Positions 1 through 64,000 of a stretch of 64,000 nucleotides of DNA are shown here, piece after piece (within the stretch, counting starts at the first letter, position 1; each line of letters starts with the position of its first letter). The position numbers and the translations under genes are program-made. The DNA is taken from contig NC_091291.1 in NCBI RefSeq assembly GCF_032444005.1, positions 134,168,001 through 134,232,000 of the forward strand, written 5' to 3'. This DNA is from Ranitomeya imitator (lineage: Eukaryota). The notes below the pieces were generated by a model. It did not search any database, was not told the origin of the DNA, and saw only the letters and a program-made list of their open reading frames with translations.

Positions 1-1173
1 TTCTATTTTATTATTATTTATTGTTATTTATTATTACTTTATTTTTTGTTTCATTCTGTAGTGAGGAGCGTCTCTGAGGAATTCGGCGTTACCCAAATAC
101 AGGTTTCAGACATCCACATCTAAAAAAAACATTTGTAAAAAAAGAAATGGCACGACAGGTGACGCTGCATTTTTTTTTTTCTATAGTTCTTGATACTTTT
201 TTGGCATCGCATTTTTTTAATGTTTTTTATTGTGGCTATTGATAGTTTTTTGTGCTTTATCCTGTATTTTTTAGTGATTTTTTTCCACCTTTTTTTACCA
301 TGGTTTCCGATGCAGTTTTTAGCGCTGGGTTTCGACGAGTTTTTAGCACTTTTTGAAGCAGTTTTTTTTTATTGTGGCTTTCTATGAATTTCACACATTT
401 TTAGCTCGGGTTACGAAGGAAAATCTTCACTGAAAATTTAAGCATCAAAACCCCACGGTAAGAACTGACGTTAAGGCTATGTGCACACATTCATGTTTTT
501 TCGGGGTTTTTTTTTTTTTGCTATAAAACCGCATACATTAAGCATCCTATTATTAGAATGCAATCTGAAAATTTTTGTGTTGCGTTTTTTTTCCTGCGGC
601 GGAATCAAATTCCGGAAAATGCGCAGCATGTTCATTCTTTGTGCGGAATGGCGGGGATTCCGCACACATAGGAATGCATTGATCCGCTTACTTCCCACAT
701 GTGGCTATGCCCACCATGCGGGAAGTAAGCAGATCATGTGCGGATGGTACACGGGGGGAGAAGCGGAGACTATCCTCCTCCAGGCCTCGGAAACCATATA
801 ATTGTTAAAAAAAAGGAATTAAAATAAAAAATCATGATATTCTCACCTTCCGGCGTCCCCGGCAGCCTTCCCGCTCCTCGCGATGCTCCCGTTCCCAGCA
901 ATGACGTAGCGGTCTCGCGTGATGCGACGTCTTCTGGGGTCATTGCCACGAGGCATCACTGGGAGTATCAGGAGGAGCGGGAAGGCTGCGGGGGCCGCCG
1001 GAAGGTGAGAACATCACGATTTATTTTTTTAATTATTATTTCTAACATTAGATCCTTTCACTATTGATGCTGCCTAGGCACCATCAATAGTAAAAAGTTG
1101 GTCACACTTGTCAAACACACGTGTGACCAACCTGTCAATCAGTTTTCCAGGCGATGCTACAGATCGCTTATAA

Positions 1174-1583
1174 GGCTACTTTCGCACTAGCGTCGGAATC
1201 TCCCCGTCGCATTGCGTCGGGCCGAGATTCCGACGCTAGCGTTTGATGCGCCGCACAACGGGTGCACGGATGCATTTCTCCGGCGCATCCGCTGCCCCAT
1301 TGTGAGGTGCGGGGAGGTGGGGGCGGGGTTCCGGCCGCGCATGCGCGGTCGGAAAAAGCGGTCCGTCGGCAGCAAAAAAAACGTTACAGTTAACGTTTTT
1401 TGCCCCCGGTGGTCTGCTACAACACAGCGCAACCGTCGCACAACGACGTGTGACAATACGTCGGTAATGTTACTCTATGGGGCAATAAACGCATCCTGCA
1501 AACAACTTTGCAGGATGCGTTTATTCCCCTAAACGACGCATTGCGACATATTAAAAAAAAAAAACGCCAGCGTGAAGGTAGCC
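1174..1583. mobile_element. PIF/Harbinger-type MITE
   Basis: TIRs GGCTACTTTCGCACTAGCGT ... ACGCCAGCGTGAAGGTAGCC, flanked by TAA (1171-1173) and TAA (1584-1586). Confidence 0.75.
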
Positions 1584-1586
1584 TAA

Positions 1587-1974
1587 GGGTATGTGTCCAC
1601 TTTCAGGATGGCCGGCGGTATCGTCGGAGCCGCAAACCCGCTCTGCGGTAAGCCCCGCCCCATTTCTGGGACGCGATGATGCCGGATGTGTTCACAGCAC
1701 ACATCCGGGATCATCGCTCCCCACCATAGGGCCCTGTGCTATATCTTGCGGCGACGCAGCGTCGCCGCAAGATATACGGACATGCTGCGATCTGAAAAGA
1801 CGCGCAGCATGTCCGGAGTCGCAGGGCCGCCGCGTGCGTGTTACCACGCATAGTGGAGACGGGATTTCATTAAATCCCCTCCACTATGCTGTAACATCTG
1901 GACGCTGCGTGTCTGATGCTGCGGCTCTATGCAGCGTCAGACACGCAGCGTTTCCTGCACGTGGACACATACCC
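1587..1974. mobile_element. PIF/Harbinger-type MITE
   Basis: TIRs GGGTATGTGTCCAC ... GTGGACACATACCC with TAA on both sides; the left TAA is shared with the preceding MITE. Confidence 0.75.
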
Positions 1975-2262
1975 TAAAACGCTAGTTTAGTGGGAATACG
2001 CATGCCTTTCCGCATGCGATCTACCCGCGGCGGGAGTTGCCGCGGAAATTCTGCAAAGTGTACAAAAAAAAAAAAAAAAACGCATTTAGAACCGTGGGTG
2101 GGGTGCGGAAATTACCGCGCTCTCCGTGCGGAAGGTGTCGCTGTACCGCAGCCGCTCCCGACCCCAGGACACAACTTTCCCCCAGTGGAGCAGAACAGGA
2201 GCAGAACAGGTGCAGAGGCGACACGGAGCCGCCGCAGCTCCTCCGCGTCCGGTGCTACTTAC

Positions 2263-2324
2263 TGCGGCCACACGAGCTTCCCCCCGCCGCCGCCGCCGCC
2301 GCCGGTGCTGCCGCTGTTCCCCAT
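2263..2324 (-). CDS. Probable first coding exon of a minus-strand gene running out of the window (C11orf52-like by synteny; MGNSGSTGGGGGGGGKLVWP)
   Basis: CpG-rich region. ATG in strong context (gggATGG) and consensus donor CA|GTAAGT at 2262-2261 (phase 2). MGxxxS myristoylation-type start; human C11orf52 also starts MGN and lies on this side of CRYAB. No further exon recognised. Confidence 0.4.
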
Positions 2325-2439
2325 CCCGTCCCGGACTCCTCCATGGAGCGCGGCGGCTTCCTGGTCTGCGCTGCGCCCGGCACGGAACCAGTGGGCGGAG
2401 CCCGGCAGGTGGATGGAGGCGGGGATAGGCAAATACCCC

Positions 2440-2620
2440 ACGCTGTGACCGAGAGGAGGGCGGATCCTGACTGGCGGCCGTGGGCGGGGATATGCAAAAA
2501 TTATCTAGACTTAGAACTTAGCTGGAGAAAGGTCAGGGCGGGGACATGCAAATGAGCTACATCAAACAGCAATCTGATCGCGATTAGGGCGGGGCCAAAG
2601 TCTTCTATGCAAATAGCACA
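2440..2620 (-). promoter_or_regulatory. CpG/GC-box promoter with octamer motifs
   Basis: GGGCGG(GG) boxes near 2458, 2482, 2536, 2587. ATGCAAAT at 2546-2553 and 2607-2614; ATGCAAAA at 2492-2499. Lies directly upstream of the minus-strand exon. Confidence 0.55.
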
Positions 2621-3287
2621 TTCATCTTTAACCCCTTGAGATCATCTTTAAAACTTATTTTTTCAATGCTGTCTTCTTATTGGAGAAGGCAGATTTTTAT
2701 TTTTTTCTATTGTTTTATGTCCATTTATTGAGCTGAATTTTTTATTATTGATATAAACTATTAATTCATGTTTTATTAATATTTGCATTAATTTTAATTT
2801 CACTTTTTTTTATTGATTTGAATTAATTTGATTTTGATCTCTTTTTTGGGGGGGGGGGATTCTGGTGAACATTGAGCGTCTTAATTTTTTAATTATAATT
2901 AATATTTAATTTATTTTAATATTTCGTTAATTATTTTCACTACTTTTGTATTATTATTATTTTAATTTTATTATTATATTTCATTTAATTTACTCTTTTT
3001 ATGGCCCCATTCTGGGGAACATTGAGCTTATTAATTAGTATCATTATTAATATTAATTAGTAATAACTGATTTTTAGTAACATTTGTATGAAAATTAATG
3101 CTAGTTTAATTACACTATTTTATTTTGTTTTACTAATTTATTAATTTTACTTTATTATTCATTATATTTATTCCAATTGACTTTTTATTTTGGCGGGGGC
3201 GGAAATATTGAGCTTATTAATTAGTGTTTATTAACTTATGAACCAAGTGTGTAGATAGATAGATAAATGTGTGTCTCACTGACATAT

Positions 3288-3293
3288 TATATA

Positions 3294-3354
<61 letters not shown>
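3288..3354. repeat. (TA)n microsatellite
   Basis: Direct reading; abuts the left end of the Tc1 element. Confidence 0.95.
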
Positions 3355-3356
<2 letters not shown>

Positions 3357-3359
<3 letters not shown>

Positions 3360-5674
3360 TATTCAAAAAAAATAAAGGGAACACTTAAACAACAGAATAT
3401 AACTCAAAGTAAATCAAACTGTCCACTTAGGAAGCAACACTGACTGACAATCAATTTCACATGCTGTTGTGCAAATGGAATAGACAACAGATGGAAATTA
3501 TTGGCAATTATCAAGACACCCTCAATAAAGGAGTGATTCTGCAGGTGGGGACCACAGACCACATCTCAGTACCAATGCTTTCTGGCAGATGTTTTGGTCA
3601 CTTTTGAATGTTGGTTGTGCTTTCACACTAATGGTAGCATGAGATGGACTCTACAACCCACAGAAGTGGCTCAGGTAGTGCAGCTCATCCAGGATGGCAC
3701 ATCAATGTGAGCTGTGGCAAGAAGGTTTGCTGTGTCTATCAGCACAGTGTCCAGAGGCTGGAGGTGCTACCAGGAGACAGGCCAGTACACCAGGAGACGT
3801 GGAGGGGGCCGTAGGAGGGCAACAACCCAGCAGCAGGACCGCTACCTCAGCCTTTGTGCAAGGAGGAACAGGAGGAGCACTGCCAGAGCCCTTCAAAATT
3901 ACCTCCAGCAGGCCACAAATGTGCATGTGTCTGCACAAACAGAAACCGACTCCATGAGGATGGTCTGGGTGTCCGACATCCACAGAGGGGGTTGTGCTCA
4001 CAGCTAGGGCCGGCTCCAGGTTTTTGAGGGCCCGGGCAAAAGAGTCTCAGTGGGCCCCCCTTTAACACATACCACGATTCATGATCACATATAAACACAG
4101 CCATGTAGTATAACACAGCCCACGTAGTATATAACACAGCCACGTAGCATATAACACAGCCATGTAGTATATAACAGCCCACGTAGCATATAACACAGCC
4201 CACATAGCATTTAACAGCCCATATAGTATATAGCACAGCCACATAGTATATAACACGGCCCACGTAGTTTATAGAACAGCCATGTAGTTTATAGCACAGA
4301 CATGTAGTATACAGCACAGCCCCCCCCCCCTCATCCGCAAGAATGGCCCCATAGTCCAGTACTCACTGTTAGTTACAGAAAAAAAAAACACTCCTCACCT
4401 CTCAACGTTTCCACGCCGCACTGCTCCCTCCCTGCTCTGGTCTCGGAGGCAGAGTGGGGAATGATGGGAGAGGGAGTGTCTGGTGACGCTCTCTCCTCCA
4501 TCATTTGCTTTGAACTTTACCGGCAGACGCCGGTAAAGTTCAAAGCGGCGGCGGGGGAGTTGGCGCTTGCGACAGGCGGGCCCCCTGCCTCACAGGGGCC
4601 CCATAGCAGCTGCGTGATGTGCCGTTAGCTGAAGGCCCCTTGGGGAGCGGGGGCGCTAGGCACTGGCAGCTGCCTGCCCCTAACGCCGGCCCTAAATGGG
4701 CCCCCCTGTCTCGCCAGGGCCCCGGCACTTGCCCGGGTACGCCAGATGCTGACGCCGACCCTGCCCACAGCCCAACACCGTGCAGGACGCTTGGCATTTG
4801 CCACAGAACACCAGGATTGGCAAATTCGCCACTGGCGCCCTGTGCTCTTCACAGGTGAAAGCAGGTTCACACTGAGCACATGTGACAAAGTCTGGAGATG
4901 CCGTGGATAGTGATCTGCTGCCTGCAACATCCTTCAGCATGACCGGTTTGGCAGTGGGTCAGTAATGGTGTGGGGTGGCATTTCTTTGGAGGGCCGCACA
5001 GCCCTCTATGTGCTCGCCGGAGGTAGCCTGGCTGCCATTAGGTACCAAGATGAGATCCTCAGACCCCTCGTGAGACCATATGCTGGTGCGGATGGCCCTG
5101 GGTTCCTCCTAATGCAGGACAATGCCAGACCTCATGTGGCTGGACTGTGTCAGCAGTTCCTGCAAGATGAAGGCATTGAAGCTATGGACTGGCCGCCCGT
5201 TCCCCAGACCTGAATCCGATTGAACACATCTGGGACATCATGTCACGCTCCATCCACCAACATCATGTTGCACCACAGACTGTCCAGGAGTTGGCAGATG
5301 CTTTAGTCCATGTCTGGGAGGAGATCCCTCAGGAGACCATCCACCGCCTCATCAGGAGCATGCCCAGGCATTGTAGGGAGGTCATACAGGCACGTGGAGG
5401 CCACACACACTACTGAGCATCATTTCCTTGTCTTGAGGCATTTCCACTGAAGTTGGATCAGCCTGTAATATGATTTTCCACATTGATTTTGAGCATCATT
5501 CCAACTCCAGACCTCCATGGGATATTCACTTTGATTTACATTGATAATTGTTAGGTTTTATTGTTCTGAACACATTCCACTATGCAATGAATACAAATTT
5601 GCAACTGGAATAATTTCATTCAGAGATATCTAGGATGTGGTATTTTAGTGTTCCCTTTATTTTTTTGAGCAGTG
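3357..5674 (+). mobile_element. Decayed Tc1/mariner DNA transposon interrupted by a hAT-type insertion
   Basis: TIRs CACT(A/G)(T/C)TCAAAAAAA(A)TAAAGGGAACACT at both ends, right end followed by TA. Transposase fragments: [14 protein letters not shown]..., RPVLFTGESRF (first catalytic D changed to G), MVWGGISLEGRT...LMQDNARPH. Frameshifts present. Confidence 0.9.
4005..4763. mobile_element. Non-autonomous hAT-type element nested in Tc1
   Basis: Ends (T/C)AGGGCCGGC ... GCCGACCCTG; 8-bp TSD CTCACAGC / CCCACAGC (7/8). The Tc1 reading (VLTAQHRAGRLAF) resumes across it. Internal ~20-bp TAGTATATAACACAGCCCACG repeat. Confidence 0.75.
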
Positions 5675-5874
5675 TATTTATTATCTATGTAGCTTTTTTT
5701 ATATGTGGTTGGTCTTTTTTTCACTTTACTATTTAGTTCATAGTGAAAGCAGTAAAGTGAAAATCAATTAAAAAGAATTAACAAAAATATTTCAAAAAGT
5801 TGATATAGTGCCCGACGGCAGGCTTGTGCACAGTAACCTACAGACACTGTCAGATAGAAGACAACCCCCCCCCC

Positions 5875-5876
<2 letters not shown>

Positions 5877-5936
<60 letters not shown>
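5877..5936. repeat. (CA)n microsatellite
   Basis: Direct reading. Confidence 0.95.
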
Positions 5937-5939
<3 letters not shown>

Positions 5940-6540
5940 CCGGGGCACGAGCATATCATTAACACAAAACTGAAAATAAAGATTAAACAAGAACCACAAG
6001 ACGGATTTCATCACCAGGTGTCATTGTAATCAGTATAACGGCGCCGACCTGACACTGCCTGTAGTCACTGCGCACAATCCCGCTGACAGGGGCACTTTAA
6101 AGAACCGAAGCATAAATGCTGCGTTATTTCTGCCGCATTTTTTTTTTTTTATTTTTGCTGATGTGTTAAACAGATTGAGTGGATGTGATTTCCTGATAGC
6201 TCCTGGCAGCTGTGCGTTTAATGACGCTGAAAAGATTTGCGTTATTTTGCCGCTTTTTTGTCCTAATTGGGAGACTAAAAAAAAATGCAGGTTTTTATTA
6301 GGTGCAGAAACAAAGCTTTTCTGTACTAACAAAAGAACATTAAACATTGCTGCTTAAAATCGGCACCAAAAAGGCATCGAATAAAGGGGAAAACGCAGAA
6401 AACAGCTGCAAAAATGCAACAATCAGAGGAAATCACCAGTGTTTGGTGCCGACACCTGGAGACAAAATGCAGCTTTCATTTGTTGCGCTGCTCTGGTAAA
6501 ATAAATGCCGCGCCGTGATTCATTGCGCTAATAGAATGAA

Positions 6541-6860
6541 AGTGATTGGTTGTTCTGATATAAAGAAAGCTGTGCTGGGATTGGTCTCTGTGATAAAATT
6601 AACGCCTTCCCGTGATTGGTTGTTGTGATAACATGAAAGCTGTACTGTGATTGGTTGTGGTAGTAAAATGAAAGCTGACCTGTCATTGGTTGCTGTGGTA
6701 AAATGAAAGCTGTACTGTGATTGGTTTAACATAAAAACTGCACTGTGATTGGTTGCTGTGGTAAAATGAAAGCTGTACTGTGATTGGTTGATGTGAGAAA
6801 ATGAAATCTGCACTGTGATTGGTTGTGGTGGTAAAATGTAAGTTGCACTGTGATTGGTTG
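6541..6860. repeat. ~35-bp tandem repeat, each unit carrying an inverted CCAAT box
   Basis: Unit approx GTGATTGGTTG(T/C)TGTGGTAAAATGAAAGCTGTACT; about 10 ATTGG occurrences. Confidence 0.85.
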
Positions 6861-7433
6861 AAGACTGTGCTGTGATTTAGTTTAATCTTTGCAGGATGCT
6901 GCCAGACCCCGTAATGTTGGTGTTGGAAAATGTGGTGTCTGTCCCTGTGGGGTGCGCCTCACGCAGTGGTGTGAATGGCGCCCTACGGAAGCCTGCGTGC
7001 TCCAACTACCAGGCGACCACTCGTAATGTGGGGGGATGGTATACGGATGCTTTATCAGTATTTTGCACTGTGCTGCCTCTGCATTTGGGGCTGCTGCATC
7101 CTGGACCCAGACCTCAGGTAAAGCGGATACATCTGCCCCATTATGTTATGTGTTTACCCAGAAACTGCATCGGGTAATAAATGCCTAATAACGGACACCA
7201 ATAAATCAGGACTCGGCCCTTTATGAGAAGTGATAAAGACACTTGGAGAATCAGCGCGGAGTGTTAGGTATTTATGTGTCCATATAGCCAGTGAGCCACC
7301 TTGCTGACTGTTTCCTCCTACAGCTCCATGGTTTCTGGTCTTGGGGATATAACAGGATGCTGGTGACCTCTAGTGGCAATAAATCAGCACAACAAGATTG
7401 TAAAAAAACGCATACTATGTTTTGTACTTACAT

Positions 7434-8034
7434 ACATAGTAACATAGTTAGTAAGGCCGAAAAAAGACATTTGTCCATCCAGTTCAGCCTATATTCCATC
7501 ATAATAAATCCCCAGATCTACGTCCTTCTACAGAACCTAATAATTGTATGATACAATATTGTTCTGCTCCAGGAAGACATCCAGGCCTCTCTTGAACCCC
7601 TCGACTGAGTTCGCCATCACCACCTCCTCAGGCAAGCAATTCCAGATTCTCACTGCCCTAACAGTAAAGAATCCTCTTCTATGTTGGTGGAAAAACCTTC
7701 TCTCCTCCAGACGCAAAGAATGCCCCCTTGTGCCCGTCACCTTCCTTGGTATAAACAGATCCTCAGCGAGATATTTGTATTGTCCCCTTATATACTTATA
7801 CATGGTTATTAGATCGCCCCTCAGTCGTCTTTTTTCTAGACTAAATAATCCTAATTTCGCTAATCTATCTGGGTATTGTAGTTCTCCCATCCCCTTTATT
7901 AATTTTGTTGCCCTCCTTTGTACTCTCTCTAGTTCCATTATATCCTTCCTGAGCACCGGTGCCCAAAACTGGACACAGTACTCCATGTGCGGTCTAACTA
8001 GGGATTTGTACAGAGGCAGTATAATGCTCTCATC
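7434..8034 (-). mobile_element. CR1-type LINE, 5'-truncated 3' end
   Basis: ORF 7537-7986 (YCVQFWAP..LERVQRRATKLI..LFSLEKRRLRGDLI..TRGHSLRL..FFTVRAVRIWNCLP) is a typical CR1 ORF2 C-terminus. Tail of (TTACTATG)-like repeats at the left end. Confidence 0.92.
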
Positions 8035-8354
8035 ATCTACTTGGTGCAGTTATTACACACTGATTTCTGAGCTGAAATCTGCCGCAGTTCTTCACACTTA
8101 TTCATTTGTTTTTACGTGCATTTTTGATAAGGAAACGCTCCAAAAAAAATCAACAGCACAACTCCAGGCCAGGGTGTTAATCTGTATATTTACGCTCCCC
8201 ATTGAAATGAATGGGTAAAATCTGAAACAAAAATGTGCACTACTGCAACAAGAGTCGCCATGCTGCAGATCTTTTAAAAAAGCAACAAAATATTATTTCC
8301 ATGCAGATTCTGTGCACGCACACACAAAGCAGCGCAGCATGTTACTGAGATCAC

Positions 8355-11135
8355 ACAGTCCTTCTGCACAGTCCTGTATTTCCACCTTCTGCACCCTCCT
8401 GTATTTCCGTCTTCCGTACAGTCCTGTATTTCCGCCTTCCGTACAGTCCTGTATTTCCGCCTTCCGTACAGTCCTGTATTTCCGCCTTCCGTACAGTCCT
8501 GTATTTCCGCCTTCCGTACAGTCCTGTATTTCCGCCTTCCGTACAGTCCTGTATTTGCACCTTCCGCACAGTCCTGTATTTGCACCTTCCGTACAGTCCT
8601 GTATTTCCGCCTTCCGTACAGTCCTCTATTTCCGCCTTCTGTACAGTCCTGTATTTCTGCCTTCCGCACAGTCCAGTATTTGCACCTTCTGCATAGTCCT
8701 GTATTTCTGCCTTCTGCACCCTCCTGTATTTGCACCTTCCGCACAGTCCTGTATTTCCACCTTCCGCACAGTCCTGTATTTCTGCCTTCCGCACAGTCCT
8801 GTATTTCCGCCTTCCGTACAGTCCTGTATTTGCACCTTCCGCACAGTCCTGTATTTCCGCCTTCTGTACAGTCCTGTATTTGCACCTTCCGCACAGTCCT
8901 GTATTTCCGCCTTCCGTACAGTCCTGTATTTGCACCTTCCGTACAGTCCTGTATTTCCGCCTTCCGTACAGTCCTCTATTTCCGCCTTCTGTACAGTCCT
9001 GTATTTCTGCCTTCCACACAGTCCAGTATTTGCACCTTCTGCATAGTCCTGTATTTCTGCCTTCTGCACCCTCCTGTATTTCCACCTTCCACACAGTCCT
9101 GTATTTCCGCCTTCTGCACAGTCCTGTATTTCTGCCTTCCGCAGTCCTGTATTTCCGCCTTCCGCACAGTCCTATATTTCCGCCTTCCGTACATGTTGTG
9201 AATTCTGTGGCAGAGCTCCCTCCTGTGGTCACAAGGGGTACTTCAGCTGATTCTCTCTGGGAGCTTCCGTTTGTGGAGGAAACTGGTACTGCTGCTTCTG
9301 AGTTTCCTTCCTCAGGTGATCTGGTGAGGTCGTTAGGTGCTTCTCTACTTAACCCCACCTAATGCTTTGATTCATGCTTCCTGTCAATGTTCCAGTGTTG
9401 GACTTGTGTTTCTCTGGATCATTCCTGTGGCCTGCTGCTCTGCATAGCTAAGTGCTTCTTTGCTATTTGTTGCTATTTTTTCAGTCCAGCTTGTCTATTT
9501 GTTTTGCTGGAAGCTCTGGGACGCAAAGGGTGTACCTCCGTGCCGTTAGTTCGGTACGGAGGGTCTTTTTGCCCCTTTGCGTGGTTTTCTTTAGGGTTTT
9601 GTGTAGACCGCAAAGTTATCTTTCCCATCCTCGTTCTGTCTAGAATATCGGGCCTCACTTTGCTGAATCTATTTCATCCCTACGTTTGTCTTTTCATCTT
9701 ACTCACAGTCATTATATGTGGGGGGCTGCCTTTTCCTTTGGGGTATTTCTCTGAGGCAAGGTAGGCTTATTTTTTCTATCTTCAGGCTAGTTAGTTTCTC
9801 AGGCTGTGCCGAGTTGCATAGGGAGCGTTAGGCGCAATCCACGGCTGCCTCTAGTTGTGTTTGGAGAGGATCAGGAATTGCGGTCTGCAGAGTTCCCACG
9901 TCTCAGAGCTCGTTCTATTATTTTGGGTTATTGTCAGATCACTGTATGTGCTCTGACCTCCATGTCCATTGTGATACTGAATTGCCTTTCATAACACGTA
10001 CAGTCCTGTATTTCCACCTTCCACACAGTCCTGTATTTCCGCCTTCCGTACAGTCCTGTATTTGCACCTTCCGTACAGTCCTGTATTTCCGCCTTCCGTA
10101 CAGTCTTGTATTTGCACCTTCCGCACAGTCCTGTATTTCCGCCTTCCGTACAGTCCTGTATTTGCACCTTCCGCACAGTCCTGTATTTCCGCCTTCCGTA
10201 CAGTCCTGTATTTGCGCCTTCCGTACAGTCCTGTATTTGCACCTTCCGCACAGTCCTGTATTTCCGCCTTCCGTACAGTCCTGTATTTCCGCCTTCCGTA
10301 CAGTCCTGTATTTGCACCTTCCGCACAGTCCTGTATTTCCGCCTTCCGTACAGTCCTGTATTTGCGCCTTCCGTACAGTCCTGTATTTCCACCTTCCGCA
10401 CAGTCATGTATTTGCACCTTCCGCACAGTCATGTATTTCTGCCTTCCGCACAGTCCTGTATTTCCGCCTTCCGCACAGTCCTGTATTTGCACCTTCCGCA
10501 CCTTCCTGTATTTGCACCTTCCGCACAGTCCTGTATTTCCGCCTTCTGTACAGTCCTGTATTTCCACATTCCGCACAGTCATGTATTTGCACCTTCCACA
10601 CAGTCATGTATTTCTGCCTTCCGCACAGTCCTGTATTTCCACCTTCCGCACAGTCCTGTATTTGCACCTTCCGCACCTTCCTGTATTTCCACCTTCCGCA
10701 CAGTCCTGTATTTGCACCTTCCTGTATTTGCACCTTCCGCACAGTCCTGTATTTCAGCCTTCTGTACAGTGCTGTATTTGCGCCTTCCGTACAGTCCTGT
10801 ATTTGCACCTTCCTGTATTTCCACCTTCCGCACAGTCCTGTATTTCCGCCTTCCGTACAGTCCTGTATTTGCACCTTCCGTACAGTCCTGTATTTCCGCC
10901 TTCCGTACAGTCCTGTATTTGCACCTTCCGTACAGTCCTGTATTTCCGCCTTCCGTACAGTCCTGTATTTGCACCTTCCGCACCTTCCTGTATTTCCACC
11001 TTCCGCACAGTCCTGTATTTCCGCCTTCCGTACAGTCCTGTATTTCCACCTTCCGTACAGTCCTGTATTTCCGCCTTCCGTACAGTCCTGTATTTGCACC
11101 TTCTGCACAGTCCTGTGTTTCCGCCTTCTGCACAT
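8355..11135. repeat. 25-bp minisatellite array split by a solo LTR
   Basis: Unit CCGCCTTCCGTACAGTCCTGTATTT, period 25 (8401/8426/8451). Confidence 0.95.
9194..9996 (+). mobile_element. Solo LTR (orientation arbitrary)
   Basis: TGTTGTGAATTCTGTGG ... CCTTTCATAACA, 803 bp, 6-bp TSD CGTACA. Homologous inverted copy at 58915-59694. Confidence 0.85.
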
Positions 11136-12274
11136 GTACGTTCACTGGAATCTCCCGCCTTCCCAGTCTCTGTCCGTTTTGCTGTCCGGGTAAATAAATG
11201 AGAACCTGTGTGATCTGTGAGTCCCACCATCATTGCCAGGGAGGCGAAACAAAAGCAGATCAAGCCGTTTGCTTTAGCAGCACCAGGGACAATACCGAGA
11301 CTATGAACACTGGCAGGGAAATGGGACATTTGGCCCGACACCGGCATTCCTACCATTTACAGATGAGGGGCTCCGGTCTGGATCTTTAACATGCTCAGTC
11401 AATTATCATTTCTGCTTAGAAAGCGCGGGGGGCACCGCGGCGGCCACATGGGCTCACAGGGGATCGGACTTGGCGCTCTGATGAAAGGCTGTGACATTAA
11501 ATAACATCACCCAACTCATTACCGAGGAATCCCGGAACATCCATGGTAGAATACACGGCCTCTTACTAATATCTTACTACTAATATCTGACTAATCTCTT
11601 ACTACTAATATCTTACTACTAATATCTTACTCCGTGTTCCCAACTTTGTAATGACATCTCACTTTTCACATTTTTGTCCTTTCACGGCAGAGAGTCGCTC
11701 TGATAAAACCTTACACTTTGCACGGTAAACGTCCCCTTCGAGGTTGTGTCACGTTTGCTCTTGTTTTTCCAGAACACACGATGTAAACAGGGATCCAGTA
11801 CGGGACACGGCAGCGGACGGGGACAGGACTGCGCTAACGTCCTCTGAAGAATGCAAAGTCATCTCAGTAAAATGTCACTGCCCCGGCGCGGTCTATGCCA
11901 GCGGCCAAGCGGAGCCCAAACAGCTGCCGCACTATTAATACCCCCTACACCGCCACAGTCACTGGGCCAAACAGGCAAGAATCTCATGACAATCGTCATG
12001 AAAGTTAAAAGTAACGGCGAGTTTAAGAAACTTTGTAACATATCTTATCAAGGAAAACTTGCTTATTTCTCATTTATGAGGCCTTTCTATCCCCCCGCCA
12101 ACTCCTGAACTCTTCATCCACTCTCAAACCTGATAAAATATGTCTTGCTCAAAGTAAGACGTACTGGCAGATGACGTAAGGGGGGAGCAGGAAGGAGGAG
12201 AAGAGTGAGAAAGGGGCAAAGAGACACATAGATTATGCTGCTTCTTTCTAGTGTCTTATCGCACCCCTAAAGCT

Positions 12275-12735
12275 TGAATCACATCTATACTGCTCAGTTC
12301 TGCTGTATAATATTTACTGTTTCAGAGCCTGAATCATATCTACACTGCTCAGTTCTGCTGTATAATATTTATTTTATCAGAGCCTGAATAACATCTACAC
12401 TGCTCAGTTCTGCTGTATACTTATTGTATCAAAGCTTCAATCACATCTACACTGCTCAGTTCTGCTGTATATTATTGTATCGGAGCCTGAATCAAGTCTA
12501 CACTGCTCTGTTCTACTGTATATCTGTTGTATCGGTCTGAATCACATCTACACTGCTCAGTTCTGCTGCCTAATATTTGTTATATCAGAGCCTGAATCAC
12601 ATCTACACTGCTCAGTTCTGCTGTATATTTGCTACATCAGAACATGAATCACACCTACACTGCTCAATTCTGCTGTCTAAAATTTCTGTTGTATCAGAGC
12701 CTGGATGACATCTACACTGCTCAGTTCTGCTGCAT
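12275..12735. repeat. ~52-58-bp degenerate tandem repeat
   Basis: About 9 copies of CAGAGCCTGAATCACATCTACACTGCTCAGTTCTGCTGTATA plus a variable AT-rich linker. Confidence 0.85.
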
Positions 12736-13794
12736 ATTTATGTTGCTGCTGCTTCTGAACCTGTTTTATAATAACATTAAAATCCTCTTTGATAAAAGAA
12801 TCTGCAGCTTTGTACTATACTTTTTTTTTTTAAAGGGAATCTGTCACCCCCTGGACAATTTTTATCTATTACTACAGGCATACACGTAATTGAATGGTTA
12901 AACCAGTCCTACCTGTATGCCTTATAGCTGTGGAGCAGATATTGAGAAATTGATTTAGCATCTTTTATATTAATGATTTCTTCCAGGCTCTGGGGCGTGC
13001 AGTGCCTGGTAGAGATCACTGCCTCCTCACTTCATTATACTATCACCCCCCCCCCCCCTATCAGCTTCATACTGACCTGGTCGGCGGTGTAATCCTGCGC
13101 ATGCACTGTGCAATCATGAGAATACAGAAGATAAATTCAGACACTTCCCATACAGTGCCCACCATAGTGCGGGCTCAGCACCTAAGCCTGCTCTATACTT
13201 CCTGCACCCGACCTGTGACCAAAATGTACATCACAGGTCAATAAGAGGTTAAGATAAAATGTTCCAAGGTGCTACTGAACAGGTCGGTATTACTGCTGGA
13301 TACATTAGTTTTACAAGGAGGCACATTGGTTTGTTTCCCAAAAATAAAGCTACAAGGCGATGTCAACAAAGGATGCCACGGCAGATGTGAAGTGACAGCT
13401 CGATATACAGGTGTATGGCCGCGTCCCAGGGTCTATATATAAAAAAGCCTGTGCAAGAATCCAGCATTGCTGTCTCTTTATAGCTAGAGCTGGCACAATG
13501 TCCGCTGCTCGGAGCCAGCGGCTGGAATGGTGACCACATTTTCTGCATATTTATAAATGTGTTTATGATGAAGTGATCTTTATATAAGACCCAAGATAAT
13601 TACAACTATTATACCAGTGAAAACCAGATTATTAGCAAAATCTGCAAACTTTCTGATGTTTGCAATAAAACAAACAATGGAAATCGCTCAACACAAGTAA
13701 TATAACCAGTGCTTTCTCTAAATTCAGCACAAAATGTTACATTTAATCTCTCAGGATTATTCAGTATATTTAGTACTTAGTAGAGCCCTTCTAG

Positions 13795-14385
13795 TTGTTA
13801 TGACCTGATGCCCCTCTGGCTGTTATGACCTGCTGCCCCTCTGGCTGTTATAACGTGCTGCCCCTCTGGCTGTTATGACCTACTGCCCCTCTGGCTCTTC
13901 CAACGTGCTGCCCCTCTGGCTGTCATAAACTGATGCCCCTCTGGCTGTTATGACCTGATGCCCCTCTGGCTGTTATGACCTGATGCCCCTCTGGCTGTTA
14001 TGACCTGCTGCCCCTCTGGCTGTTATGACCTGCTGCCCCTCTGGCTGTTATAACCTGCTGCCCCTCTGGCTGTTATGACCTGATGCCCCTCTGGCTGTTA
14101 TGACCTGATGCCCCTCTGGCTGTTATGACCTGATGCCTCTCTAGCTGTTATGACCTGCTGCCCTTCTGGTTGTTATGACCTGATGGCCCTCTGGCTGTTA
14201 TGACCTCATGCCCCTCTGGCTGTTATGACCTGCTGCCCCTCTGGCTGCAATGACCTGATGCCTCTCTAGCTGTTATGACCTGCTGCCCCTCTGGCTGTTA
14301 TGACCTCATGCCCCTCTGGCTGTTATGCCCTGCTGCCTTTCTGGCTGTTATGCCCTGATGCCCTTCTGGCGGTTATGACCTGATG
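13795..14385. repeat. 25-bp minisatellite
   Basis: Unit GTTATGACCTG(A/C)TGCCCCTCTGGCT, period 25 (13981/14006/14031). Confidence 0.95.
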
Positions 14386-15675
14386 CAAAAATGATACATA
14401 GCCAGACCCCAGTGTGTTGATACCTCAGGAATCTCATGAGCAATGATCTCCAGGTCACTAATATCTGTGGGTGGTCGAAAAAGTTAAGAGAAGAGATTAC
14501 CTTGCAGAAACAACAAGAAAGACACAAAGTCATTGAATGATCCCAGGGGTCTAAGGGGTATCGTTTCTCCTTATGGAGAGTGACATACCATCTCTGGCTT
14601 GTCAAGGTAAGGAGGCTTATTCGCCGTGCAATGCTCCTCTGGGAAATATAATATGCAAATTGCCTCTTCTGAGAAACAGAGGACTTAAACTCTATAGCGC
14701 CACCTGTTGGAAGTAGCGATCCTACAAGTGATCCAGGCGGAAGCAGAGGTCACAAACTCAATGTGGAAGTTACAGAATAAACGGATAATGTACAGTATAA
14801 CTGCTTATAGATCCTTTAGGGGGCTACATTACCAGGACAACCCATAACATTTTGCTTTATTGGGGGATATAGATGTCATAGGGGACCCCCAGAGTGTGGG
14901 GCCTCTATAAATACAGCTCTCAGTTTGCACCGGGCTGTTGTGATTAGATCACCCCTTTAACACTTGTCGTACTGTGCATCCCTACAAGTGTTAGTATTCG
15001 GCGCCCCTGAGGTCACCCTTCACACCCTGGAGGTCACCCTGTTTTTTATTATCTTATAACATTGGCAGCTGTTTAAAAAAAAAATGTGTAAAAGTTGAAC
15101 AACTTGTACAAGTTTGGCTGAATGTGCCAGAATCTTGGCAGGAAACAATGTCTCCTCTGTTGCCCGTGTTTATTTCTGTTCCCGCAGCGCATTCCAAGTG
15201 GAGAAACATCCCAAGGTCGTGTGATCACTTTAGTTTCCCCGGAGAAGTTTGTCATTTTCACACGTAGGGAAATATACAATGTCCGTATAACGCGGCTCTC
15301 GCTGAACACAGGGATGTAATGGCGGTCACCGCTAGACATCACGATGGTCAATTCCAAAGGGTTAGACTGAGGAATAGCATCCTCTGCTGCATTAACCTTC
15401 AGAGAGCGCTCAGGAGCTGCGCTCCCTCTACAAAAGCCTCTAATAAAAAATAAACATGTTTGGTACTGCCACGTACAAAAAGTCAGATCTGTCAAAATAT
15501 AAAATGACTTAAATCAGAAAAAAATTGCAATTTTTCAGTCTTTGCTCCTCAAAATCCTATAAAGCTATCAAAAAGGCACCAATAAAAAATGTAACTAAAT
15601 AAAGACCTCAGAAAACGGTGACAAATTTAAAAAAAAAAAAAATTCACCACTAAGATAAAAAACTGGACAAGTTTA

Positions 15676-15998
15676 CTAGATGGTGGCCCGATTCTAACGC
15701 ATCAGGTATTCTAGAATATTTATGTAGTTTATTTACGAAGATTTAAGAATAATGAAGTTAATACACAGGATTTTCCAGGTAAAATATATACATTATCAGT
15801 GACGCGGGGTTTAAATCCCCCGCCAATATCACTGATTGGTTGCGGCCGGCCGGGCGCGACCAATCAGCGAGGCGTGGTTCAAATCCTGTGCCAATTCGTG
15901 GCCAGACTGCACCTGTCGCTGATTGGTCGCGGGCAGCTGGCGAGACCAATCAGCGATTTCCGTTACAGACAGACAGAATTAGACGATTATATAGTAGA
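15676..15998 (-). mobile_element. Short non-autonomous Helitron
   Basis: On the minus strand it starts TCTACTATATAATCGTC and ends with a CC(C/T)GAT..ATCGGG hairpin, 7 nt, then CTAG|T. Confidence 0.7.
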
Positions 15999-17540
15999 CT
16001 AGATGGTAGCCCGATTCTAACGCATCGGGTATTCTAGAATATGTATGTAGTTTATTTATGAAGATTTTAGAATAATACATTGAATACACAGGATTCGGCC
16101 AACCGCGACCAATTAGCGAAGCGTGGTTCAAATACTGCGCCAATTCGCGGCCGGACTGCGTCTGTCGCTGATTGCTCGCGGCTGGCCACGTAGTATATAG
16201 CACAACCACGTAGTATATAACAGCCCACGTAGTAAATAGCACAGCCACGTAGTATATAACACAGCCCACGGAGTATATAGCACAGCGCACGGAGTGTATA
16301 ACAGCCCACATAGCATATAACGCAGCCACGTAGTTTGTAACAGCCCACGTAGCATATAACACAGCTTACGTAGTATATAACAGCCCACGCATGCAGTATA
16401 TAACACAGCCCACGTAGTGTATAACACAGCACACATACTATAAAACACAGCCCACGTAGTGTATAACAGCCCACGTAGTGTATAACACAGCCCACGTAGT
16501 GTATAACACAGCCCATGTAGTGTATAACACAGCCCACGTAGTGTATAACAGTCCACGTAGTGTATAACAGTCCACGTAGTGTATAACACAGCCCACATAG
16601 TATATAGCACAGCCCACGTAGTATATTGCACAGCCACGTAGTATATTGCACAGCCACGTAGTATATTGTACAGCCACATAGCATATTGCACAGCCCACGT
16701 AGTATATAGCATAGCCCACTTAGTATATAACACAGCCCACGTAGTATATAACACAGCCCACGTAGTATATTGCACAGCCACGTAGTATATTGCACAGCCA
16801 TGTAGCATATTGCACAGCCCACGTAGTATATTGCACAGCCCACGTAGTATATTGCACAGTCACGTAGCATATTGCACAGCCCACATAGTATATTGCACAG
16901 CCCACGTAGTATATTGCACAGCCCACTCAGTATATAACACAGCCCACGCAGTATATAACACAGCCCACATAGTATATAGCAATGTGGGCATCATGTTATT
17001 CTCTCCCTCACAGACTGTCCTCCATGTTATTCTCTCCCTCACAGACTGTCCCCCATGTTATTCTCTCCCTCACAGACTGCCCCCCCCCCATGTTATTCTC
17101 ACCCTCACAGGCTGTCCTCCATGTTATTGTCACCCTCACACACTGTCCTCCATGTTATTCTCTCCCTCACACACGGTCCTCCATGTTACTTTCTCCCTCA
17201 CACACTGTCCTCCATGTTATTTTCTCCCTCACAGACTGTCCTCCATGTTAGTCTCTTCCTCAGAGACTGTCCTCCATGTTATTCTCTCCCTCAGACTGTC
17301 CTTTATGTTGTTCTCTCCCTCACAGACTGTCCTCCATGTTATTCTCTCCCTCACAGAGTGTCCTCCATGTTATTCTCTTTCTCACAGACTGTCCTCCGTG
17401 TTATTCTCTCCCTCACAGACTGTCCTCCATGCTATTCTCGTTCTAGTATATGTTTGTAGTTTATTTATGAACACCGATTGGTCAAGGCTGGCCAGGCAAG
17501 ACCAATCAGTGACGCGGGATTTCAGTTACAGACAAACAGA
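15999..17540 (-). mobile_element. Non-autonomous Helitron carrying internal minisatellites (5' end approximate)
   Basis: Same 3' terminus (CCCGAT GCGTTAGA ATCGGG hairpin + CTAG). Contains ~20-bp TAGTATATAACACAGCCCACG array (~16190-16980) and a 31-bp array. Right end resembles the first copy (GGGATTTC.GTTACAGACA.ACAGA). Confidence 0.6.
16992..17435. repeat. ~31-bp minisatellite
   Basis: Unit CATGTTATTCTCTCCCTCACAGACTGTCCTC, period 31 (16992/17023). Confidence 0.9.
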
Positions 17541-17551
17541 CCCTTAGAAAA

Positions 17552-17596
<45 letters not shown>

Positions 17597-18796
17597 TGCA
17601 ATATTGAATCATTACAATATTTGATACAAGTAATGCTATGAATATTGTACAAAAAATATAGGAAAATGTAATAGAAATAGTTTCTAAAAATCTTTAAAAA
17701 AAAAAAAAAGTTTGAATCACACCCTCCCCTTTTCTACATCCAAAAATAAAGAGATTAAACAAAAAATAATGCATATTCAATATCAAGTTTGTCTATGAAA
17801 ATATAACATTATACAGAAAATAATTTAAAAAAAATTGAAACCTCAAAATTGCCATTTTTCGGCTGCTGAACTTTCCCAGAAATGCAATGTAAAGTGATCA
17901 AATATTACCAATAAAAAGTAAAAAGTATAGCTTGGCATGCAAAAAAACAAGTCCTCAAATAAAAAGGGTATGTGTCTCAGAAACCAGACACGAACCATTA
18001 TATTTTTCATTTTCCAAAAATTTGTTTAAACCACTAACATAGTAAAAAAAATGTTATAAAATAATAATTAAAAAATAAGTTTGCTATCGCTGTAATTGTC
18101 CTCATGTGGGAGATCAGGTTACTGAGTGAATTGTACCACACAATGAATGGCGTAAAGACGAAACACAAAAAAAATATGGAGGAATTGTTTTTTTTCATCA
18201 TTTTCTCCCACTTGGAATTTTTTTCTTTGTTTTTTTCAGTACGTTATATTTAAAACTGCACTAAAACTTTTCTAACGCTTGGAAAAAGTTGAAGAAAAAA
18301 AACAAAAGCAGAAAAATGAAAATTGGCCGAGTAAGTGTATGGGACCGTAGTGGGGTCCGCGCAACATCAAGCAGGTGGTTTTAATGTTACAGCAGTTATG
18401 TAACAGTAATGTGATATACAGCGATACAATACGGCATGTTGTATGCAGACGGAGATGGCGGAGAGGTCACAATACATATTTCTTCATCCCACTTCATAGA
18501 ACGTGGACCCGCAGAAGGGCAATGGGCCAGAGCTGGATTATTCAGGACTATGGCAGGAGGAATACGCTGCTCTCTGCGGCTGGGATCACACTATCAGCTG
18601 TCAGATCTCAGAATGAACTCATCCCTTGTCATGTCGCAGTACGGTAGCTGAAATGATCCTGCTGTCCGCTAATCCAATGTGCACAGAGAGATAATCAGCG
18701 TCTCTTACTTGCTGATCCGATGACTTGTCCAGAAAACAGAAGATTTGTCTTTTCTCATATCCTCCGTCTATCCGCTGAATGGGGGCAGACAGGCGT

Positions 18797-18890
18797 GCTG
18801 GGATAATGAAACCATCTGACAGCACTTTTCCAGAAAGTTCAATGTTGGGGTGTCGGGGAGGAGCACAGGAGCCACCACTCTGTATATAAG
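18797..18890 (+). promoter_or_regulatory. CRYAB proximal promoter: heat-shock element and TATA box
   Basis: TTC-CA-GAA-AG-TTC (perfect 3-unit HSE, 18828-18840); TATATAA at 18883-18889, 64 nt before the ATG. Confidence 0.8.
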
Positions 18891-18952
18891 GCCATTGGGT
18901 TTTGGTGCATGAACAGTTCTGTCTGACAGCTAACACTCAACGCCTGAAGAAC

Positions 18953-19144
18953 ATGGATGTGACAATCCAACATCCCTGGTTTCGCCGCCAATTTTTCTCC
19001 TTCTTTGGACCAAACAGGATCTTTGAACAGAGTTTTGGAGATCACCTTCAGGAGTCCGAACTCTTTCCCACCGCGCTGTCCCCTTTCTACTTCAAATATC
19101 CTTTCCTTAGACTTCCATCCTGGATAGAAAGCGGCTTCTCGGAG
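18953..19144 (+). CDS. CRYAB: Alpha-crystallin B chain (HSPB5), exon 1
   Basis: [64 protein letters not shown]; donor GAG|GTAATT, phase 0. Confidence 0.95.
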
Positions 19145-22100
19145 GTAATTCTCTGCTTGTTTTGTTCGTTTCCTGTGGTCCAATCTATAGGGACTAGCTG
19201 TGGTGAGACTACAACTCCCAGCATGTTCTGATAAGTCATCCAAGGATATGGGATAAGATTATGTAAAGAAAAAAGGAGTCAGAACGTCGAGGTTGGAAGT
19301 CGATAGATGAAGCTTTTATCTGTTTAGGTTCCGGAGGGTATGGCGGTAAAATATATGTTACTATCAGGGAGTAAAACGGCAATTAATCCTATAATAAAGG
19401 GACAAGGCGGATACAGCGAGGAGGGACTGAGGGTAAATATTTGCATTTTTTCTTTTGTAATGAATGGTTAGGAAAAAAGGTTTTAGGAGAAAATATTGGG
19501 GCATCTTACATGGGATCTAAGGACATTCCCTGCCCCTGAGGAATCACTATGCTAGAAGAACAATATCTGATATTCCAGCTGGATTTTTATTAGGAACCCT
19601 AGGGGTGCAACGTAAAACCAGCATTATGTAACAGCATATGGCGGTATTATTCTGGGATTTATGGGGCGGTATTGCTTTGGCTTTCCAAACATATTTTAGC
19701 ATAGGGTCTGCATAACCATAAAAATGTGTGATTTGATGGAGATTTGCGGTCACACGATTTTGGGAACGAGTCGTAAGTGGTTGTGGATTTACAACACCCA
19801 TTAGACGGGAAGAAAAAAAAATTAAATTGCAGAGAACTCGCAAGTGATTCATAGTCGCAGTAGCATGAGGTTTACAGTAACGTCTACGCAAAAGTGCAAC
19901 CAAAAATCTTGCAGGTTTGCAGCTAGCTGCATTATATGTCTTGCAAAGTGACCACATCCGCAATCAGCACTTGCGATGTTGTAATGTGACGCTTCATGTT
20001 GATCAACCAAAGTGGCTTTTTGTTATGTGGACACCATATGGAGTCAGTATTTGGATAGTATATTGCAGTATCATCAAGACTCCTGAGCTCATCTTTCACT
20101 TTTTAAAATGCTAAAATCCATCACGATCACAACTAAATGGACTGCCAGCTCACTGAGAGATCAGATTACAGCTGTTTACTGAAGTCTATGGAGAGAAGAG
20201 TAAGGGCAGATGTCATACACAGACTCTGATGCTTCTTTTTAGTAAGTGTTTGATCTCACCCCCAGAGTATTACACACCTGCCCTGGTTATCCTAAACTCC
20301 ACTTCCTTCCTCTGGGTTCGCTGCCCTTTGCTGTGCTCCAAGTTGGGTTTTACAGGCAGCCCGTAGTGGATCAATGATATCATCTCCCTAGACCTATTTA
20401 ATACACATTTAGACACCCACCTGTTTTTTTGGGATTGAGACTCTAGAGTTCCTTGTTTGGTTTACTCCATTACTCGTGCTTGCTGTGTTTTCAACTTGCA
20501 TTCATCCCTGCTGGATTCCACTTTGTCCGTCTTCCTTCTCCTGAGATTCAACTGTGTGCCAAGTCCTGGCTACCCATGTGCCTTCCTGCTTGCTGCATCA
20601 ACGCCCAGGGTCTGTGTGCTCACCTGGACCTGAGCCTCAGAGGTTCCACTGTACCTGTGGATTCAACACAGAGCAGGATTCACAGCTACACTGCTCAGTA
20701 CTGCTGCATAATGGTCTCCATACTGAGGCTTCTGGACGTGCTACATAGGAACAAGGGAACAGAAATTCCTCATGTCCCTCACACAGCACGCACAGACATC
20801 AGAAAAGCTACTCGCCTCCCTCTAGCTCAGAGAAAACTGAAAATTAGAGATATATCCTGCATTTTCACCAGTTGAGACTTATAAAAAAAATGTTTCCCTG
20901 TAAGATCACTGATATATCATTTCTTGTTTTGGTCTCTGTGTGGGATCAGAAGTCCTGTACATTCTCGTCCCACAGTAATAAATCAGTTGGCGCCGAGAGA
21001 TTTCCTTATTAATAAGTACATATCCCCTTACAGTACAGACATGTAGTCAACAGCTCTGCTCGACATGTAATTCGTTTTCCTTATGAAATGCAGAAACACG
21101 AGCCGTCGTACAGCGATGTTCCGGGAGATTGCGTTATGCAATCATGTTTGTTTTCAGGTTCTTGCATTTCCTCTTTGGAGCAGATGTTATTAGTTTGGGA
21201 TCTTCACTGGGGTCGCATTAATACCAATACTGTCCTGGTGCATCTCCTGACGGTCGTTAGCTGTCCCGCAGTGGTGACGTCCTAACTACCTTACATGACA
21301 CCAGCGGTCATGCGCAACCATCACCGCTGAGACCAGTGACTGACTGCAGCAGTCAGATGACCATAGTCGGAACAAGGCATCCATGAATGACCAACAGGAC
21401 CACCAAAGCGGCAGCATGGGGACTATACTTATGACTTTATTTCGGAAACCATCTGAGGGACGACCTAATGTTCCTGATCATGTCGCAAGGCTAGGACATT
21501 GGCCTTCAGGGTAGCTACCTTCAAAATCGGTGACACTAGAGAAATTTCTTTTGATCCAGGAGAGAGCATGGATGATTGCCAAAAAGACTCAACTTCTGAT
21601 TAATGGGCCAAGGGAGGTGAAAAAAAACTTGAAAAAAACTGTTACTTACCTGCCGGAATGGCGGCGCTCCACAGTACACAGCACTCAGTCAATCGCCGGT
21701 CTGTAGGGATCAACATTTGTTGGGTGCGTTACGTGAGCTCTAACGCCTCCTAGTAGAACAAACAGTACTGAGGTTGATCCAATCTGTCTGGTGGGACACG
21801 TTATGCTGAGTACAGAAGAGCGGCGCTGGTCGGAGAGGTGGCTATAAGGGGTTTTCCAGTAGTGGACAGCCCCTTTAAAGAGTCAGGTAGGTACAGCAGT
21901 ACTTAAATTATGCCTAAAAACAGACTCCATTATCCTGTACATAACCGGGAACCGGATGGTAAAAGCAACGTAGTCTTAACCACATCTGAAACTTTGGCTT
22001 TTCGAGGGTGTTCCTGGGGAGGTTGGGGGGTTGGCTTAGATGTCCTCAATATTGGGGAACATTTTGGTAAGTACAGTATGGTTAAACTATGTTTTAGTTC

Positions 22101-22216
22101 TGGGTTTTCAAATGTGAAGATATATTTTGGTGGAGATCCTCCATATTTAGCTGGTTGTCTAGGACCACTATCCTTTCGACCGCGGTTATAATAACATGTT
22201 CTATCGTCTTCCACAG

Positions 22217-22339
22217 ATGAGAATGGAAAAGGACAAGTTTTCTGTTAACCTCGATGTGAAACATTTCTCCCCAGAAGAGCTGAAGGTTAAAGTGATGGGA
22301 GATTTCATTGAAATCCATGGAAAGCATGAGGAGCGTCCG
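22217..22339 (+). CDS. CRYAB: Alpha-crystallin B chain, exon 2
   Basis: Acceptor CCACAG|; [41 protein letters not shown] (123 nt); donor CCG|GTAATA. Confidence 0.95.
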
Positions 22340-23384
22340 GTAATAATTGGGATTCCTCCAGTTGGACCCTTCTTTACTTGGCTTTGATGACACTTGCACT
22401 ACATTACTCTCTATTTCGATTTCCGTCAAGCTTTGTTGTAATTTTTGATCGCAATATTATTGCCGTCAAATTTAGCAGAACCAATAAAAGTCAAATTGTT
22501 TTTTTCTGAGAGTCCATTTAGAGCCATTATAAAGATCTTCCACCATAGTTGGTGCTTGTTGTCCTCCCTCTGTAAGCGATTCCTCCTATCCACCAAGTGA
22601 CCCACCTGTCGTGCGAGGCGGAAGAAGTCTGAAGCAAGGCTGTTCCCATGGTTTTTTGGTGCAACAAAATCCATAATTATGGAGCATTTAGCTAAGTAAA
22701 TGCCTCTTTAGAATTACTAGTCCATGGCTGGTAGCTATAGCACAAGCCATCATTAGTATGGAGGTTCCATGACCATAGTCCATTTTTCTTGGCCTGGGAA
22801 TCATCATGCCCCTTTGTCCATTCCCAATGATGGAGCATCTTAGCTTCACGCAGTAGAAACCTTCTGTAAACGATGGTTTCTGAAGGTTTCAGAGACTTCC
22901 GGGAGAGCTGCCAACTCCTCCAGGAGCACCGGAGGTCTTCCCTTTCTCCATGAGCCTTCTAAATGTTCTAGCAGAGTTGAGAAGTTTCCTAGTTAGGTGG
23001 CAGACAAAAGGTTAAAAGTGGCCTCACATTTTTAAGTGTTTCCAGCTAAAAGCCTAGACAAATGCCATACATATCTCCCTTAAAAAATGATTGGGCATGT
23101 TGACTTGAAACATGCGTGATACTATTCTCCTCTTGAAAGTCAGCTGAACTTTGAAGATTAAGAACCCCAATGTAAAATGTCCAGCAGTGCCCCCAAATAT
23201 TACAGGTCTTCAATAGTGCAAGTCTTCTTCTTTTGGTCCCCCCCCCCTAGACTCCGCAACTAGGCGAGACTGCAACTTCTACACCCCCAATAGATGGCAG
23301 GTCTTGCTGAAATCTAATATGTATGGTCACTTTGCGTCAATGTTATCCATTAATCCTACGACTGGCTATTCTCTCACTTCCCAG

Positions 23385-23588
23385 GATGAACACGGCTATG
23401 TTTCCAGAGACTTCCAGCGTAGATATAAAATCCCCGTGGATGTTGATCCTCTCTCCGTCACCTCATCCTTGTCCTCAGATGGAGTCCTGACCGTAACTGG
23501 ACCAAGAAAACTGGCTGACGTTCCTGAGCGCTCCATCCCCATCACCCGTGAAGAGAAGGTGGCCATTGGTGCAGCTCCCAAAAAGTAG
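23385..23588 (+). CDS. CRYAB: Alpha-crystallin B chain, exon 3
   Basis: Acceptor CCCAG|; [57 protein letters not shown] (IPI motif). Total protein 172 aa. Confidence 0.97.
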
Positions 23589-23711
23589 AATCTCTCAGCA
23601 TCTCCAGCTAGAGGAGACACCTTTTCACCCTGCCAGAGAGAGTGCGCGCGTACTACACTGCTACATGTATTTATTTGTGCTGTCCTGTGACCAAACCAAA
23701 TTACTAATGAG

Positions 23712-23717
23712 AATAAA
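23712..23717 (+). terminator. Probable CRYAB polyadenylation signal
   Basis: First AATAAA, 124 nt after the stop codon. Confidence 0.65.
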
Positions 23718-23857
23718 GGTAAAGAGAAGCATCTGCAAGTGGCTTATTACCGATGAATTCATCGCACCAGTCAGAAGGGACCCAGGATGTTTTATGCAAT
23801 TTAATAACCTGATAGTCCATTCAACTGCAGCTCACAAAACATAAGAAAATACATGAA

Positions 23858-24410
23858 TGTGATGTCACAGCTCACCTCCTCCTGTATAATGACTGATAAC
23901 ACCTCTATATACAGTAGATAACACAGGATCCACCATTCACAATAGGTGATGTCACAGCTCACCTCCTCCTCCTCTACAATGACTGATAACACCTCTATAT
24001 ACAGTAGATAACACAGGATCCACCATTCACAATAGGTGATGTCACAGCTCACCTCCTCCTTCTGTACAATGACTGATAACACCTCTATATACAGTAGATA
24101 ACACATGATCCACCATTCACAATAGATGTCACAGCTCTCCTCCTCCTGTACAATGACTGATAACATCTCTATATACAGTAGATAACACAGGATCCACCAT
24201 TCACAATAGGGGATGTCACAGCTCACCTCCTCCTCCTGTATAATGACTGATAACACCTCTATATACAGTAGATAACACAGGATCCACCATTCACAATAGG
24301 TGATGGCACAGCTCACCTCCTCCTCCTGTACAATGACTGATAACACCTCTATATACAGTAGATAACACAGGATCCACCATTCACAATAGGTGATGTCACA
24401 GCTCACCTCT
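23858..24410. repeat. ~87-90-bp tandem repeat (about 6 copies)
   Basis: Unit GTGATGTCACAGCTCACCTCCTCCTCCTGTACAATGACTGATAACACCTCTATATACAGTAGATAACACAGGATCCACCATTCACAATAG. Confidence 0.95.
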
Positions 24411-25209
24411 TCCCCCTTTCTTCACAATGACCATTCCCAGATTACAGGACACTCAGATTAGAAACTCAGCCGTTTTCCGTATAGAAGATTGTTTGTCGAT
24501 GCTAATGTCCATGTTCCCACTTAGGAAGAATGCATCTAATTTTTGGCCTAGTTTCCAGTACGAAAATTGTAAGTTCTTTTAATATAGATTTTCTTTTATT
24601 AGTGAAATATATTAAAAAAAAACAACAAACCTTAGCAAACATTTTTCATTAAATCAGGTTTTATACAAGAGTCACAAATGACTGATGACAAATTCCGTTT
24701 AAAGCGTAACCGTCGTTTTAATTTTTACTGCATGAATCAATAGTACACATGAAAATAAGCAATTTTTTAATATATGTAATCGAAAAAATCTGCTTCTTTC
24801 TCTGCCAAAATTGATCAGTAATTATCAAAATGTGCAATTCTGGGGTAAAATCTGTATTCAGAAGACAGACTTTCCCATTACTAAGATTGGAGATGACATC
24901 TGCTATGGATACTAGTCTATCCACGATACACTCCCACCCCGACGCGCGTTTCGCCGTAACCTTTGTCATGGGGTTAACCCAAGGTACAGGAAAACAAGCC
25001 AAGCTACAATACCTGACACCATTTATGATCAGGTGTGGTGCTGGTTTTGAAATACAGCAGGCATGATAATCCAGTTGAATTTTCTGGTGCTCCACATCGG
25101 GCTTTGCAGATGGCCTTGAGTGCTTCCATGTGATGAACTGCCAGGGCCTATTTAAGAGCTTATAAGACTCACACCCGAGCCTTGGTATTGAATCTGAGTC
25201 CTTTACGCC

Positions 25210-25650
25210 ACCTGCCTGCCTGCGATTTCCTGACATCCTCCGCCTGCCTGCCATTTCCTGACATCCTCCGCCTGCCATTTCCTGACATCCTCCGCCTGCC
25301 TGCCATTTCCTGACATCCTCCGCCTGCCTGCAGTTTCCTGACATCCTCCACCTGCCTGCAGTTTCCTGACATCCTCCACCTGCCTGCAGTTTCCTGACAT
25401 CCTCCACCTGTCTGCGGTTTCCTGACATCCTCCGCCTGCCTGCAGTTTCCTGACATCCTCCACCTGCCTGCAGTTTCCTGACATCCTCCACCTGCCTGCA
25501 GTTTCCTGACATCCTCCACCTGCCTGCAGTTTCCTGACATCCTCCACCTGTCTGCGGTTTCCTGACATCCTCCGCCTGCCTGCAGTTTCCTGACATCCTC
25601 CACCTGTCTGCGGTTTCCTGACATCCTCCGCCTGCCTGCGGTTTCCAGCA
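25210..25650. repeat. 28-bp minisatellite, possibly within an LTR-like remnant (24964-25788)
   Basis: Unit CCTGACATCCTCCACCTGCCTGCAGTTT, period 28. Surrounding DNA starts TGTCATGG and ends CGTAACA, but no TSD was found. Confidence 0.85.
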
Positions 25651-26341
25651 TTCCAGCTGTCTACCTACGGCTTCCAGTCCCTCTATTGACCAACCTGCTG
25701 TACCAACGCCCCTGGCCCATGTGTCCACCTGAACCTTGGGATTAGATGACCCACCTCACCCAGCGAGTCCCTGTAACTTCTCGTAACAATACATTATAAC
25801 ATAGAACTCCTAGACGTGATGAATTTGTTGTACTCACTGAAAATTCAAGACAAAATATCTGTGTAATGCTGCTATTAAAATGAGCACTTTATGGGTCAAG
25901 GTATCAAGTGAGGAAGCTGCAGCTTGTACCAAGCAGCAGCAGGAAGGTCACTGAGGAGATGTCAATCAGAGTAGGTGGTTGGAGATAAAGCTGGAGGAGA
26001 TTCCACAGGGGGAGGGGGGACACAGAGGAAATATCAATCAGGTTAAGTGGGCAGAGGTTCAGCAGCAGGGGAAGAGAAGCTGATAGGTGAGCGGAAATTC
26101 AGCAGCAGAGAGGGGGGACACTGAGGAGCTGAAGAGACTGACTTTACTCTTTCAAAAACAATTATATTCTCATTCTGATATGAATTATTAAAGTAAGTAT
26201 AGCAGTGACATCAGGTCTAAGTGATCTATTTAATAGCGTATACAGTTCATACAGTGAAATCTGGTGACCGATCCATGTTCACAATTACATTTACTGTACA
26301 TATAGCCAAGAATTAGCTCCAGAATACCAACGAGTTTATAG

Positions 26342-26451
26342 TTAAGAGCTGCCGTAGTCGATCATATAGCAGGATTTGTGTGGAGGTCGGTACTGTGGTG
26401 GATTTAGTTCGGGTTGATGTCCTGGGAAAACATGAGGCTCTCTCCTGAAAA
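26342..26451 (-). CDS. CFAP68: Cilia- and flagella-associated protein 68 (C11orf1 orthologue), last coding exon
   Basis: Acceptor TTTTCAG|; (V)FRREPHVFPGHQPELNPPQYRPPHKSCYMIDYGSS* matches the conserved REPHWFPGHQPEL motif. Phase 1 fits the preceding exon. Confidence 0.9.
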
Positions 26452-27350
26452 CTGAAAATAAAGGAACACTGGAGTTAGCGCCCATACAGACATCAATCAG
26501 TATGTGCTGTATATGTACTGTATATTTCAGGAAACTATGGCCGCTAACTATGGCTCGGCCTGGAGATGCCTCACGATGAGGCATCAGCGCTGACATCGCG
26601 TCATTACCCTATATACTAAACAGAACCCCGGCAACTCCAACACTGGACGCAGCTTTGTCCGAGGCAGAAACGTTATAAATCAAAGATACGGCGGGAGATG
26701 GGTAGAAAGTCAATTCAAGGGGTGACTTACTCCACTACAGTGGGCAGCGGGCAGGCATCTACTCACCCCTGCCTGGATTGCTCGTTACCCTTAGGGTCTA
26801 TTATTTTACCCTTCCAAGTACCAACTTATAATCACAAACCATTGGAAAGACGGGAGCCCTTACCCCAATCTATAAGCTGGTCGCTCGTCTCCATCATGGA
26901 TGGCAGAACGATTTGCCCATGAGTGTGACAAGTGGCCCAGGAAGAGGGTAAGTTGGTGGCTGCCCATTACCCTATATTGTTGAGAAGATAACCCTATATC
27001 TGGGGGCTGCACATTTCTTTTCCATATGTATATATCTGTCCACCACAGCTTTTGGAATTGGGACTATACCAGTGTTCTCCAGTTTAGATGTCCCTTGACT
27101 GTACACATATTGCGTTGGATTGCTTGTCAGCCATGCTGGCCCTTAGGTGTAAGGGTCAGCGGCCCAGAACCAGGAGAGTCTATGATCTCTACCGTTACTT
27201 TGGGATCGCTGTCTCAATGTTCTTACTGGCATTTGTTTTAGGAACCTGAGAAAGGCTCCATATCTCCGGGAAATAAGTGAAAACCCTACATATGAGTATA
27301 TGAAGATATGACCTGATGGGAGAGGTTGGACCCCACGTGCAGTCCTCTAC

Positions 27351-27420
27351 CTTGTCTCTCTGCAGGACCACCATTCCTGAGATAGTCCATGTTATACGAG
27401 GTCTCATAGTAGTGAGCGTA
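27351..27420 (-). CDS. CFAP68: CFAP68, second coding exon
   Basis: Acceptor (T)nCAG|; YAHYYETSYNMDYLRNGGPAERQ+G (70 nt); donor AAG|GTAGAG. Resembles human FGHYFETTYDTSY. Confidence 0.85.
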
Positions 27421-29137
27421 CTGAAAAAAAAAAAAAGATCAAAAGTTTGATTAGTGATCTACCTTGTGATTACATCTGATGCCTCGTTATTTCCCTGACG
27501 CCATGTGTAGTCCTATTCATTTAACCCATGGGGCCACATACAGGACTCATTGATGGACCAACATCCAAAAGGAGGACGTTGTGCTGATTTCGGAAGTTTA
27601 GCTTCTGGTTACTTTTATCTTTCTTTTCCAAGTGTGCCTCTCATGTCTGATAGCTTTTCAGAATGTGTCCTGTGTACACTTCAGGAATAACTATTTCTGC
27701 ATTTTTTCAGCATCTGCAGGATCTGCCTCCCATTTTCAGCCGTCTCTGAGCTAGTGGGCAAAGACTAGCTACTACAGTGTCTGCCATACACCGCACACAC
27801 AGACATGAGGGATTCCTGTTCTCCTGTCTCTGTGTAGCACATGTTCAGCAGCAGCATGGAAGACAATATAAAGCAGCACTGAGCAGTGTAGATGTGCACC
27901 CAGCTCAGGATCAGATATAAAAACTTCTTAAAAAAGAAGTAGCATGGTCACTCTCTGAGCTAATGGGTAGAGACTAGCTGATATGGTGTCTGCCATACAC
28001 AGGACACTCAGATATGAGGGATTTCTGCTCCCCTATCTCTGTGATGCCCATATTCAGAAGCAGCAGCACTGGTATGGAGGACAATATCCTGAAGTACTGA
28101 ACAATGTAGCTGTGAATCCAGCTAAAAAAAAACTGTTAAAGGAGTAGAATGATTGCGCTCTCTGCTCCACCCCTTCTCCATAGACTTTAACCCCTTCCCG
28201 ACCCATGACGCCATGTAGGCGTCATGAAAGTCGGTGCCAATCCGACCCATGACGCCTATGTGGCGTCATGGAAAGATCGCGTCCCTGCAGATCAGGTGAA
28301 AGGGTTAACTCCCATTTCACCCGGCCTGCAGGGACAGGAGGAGTTGTACTTTAGCCCAGGGGGGGTGGCTTCACCCCCCCGTGCCTACGATCGCTCTGAT
28401 TGGCTGTTGAAAGTGAAACTGCCAATCAGAGCGATTTGTAATATTTCACCTATGAAAACTGGTGAAATATTACAATCCAGCCATGGCCGATGCTGCAATA
28501 CCATCGGCCATGGCTGGAAACACTAATGTGCCCCCACCCCACCGATCGCCCCCCCAGCCCTCCGATCTGTCCGGTACACTGCTCCGGCTCCCCTCCGTCC
28601 TGTGCTCCGCTCCCCCCGTGCTCTTCTCCGCTCACCCCCGTGCTCCAATCACCCCCCCGTGCTCCAATCACCCCCCTGCACTCCGATCCACCGCCCCGTG
28701 CTCCGTTCCACCCCCCCGTGCTCCGTTCCACCCCCCCCCCGTGCTCCGTTCCACCCCCCCGTGCTCCGTTCCACCCCCCATGCTCCGATCCCCCCCCCCG
28801 TGCTCCCCCCCCACCCCATCATACTTACCGATCCTGCCGGGGTCCGTCCGTCTTCTCCCCGGGCGCCGCCATCTTCCAAAATGGCGGGCGCATGCGCAGT
28901 GCGCCCGCCGAATCTGCCGGCCGGCAGATTCGTTCCAAGGTGCATTTTGATCACTGAGATATAATCTATCTCAGTGATCAAAATAAAAAAAATAATAAAT
29001 GACCCCCCCCCCTTTGTCACCCCCATAGGTAGGGACAATAAAAAAATAAAGAAATTTTTTTTTTTCCACTAATGTTAGAATAGGGTTAGGGTTAGGGTTA
29101 GGGGTAGGGTTAGGGGTAGGGTTAGGGGTAGGGTTTC

Positions 29138-29466
29138 GGTATGTGCACACGTATTCTGGTCCTCTGGATTTTTCCGCTGCGGATTTGATAAATCCGCAGT
29201 GCTAAACCGCTGCGGATTTACCGCGGTTTTTCTGCGCATTTCACTGCGGTTTTACAACTGCGATTTTCTATTGGAGCAGTTGTAAAACCGCTGCGGAATC
29301 CGCAGAAAGAAGTGACATGCTGCGGAATGTAAACCGCTGCGTTTCCGTGCAGTTTTTCCGCAGCATGTGTACAGCGATTTTTGTTTCCCATAGGTTTACA
29401 TTGAACTGTAAACTCATGGGAAACTGCTGCGGATCCTCAGCGTTTTCCGCAGTGTGTGCACATACC
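29138..29466. mobile_element. Harbinger-type MITE nested in the piggyBac-like element
   Basis: GGTATGTGCACAC ... GTGTGCACATACC inverted ends; TSD degenerate. Confidence 0.6.
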
Positions 29467-29476
29467 TTTAGAATTA

Positions 29477-29834
29477 GGCTATGTGCACACTGTGCGGATT
29501 TGGCTGCGGATTGGCCGCTGCGGATTCGCAGCAGTGTTCCATCAGGTTTACAGTACCATGTAAACCTATGGAAAACCAAATCCGCTGTGCCCATGTTGCG
29601 GAAAATACCGCGCGGAAACGCTGCGTTGTATTTTCCGCAGCATGTCAATTCTTTGTGCGGATTCCGCAGCGTTTTACACCTGTTCCTCAATAGGAATCCG
29701 CAGGTGAAATCTGCACAAAAAACACTGGAAATCCGCGGAAAATCCGCAGGTAAAACGCAGTGCCTTTTACCCGCGGATTTTTCAAAAATGATGCTGAAAA
29801 ATCTCACACGAATCGGCAACGTGGGCACATAGCC
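29477..29834. mobile_element. Harbinger-type MITE nested in the piggyBac-like element
   Basis: TTA|GGCTATGTGCACAC ... GTGGGCACATAGCC|TTA. Confidence 0.75.
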
Positions 29835-29939
29835 TTAGGGTTAGGGTTGGAATTAGGGTTGTGGTTAGGGTTATGGCTACAGTTGGGATTAGGGTTAGGG
29901 GTGTGGGGGGGTTAGTGTTGGAGTTAGAATTGAGGGGTT

Positions 29940-32250
29940 TCCGCTGTTTAGGCACATCAGGGGTCTCCAAACGCAACATGGCGCCACCATTGATTCCAGC
30001 CAATCTCGTATTCAAAAAGTCAAATGGTGCTCCCTCACTTCCGAGCCCCGACGTGTGCCCAAACAGTGGTTTACCCCCACATATGGGGTACCAGCATACT
30101 CAGGACAAACTGCACAACAATTATTGGGGTCCAATTTCTCCTGTTACCCTTGTGAATATAAAAAAATGCTTGCTAAAACATCATTTTTGAGGAAAGAAAA
30201 ATGATTTTTTATTTTCACGGCTCTGCGTTGTAAACGTCTGTGAAGCACTTGGGGGTTCAAAGTGCTCACGACATATCTAGATAAGTTCCTTGGGGGGGTC
30301 TAGTTTCTAAAATGGGGTCACTTGTGGGGGGTTTCTACTGTTTAGGCACACCAGGGGCTCTGCAAACGCAACGTGACGCCCACAGAGCATTCCATCAAAG
30401 TCTGCATTTCAAAAGTCACTACTTCCCTTCTGAGCCCCGACGTGTGCCCAAACAGTGGTTTACCCCCACACATGGGGTATCAGCGTACTCAGGAGAAACT
30501 GGACAACAACTTTTGGGGTCCAACTTCTCCTGTAACCCTTGGGAAAATAAAAAATTCTGGGCTAAATAATTATTTTTGAGGAAAGAAAACGTATTTATTA
30601 TTTTCACGGCTCTGCATTATAAACTTCTGTGAAGCACTTGGGGGTTCAAAGTGCTCACCACACATCTAGATAAGTTCCTTTCGGGGTCTAGTTTCCAAAA
30701 TGGGGTCACTTGTGGGGGGTTTCTACTGTTTAGCCACATCAGGTGCTCTGCAAACGCAACGTGACGCCCACAGACCATTCCATCAAAGTCTGCATTTCTA
30801 AACGTCACTACTTCACTTCCGAGCCCCAGCATGTGCCCAAACAGTAGTTTACCCCCACATATGGGGTATCAGCGTACTCAGGAGAAACTGGACAACAACT
30901 TTTGGGGTCAAATTTCTCCTGTTACCCTTGGGAAAATAAAAAATTGCAGGCTAAAAGATCATTTTTGAGAAAATAATTTTTTTTTTTATTTTCATGGCTC
31001 TGCGTTATAAACTTCTGTGAAGCACTTGGGGGTTCAAAGTCCTCACCACACATCTAGATTAGTTCCTTGGGGGTCTAGTTTCCAAAATGGGGCAATTTCT
31101 CGGGGATCTCCAATGTTTAGGCACACAGGGGCTCTCCAAACGTGACATGGTGTCCGCTAATGATTGGAGCTAATTTTCCATTTAAAAAGCCAAATGGCGT
31201 GCCTTCCCTTCCGAGCCCTGCCGTGCGCCCAAACAGTGGTTTACCCCCACATATGGGGTATCAGCGTACTCAGGACAAACTGTACAACAACATTTGGGGT
31301 CCAATTTCTCCTATTACCCTTGGCAAAATAGGAAATTCCAGGCTAAAAAATCATTTTTGAGGAAAGAAAAATTATTTTTTATTTTCATGGCTCTGCGTTA
31401 TAAACTTCTGTGAAGCACCTGGGGGTTTAAAGTGCTCAATATGCATCTAGATAAGTTCCTTGGGGGGTCTATTTTCCAAAATGGGGTCACTTGTGGGGGA
31501 GCGCCAATGTTTAGGCACACAGGGGCTCTCCAAACGCGACATGGTGTCGCACTAACGATGGAGATAATTTTTCATTCAAAAAGTCAAATGGCGCTCCTTC
31601 CCTTCCGAGCCTTACCATGTGCCCAAACAGTGGTTTACCCCCACATGTGAGGTATTGGTGTACTCAGGAGAAATTGCCCAACAAATTTTAGGATCCATTT
31701 TATCCTGTTGCCCATGTGAAAATGAAAAAATTGAGGCTAAAAGAATTTTTTTGTGAAAAAAAAGTACTTTTTCATTTTTACGGATCAATTTGTGAAGCAC
31801 CTGGGGGTTCAAAGTGCTCACTATGCATCTAGTTAAGTTCCTTGGGGCGTCTAGTTTCCAAAATGGGGTCACTTATGGGGGAGCTCCAATTTTTAGACAC
31901 ACGGGGGCTCTCCAAATGTGACATGGTGTCCACTAAAGAGTGGAGCCAATTTTTCTTTCAAAAAGTCAAATGGCGCTCCTTCCCTTCCAAGCCCTGCCGT
32001 GCGCCCAAACAGTGGTTTACCCCCACATATGAGGTATCAGCGTACTCAGGACAAATTGGACAACAACTTTCGTGGTTCAGTTTCTCCTTTTACCATTGGG
32101 AAAATAAAAAAATTGTTGCTAAAAGATAATTTTTGTGACTAAAAAGTTAAATGTTCATTTTTTCCTTCCATGTTGCTTCTGCTGCTGTGAAGCACCTGAA
32201 GGGTTAATAAACTTCTTGAATGTGGTTTTGAGTACCTTGAGGGGTACAGT
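29940..32250. repeat. ~390-bp tandem repeat (about 6 copies) internal to the piggyBac-like element
   Basis: Marker AAACAGT(G/A)GTTTACCCCCAC recurs near 30061, 30451, 30840, 31231, 31626, 32009. Confidence 0.9.
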
Positions 32251-32964
32251 TTTTAGAATGGTGTCACTTTTGGGTATTTTCAGCCATATAGATCCCTCAA
32301 ACTGACTTCAAATGGGAGGTGGTCCCTAAAAAAAATGGTTTTGTAAATTTCGTTGTAAAAATGAGAAATCGCTGGTCAAATTTTAACCCTTATAACTTCC
32401 TAGCAAAAAAAAATTTTGTTTCCAAAATTGTGCAGATGTAAAGTAAACATGTGGGAAATGTTATTTATTAACTATTCTGTGTCACATAACTCTTCCGTTT
32501 TTATCACAAATAAACGCAGAATTTATTGACCTAAATTTACCACTAACATGAAGCCCAATATGTCGCGAAAAAACAATCTCAGAACCGCTAGGATCCATTG
32601 AAGCGTTCCTGAGTTATTACCTCATAAAGGGACACTGGTCAGAATTGCAAAAAACGGCAAGGTCTTTAAGGTCAAAATAGGCTGGGTCATGAAGGGGTTA
32701 ATAGGCAGCTGCAATCTGATTCCTCACTGAGCGGGCAATCAATGCTGTCTAGAATAATACATATTTTAGCAGTTTTTCTGAGTGAATGAGGCATTCGGGA
32801 GACAAGGACAGGAAATGAAGCAGATTATTATGGCACACTACATGACACTTTCTTATATTTGCTTGTACTATTGATTTACATTAAGTTTTTGGAAACAAAA
32901 GTGACCGTTTAAGAGAAGTAGTGAAATAGGTTCCCCATGGGTCTCGGCCTCCCGTCATCGGTAC

Positions 32965-33168
32965 CTGGGATGGCAGCGGCCTCCGCTGCTCTAGTTTACA
33001 CAGGTCGTAACGCTCCTGGTTCCAGTTCCCTATGAGCGTCTTGTCGCGGTACGCGTCCTCCTGGGTCGTGCACCTCCATCCGTACTGCCGGAATTTGGTC
33101 TCGGGTCTGAGGTCCATCCAAACCTCACCATGGCCGTTTGCTTTAAGATCGGAAGCAAAATGCGACAT
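32965..33168 (-). CDS. CFAP68: CFAP68, first coding exon
   Basis: Acceptor TTCTTCTGCAG|A-ATG; MSHFASDLKANGHGEVWMDLRPETKFRQYGWRCTTQEDAYRDKTLIGNWNQERYDLCKLEQRRPLPSQ; donor CAG|GTACCG. Matches GHGEVW..QYGWRCTT..GNWNQERYDL of C11orf1. Confidence 0.93.
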
Positions 33169-33691
33169 TCTGCAGAAGAAGAAAAGTAAAAGAAGAAAAG
33201 GACGGTATATACATCCCCAGGACGGTATATACATCCCCAGGACGGTATATACATCCCCAGGACGGTATATACATCCCCAGGACGGTATATACATCCCCAG
33301 GACGGTATATACATCCCCAGGACGGTATATACATCCCCAGGACGGTATATACATCCCCAGGACGGTATATACATCCCCAGGACGGTATATTCATCCCCAG
33401 GACGGTATATACATCCCCAGGACGGTATATTCATCCCCAAGACGGTATATACATCCCCAGGACGGTATATTGATCCCCAGGACAGTATATACATCACCAG
33501 GACGGTATATCCATCCCCAGGACGGTATATACATCCCCAGGACGGTATATACATCCCCAGGACGGTATATACATCCCCAGGACGGTATATTCATCCCCAG
33601 GACGGTATATCCATCCCCAGGACGGTATATCCATCCCCAGGACGGTATATTCATCCCCAGGACGGTATATTCATCCCCAGGACGGTATATA

Positions 33692-35298
33692 CAGTGGGGC
33701 AAAAAAGTATTTAGTCAGTCAGCAATAGTGCAAGTTCCACCACTTAAAAAGATGAGAGGCGTCTGTAATTTACATCATAGGTAGACCTCAACTATGGGAG
33801 ACAAACTGAGAAAAAAAAATCCAGAAAATCACATTGTCTGTTTTTTTTAACATTTTATTTGCATATTATGGTGGAAAATAAGTATTTGGTCAGAAACAAA
33901 CAATCAAGATTTCTGGCTCTCACAGACCTGTAACTTCTTCTTTAAGAGTCTCCTCTTTCCTCCACTCATTACCTGTAGTAATGGCACCTGTTTAAACTTG
34001 TTATCAGTATAAAAAGACACCTGTGCACACCCTCAAACAGTCTGACTCCAAACTCCACTATGGTGAAGACCAAAGAGCTGTCAAAGGACACCAGAAACAA
34101 AATTGTAGCCCTGCACCAGGCTGGGAAGACTGAATCTGCAATAGCACACCAGCTTGGAGTGAAGAAATCAACAGTGGGAGCAATAATTAGAAAATGGAAG
34201 ACATACAAGACCACTGATAATCTCCCTCGATCTGGGGCTCCACGCAAAATCCCACCCCGTGGGGTCAGAATGATCACAAGAACGGTGAGCAAAAATCCCA
34301 GAACCACGCGGGGTGACCTAGTGAATGAACTGCAGAGAGCTGGGACCAATGTAACAAGGCCTACCATAAGTAACACACTACGCCACCATGGACTCAGATC
34401 CTGCAGTGCCAGACGTGTCCCACTGCTTAAGCCAGTACATGTCCGGGCCCGTCTGAAGTTTGCTAGAGAGCATTTGGATGATCCAGAGGAGTTTTGGGAG
34501 AATGTCCTATGGTCTGATGAAACCAAACTGGAACTGTTTAGTAGAAACACAACTTGTCGTGTTTGGAGGAAAAAGAATACTGAGTTGCATCCATCAAACA
34601 CCATACCTACTGTAAAGCATGGTGGTGGAAACATCATGCTTTGGGGCTGTTTCTCTGCAAAGGGGCCAGGACGACTGATCCGGGTACATGAAAGAATGAA
34701 TGGGGCCATGTATCGTGAGATTTTGAGTACAAACCTCCTTCCATCAGCAAGGGCATTGAAGATGAAACGTGGCTGGGTCTTTCAACATGACAATGATCCA
34801 AAGCACACCGCCAGGGCAACGAAGGAGTGGCTTCGTAAGAAGCATTTCAAGGTCCTGGAGTGGCCTAGCCAGTCTCTAGATCTCAACCCTATAGAAAACC
34901 TTTGGAGGGAGTTGAAAGTCCGTGTTGCCAAGCGAAAAGCCAAAAACATCACTGCTCTAGAGGAGATCTGCATGGAGGAATGGGCCAACATACCAACAAC
35001 AGTGTGTGGCAACCTTGTGAAGACTTACAGAAAACGTTTGACCTCTGTCATTGCCAACAAAGGATATATTACAAAGTATTGAGATGAAATTTTGTTTCTG
35101 ACCAAATACTTATTTTCCACCATAATATGCAAATAAAATGATAAAAAAACAGACAATGTGATTTTCTGGATTTTTTTTTCTCAGTTTGTCTCCCATAGTT
35201 GAGGTCTACCTATGATGTAAATTACAGACGCCTCTCATCTTTTTAAGTGGTGGAACTTGCACTATTGCTGACTGACTAAATACTTTTTTGCCCCACTG
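33692..35298 (+). mobile_element. Full-length Tc1-family IR/DR transposon (probably Passport/Eagle-Glan-like)
   Basis: TA|CAGTGGGGCAAAAAAGTATTTAGTCAG ... |TA. TIRs 33692-33900 and 35091-35298 differ at only about 1-2 positions, with outer and inner DRs (AAGTATTT(A/G)GTCAG). Family assignment is from memory. Confidence 0.95.
34060..35082 (+). CDS. Tc1 transposase, 340 aa, uninterrupted
   Basis: Paired HTH N-terminus, GAPR linker, WSDETK / HDNDPKH / NPIEN with 34 residues between the second D and E (DD34E), ends KGYITKY*. Confidence 0.95.
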
Positions 35299-38200
35299 TA
35301 CATCCCCAGGACGGTATATTCATCCCCAAGACGGTATATACATCCCCAGGATGGTATATTGATCCCCAGGACGGTATATTCATCACCAGGACGGTATATA
35401 TATCACCAGGACGGTATATTCATCCCCAGGACGGTATATTCATCCCCAGGACGGTATATTCATCCCCAGGACGGTATGTACATCACCAGGACGGTATATA
35501 CATCCCCAGGACGGTATATACATCCCCAGGACGGTATATTCATCCCCAGGACGGTATATACATCCCCAGGACGGTATATTCATCGCCAGGACGGTATATT
35601 CATCCCCAGGACGGTATATTCATCACCAGGACGGTATATCCATTCCCAGGACGGTATATTCATCACCAGGACGGTATATTCATCACCAGGATGGTATATT
35701 CATCCCCAGGACGGTATATACATCACCAGGACGGTATATTCATCACCAGGATGGTATATTCATCCCCAGGACGGTATATTCATCCCCAGGACGGTATATT
35801 CATCCCCAGGACGGTATATACATCCCCAGGACGGTATATACATCCCCAGGACGGTATATTCATCCCCAGGACGGTATATTCATCCCCAGGACGGTATATT
35901 CATCCCCAGGACGGTATGTACATCACCAGGAAGGTATATTGATCCCCAGGACGGTATATCCATCCCCAGGACGGTATATACATCCCCAGGACGGTATATA
36001 CATCCCCAGGACGGTATATACATCCCCAGGACGGTATATACATCCCCAGGACGGTATATACATCCCCAGGACGGTATATACATCCCCAGGACGGTATATT
36101 CATCCCCAGGACAGTATATACATCCCCAGGACGGTATATTCATCCCCAGGACGGTATATTCATCCCCAGGACGGTATATACATCCCCAGGACGGTATATA
36201 CATCACCAGGACTGTATATACGGTACATCCCCAGGACGGTATATTCATCCCCAGGACGGTATATTCATCCCCAGGACGGTATATTCATCCCCAGGACGGT
36301 ATATACATCCCCAGGACGGTATATTCATCCCCAGGACGGTATATTCATCCCCAGGACAGTATATACATCACCAGGATGGTATATTCATCCCCAGGACGGT
36401 ATATACATCACCAGGACTGTATATACGGTACATCCCCAGGACGGTATATTCATCCCCAGGACGGTATATTCATCCCCAGGACGGTATATACATCCCCAGG
36501 ACGGTATATTCATCCCCAGGACGGTATATTCATCCCCAGGACGGTATATACATCACCAGGACGGTATATTCATCCCCAGGACGGTATATACATCCCCAGG
36601 ACGATATATACATCACCAGGACGGTATATACATCCCCAGTACGGTATATTCATCCCCAGGACGGTATATACATCACCAGGACGGTATATTCATCCCCAGG
36701 ACGGTATATACATCCCCAGGACGATATATTCATCCCCAGGACGGTATATTCATCCCCAGGACGGTATATACATCACTAGGACTGTATATACGGTACATCC
36801 CCAGGACGGTATATCCATCCCCAGGACGGTATATACATCACCAGGACGGTATATACATCCCCAGGACGGTATATACATCACCAGGACGGTATATTCATCA
36901 CCAGGACGGTATATACATCCCCAGGACGGTATATTCATCACTAGGACTGTATATACGGTACATTCCCAGGACGGTATATTCATCCCCAGGACGGTATATA
37001 CATCCCCAGGACGGTATATACATCACCAGGACGGTATATACATCCCCAGGACGGTATATACATCCCCAGGACGGTATATACATCCCCAGGACGGTATATA
37101 CATCCCCAGGGCGGTATATACATCCCCCGGGGCGGTATATACATCCCCAGGATGGTATATTCATCACCAGGACGGTATATACATCCCCAGGACGGTATAT
37201 ACATCCCCAGGACGGTATATTGATCCCCAGGACGGTATATTGATCCCCAGGACGGTATATTCATCACCAGGACGGTATATTCATCCCCAGGACGGTATAT
37301 ACATCCCCAGGACGGTATATACATCCCCAGGACGGTATATTCATCCCCAGGACGGTATATTCATCCCCAGGACGGTATATTCATCCCCAGGACGGTATAT
37401 TCATCCCCAGGACGGTATATTCATCCCCAGGACGGTATATCCATCCCCAGGACGGTATATACATCACCAGGACGGTATATACATCCCCAGGACAATATAT
37501 TCATCCCCAGGACGGTATATACATCCCCAGGACGGTATATTGATCCCCAAGACGGTATATACATCCCCAGGACGGTATATTGATCCCCCAGGACGGTATA
37601 TTGATCCCCAGGACGGTATATTCATCACCAGGATGGTATATTCATCACCAGGACGGTATATTCATCACCAGGACGGTATATTCATCACCAGGACGGTATA
37701 TTCATCACCAGGACGGTATAATCATCCCCAGGACGGTATATACATCACCAGGACGGTATATACATCACCCGGACGGTATATACATCACCAGGACGGTATA
37801 ATCATCCCCAGGACGGTATATTCATCCCCAGGACGGTATATACATCACCCGGACGGTATATACATCACCAGGACGGTATATTCATCCCCAGGACGGCATA
37901 TTCATCCCCAGGACGGTATGTACATCACCAGGACGGTATATTGATCCCCAAGACGGTATATACATCCCCAGGACGGTATATACATCACCAGGACGGTATA
38001 TACATCACCAGGACGGTATATACATCACCAGGACGGTATATACATCCCCAGGACGGTATATACATCCCCAGGACGGTATATTCATCCCCAGGACGGTATA
38101 TTCATCCCCAGGACGGTATATTCATCCCCAGGATGGTATATACATCCCCAAAACGGTATATTGATCCCCAGGACGGTATATACATCCCCAGGACGGTATA

Positions 38201-41200
38201 TACATCCCCAAAACGGTATATTGATCCCCAGGACGGTATATACATCCCCAGGACGGTATATTCATCCCCAGGACGGTATATTCATCCCCAGGACAGTATA
38301 TACATCCCCAGGACGGTATATTCATCACCAGGACGGTATATACATCCCCAGGACGGTATATTCATCACCAGGACGATATATTCATCCCCAGGACGGTATA
38401 TACATCCCCAGGACGGTATATTCATCCCCAGGACGGTATATTCATCCCCAGGACGGTATATTCATCCCCAGGACGGTATATACATCACCAGGACGGTATA
38501 TTCATCCCCAGGACGGTATGTACATCACCTGGACGGTATATTGATCCCCAAGACGGTATATACATCACCAGGACTGTATATACGGTACATCCCCAAAACG
38601 GTATCTTGATCCCCAGGACGGTATATCCATCCCCAGGACGGTATATCCATCCCCAGGACGGTATATCCATCCCCAGGACGGTATATACATCCCCAGGACG
38701 GTATATACATCCCCAGGACGGTATATACATCCCCAGGACGGTATATACATCCCCAGGACGGTATATACATCACCAGGACGGTATATTCATCACCAGGACG
38801 GTATATTCATCACGAGGACGGTATATTCATCCCCAGGACGGTATATTCATCACGAGGACGGTATATTCATCCCCAGGACGGTATATACATCACCAGGACG
38901 GTATATACATCACCAGGACGGTATATACATCCCCAGGACGTTATATTCATTCCCAGGACGGTATATTCATCCCCAGGACGGTATATTCATCCCCAGGACG
39001 GTATATTCATCACCAGGACGGTATATTCATCCCCAGGACGGTATATACATCCCCAGGACGGTATATACATCCCCAGGACGGTATATACATCACCAGGACG
39101 GTATATTCATCACCAGGACAGTATATTCATCCCCAGGACGGTATATTCATTCCCAGGACGGTATATTCATCCCCAGGACGGTATATACATCACCAGGACG
39201 GTATATTCATCCCCAGGACGGTATGTACATCACCTGGACGGTATATTGATCCCCAAGACGGTATATACATCACCAGGACTGTATATACGGTACATCCCCA
39301 AAACGGTATCTTGATCCCCAGGACGGTATATCCATCCCCAGGACGGTATATCCATCCCCAGGACGGTATATCCATCCCCAGGACGGTATATACATCCCCA
39401 GGACGGTATATACATCCCCAGGACGGTATATACATCCCCAGGACGGTATATACATCCCCAGGACGGTATATACATCCCCAGGACGGTATATACATCCCCA
39501 GGACGGTATATTCATCACCAGGACGGTATATTCATCACGAGGACGGTATATTCATCCCCAGGACGGTATATACATCACCAGGACGGTATATACATCACCA
39601 GGACGGTATATACATCCCCAGGACGTTATATTCATTCCCAGGACGGTATATTCATCCCCAGGACGGTATATTCATCCCCAGGACGGTATATTCATCACCA
39701 GGACGGTATATTCATCCCCAGGACGGTATATACATCCCCAGGACGGTATATACATCCCCAGGACGGTATATACATCCCCAAGACGGTATATTCATCACCA
39801 GGACGGTATATTCATCCCCAGGACGGTATATTCATCCCCAGGACGGTATATACATCCCCAGGACGGTATATACATCACCAGGACGGTATATACATCCCCA
39901 GGACGGTATATACATCCCCAGGACGGTATATACATCCCCAGGACGGTATATACATCCCCAGGACGGTATATACATCACCAGGACGGTATATTCATCACCA
40001 GGACGGTATATTCATCACGAGGACGGTATATTCATCCCCAGGACGGTATATACATCACCAGGACGGTATATACATCACCAGGACGGTATATACATCCCCA
40101 GGACGTTATATTCATTCCCAGGACGGTATATTCATCCCCAGGACGGTATATTCATCCCCAGGACGGTATATTCATCCCCAGGACGGTATATACATCCCCA
40201 GGACGGTATATACATCCCCAGGACGGTATATACATCACCAGGACGGTATATTCATCACGAGAACGGTATATTCATCCCCAGGACGGTATATACATCACCA
40301 GGACGGTATATACATCACCAGGACGGTATATACATCCCCAGGACGTTATATTCATCCCCAGGACGGTATATTCATCCCCAGGACGGTATATACATCACCA
40401 GGACGGTATATTCATCCCCAGGACGGTATATACATCCCCAGGACGGTATATACATCCCCAGGACGGTATATTTATCACCAGGACGGTATATTCATCCCCA
40501 GGACGGTATATTCATCACCAGGACGGTATATACATCCCCAGGACGGTATATACATCCCCAGGACGGTATATCCATCCCCAGGACGGTATATCCATCCCCA
40601 GGACGGTATATCCATCCCCAGGACGGTATATCCATCCCCAGGACGGTATATACATCCCCAGGACGGTATATACATCCCCAGGACGGTATATACATCACCA
40701 GGACGGTATATTCATCACCAGGACGGTATATACATCCCCAGGACGGTATATTCATCACGAGGACGGTATATTCATCCCCAGGACGGTATATACATCACCA
40801 GGACGGTATATACATCACCAGGACGGTATATACATCCCCAGGACGTTATATTCATCCCCAGGACGGTATATTCATCCCCAGGACGGTATATTCATCCCCA
40901 GGACGGTATATACATTCCCAGGACGGTATATACATCCCCAGGACGGTATATACATCACCAGGACGGTATATTCATCCCCAGGACGGTATATACATCCCCA
41001 GGACGGTATATACATCCCCAGGACGGTATATACATCCCCAGGACGGTATATTCATCACCAGGACGGTATATTCATCCCCAGGACGGTATATACATCCCCA
41101 GGACGGTATATTCATCACCAGGACGGTATATTCATCCCCAGGACGGTATATACATCCCCAGGACGGTATATTCATCACCAGGACGGTATATTCATCCCCA

Positions 41201-41580
41201 GGACGGTATATACATCCCCAGGACGGTATATACATCCCCAGGACGGTATATACATCCCCAGGACGGTATATTCATCTCCAGGACGGTATATTCATCCCCA
41301 GGACGGTATATACATCCCCAGGACGGTATATACATCCCCAGGACGGTATATACATCCCCAGGACGGTATATACATCCCCAGGACGGTATATACATCACCA
41401 GGACGGTATATTCATCACCAGGACGGTATATTCATCACGAGGACGGTACATTTCCCCTCCTCACACTCTGCCTTCAGCCTCCATCATGTCCATCCTCTGC
41501 ACTCCTCCCACTACTGTCCATTACACCTCCTCAGGGTCCTCACCCATCACCACGAGCCCCGGGGACTCATGCGCACGTAC

Positions 41581-41640
41581 CCGGGGGTCGGTTGGAGAGT
41601 ACAAATCCGGTTATGTTGCTGCGTTGCTTAGTAACAGGCC
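41581..41640 (-). other. CFAP68: Probable non-coding exon 1 of CFAP68 (5' end approximate)
   Basis: Donor CCCGG|GTACGT at 41580-41579, next to the shared promoter; no ATG. Confidence 0.55.
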
Positions 41641-41700
41641 GTGACGTCATCAGCGTGCGCCGCAGAACCCGGAAGCAGCTGCAGGAGGGAGTCACGTGGT
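41615..41700. promoter_or_regulatory. Bidirectional CpG promoter of CFAP68/FDXACB1
   Basis: RFX X-box GTTGCTTAGTAAC (41623-41635), palindromic CRE TGACGTCA (41642-41649), ETS CCGGAAG (41669-41675), E-box GTCACGTG (41691-41698). Confidence 0.75.
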
Positions 41701-41757
41701 CGCAGCCGTCCGCCGGTGCCTGCGGCCGTGTGCGGCGGGTCGGGAGGTGACGGGCGG
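41660..41757 (+). other. FDXACB1: Probable non-coding exon 1 of FDXACB1 (5' end approximate)
   Basis: GC-rich, ends CGG|GTGAGT; next acceptor TTTTCATTCAG| at 42102. Confidence 0.55.
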
Positions 41758-42113
41758 GTGAGTGACGCTGCTGTGTGAACAGATCCCTGCAGACAGCACG
41801 GACATGGCATAAAAGACGCGTGTAATTCCCACTGCAGAGTCTGCACAATGTTCCTTCTGTGGGAATGGAGGTCACTGATACCTGGAAGTACAAACATTGC
41901 ACTACATTCACACATTGCGGCTAGTTTAGACTCCGCCCACATGACTTTTGCAGTGGTTTTGTTAGTGATCTCTCATTTGCCTGCATTGTTTTTTTCCTCT
42001 TGTGAGGGAGATTTTGATATCTCATCGGTCCATATATCATGGTGGCGGAGTAGAAGAGCGGACAGGTCCCTTTAATAAATGTTGTTCTTTTTTTTCATTC
42101 AGATGCAGAGACG

Positions 42114-42279
42114 ATGGTTTCTATTCTGTTGGTCGGAGAAGGAAATTTTTCATTTTCAGCTTCTCTCTGTGACAGCGGAGAAGACGCCGATCACATCACC
42201 GCCACCTGTTATGAGGCAGAGGGTTCGGTCCGCCAGCAGCGCCTCTCTTGGAGGAACGTCCAGCACCTTAGAAGTAAAG
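42114..42279 (+). CDS. FDXACB1: Ferredoxin-fold anticodon-binding domain protein 1, coding exon 1
   Basis: MVSILLVGEGNFSFSASLCDSGEDADHITATCYEAEGSVRQQRLSWRNVQHLRSK+G (BMT5/DUF2431-like LLVGEGNFSF); donor AAG|GTCAGT. Confidence 0.92.
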
Positions 42280-42834
42280 GTCAGTAAGTGCCGGGTTCAC
42301 CGCCCGCTGATGATGGCGGTGGCTGCCACTGACCGCTGTGAAATCGCCGACACCCCCCATTATAGGGGGCTTCACATCCCAGAACAGCAGCTCCCATCGG
42401 CCCGCTGTCCTGGTTACCAGTTACATCACATACTGCACAACTTGTTAATGTCTAGGCTTAAAGGGGTATTCCCACCTCAGACATTAATGGCATGTTCACA
42501 GGGCCTGTTATACATCTCTGATATATGCATGACTCCCCTCTGGGACCCCCCGGATGTGCAGCGCTTTACAGTCACCTCTATGGGAATACTGATATAGAAG
42601 TGAATGGAGGCTCTTGTACATGTGCAGCCACCACACTCCTTTCTCAAGACAGATGCATGTACCACCTCTAGGACCCCCACCTACCACAGGATATGACACT
42701 GTGTAAGATGGGAATACCCCTTTTCAGTTGGGCATGCTCCTCTAGACCCTTCTGTGGCCCCTTCTCTCTCATTCCCACCCAGCCTTCCTGCCACCTGCCC
42801 ATTCATGGTCCTCTTTGCACTTTTCCCTGTTCTG

Positions 42835-43545
42835 TGTCCCCACCCCGCGTCCCCTCTGTGTCCCCACCCCGCGTCCCCTCTGTGTCCCCACCCATCGTCC
42901 TCACCCCGCATCCCCCGTGTCCCCACCCCGCATCCCCTCTGTGTCCCCACCCATCGTCCTCACCCCGCGTCCTCACCCCGCGTCCCCCCTGTGTCCCCAC
43001 CCCGCGTCCCCACCCCGCGTCCCCTGTGTCCCCACCCCGCATCCCCTCTGTGTCCCCACCCATCGTCCTCACCCCGCGTCCCCCGTGTCCCCACCCCGCG
43101 TCCCCCCTGTGTCCCCACCCCGCGTCCCCACCCCGCGTCCCCTCTGTGTCCCCACCCCGCGTCCCCTCTGTGTCCCCACCCCGCGTCCCCTCTGTGTCCC
43201 CACCCATCGTCCTCACCCCACGTCCCCCCTGTGTCCCCACCCCGCGTCCCCCCTGTGTCCCCACCCCGCGTCCCCCCTGTGTCCCCACCCCGCGTCCGCT
43301 CTGTGTCCCCACCCATCGTCCTCACCCCGCGTCCCCCCTGTGTCCCCACCCCGCGCCCCCCCTGTGTCCCCACCCCGCGTCCCCTCTGTGTCCCCACCCC
43401 GCGTCCCCTCTGTGTCCCCACCCATCGTCCTCACCCCGCGCCCCCCGTGTCCCCACCTCGCGTCCCCTCTGTGTCCCCACCCCGCGTCCCCTCTGTGTCC
43501 CCACCCCGCGTCCCCTCTGTGTCCCCACCCCGCGTCCCCTCTGTT
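42835..43545. repeat. 24-bp C-rich minisatellite
   Basis: Unit CCCCACCCCGCGTCCCCTCTGTGT, period 24 (42841/42865). Confidence 0.95.
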
Positions 43546-43814
43546 TCCAGACTCCTCTGACGGTGATGTATCTCCCTTGAAAACAAATCCAGCCTCACCA
43601 ATCGTTTTTTTTTTTTTTTTTTTTCTGTTTCCTCGGGCATCTGCCATCAGTGTTGAGTCAGTACAATCATCACAAAACATCCCGCTGACCTCAATGTTGC
43701 ACCATAATTTCTTCATGGTAATTTGGTGATGAAAATAAGCATGTTAATGCCATGAAATTATCTTCCCTTTTCTAACCTTTGCCCGTGCCATATTTCTCCT
43801 GCAATATATTATAG

Positions 43815-43971
43815 GAGCCGAGGTTCACTTTGGTGTGGACGCCACAAAACTAGATGAATATGGTTTTATCACTAATCATCTTTACGACAGAATTATCTTC
43901 AACTTTCCACATTGCGGCAGGAAGGCAGGAGTCAAGAAGAACAGGGATTTGCTATCCAATTTTTTTCATGG
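43815..43971 (+). CDS. FDXACB1: FDXACB1, coding exon 2
   Basis: (G)AEVHFGVDATKLDEYGFITNHLYDRIIFNFPHCGRKAGVKKNRDLLSNFFH; 157 nt, AG|...|GTAAGT. Confidence 0.95.
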
Positions 43972-43992
43972 GTAAGTTAGAAGGGTCATTTT

Positions 43993-44284
43993 TAGTGATG
44001 AGCGAGTGTACTCGTTGCTCGGGGTGATCTCCGAGTATTTGTTAGTGCTCGGAGATTTAGTTTTCCTCGCCGCAGCTGGATGATTTGCAGCTGCTGGACA
44101 GCTTGAGTACATGTGGGGATTCCCTAGCAACCAGGCAACCCCCACATGTACTCAGGCTGGCTAGCAGCTGTAAATCATGCAGCTGTGTCAACAAAAACTA
44201 AATCTCCGAGCAGTTACAAATACTCGGAGATCACCCGATCGTGCTCGGGAAAACCGGAGCAAGGAGTACACTCACTCATCACTA
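43993..44284. mobile_element. hAT-type MITE
   Basis: TAGTGATGAGCG ... CACTCATCACTA inverted ends. 8-bp TSD GTCATTTT at 43985-43992 and 44434-44441, the latter displaced by a CR1 fragment. Confidence 0.75.
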
Positions 44285-44285
44285 G

Positions 44286-44430
44286 TAACATAGTAACATA
44301 GTAACATAGTTAGTAAGGCCGAAAAAAGACATTTGTCCATCCAGTTCAGCCTATATTCCATCATAATAAATACCCAGATCTACGTCCTTCTACAGAACCT
44401 AATAATTGTATGATACAATATTGTTCTGCT
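44286..44430 (-). mobile_element. Short CR1 3'-end fragment
   Basis: Near-identical to 7436-7569, with (TAACATAG)n tail; flanked by CTAG on both sides. Confidence 0.85.
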
Positions 44431-44757
44431 CTAGTCATTTTACATTTCACCTAATATCCTCTACCAGCATTGAATGAGGAGAGGGAAGATGGCAACCTGA
44501 TCGTACAGCATTCCCCTCCATGTTAGATCGGCCAATGCAAATTATGCCCCCTTCATGGCTCCAAATATTGGGATAGTTTGCACATTTTGGATTATGTTGT
44601 CTGTGACCATAGATGCAATAGTCTCATGTTATTATTACTAGATCACCCCCCAAAAAAATTTATTCTACAAATATAATAAAATGTAAAAATTTGCGGAGGC
44701 CGTTTGTCACTGTTCTTATAGTAACAGTTAATAAATCAGTTTTTTTCTATATTCCAG

Positions 44758-44961
44758 CTGTACAGGTGTTCTTGCAGCGAAAGGTGAAATCCATGTAGCC
44801 TTATGCCAGGGGCAAGGTGGCACTCCTGCTGATCAGTCAAAGAGGGAATGGCATAACAGCTGGCAAGTGGTGGCCATGGCTGCCACGGCCGGGTTCATCC
44901 TGACATCAGTGGTCCCGTTTGAGCCTGATAATCATTATGGCTACCAGAGCACCGGGTACAG
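44758..44961 (+). CDS. FDXACB1: FDXACB1, coding exon 3
   Basis: CTGVLAAKGEIHVALCQGQGGTPADQSKREWHNSWQVVAMAATAGFIL..GYQSTGYR; 204 nt, CAG|...|GTATGA. Confidence 0.95.
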
Positions 44962-45541
44962 GTATGATAAAAATATCAGGAGTATTATAAGAAGTAGGGT
45001 TTTTTTTTTTTTTTTTAAAGAGATGAACAAAAATATTTGCACCATCCGGCGTCCACTGTAGTTCGATGTCATGATGTTACGGCACCTAGGTAGCGTCAGA
45101 GGCATTGAGGATTGCGGGTCGCAGAAGTGAACAGCTGCCCTGGAGGACCGGAGTGGAGTGTGAATATTTTTGCTCTTTTCTAACATTTTTCTCTATACTG
45201 TCGTTATTGATCTCTGCATGCAGTCCATTAGTATGCGGAACAAACCTTTCCGAGAGATGCTATGATCGTACTTTCCTTGCAATGAGCCGACCCTCTGCGT
45301 GATCATCGCACGGATTTTATATCTCCTCCAAGTAAACTATGAGGGTTCCCACTCCGCGACAGCAAGCAGTGATCTTGCAAGATGCAAGGTTTGAGACAGT
45401 AACTGTAACTTTTTTTTATTGCATAACGAATAACCTTTATTTGCTGAAACTAGAACTCCCTGTATATTATTACATTATTTTCACATTATATCGTAATAAT
45501 TAAAATTAATATTTCTCGCTTTCTTTCAATGTCTTTCGTAG

Positions 45542-45688
45542 GAGCCAGGAGAAATCATTCCGTGTTATCGGAGCGTTGAACCACGTTTTTACCAGAAGTT
45601 TACCGATTGAGAAATTGTCAGCTTTGCAAATAATCGAGAAGTTCTCTTCTGTCCGGGAACCGCAGTGCATTGATGATGAAGTTGATGG
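45542..45688 (+). CDS. FDXACB1: FDXACB1, coding exon 4
   Basis: SQEKSFRVIGALNHVFTRSLPIEKLSALQIIEKFSSVREPQCIDDEVD; phases fit both neighbours; donor GG|GTGATT is weaker. Confidence 0.85.
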
Positions 45689-45789
45689 GTGATTACACAG
45701 GATAAAACTTTTTTTGGTTACCTTACATTAGTCTCAGAACCCCAATTTTTCCTTAACTCTACAAGAGTAAAGAAAGTAAGAAAGCTTAA

Positions 45790-46119
45790 AGGGACACTGT
45801 CACCTGCATTTGGAGGGAACAATCTTCAGCCATGGAAGCGGGGTTTTGGGGTTTTTGATTCACCCTTTCCTTACCCGCTGGCTGCATGCTGGCTGCAATA
45901 TTGGATTGAAGTTCATTCTCTGTCCTCCATAGTACATGCCTGCGCAAGACAAGATTGCACCTTGTGCAGGCATGTACTACGGAGGATAGAGAATGAACTT
46001 CAACCCAATATTGCAGCCAGCATGCAGCCAGCGGGTAAGGAAAGGGTGAATCAAAAACCCCAAAACCCCGCCTCCATGGCTGAAGATTGTTCCCTCCAAA
46101 TTCAGGTGACGGTGTCCCT
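45790..46119. mobile_element. T2/Kolobok-type palindromic MITE
   Basis: TTAA|AGGGACACTGTCACCTG ... CAGGTGACGGTGTCCCT|TTAA; almost entirely self-complementary. Confidence 0.8.
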
Positions 46120-47057
46120 TTAAAGACATACTCCAGTCCTTGTCTCCTGTAAGTGCCGGTGGTATTGATTATTCGTCTGTTCTGTACAGAGCGACCCTGA
46201 CAACTCTGTATAGAAGTTTGTAGATCTGGCCCCTTTTACTATGCTGCAGGGGTCAGCGACCAGCAGTACTCCTGCAACTCTTAGCTGACAGACTTTGGCC
46301 ATTAGGGCATGCTCGGAGTTGTAGTTTCACAACAGCTGGAGTGCAGCAGGTTGCAGTTTCCGAATCCTGTGCTAACGTTACTGAAGAACACTGGGGAGAA
46401 TCTATTTTTCGCCGGTGTTTCTTACTATTGGACGTGCGCACCGTTTTATTATTGCATTGCAAAAGAGATTTGCGGTTGCAAATATTCGGCTTGTAGAGCT
46501 TGCAGGTAATACAGAACAGTGCAGGCTGCGCAATCCCATTCAGTCCCAGGTCATCAGACAAACTATTTCTCCAGCCCCTCTCTGATGCACGTTTTCTGCC
46601 TTGCTGGTTGGGCAGAGCGCCCACAGTCGTATAGTCCTCCCTGCCTTGTCTTGATGTGACTGATCTGTGGAGCTCGGTGCACCCATGGAGTGGCCAAACA
46701 CTTTAATGCCCTTTTCCATCTTTCTCTACCTTCTTCTAGCTCATGTAAACTCAGAGCTATCAAATAAAGAAGAGGGGGCAGAAATAGATGGAATAAAAGT
46801 AGGTGGGAAGGAATTTCTTGCCCACGTCAACTGTGCACCCGTGGGCTTGTGCTTGGTTTGAACAGTCGTTTTGTGCTGACAGATTCCTCTCCACTACTGT
46901 AGGCTGCTGAGAAAGTCTGAATATTTTCTTTTTTATCTCTTTAATACTAAAAATACAGTTAAAAAAATGATGTGAAAATTAATTTCCTATTGAACCAAGA
47001 ACCCTGAAATAATGGAAATCGCATTAATTTAATATTTTATTTTTTTCATTCTTTCAG

Positions 47058-48117
47058 GGGTTTCTTAGGTAAAACATCTCGTCACCCCATTGGTGTAATC
47101 TATAAAGAGCTGGTGAAGTGTTTTCGTCAGAAGCTTCAGGTGAACGCCTTGGAAGACACATTTCCTGTAATTTGTCGCCACGACTCTTGTTCTTCTCGTC
47201 CCTCGTATTCAGCGGCTCACTCCAGACTTTACTTTGTGACTCCTGGTACAGAGGAGGAAGGATCGGAGAGTTCTGGTGGTTTCCACAGGACGCCCTTATG
47301 TTCTGTTGAGGCGGCTAATAATCGGACGGCGGCGCTCCATCATCTGAGACCGTCGCTGACCTGTTTTATTAGTGCCATTTCTCATAAATCCATCTGCAGA
47401 CCAGTTCCTCTGATTGTCGTGAGCGGCCTTGTCTTTAGGAAGTGTCTGATCTCTCCGCAGTCCATGCCGGTTTATCATGAGATGCTCATGTTGTTGGATT
47501 GCCGAGAACGGCTCCGACTGGTGACGGACACCATGAACACAGCGGTGGCGTCCATCACATCAACGGAAACGGTGAACAGCGAGAAAATAAGACTCGGCGA
47601 AAAAGGAGATTATATCGTCACCAGGTCACCTGCTGATCCCGACCGGGTGATAGGGACGATCAAAGAAGCCCCCCCTGGAGATCTGGCCAAAATGTTCATA
47701 GTATCCCTGAATTTAGATTTACTTGCCATGTGTCTGCTTGGGATTGAAGACTGGCGACTGCTCTGGACAGAGGATGACAGATTCCGGACCCAGTTCCATC
47801 ATCGTGACCTAAAACCTTACCAGCCCTTCTCCCTCTACCCCCCCTATTACATCCACGATGTTAGTTTTTGGGTGGAGGAGGACGCCGTCTTCGATGATGT
47901 GGAGTTTCACACGGTAGCGCTGCAAATGTCAAAGGGAAACATCGTGGATATTCAGCTTCTGGACCAGTATAAAAATGCTGAAACTGGGAGAACTGGTCTG
48001 TGTTACCGGCTGAAGTATCAGTCCTGTGACCGAGCGCTGAGTTACAGAGCGGCGCTGGCGATGCAGATGCAGCTTCGGAATGAGCTGCCGAGGAGTTTAC
48101 ATGTCGTCCTCCGATAG
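47058..48117 (+). CDS. FDXACB1: FDXACB1, last coding exon (PheRS-like region and C-terminal FDX-ACB domain)
   Basis: Acceptor CTTTCAG|, in frame with ORF 47113-48117: ..LRPSLT..LDLLAMCLLGIEDWRLLWTEDDRF..FSLYPPYYIHDVSFW..GLCYRLKYQSCDRALSY..LR*. Total CDS 1734 nt. Confidence 0.93.
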
Positions 48118-51100
48118 CGGCTCCTAGGGGTTCTCTAGAAACCATTTCTATCCATCCTGTGTATAACTAAGCTTGTATCTGCTGGTTTGGCGTAGATGCG
48201 CTGAACATGTCCATAGGAGTCCGTGCAGGCAGCGGGAGGGTCAGCTTTTCACCCATTTGGCAGTTAAATCCATTTGAAATTAATGAAAATAATTACGGAA
48301 TTATTTTCCTTTCGCATTATTATTATTATTATTATTTATATAGCACCATTAATTCCATGGTGCTATACATGAGAAGGGGTTACATACAAAATACAAATAT
48401 CACTTACAGTAAACAAAACTAACAATGACAGACTGGTACAGAGGATAGAGGACCCTGCCCTTGCAGGCTTTCATTCTGGGAGCCATTATTATTTTTATTT
48501 TTTTTTTCATCCATAGCTTATTTTTTACATGATGAGAAGAGATGAGTGACCGTGCTGGGATAAGGTGTTATCTGAGCATGCTCGGGTTCTAACGGAGTAT
48601 TTTTGGCGTGCTCGAAAAAAATGATCAAGTCCCCGGCGGCTGCATGTCTCGCGGCTGTTCAACAGCTGCAATTCATGCAGGGATTAGCTGTTTGTTAAGC
48701 CATCCATGCATGTGTGACAGCTGTCGAACACCCGCGAGACATGCAGCTGCCGGGACTTGAACATTTTTTTTCGAGCACGCCGAAGTCACTCGGTTAGGAC
48801 ACGAGCATGCTCAGATAACACTTTACCCGGGCACGCTCGCTCAGCACTAATCATGAGTTAAAATGCTCATTGGTGCATGCGATTTTTTTTTTTAATTTTT
48901 TTATTATTATTATTGTTTATTTCAGTTTTTGGGGAAAAGGCAAAGAAAAAACAGCAATTCTGCCATTTTTAATTGTTTTATCATCTGAGGTATCTAGAGG
49001 GTTTATACAGAGTTGTTACTAATGTGGCGACTTCAGTTATGTGAGTTTTATTATTATTATTATTAGTTACATATTAAATGAACCAATAAAGGGGGGAAAG
49101 GCCATTTAAAAATAAACAATTAAAATTTTTCTTTTATATTTATAACTTTTTTTTTTTCTATTTATATTAGTCCCACTTTGGGACTTGAAAGATCTCGATC
49201 TCTGATACAGTACCTGTGTCTTTGCTTATATACCGTATATATTTTTTGTATTCATACACATATATATTTTTTTTAAGTAAAATATGTTATTTTTACAAAC
49301 ACAGCAAAAATAAATTTTATATATATTATAAATGGGTAAGAAATATGGTAAATAAAAAATTATTTTTGTGTATAAATATATATATATATATATATTTTTA
49401 TTTATACGACACTCTGACAAAAAAAAAGCCGCCAAAATAAACTGTGGCTTTAAATAAAAATCTAACCATTTGTTTTCCTATATCTGCCAGTAGTTTCTGG
49501 ATTACAACGGTTTGTCTTTCTGGACTGGACGGTGGCAAACACGTACACGAGTGCAATATTAGGGGCCGCGTGTCACTGGTTATTTATGACCCATTTTTGG
49601 ACATTTCCAGGAGGAATAACAGAGGAACAGGCGCTTCAGTATTGAAATTTTAATGAAAATGTTACAAAATATTGACATTTTTTGGTTATAGATATTTTTA
49701 CATTACACTGGTGTCCTTTTTTTTTGTCCATATAAAGATGCAATATTCCAGTTTTTCTGCTGCTGGAGAAAACAACAGAATAAAATGTTCTGTTTCCTGC
49801 AGATTTTTTTTTTTCAAGCTTTGCCGTGTCGCCTGGGACAGAGTCAACAGAAACATATAACATGTGAATGCTTCATGATGTTCGTAATATGGATATACCA
49901 AGCCGTATTTTTGTCACACACGTTGTCCACATCCCTGACCACCCCTTTAAAGGTGGCCGAGTCCAAAGATTTCAGCAGGCCATGATGTCGTGGAAGATTA
50001 GGATGGTGTTCCTCAGCTCTGCTGCATCCTCCTGCTGCCGCAGGGTTCCTCTGCTCCTCATGGTTCGGTCACGTCACTCTGGCACAGGCAGATGGATGCC
50101 ACCTGAGTATTCAGGTACTTGGCATTTAGGCCATTACTGGGGATTTTCTCTCATGAATCGACTCTGTTGCAAAGTCAGCTCTGCTGCGTTGATGAATGGT
50201 ATCGCTGTGCCGTATAGACACCTCCTGTGCAATTCAGTCCTGCTGCTTTGATTCTTCATGTTTATTGCTATGCCTGCTCTGCTGCATTAAACCTACCATA
50301 TAGCTCAGCTCTGCTACTCTGATTCCTCCTCACTTTGATAGCTCTGCTGCATCGCACTGCCAGTCCTGGCTCAGAACCCCCACTGCAAACACAACTGCTA
50401 CATCAGTTGCCATTCCTTCCACTCTGCTTCATCGGTTTCCATTGTTCCAGGTCTGTCTACTACATGGGCCTCCTTTGTTCCAAACATCTCTCTGCTGTGC
50501 CAGTGACATTGGTCCGTGCCGGCTGCTCATTTGGGCCGACGCCATCGAGGATCCGCGTCACCAGGTGACACATAACGGATCGGGCACAATGAATATCGTG
50601 TATGGCGCAGTCAGGAGTGATAGCGCGCGAGCGACCGGCCTCAGCTACCCAAGGTGTATGGGCACCTGGAAGGTTTAAAGGGGAACCCTTCTATGTAAAC
50701 AGGCTCCCCCATGTTATTGTTTTCGGAAAATTAAGTGCCGCTAATAAACAGATAAAAGGTGTGACGGCCTAGACGCTGTGGCTACTGACTAGCACCTGAG
50801 GGGTTAAGCAGCGAGCATTTACAGTAGTATCAGTGCTGCTATCACAGCGCCCCCCGAGGTCACCTGGATGACGGTGGAGGTCGTAGCGCAGAAGCTAGCA
50901 CCTGTGATCTCCATTTTTGTCACATGCTGTTAAAGGGTTAACTGCACTAGGTGTTAAAAGTGAATAAGTTTGGAGAGAAGTGAATGAATAGAACAAGTAT
51001 GTGAAAATAGCAGCCCGGGGAGGTGCACAGGCAGAGCACACGACGAGGTGAGCCACACAGCACCTCCATGACATCTTCTCTGCCTCCTTCACAGCGTACC

Positions 51101-51119
51101 TGAGTGGTCACACGTCAGT

Positions 51120-51215
51120 CCACGCACCGCGCATGCGCATTAGGACATCAAGGCGCCAGTAGTAAACATGGCGTCTGACGCGTCCTCACTCTTTACCCGT
51201 ACGCGGAAGTAATTT
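51120..51215 (+). promoter_or_regulatory. ALG9 housekeeping promoter
   Basis: NRF1 CGCGCATGCGCA (51128-51139), YY1-like AACATGGCG (51165-51173), ETS CGGAAGT (51204-51210). Confidence 0.65.
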
Positions 51216-51234
51216 CCTCCTGCCCACAACGGCA

Positions 51235-51341
51235 ATGGCGTCCAAGGGAGCTCGACACCGATGGAAAGGAACCGGCGGAGAAAGGGAGGAAAACAGCGGA
51301 AAACACAAGAAAGAGAACCGGGGACCGGAACAAAAAGCAGA
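51235..51341 (+). CDS. ALG9: Alpha-1,2-mannosyltransferase ALG9, exon 1
   Basis: MASKGARHRWKGTGGEREENSGKHKKENRGPEQKA+GA (human MASRGARQRLKG); donor GA|GTGAGG, phase 2. Confidence 0.85.
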
Positions 51342-51429
51342 GTGAGGACAGCGCCGGGAATAAGGGTGGTGGCCTGTGTATAGGGGTGTGTAATGGAAGG
51401 GTGACGTGTAGTGAGGGGCTGCATGTCAC

Positions 51430-53610
51430 AGATAGGACCCCGTATATCTGCCCCCCATAGATGGGACCCCGTATATCTGCCCCCCATAGCTGGGACCCCG
51501 TATATCTGCCCTCCATAGATGGGACCCCGTATACATCTCTTCCCCGTAGATAGGACCCCGTATATCTGCCCCCCATAGCTGGGACCCCGTATATCTGCCC
51601 TCCATAGATGGGACCCCGTATACATCTCTTCCCCGTAGATGGGACCCCGTATACATCTCTTCCCCGTAGATGGGGCCCCGTATACATCTCTTCCCCGTAG
51701 ATGGGACCCCGTATATCTGCCCCCCATAGATGGGACCCCGTATATCTGCCCCCATAGATGGGACCCCGTATATCTGCCCCCCATAGATGGGACCCCGTAT
51801 ATCTGCCCCCCATAGATGGGACCCCGTATACATCTCTTCCCCGTAGATGGGACCCCGTATACATCTCTTCCCCGTAGATGGGGCCCCGTATAACTGCCCC
51901 CCATAGCTGGGACCCCGTATATCTGCCCCCCATAGCTGGGACCCCGTATATCTGTCCCCCATAGATGGGACCCCGTATATCTGCCCCCATAGATGGGACC
52001 CCGTATATCTGCCCCCCATAGATGGGACCCCGTATATCTGCCCCCCATAGATGGGACCCCGTATACATCTCTTCCCCGTAGATGGGACCCCGTATACATC
52101 TCTTCCCCGTAGATGGGGCCCCGTATAACTGCCCCCCATAGCTGGGACCCCGTATATCTGCCCCCCATAGCTGGGACCCCGTATATCTGCCCCCCATAGC
52201 TGGGACCCCGTATATCTGCCCCCATAGATGGGACCCCGTATATCTGCCCCCCATAGATGGGACCCCGTATATCTGCCCCCCATAGATGGGACCCCGTATA
52301 CATCTCTTCTCTGTAGATGGGACCCCGTATACATCTCTTCCCCGTAGATGGGACCCCGTATACATCTCTTCCCCGTAGATGGGACCCCGTATACATCTCT
52401 TCCCTGTAGATGGGGCCCCGTATACATCTCTTCCCCGTAGATGGGACCCCGTATACATCTCTTCCCCGTAGATGGGACCCTGTATACATCTCTTCCCCGT
52501 AGATGGGCCCCGTATACATCTCTTCCCTGTAGATGGGGCCCCGTATACATCTCTTCCCCGTAGATGGGACCCCGTATACATCTCTTCCCCGTAGATGGGA
52601 CCCTGTATACATCTCTTCCCCGTAGATGGGCCCCGTATACATCTCTTCCCTGTAGATGGGACCCTGTATATATCTCTTCCCTGTAGATGGGGCCCCGTAT
52701 ACATCTCTTCGCTGTAGATGGGACCCTGTATATATCTCTTCTCTGTAGATGGGGCCCCGTATACATCTCTTCGCTGTAGATGGGACCCTGTATATATCTC
52801 TTCTCTGTAGATGGGGCCCCGTATACATCTCTTCCCTGTAGATGGGACCCTGTATATATCTCTTCCCTGTAGATGGGACCCCGTATACATCTCTTCGCTG
52901 TAGATGGGACCCTGTATATATCTCTTCCCTGTAGATGGGACCCCGTATACATCTCTTCTCTGTAGATGGGATCCCGTATACATCTCTTCCCCGTAGATGG
53001 GACCCCGTATACATCTCTTCCCCGTAGATGGGACCCCGTATATATCTCTTCTCCGTAGATGGGACCCCGTATATATCTCTTCTCCGTAGATGGGACCCCG
53101 TATACATCTCTTCCCCGTAGATGGGACCCCGTATACATCTCTTCCCCGTAGATGGGACCCTGTATACATCTCTTCCCCGTAGATGGGCCCCGTATACATC
53201 TCTTCCCTGTAGATGGGGCCCCGTATACATCTCTTCCCCGTAGATGGGACCCCGTATACATCTCTTCCCCGTAGATGGGACCCCGTGTATATCTCTTTCC
53301 CGTAGATGGGACCCCGTGTATATCTCTTTCCCGTAGATGGGACCCCGTATACATCTTTTTCCCGTAGATGGGATCCCGTATACATCTCTTCCCCGTAGAT
53401 GGGACCCCGTATACATCTCTTCCCCGTAGATGGGACCCCGTATACATCTCTTCCCCGTAGATGGGACCCCGTATACATCTCTTTCCCGTAGATGGGACCC
53501 CGTATACATCTCTTTCCCGTAGATGGGACCCCGTATACATTTCTTCTCTGTAGATGGGGCCCCGTATACATCTCTTCCCCGTAGATGGGACCCCGTATAT
53601 ATCGGACCCC
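51430..53610. repeat. 28-31-bp minisatellite in ALG9 intron 1
   Basis: Units AGATGGGACCCCGTATACATCTCTTCCCCGT (31 bp) and AGATGGGACCCCGTATATCTGCCCCCCAT (~29 bp). Confidence 0.95.
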
Positions 53611-53955
53611 ATATATCTGTGCTCCCATACATGCAGGTCAGTTATTTGCAATCTGTAGACTTGCTGCTCCGCAGACTTCGCCGCAGGGCGCATTTTCTGC
53701 GGTTGGTTTCCTGGATTTTATTTGCTCGTTACAATGGTAAAATCCGCAGCAGTAATCCACATGCAGCGGATCCACAGTCCAGGCCCGGGGCGGGTTTGCT
53801 GCAATGTGTGGATGAGATTTGGTAAATACCACAGCACCTTTATTTACTGCCCAAATATAACTCTTGGCCACACACGGAGTTCTGTGCAGTGTCGCCCTGT
53901 GCGGGATCTCTGCCGGGTTCTTTATTATTGGTGACGTCTTGTGCTCGCTCCCCAG

Positions 53956-54094
53956 ATCTGCGTGTACTAAGACCGGACAAGTGTGGGCGCCTGAAGGAGC
54001 CACTGCGTTTAAATGCCTGATCTCCGCCCGCTTCTGTGCTGCTTTACTGAGCAACATTTCCGACTGTGATGAAACCTTCAACTACTGGGAACCT
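53956..54094 (+). CDS. ALG9: ALG9 exon 2
   Basis: SACTKTGQVWAPEGATAFKCLISARFCAALLSNISDCDETFNYWEP; 139 nt, CAG|...|GTAAGT. Confidence 0.97.
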
Positions 54095-55842
54095 GTAAGT
54101 AACGGATGGAAGAGAACTAGGTCCAGTGCACACAGGGTTATCAGCTAATGCCCAGGTGTACACGCTCACGTGGCGCCTGTGTGGCAGCAGGCACAGTCTG
54201 GATAGACGCTGTGGAATCCGTCCACCATATGACCATCCACCACTGCAGGGAAGATGTTGTATCGCATGGTCCCAATTAAAAAAAAATACTATTGTAGATG
54301 TGCCACAAAATCAATATGTAATACGTTCTGATTTCCCTGTGGATTATTTGCAAAATCTGTAGTGGAAAATGTATAACCTGCCTTTAAAGCAAAGGGTTAT
54401 GGAGAGGGGGCAAAGTACCTACAGTCTCATGGAGAGCAGAGAAAAATGGCTAAAAAGAAGGAAGAAGGCACATTACGTAGTGAGTGCAGAACAGAAGCTG
54501 TGTTGCTATATGAGCAATTGAAGACTGCAACACCCTGGATACACACAGAACTCATCCAAACTAATTACTTGGAGAGACACACGGAGCTCACATCCATCCT
54601 ATATTACTGGGAGAGACACACAGAGCTCACATCCAGCCTATATTACTGGGAGAGACACACAGAGCTCACATCCAACCTATATTACTGGGAGAGACACAAA
54701 GAGCTCACATCCATCCTATATTACTGGGAGAGACACACAGATCTCACATCCAACCTATATTACTGGGAGAGACACACAGAGCTCACATACAGCCTATATT
54801 ACTGGGAGAGACACACAGAGCTCACATACAGCCTATATTACTGGAAGAGACACACAGAGCTCACATCCAACCTATATTACTGGGAGAGACACACAGATCT
54901 CACATCCAACCTATATTACTGGGAGAGACACACAGAGCTCACATACAGCCTATATTACTGGGAGAGACACACAGATCTCACATCCAACCTATATTACTGG
55001 GAGAGACACACAGAGCTCACATCCATCCTATATTACTGGGAGAGACACACAGATCTCACATCCAACCTATATTACTGGGAGAGACACACAGAGCTCACAT
55101 ACAGCCTATATTACTGGGAGAGACACACAGAGCTCACATACAGCCTATATTACTGGAAGAGACACACAGAGCTCACATCCAACCTATATTACTGGGAGAG
55201 ACACACAGATCTCACATCCAACCTATATTACTGGGAGAGACACACAGAGCTCACATACAGCCTATATTACTGGGAGAGACACACAGATCTCACATCCAAC
55301 CTATATTACTGGGAGAGACACACAGAGCTCACATACAGCCTATATTACTGGGAGAGACACACAGAGCTCACATACAGCCTATATTACTGGAAGAGACACA
55401 CAGAGCTCACATCCAACCTATATTACTGGGAGAGACACACAGATCTCACATCCAACCTATATTACTGGGAGAGACACACAGAGCTCACATACAGCCTATA
55501 TTACTGGGAGAGACACACAGAGCTCACATCCAACCTATATTACTGGGAGAGACACACAGATCTCACATCCAACCTATATTACTGGGAGAGACACACAGAG
55601 CTCACATACAGCCTATATTACTGGGAGAGACACACAGATCTCACATCCAACCTATATTACTGGGAGAGACACACAGATCTCACATCCAACCTATATTACT
55701 GGGAGAGACACACAGATCTCACATCCAACCTATATTACTGAGAGAGACACAGAGAGCTCACATCCGGCCTATATTACTGGGAGAGACACACATACCTCAC
55801 ATCCAGCCTATATTACTGGAAGAGACACACAGAGCTCACATA

Positions 55843-57473
55843 CAGTTAGGGCCAGAAATATTTGGACAGTGACACAATTTTCACGATTTGGGCTCTGCAT
55901 GCCACCACATTGGATTTGAAATGAAACCTCTACAACAGAATTCAAGTGCAGATTGTAACGTTTAATTTGAAGGGTTGAACAAAAATATCTGATAGAAAAT
56001 GTAGGAATTGTACACATTTCTTTACAAACATTCCACATTTTAGGAGGTCAAAAGTAATTGGACAAATAAACATAACCCAAACAAAATATTTTTATTTTCA
56101 ATATTTTGTTGCAAATCCTTTGGAGGCAATCACTGCCTTAAGTCTGGAACCCATGGACATCACCAAACGCTGGGTTTCCTCCTTCTTAATGCTTTGCCAG
56201 GCCTTTACAGCCGCAGCCTTCAGGTCTTGCTTGTTTGTGGGTCTTTCCGTCTTAAGTCTGGATTTGAGCAAGTGAAATGCATGCTCAATTGGGTTTAGAT
56301 CTGGAGATTGACTTGGCCATTGCAGAATGTTCCACTTTTTGGCACTCATGAACTCCTGGGTAGCTTTGGCTGTATGCTTGGGGTCATTGTCCATCTGTAC
56401 TATGAAGCGCCGTCCAATCAACTTTGCAGCATTTGGCTGAATCTGGGCTGAAAGTATATCCCGGTACACTTCAGAATTCATCCGGCTACTCTTGTCTGCT
56501 CTTATGTCATCAATAAACACAAGTGACCCAGTGCCATTGAAAGCCATGCATGCCCATGCCATCACGTTGCCTCCACCATGTTTTACAGAGGATGTGGTGT
56601 GCCTTGGATCATGTGCCGTTCCCTTTCTTCTCCAAACTTTTTTCTTCCCATCATTCTGGTACAGGTTGATCTTTGTCTCATCTGTCCATAGAATACTTTT
56701 CCAGAACTGAGCTGGCTTCTTGAGGTGTTTTTCTGTCTATTTTTGGTATTGATGAATGGTTTGCATCTAGATGTGAACCCTTTGTATTTACTGTCATGGA
56801 GTCTTCTCTTTACTGTTGACTTAGAGACAGATACACCTACTTCACTGAGAGTGTTCTGGACTTCAGTTGATGTTGTGAACGGGTTCTTCTTCACCAAATT
56901 AAGTATGCGGCGATCATCCACCACTGTTGTCATCCGTGGACGCCCAGGCCTTTTTGAGTTCCCAAGCTCACCAGTCAATTCCTTTTTTCTCAGAATGTAC
57001 CCAACTGTTGATTTTGCTACTCCAAGCATGTCTGCTATCTCTCTGATGGATTTTGTCTTTTTTTTCAGCCTCAGGATGTTCTGCTTCACCTCAATTGAGA
57101 GTTCCTTTGACCGCATGTTGTCTGCTCACAGCAACAGCTTCCAAATGCAAAACCACACACCTGGAATCCACCCCTGACCTTTTAACTACTTCATTGATTA
57201 CAGGTTAACGAGGGAGACGCCTTCAGAGTTAATTGCAGCCCTTAGAGTCCATTGTCCAATTACTTTTGGTCCCTTGAAAAAGAGGACGCTATGCATTACA
57301 GAGCTATGATTCCTAAACCCTTTCTCCGATTTGGATGTGGAAACTATCATATTGCAGCTGGGAGTGTGCACTTTCAGCCCATATTACATATATAATTGTA
57401 TTTCTGAACATGTTTTTGTAAACAGCTAAAATAACAAAACTTGTCACTGTCCAAATATTTCTGGCCCTAACTG
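55843..57473 (-). mobile_element. Full-length Tc1-family transposon with frameshifted transposase
   Basis: TA|CAGTTAGGGCCAGAAATATTTGGACAGTGAC ... |TA, identical ~31-bp TIRs. The array unit CACATA|CAGCC resumes exactly after it. Confidence 0.93.
56098..57116 (-). pseudogene. Tc1 transposase, frameshifted
   Basis: N-half MRSKELSIEVKQNILRL..GRPRMTT..KPFINTKNRQ (56583-57116) and C-half MAWACMA..QMDNDPKH..SPDLNPIEHAF..KGFATKY* (56098-56565) are out of frame near 56735. Confidence 0.9.
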
Positions 57474-58914
57474 TACAGCCTATATTACTGGGAGAGACAC
57501 ACAGATCTCACATCCAACCTATATTACTGGGAGAGACACACAGAGCTCACATCCAGCCTATATTACTGGGAGAGACACACAGAGCTCACATCCAGCCTAT
57601 CTTACTGGGAGAGACACAGAGCTCACATCCAGCCTATCTTACTGGGAGAGACACACAAATCTCACATCCAACCTATATTACTGGGAGAGACACACAGCTC
57701 ACATCCAGCCTATATTACTGGGAGAGACACACAGAGCTCACATCCAGCCTATATTACTGGGAGAGACACACAAATCTCACATCCAACCTATATTACTGGG
57801 AGAGACACACAGCTCACATCCAGCCTATATTACTGGGAGAGACACACAGAGCTCACATCCAGCCTATATTACTGGGAGAGACACACAGAGCTCACATCCA
57901 TCCTATATTACTGGGAGAGACACACAGATCTCACATCCAACCTATATTACTGGGAGAGACACACAGAGCTCACATCCAGCCTATATTACTGGGAGAGACA
58001 CACAGAGGTCACATACAGCCTATATTACTGGAAGAGACACACAGAGCTCAAATCCAGCCTATATTACTGGGAGAGACACACAGAGCTCACATCCAGCCTA
58101 TATTACTGGAAGAGACACACAGAGCTCACATCCAGCCTATATTACTGGGAGAGACACACAGACCTTACATCCAGCCTATATTACTGGGAGAGACACGCAG
58201 AGCTCACATCCAACCTATATTACTGGGAGAGACACACAGAGCTCACATCCAGCCTATATTACTGGGAGAGACACACAGAGGTCACATACAGCCTATATTA
58301 CTGGAAGAGACACACAGAGCTCAAATCCAGCCTATATTACTTGGAGAGACACACAGAGCTCACATCCAGCCTATATTACCGGGAGAGACACACAGAGGTC
58401 ACATACAGCCTATATTACTGGAAGAGACACACAGAGCTCAAATCCAGCCTATATTACTGGGAGAGACACACAGAGCTCACATCCAGACTATATTACTGGG
58501 AGAGACACACAGATCTCACATCCAGCCTATATTACTGGGAGAGACACACAGAGCTCACATCCAACCTATATTACTGGGAGAGACACACAGCTCACATCCA
58601 GCCTATATTACTGGGAGAGACACACAGAGCTCACATCCAGCCTATATTACTGGGAGAGACACAGAGCTCACATCCAGCCTATATTACTGGGAGAGACGCA
58701 CAGATCTCACATCCAACCTATATTACTGGGAGAGACACACAGAGCTCACATCCATCCTATATTACTGGGAGAGACACAAAGACCACACATCCAACCTATA
58801 TTACTGGGAGAGACACACAGACCTCACATCCAGCCTATATTACTGGAAGAGACACACAGAGCTCACATCCAGCCTATATTACTGGGAGAGACACAAAGAG
58901 CTCACATCCATCCT

Positions 58915-59694
58915 TGTTATGTTTGCTAATGACAGGTGTTATGAAGGCAATCCAGAAACACAGTGTGCTTAGCGATCAGAGCGCACACAGTGATCTGACA
59001 AATACCCAAAAATACAAGAACGAGCTCTGAGACGTGGAAACTCTGTAGACTGCACACCTGATCCTATCCTAAACACAACTAAAAGCGGCTGTGGATTGCG
59101 CCTAACAACTACCTAGGCAACTCGGCACAGCCTAAGAAACTAGCTAGCCTGAAGATAGAAAAATAGGCCTGACTTGCCCCAGAGAAATTCCCCAAAGGAA
59201 AAGGCAGCCCCCCACATATAATGACTGTGAGTAAGATGAAAAGACAAAACGTAGGGATGAAATAGATTCAGCAAAGTGGGGCCCGATATTCTAGGACAGA
59301 GCGAGGACAGTAAAGCGAACTTTGCAGTCTACAAAAAACCCTAAAGCAAAACCACGCAAAGGGGGCAAAAAAAACCCACCGTGCCGAACTAACGGCACGG
59401 CGGTACACCCTTTGCGTCTCAGAGCTTCCAGCAAAACAAAAGACAAGCTGGACAGAAAAAAAGCAACAAAAAAACAAAAAGCACTTAGCTATACAGAGCA
59501 GCAGGTCACAGGAACAATCAGGAGAAGCTCAGATCCAACACTGAAACATTGACAAGGAGCAAGGATAGCAGCATCAGGCGGAGTTAAGTAATGAAGCAGT
59601 TAACGAGCTCACCAGAACACCTGAGGGAGGAAGCTCAGAAGCTGCAGTACCACTTGTGACCACAGGAGTGAATTCAGCCACAGAATTCACAACA
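58915..59694 (-). mobile_element. Solo LTR, same family as 9194-9996, opposite orientation
   Basis: Reverse complement starts TGTTGTGAATTCTGTGG and ends ATAACA; 6-bp TSD CATCCT (58909-58914, 59695-59700). Confidence 0.85.
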
Positions 59695-60608
59695 CATCCT
59701 ATATTACTGGGAGAGACACACAAATCTCACATCCAGCCTATATTACTGGGAGAGACACACAGAGCTCACATCCAGCCTATATTACTGGTAGAGACACACA
59801 GAGCTCACATATAGCCTATATTACTGGGAGAGGCACACAGAGCTCACATCCACCCTATATTACTGGGAGAGACACACAGACCTCACATCCACCCTATATT
59901 ACTGGGAGAGACACACAGACCTCACATCCAGCCTATATTACTGGGAGAGACACACAGAGCTCACATCCAGCCTATATTACTGGGAGAGACACACAGAGCT
60001 CACATCCAGCCTATATTACTGGGAGAGGCACACAGACCTCACATCCACCCTATATTACTGGGAGAGACACACAGACCTCACATCCACCCTATATTACTGG
60101 GAGAGACACACAGACCTCACATCCAGCCTATATTACTGGGAGAGACACACAGAGCTCACATCCAGCCTATATTACTGGGAGAGACACACAGAGCTCACAT
60201 CCAGCCTATATTACTGGGAGAGACACACAGAGCTCACATCCAGCCTATATTACTGGGAGAGACACACAGACCTCACATCCAGCCTATATTACTGGGAGAG
60301 ACACACAGAGCTCACATGCAGCCTATATTACTGAGAGAGACACACAGAGCTCACATCCATCCTATATTACTGGGGGAGACACACACAGCTCACATCCAGC
60401 CTATATTACTGGGAGACACACCCACAGGAGAAAAATATGAATATTAGATCAGGCTTCAAACAGCACATCAGGAGTTCTGGATAGACTATTGTTTTCTTTT
60501 ATCTTTTGCCTTAAGTATCACTTCATTGCAAATTCTTCATAATAAAAAAATATGTACAAATTATGCCTTCCATTAATACTTTTTCCTTCATACCGTTTTC
60601 TTTTATAG

Positions 60609-60743
60609 ACTCACTACCTCGTATACGGAAAAGGCTTCCAGACGTGGGAATATTCTCCAGCCTACGCTGTCCGCTCCTACGCCTACCTGTGGCTGCACGC
60701 TTTACCCGCGTGGTTCCATGCCAATGTTCTCCAGACGAACAAG
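60609..60743 (+). CDS. ALG9: ALG9 exon 3
   Basis: THYLVYGKGFQTWEYSPAYAVRSYAYLWLHALPAWFHANVLQTNK; 135 nt. Confidence 0.97.
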
Positions 60744-60860
60744 GTAGCGGGATGAGATTAGTTGCTTTTTCTTCTTTTGTTTTTGATTTCTTATATATTT
60801 CCCATTTAGTCTCTTGTGTCTTTTTGCTCATAATATGTTTTTTTTTCTTTCCTTTGTCAG

Positions 60861-60931
60861 GTTCTGGTCTTTTACTTCATCCGGTGCTTTTTGGCTTTCT
60901 GCAGCTGCGTATGTGAGCTTTATTTCTACAA
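60861..60931 (+). CDS. ALG9: ALG9 exon 4
   Basis: VLVFYFIRCFLAFCSCVCELYFY+AA; 71 nt, CAG|...|GTAAGT. Confidence 0.96.
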
Positions 60932-61755
60932 GTAAGTATCTAATAATTCCTATAAATGAGTTATCCAGCGCCTCTCATGTTACGCGCTGCTGCGGCTGTT
61001 GGCCGTCCGCTAGGACACGTGGAGCTTATGTTCATTGTTATACATTGCCGTTATCCTTTGCAAAAATAAGTTCTGCAGCAGCTAGGGGTATGGTATGTGC
61101 AAATATTGTATAACTGGTTGCATTTGAGCGCAAAAATGTGCGATTGCTATGTACATCTCTATCACTGAGGCGTTGTAATGTGATATGTCACTAAAAGAAA
61201 ACTAGCAGGTTTTAAAGCAAAGGGTTTTGGAGAGGGGAGAAAGTATCTACAGTCTCAGGGAGAGCAGATAAAAAGGGTTACAAAGGAGGAAAGCACTTTA
61301 AGAAGTAGTGAGTGCAGGATAGAAGCTGCGTTGAGGAAATGAAGACTGCAGCACCCTGGACACCCACAGCTCATATTCAACCTGTATTACAGGAAGAGAC
61401 ACTCCTAGAAGAGAAAACCTCGTATTCAGTACTGCTGAAAAAACTGCGGGCAGCATCGAATCCTGACAGCATGATTGCAACCACATATGCTATTCCCTAA
61501 TTTGCTCCTGCTTTTCAGAGAAAATATACTTTGAATGTTTGTATTAATATATCTATGTAGCACCAGCATACACCGCAGCGCTGTGCAGAGTGTCATCACA
61601 GGACTTATATCGCTTCCTGTCCCCATTGGAGCTCACAATCTAAATCCTTTATTGACCGATCAGCCCTATTTCTTGCCGTTACACCCTGTGATATGTGTGG
61701 GCACAGACGACAGCGCAGTTTTACCGCACGTATTATACTTACTCTGTCTCTCTAG

Positions 61756-61844
61756 GGCTGTGTGCAAAAGATTTGGCCTCCATGTTGGGCGTCTGATGTT
61801 GGCGTTCCTTGTCCTCAGCACGGGAATGTTTTGCTCGGCTGCCG
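61756..61844 (+). CDS. ALG9: ALG9 exon 5
   Basis: AVCKRFGLHVGRLMLAFLVLSTGMFCSAA+G; 89 nt, TAG|...|GTAGGT. Confidence 0.96.
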
Positions 61845-62424
61845 GTAGGTGATGATTACATTTTGGATATACCCTCTCTTGGTGCGATGCTTAGCGGGTC
61901 GATTTGCAGGATCCCGGTACAGTGGCCAGGTTAGTAGTCCAGAGCCCTGCAAACCTCCTTCTCCCTGCCAGAATTCCCGGCTCCTCCTCTGATTAGTAGG
62001 GCCGCCATGTGTGACGTAACGCCGAGTCTAATAATCAGAAGAGGTGTCGGGGCTTTGGCCGGAAGGAGGAAGCTTGCAGGTCTCCCACCTGTCCACCACA
62101 GACTAGTGACATGGTCGCTGGAACAGAGTCCTGCAAATTGAAGGTTCAGACGTTGCACATCCGGTGTGGATCATGCGATCGTAGCGTCAGAGCCTGTCGG
62201 TGGCATAAACAGTGGTTAACAGCAGCGATCAGAGCTCGCTCTGGTTGCTGCTGTTAGATGCAGGCGCCTGCTGTAAAACACAAGCTCCAGAGATCACTAG
62301 TCGGGAAGTGATTGAAGGGTTATTCCCATCTTGTGCATTTATGACCTGTCCACCAGTTAGAAGTAAAATCCATTGAATGGTGGATGTGCTGCTTTCCTTA
62401 ATGATTCCTCCTTTCCTCCTGCAG

Positions 62425-62560
62425 CGTACCTCCCCAGCAGTTTCTGCATGTACACCACGCTGATCGCCATGACGGGCTGGTACATGGAGAAGGTCTCGGT
62501 GGCCGTGTTGGGTGTGGCGGCCGGGGCATTTTGGGGCTGGCCTTTTAGCGTAGTACTGGG
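62425..62560 (+). CDS. ALG9: ALG9 exon 6 (gene continues beyond window)
   Basis: (A)YLPSSFCMYTTLIAMTGWYMEKVSVAVLGVAAGAFWGWPFSVVL+GG; 136 nt, CAG|...|GTAAGA. Confidence 0.96.
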
Positions 62561-62839
62561 GTAAGAAACACTCTTACATCTATAATATACTTGTACAAAC
62601 ACTGCTCTCTGGTTTATGTGCAGCAGACTTCATTGTTTCCACACACGCTGTAGCGTATGCTCTGCTATAATAATCCCACACAAGTCCATATGTTCCTTTC
62701 CGTGGATCTGCTGTGTAAGCTCACATTGACTTTTACATCAAACACACAATGGACGTACAGATCTCAGCCCGGCGGTGCCTTTATGGCTTGTGGTGCTCAA
62801 TTAAATTGGGAAGCTAGAAATCCATTAAAGGGGTTAACA

Positions 62840-63730
62840 CACCACCACCGGATAGATCATGTAGGTGACATAGGTGCAAAGCTGACCACTGAGACCACCA
62901 CCAATCACCCACCACCACCAGATAGATGATGTAGGTGACATAGGTACAAAGCTGACCACTGAGACCACCACCGATCACCCACCACCGGATAGATGTAGGT
63001 GACGTCGGTGCAATGCTGACCACTGAGACTACCACCGATCACCCACCACCACCAGATAGATGATGTAGGTGACATAGGTACAAAGCTGACCACTGAGACC
63101 ACCACCGATCACCCACCACCGGATAGATGTAGGTGACGTCGGTGCAAGGCTGACCACTGGGACCACCACTGATCACCCACCACCAGATAGATGATGTAGG
63201 AGACATGGGTGCTAGACTGACCACTGGGACCACCACCGATCACCCAACACCACCGGATAAATGACGTAGGTGACATCTGTGCAAGGCTGACCACTGGGAC
63301 CACCACTGATCACACACCACCACTGGATAGATGATGTAGGTGACATCGGTGCAAGGCTGACCACTGGGACCACCACCGATCACCCACCACCGGATAGATG
63401 ATGTAGGTGACATCGGTGCAAGGCTGACCACTGGGACCACCACCACCGATCACCCAACACCACCGGATAGATGATGTAGGGGACATCGGTGCAAGGCTGA
63501 CCACTTGGACCACCACCGATCACCCACCACCGGATAGATGATGTAGGTGACATCGGTGCAAGGCTGACCACTGGGACCACCACCACCGATCACCCAACAC
63601 CACCGGATAGATGATGTAGGGGACATCGGTGCAAGGCTGACCACTTGGACCACCACCGATCACCCAACACCACTGGATAGGTGATGTAGGTGACATTGGT
63701 GCAAGGCTGACCACTGGGACCACCACTGAT
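62840..63730. repeat. ~67-73-bp tandem repeat (about 13 copies) in ALG9 intron 6
   Basis: Unit approx CACCACCGGATAGATGATGTAGGTGACATCGGTGCAAGGCTGACCACTGGGACCACCACCGATCACC; ORF starts recur every 70 bp. Confidence 0.95.
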
Positions 63731-64000
63731 TCTGGGAATGGCGGTCTTATGTCCCTAGTGTGAATGGAGCAATTGTGCACATACATGAGCACTTCTTCAT
63801 TCAATGTGTGGTCGTGCACGTGTGTCACCCACACCTAGACCCAAAGAAGAGGTCAAGTATTGGTCACTTATAGGCTGTACTGATTAACATAAGGGCACAG
63901 GACCCCTATTCTTGCGATCAATTGGGTTTCCCTGCAGTCGGACCCTCATTAATGAGTCAACAACAAGAACATGTTGAGGTTTTGACTATTTTTGTGTTCT

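Follow-up and report, generated by a model that had tools for sequence, protein, structure and literature searches.

A complete Tc1-like transposon in a satellite array of Ranitomeya imitator is very probably a young, decaying copy of an abundant poison-frog family

A 64-kb stretch of the Ranitomeya imitator genome, free of N and hereafter referred to as the window, was analyzed for the structure, relatives and probable fate of a complete Tc1-like DNA transposon of 1,607 bp located at positions 33692 to 35298. Alignment of its ends defined a left terminal inverted repeat of 209 nt (33692-33900, plus strand), which starts with CAGTGGGG, and a right terminal inverted repeat of 208 nt (35091-35298, minus strand). 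The two ends differed at two places: a 1-nt indel (T8 vs. T7, 33841-33848) and one substitution (33850 vs. 35141). A 14-nt core, AAGTATTTRGTCAG, had exactly four matches in the window, compared to a chance expectation of about 0.04, and these matches corresponded to the outer and the inner repeat of each end. The outer direct-repeat core of the left end, a presumed transposase binding site, was at 33705-33718 and the inner core of this end at 33880-33893 (both plus strand), while the inner and outer cores of the right end were at 35098-35111 and 35272-35285, respectively (both minus strand). Within each end the outer and inner cores were 175 nt apart. Thus, with inverted ends of 209 and 208 nt that each carry an outer and an inner direct repeat, the element has the architecture of the IR/DR subgroup, in which the inverted ends are typically about 200 to 250 bp.

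The element was found to be inserted in a host satellite array (33199-41452) with a 20-bp unit, AGGACGGTATATACATCCCC. Direct reading of the sequence revealed a TA on the left (33690-33691) and on the right (35299-35300) of the element, the target-site duplication of the Tc1 family. When the element and one TA were taken out, the satellite unit GGACGGTATA-TA-CATCCCCA (20 bp) was whole again, and the shift in satellite register across the insertion was accounted for in full (1629 = 1607 + 2 + 20). The insertion TA is within the TATATA stretch of the satellite, which fits the preference for AT repeats published for related Tc1 elements (PMC9777934). An 8-kb satellite is hard to assemble and an error of assembly in these repeats could be suspected on this ground; however, an exact TA duplication followed by a satellite that is back in register is not what a misjoin would give. 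The array itself spans 8.2 kb with 91-95% matches and includes spurious long open reading frames (e.g., 861 aa at 35359-37944). Minisatellites were unusually many throughout the window, for which the tandem-repeat table had 34 rows.

Between its ends, the element carries a transposase open reading frame (34060-35082, plus strand) that encodes 340 aa, ends in a stop codon and is without interruption. Three Pfam domains were detected in the translated protein, all above their curated cut-offs: HTH_SB (81 bits, residues 1-52), HTH_Tnp_Tc3_2 (82.5 bits, residues 70-140) and DDE_3 (52 bits compared to a cut-off of 28.6). A bipartite (paired-like) N-terminal helix-turn-helix DNA-binding domain was present, and the PAI and RED subdomain structures of Sleeping Beauty matched as well. 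When the catalytic domain of Sleeping Beauty (PDB 5cr4) was aligned to the transposase (E-value of 2.4e-81), the catalytic triad was assigned to D153 (34516-34518), D244 (34789-34791) and E279 (34894-34896), the same residues as in the SB100X alignment. These alignments thus reveal the DD34E spacing of the Tc1-family triad. An earlier note on this DNA had described an uninterrupted 340-aa DD34E frame, terminal inverted repeats of about 209 bp with one or two differences, inner and outer direct repeats, and a perfect TA duplication beyond which the host repeat resumes in register, and each of these features was recovered in our analysis. Two departures from the usual motifs that it had listed, ELFS (S161) and SLDLNPIE (L273), were likewise confirmed.

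The proteins closest to the transposase were R. imitator gene models, most of which had 96-98% identity across the transposase portion, with P0122 the highest at 98.2%. These were followed by Logan sequences (91-94%), by pit viper proteins from Crotalus and Agkistrodon (92%) and by many teleosts (81-90%), including Hemibagrus, Hucho, Oncorhynchus, Prochilodus and Scortum. In a maximum-likelihood protein tree, the window copy and the R. imitator copies formed a star-like clade (support 100/99). Its terminal branch of 0.012 was inside the range of 0.006 to 0.055 observed for the R. imitator copies, which makes the window copy a typical product of the burst. The poison-frog clade grouped with a characiform fish and the pit vipers, and the salmonid and catfish copies were placed elsewhere, as were those of the frog Leptobrachium. 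The tree thus breaks the phylogeny of the hosts, a pattern that fits the prediction of horizontal transfer among fish, amphibians and reptiles; the root of the transposase tree is arbitrary and, therefore, no donor can be named. The pit viper sequences (P0123 of Crotalus and P0124 of Agkistrodon) were intact 340-aa transposases, 92% identical to the frog copy, with the poison-frog clade and the South American Prochilodus as tree neighbours. That all named hosts of this group of frogs, pit vipers and Prochilodus are of the New World hints at a regional network of horizontal transfer.

The family is very abundant in poison frogs. In run X24, 11,688 contig pieces were found on the element, with 2,016 of these at 99% identity or above (a count of pieces that is not convertible to copy number). 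A sister subfamily, about 5-8% different from the window copy, dominated X24 and was also the one detected in the RNA library X20, which is labelled 'amphibian metagenome'. Based on these two runs, at least two subfamilies coexist, and it is the other one that is present in the RNA library. The matches in X20 were mostly relatives at 90-95% identity, and an RNA library is by itself no proof of transcription.

These properties are similar to those reported for other dendrobatids. In Oophaga pumilio (the strawberry poison frog), Rogers et al. 2018 (PMC6278860) described Tc1 families of 39,000-78,000 copies with less than 2% divergence, found the closest matches in salmon and other freshwater fishes (Tc1-3_SSa as the best Repbase match), proposed candidate horizontal transfer between fish and frog, and detected highly expressed Tc1 transcripts in unfertilised eggs. 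For the dyeing poison frog, an assembly available as a preprint is reported to include 6.57% Tc1 elements. The family of the window element shares with the dendrobatid Tc1 families a high copy number, a low divergence, nearest non-frog relatives among freshwater fishes (salmonids included) and candidate transfer between fish and frog, and R. imitator gene models CAJ0964550.1 and CAJ0925950.1 are among the known members. By contrast to these families, the window copy has four private amino-acid changes.

Among known transposon systems, the element was compared to ZB, Sleeping Beauty and Passport. ZB (Tc1-8B_DR) is a native zebrafish Tc1 that is highly active (PMC7913693). Like the window element, ZB is about 1.6 kb in length, encodes a transposase of 340-341 aa, has two repeats in each of its ends of about 200 bp, and duplicates TA in AT-rich repeats. 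Comparison by eye gave matches to ZB at 18 of the first 27 nt of the end and showed that the inner repeat of the window element includes the 16-mer GGAAAATAAGTATTTG of the ZB terminus; beyond the first ~27 nt, however, the two ends diverge. The species in which a 2022 survey (PMC9777934) detected a ZB-like clade were 271 fishes, 17 anurans, 19 squamates (Crotalus among them) and 5 agnathans (lampreys and hagfish). In that survey, the intact ZB-like copies of anurans were 1596-1618 bp in length with transposases of 340-343 aa and ends of up to 211 bp, and three anurans had at least 100 intact copies. The host range and anuran dimensions of this clade fit the window element, whereas the survey entries for R. 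imitator and O. pumilio are of 343 aa and those for pit vipers of 338 aa, not 340. Identity of the catalytic domain between the ZB group and the SB group was given as 58-61% in the same survey, and the value of about 59% that we obtained by hand count for the window element and Sleeping Beauty is inside this range. In the supplementary text of the survey that was searched, no sequence matched the peptides or ends of the element, and the terminal 21-mer of the element was not found in the literature searched. Judged from its ends, host range and dimensions, the window element is a likely candidate member of the ZB-like clade.

Sleeping Beauty, a reconstructed salmonid Tc1 (PDB 5cr4, 2m8e and 5unk), is similar to the window element in transposase length (340 aa), domain order, residue numbers of the DD34E triad, IR/DR ends and TA target. 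It is unlike the window element in its end sequences, in the catalytic domain (about 59% identity) and in having G161 and P273, where the window copy has S and L. Sleeping Beauty clades are reported to have above 80% identity within a clade and about 68% catalytic-domain identity between SB and SB-like (PMC9777934); with a hand count of about 59% to the SB100X catalytic domain, membership of the window element in SB or SB-like was rejected. Passport (PPTN), a native active Tc1 of flatfish (PMC2651795), is likewise of the IR/DR type and about 1.6 kb in length, and has relatives in fish as well as frogs, a distribution ascribed to horizontal transfer. Its terminus, CAGTGCCTTGCATAAGTAT as taken from primers, differs from CAGTGGGGCAAAAAAGTAT of the window element from position 6 onward, and membership in Passport was rejected on this comparison of the ends.

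To distinguish family traits from private changes, the window copy was compared to public contigs of four runs (X1, X8, X24 and X20), from which the family majority was read; these are collapsed contigs of coded organisms, possibly of other species, and X1 and X8 represent two differently labelled organisms from two studies. X1 and X8 each provided one contig of 1,250 nt that covered 33871-35120 and, thus, the whole open reading frame. Both contigs differed from the window copy at the same six bases only, with no gaps. Two of the six form a dinucleotide change: at 34146 (codon 29), where the contigs read C, the change is silent in the window copy, and at 34147 (codon 30), where they read A, the window copy encodes H in place of the family N (N30H). 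A further silent private change was identified at 34314 (codon 85) by contig comparison. At codon 161 (34540-34542) the window copy has AGT for S instead of the G of the family motif ELFG (G161S), with the base G in place of A at 34540 in all four runs and the residue G also in Sleeping Beauty. At codon 224 (34729-34731) it has ACA for T instead of the A of contigs and frog proteins (A224T), a site that is variable across the family. At codon 273 (34876-34878) it has CTA for L instead of the family P (P273L), with C in place of T at 34877 in all four runs and P also in Sleeping Beauty and Mos1. All positions are given for the plus strand. In X24, the letter that differs from the window copy made up 80 to 99.8% of the summed depth at five of the six places. 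N30 was present in six of six Ranitomeya proteins, and G161, A224 and P273 in seven of seven R. imitator proteins; among the other, mostly fish, relatives, G161 was found in 109 of 113 and P273 in 112 of 113. Thus, S161 and L273 are private to the window copy and are not traits of the family.

The ends of the window copy were close to the family majority as well. An X8 contig over the left end (33689-33900) had no substitutions and one gap, and an X1 contig over the right end (35091-35300) had no differences, after which its flank was different. As the extra T at 33841 is the one mismatch with the end contigs, the A/T substitution that distinguishes the two ends is a feature of the family, and only the extra T in the run at 33841-33848 is private. 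In total, 6 substitutions and 1 indel in 1,607 bp were private to the copy, corresponding to 0.37-0.44% (Poisson 95% range of 0.14-0.90%). The substitutions were 4 nonsynonymous to 2 synonymous compared to a neutral expectation of 76% nonsynonymous in the open reading frame (n = 6, of little power), and the private changes follow a pattern of neutral decay. After six random substitutions, the frame would be free of stop codons with a probability of about 0.77; thus, an intact frame says only that the copy is young. When an anuran rate of 1-3 x 10^-9 substitutions per site per year was assumed, a divergence of 0.4% would place the insertion roughly 1-4 million years ago, which is young for a vertebrate DNA transposon and not brand new.

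The four amino-acid changes could also predate the insertion, in which case the window copy would represent a non-autonomous passenger sub-lineage that has a defective transposase and was spread by the canonical enzyme. Mobilisation by the enzyme of other copies is well established in Tc1/mariner elements. In X24, the depth without the majority letter reached about 6% at 34540 and 4% at 34314, as a passenger sub-lineage might leave behind. At 34729 and 34877, however, this departure was below 1%, a level compatible with a single copy and noise, and none of the seven R. imitator copies had any of the four changes. We therefore regard a passenger sub-lineage as quite improbable, while a small sub-lineage that had acquired some of the changes before insertion may exist, given that the majority derives from collapsed contigs. 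A domesticated gene, that is, a transposase recruited by the host and held under selection, would be at odds with the full ends that the element has kept and with private nonsynonymous changes at conserved sites, which are the opposite of what selection for function would leave; domestication and the assembly artefact considered above are together extremely improbable.

The four amino-acid changes are not equivalent in the sites that they affect. N30H and A224T are at sites that vary in the family, whereas G161S and P273L alter positions that hardly vary among family members and have the same residue in Sleeping Beauty. P273, located six residues ahead of the catalytic E279, is the S-P-D-L proline, and in the HMMER alignment L273 was opposite the proline of SPDL in SB100X and of YSPDL in Mos1. 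In the Mos1 pre-cleavage complex, P278 and P121 act together as a wedge by which the flanking TpA is positioned for cleavage of the second strand (PMC4344528), and in Hsmar1 alanine mutants of the Y, P and L of YSPDL are hypoactive (PMC3936726). This mariner evidence on the YSPDL proline is from alanine substitution in a DD34D enzyme, with activity that was reduced and not abolished; neither P273 nor G161 is covered by the data of the Sleeping Beauty structure paper. An active transposon is expected to have no changes at family-invariant residues, and the window copy has two at residues that are nearly so. Based on their position at conserved residues and on homology to mariner, a DD34D enzyme, G161S and P273L have probably left the window copy with an impaired transposase, whether weakened or dead.

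These findings bear on whether the window copy is itself a currently active, autonomous element with a working S161/L273 transposase, which would make it a good start for a gene-transfer tool. The open frame, DD34E triad, four repeat cores, both termini and TA duplication are all intact, the copy is only about 0.4% from the family majority, and the proline mutant of the mariner YSPDL motif is hypoactive and not dead, all of which speak for an active copy. Set against this are the two private changes at residues conserved in frog copies, in nearly all of the other, mostly fish, relatives and in Sleeping Beauty (for P273, in Mos1 also), a ratio of 4:2 that gives no sign of purifying selection, and an open frame that is to be expected by chance. 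In addition, the exact 340-aa protein had no second copy among about 15 billion proteins, and of the RNA runs in the index none had above 12% of the words of the element and none had the subfamily of the window copy at near identity. An active and autonomous window copy is thus unlikely. With G161S and P273L private and the open frame of little weight, the copy does not stand out as a candidate active element in the way that the earlier note had proposed. Its description as a recent, active element is upheld as regards youth (the copy being about 0.4% from the family majority, as the term very young had implied) and ends that look mobilisable, and is weakened as regards activity, with a transposase of its own that is probably impaired. 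The view that this group is prone to horizontal transfer between fish and amphibians is in accord with the tree, in which frog, fish and pit viper copies are joined against the phylogeny of their hosts.

Taken together, these results argue strongly that the element is an ordinary, recently inserted and decaying copy of a very high-copy Tc1 family of poison frogs, one that is shared with teleosts and pit vipers by horizontal transfer. In the proposed course of events, a transposase would have bound both repeats, outer and inner, at each end, excised the element by cut-and-paste and inserted it at a TA, which was duplicated in the process; the target would have been a TA of the TATATA stretch in the 20-bp satellite. 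About seven changes (0.4%) would then have accumulated in the copy after insertion, in a pattern that fits neutrality, with two of these (G161S and P273L) at conserved residues. As its ends equal the family majority except for one extra T, the copy may still be movable by the transposase of other copies, provided that an active one remains. The majority contig over the open reading frame differs from the window copy by six substitutions and no gaps, none of which makes a stop, such that canonical copies with an open frame are conceivable as drivers. Ongoing transposition of the family in present-day poison frogs through canonical G161/P273 copies, with the window copy still mobilisable or its S161/L273 enzyme partly active, is possible, though we consider it doubtful.

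The discovery value of this single copy is small, as some anurans have young and intact-looking Tc1 copies by the hundreds to thousands in their genomes, and the sharing of such elements among fish, frogs and reptiles is published. A huge Tc1 family of poison frogs that is common to fishes and pit vipers is likewise already known (Rogers 2018 and the ZB/SB survey of 2022). The statement of the earlier note that natively active vertebrate Tc1 elements are rare is dated: ZB is both native and active, 350 of the 995 genome entries of the survey have intact copies of the ZB, ZB-like, SB or SB-like type (PMC9777934), and some anurans harbor 100 or more. The analysis does provide a useful negative result: the motif oddities are recent damage of this one copy and, thus, those in search of a native active amphibian Tc1 should turn to natural copies with the majority residues. 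Should the family prove active, Passport and ZB would be joined by a further native Tc1 tool from a vertebrate, and the large genomes of poison frogs would in part be explained; if it is still transposing, a native amphibian Tc1 system would be usable as a tool for gene transfer.

Other Tc1-related sequences were detected in the window. A second Tc1 element (55841-57475, minus strand) was of a different family, with 42% amino-acid identity to the element at 33692-35298. Its 34-nt terminal arms were perfect, TA included, and its transposase was split into two open reading frames (56583-57116 and 56098-56565). A relic of a distant Tc1/mariner transposase, frame-shifted and with 25-28% amino-acid identity, was identified at 4776-5413 (plus strand). 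The second Tc1 element was located exactly between two blocks of a 39-bp minisatellite (54541-55841 and 57476-58914); thus, judging from their positions, both Tc1 elements of the window landed in tandem arrays.
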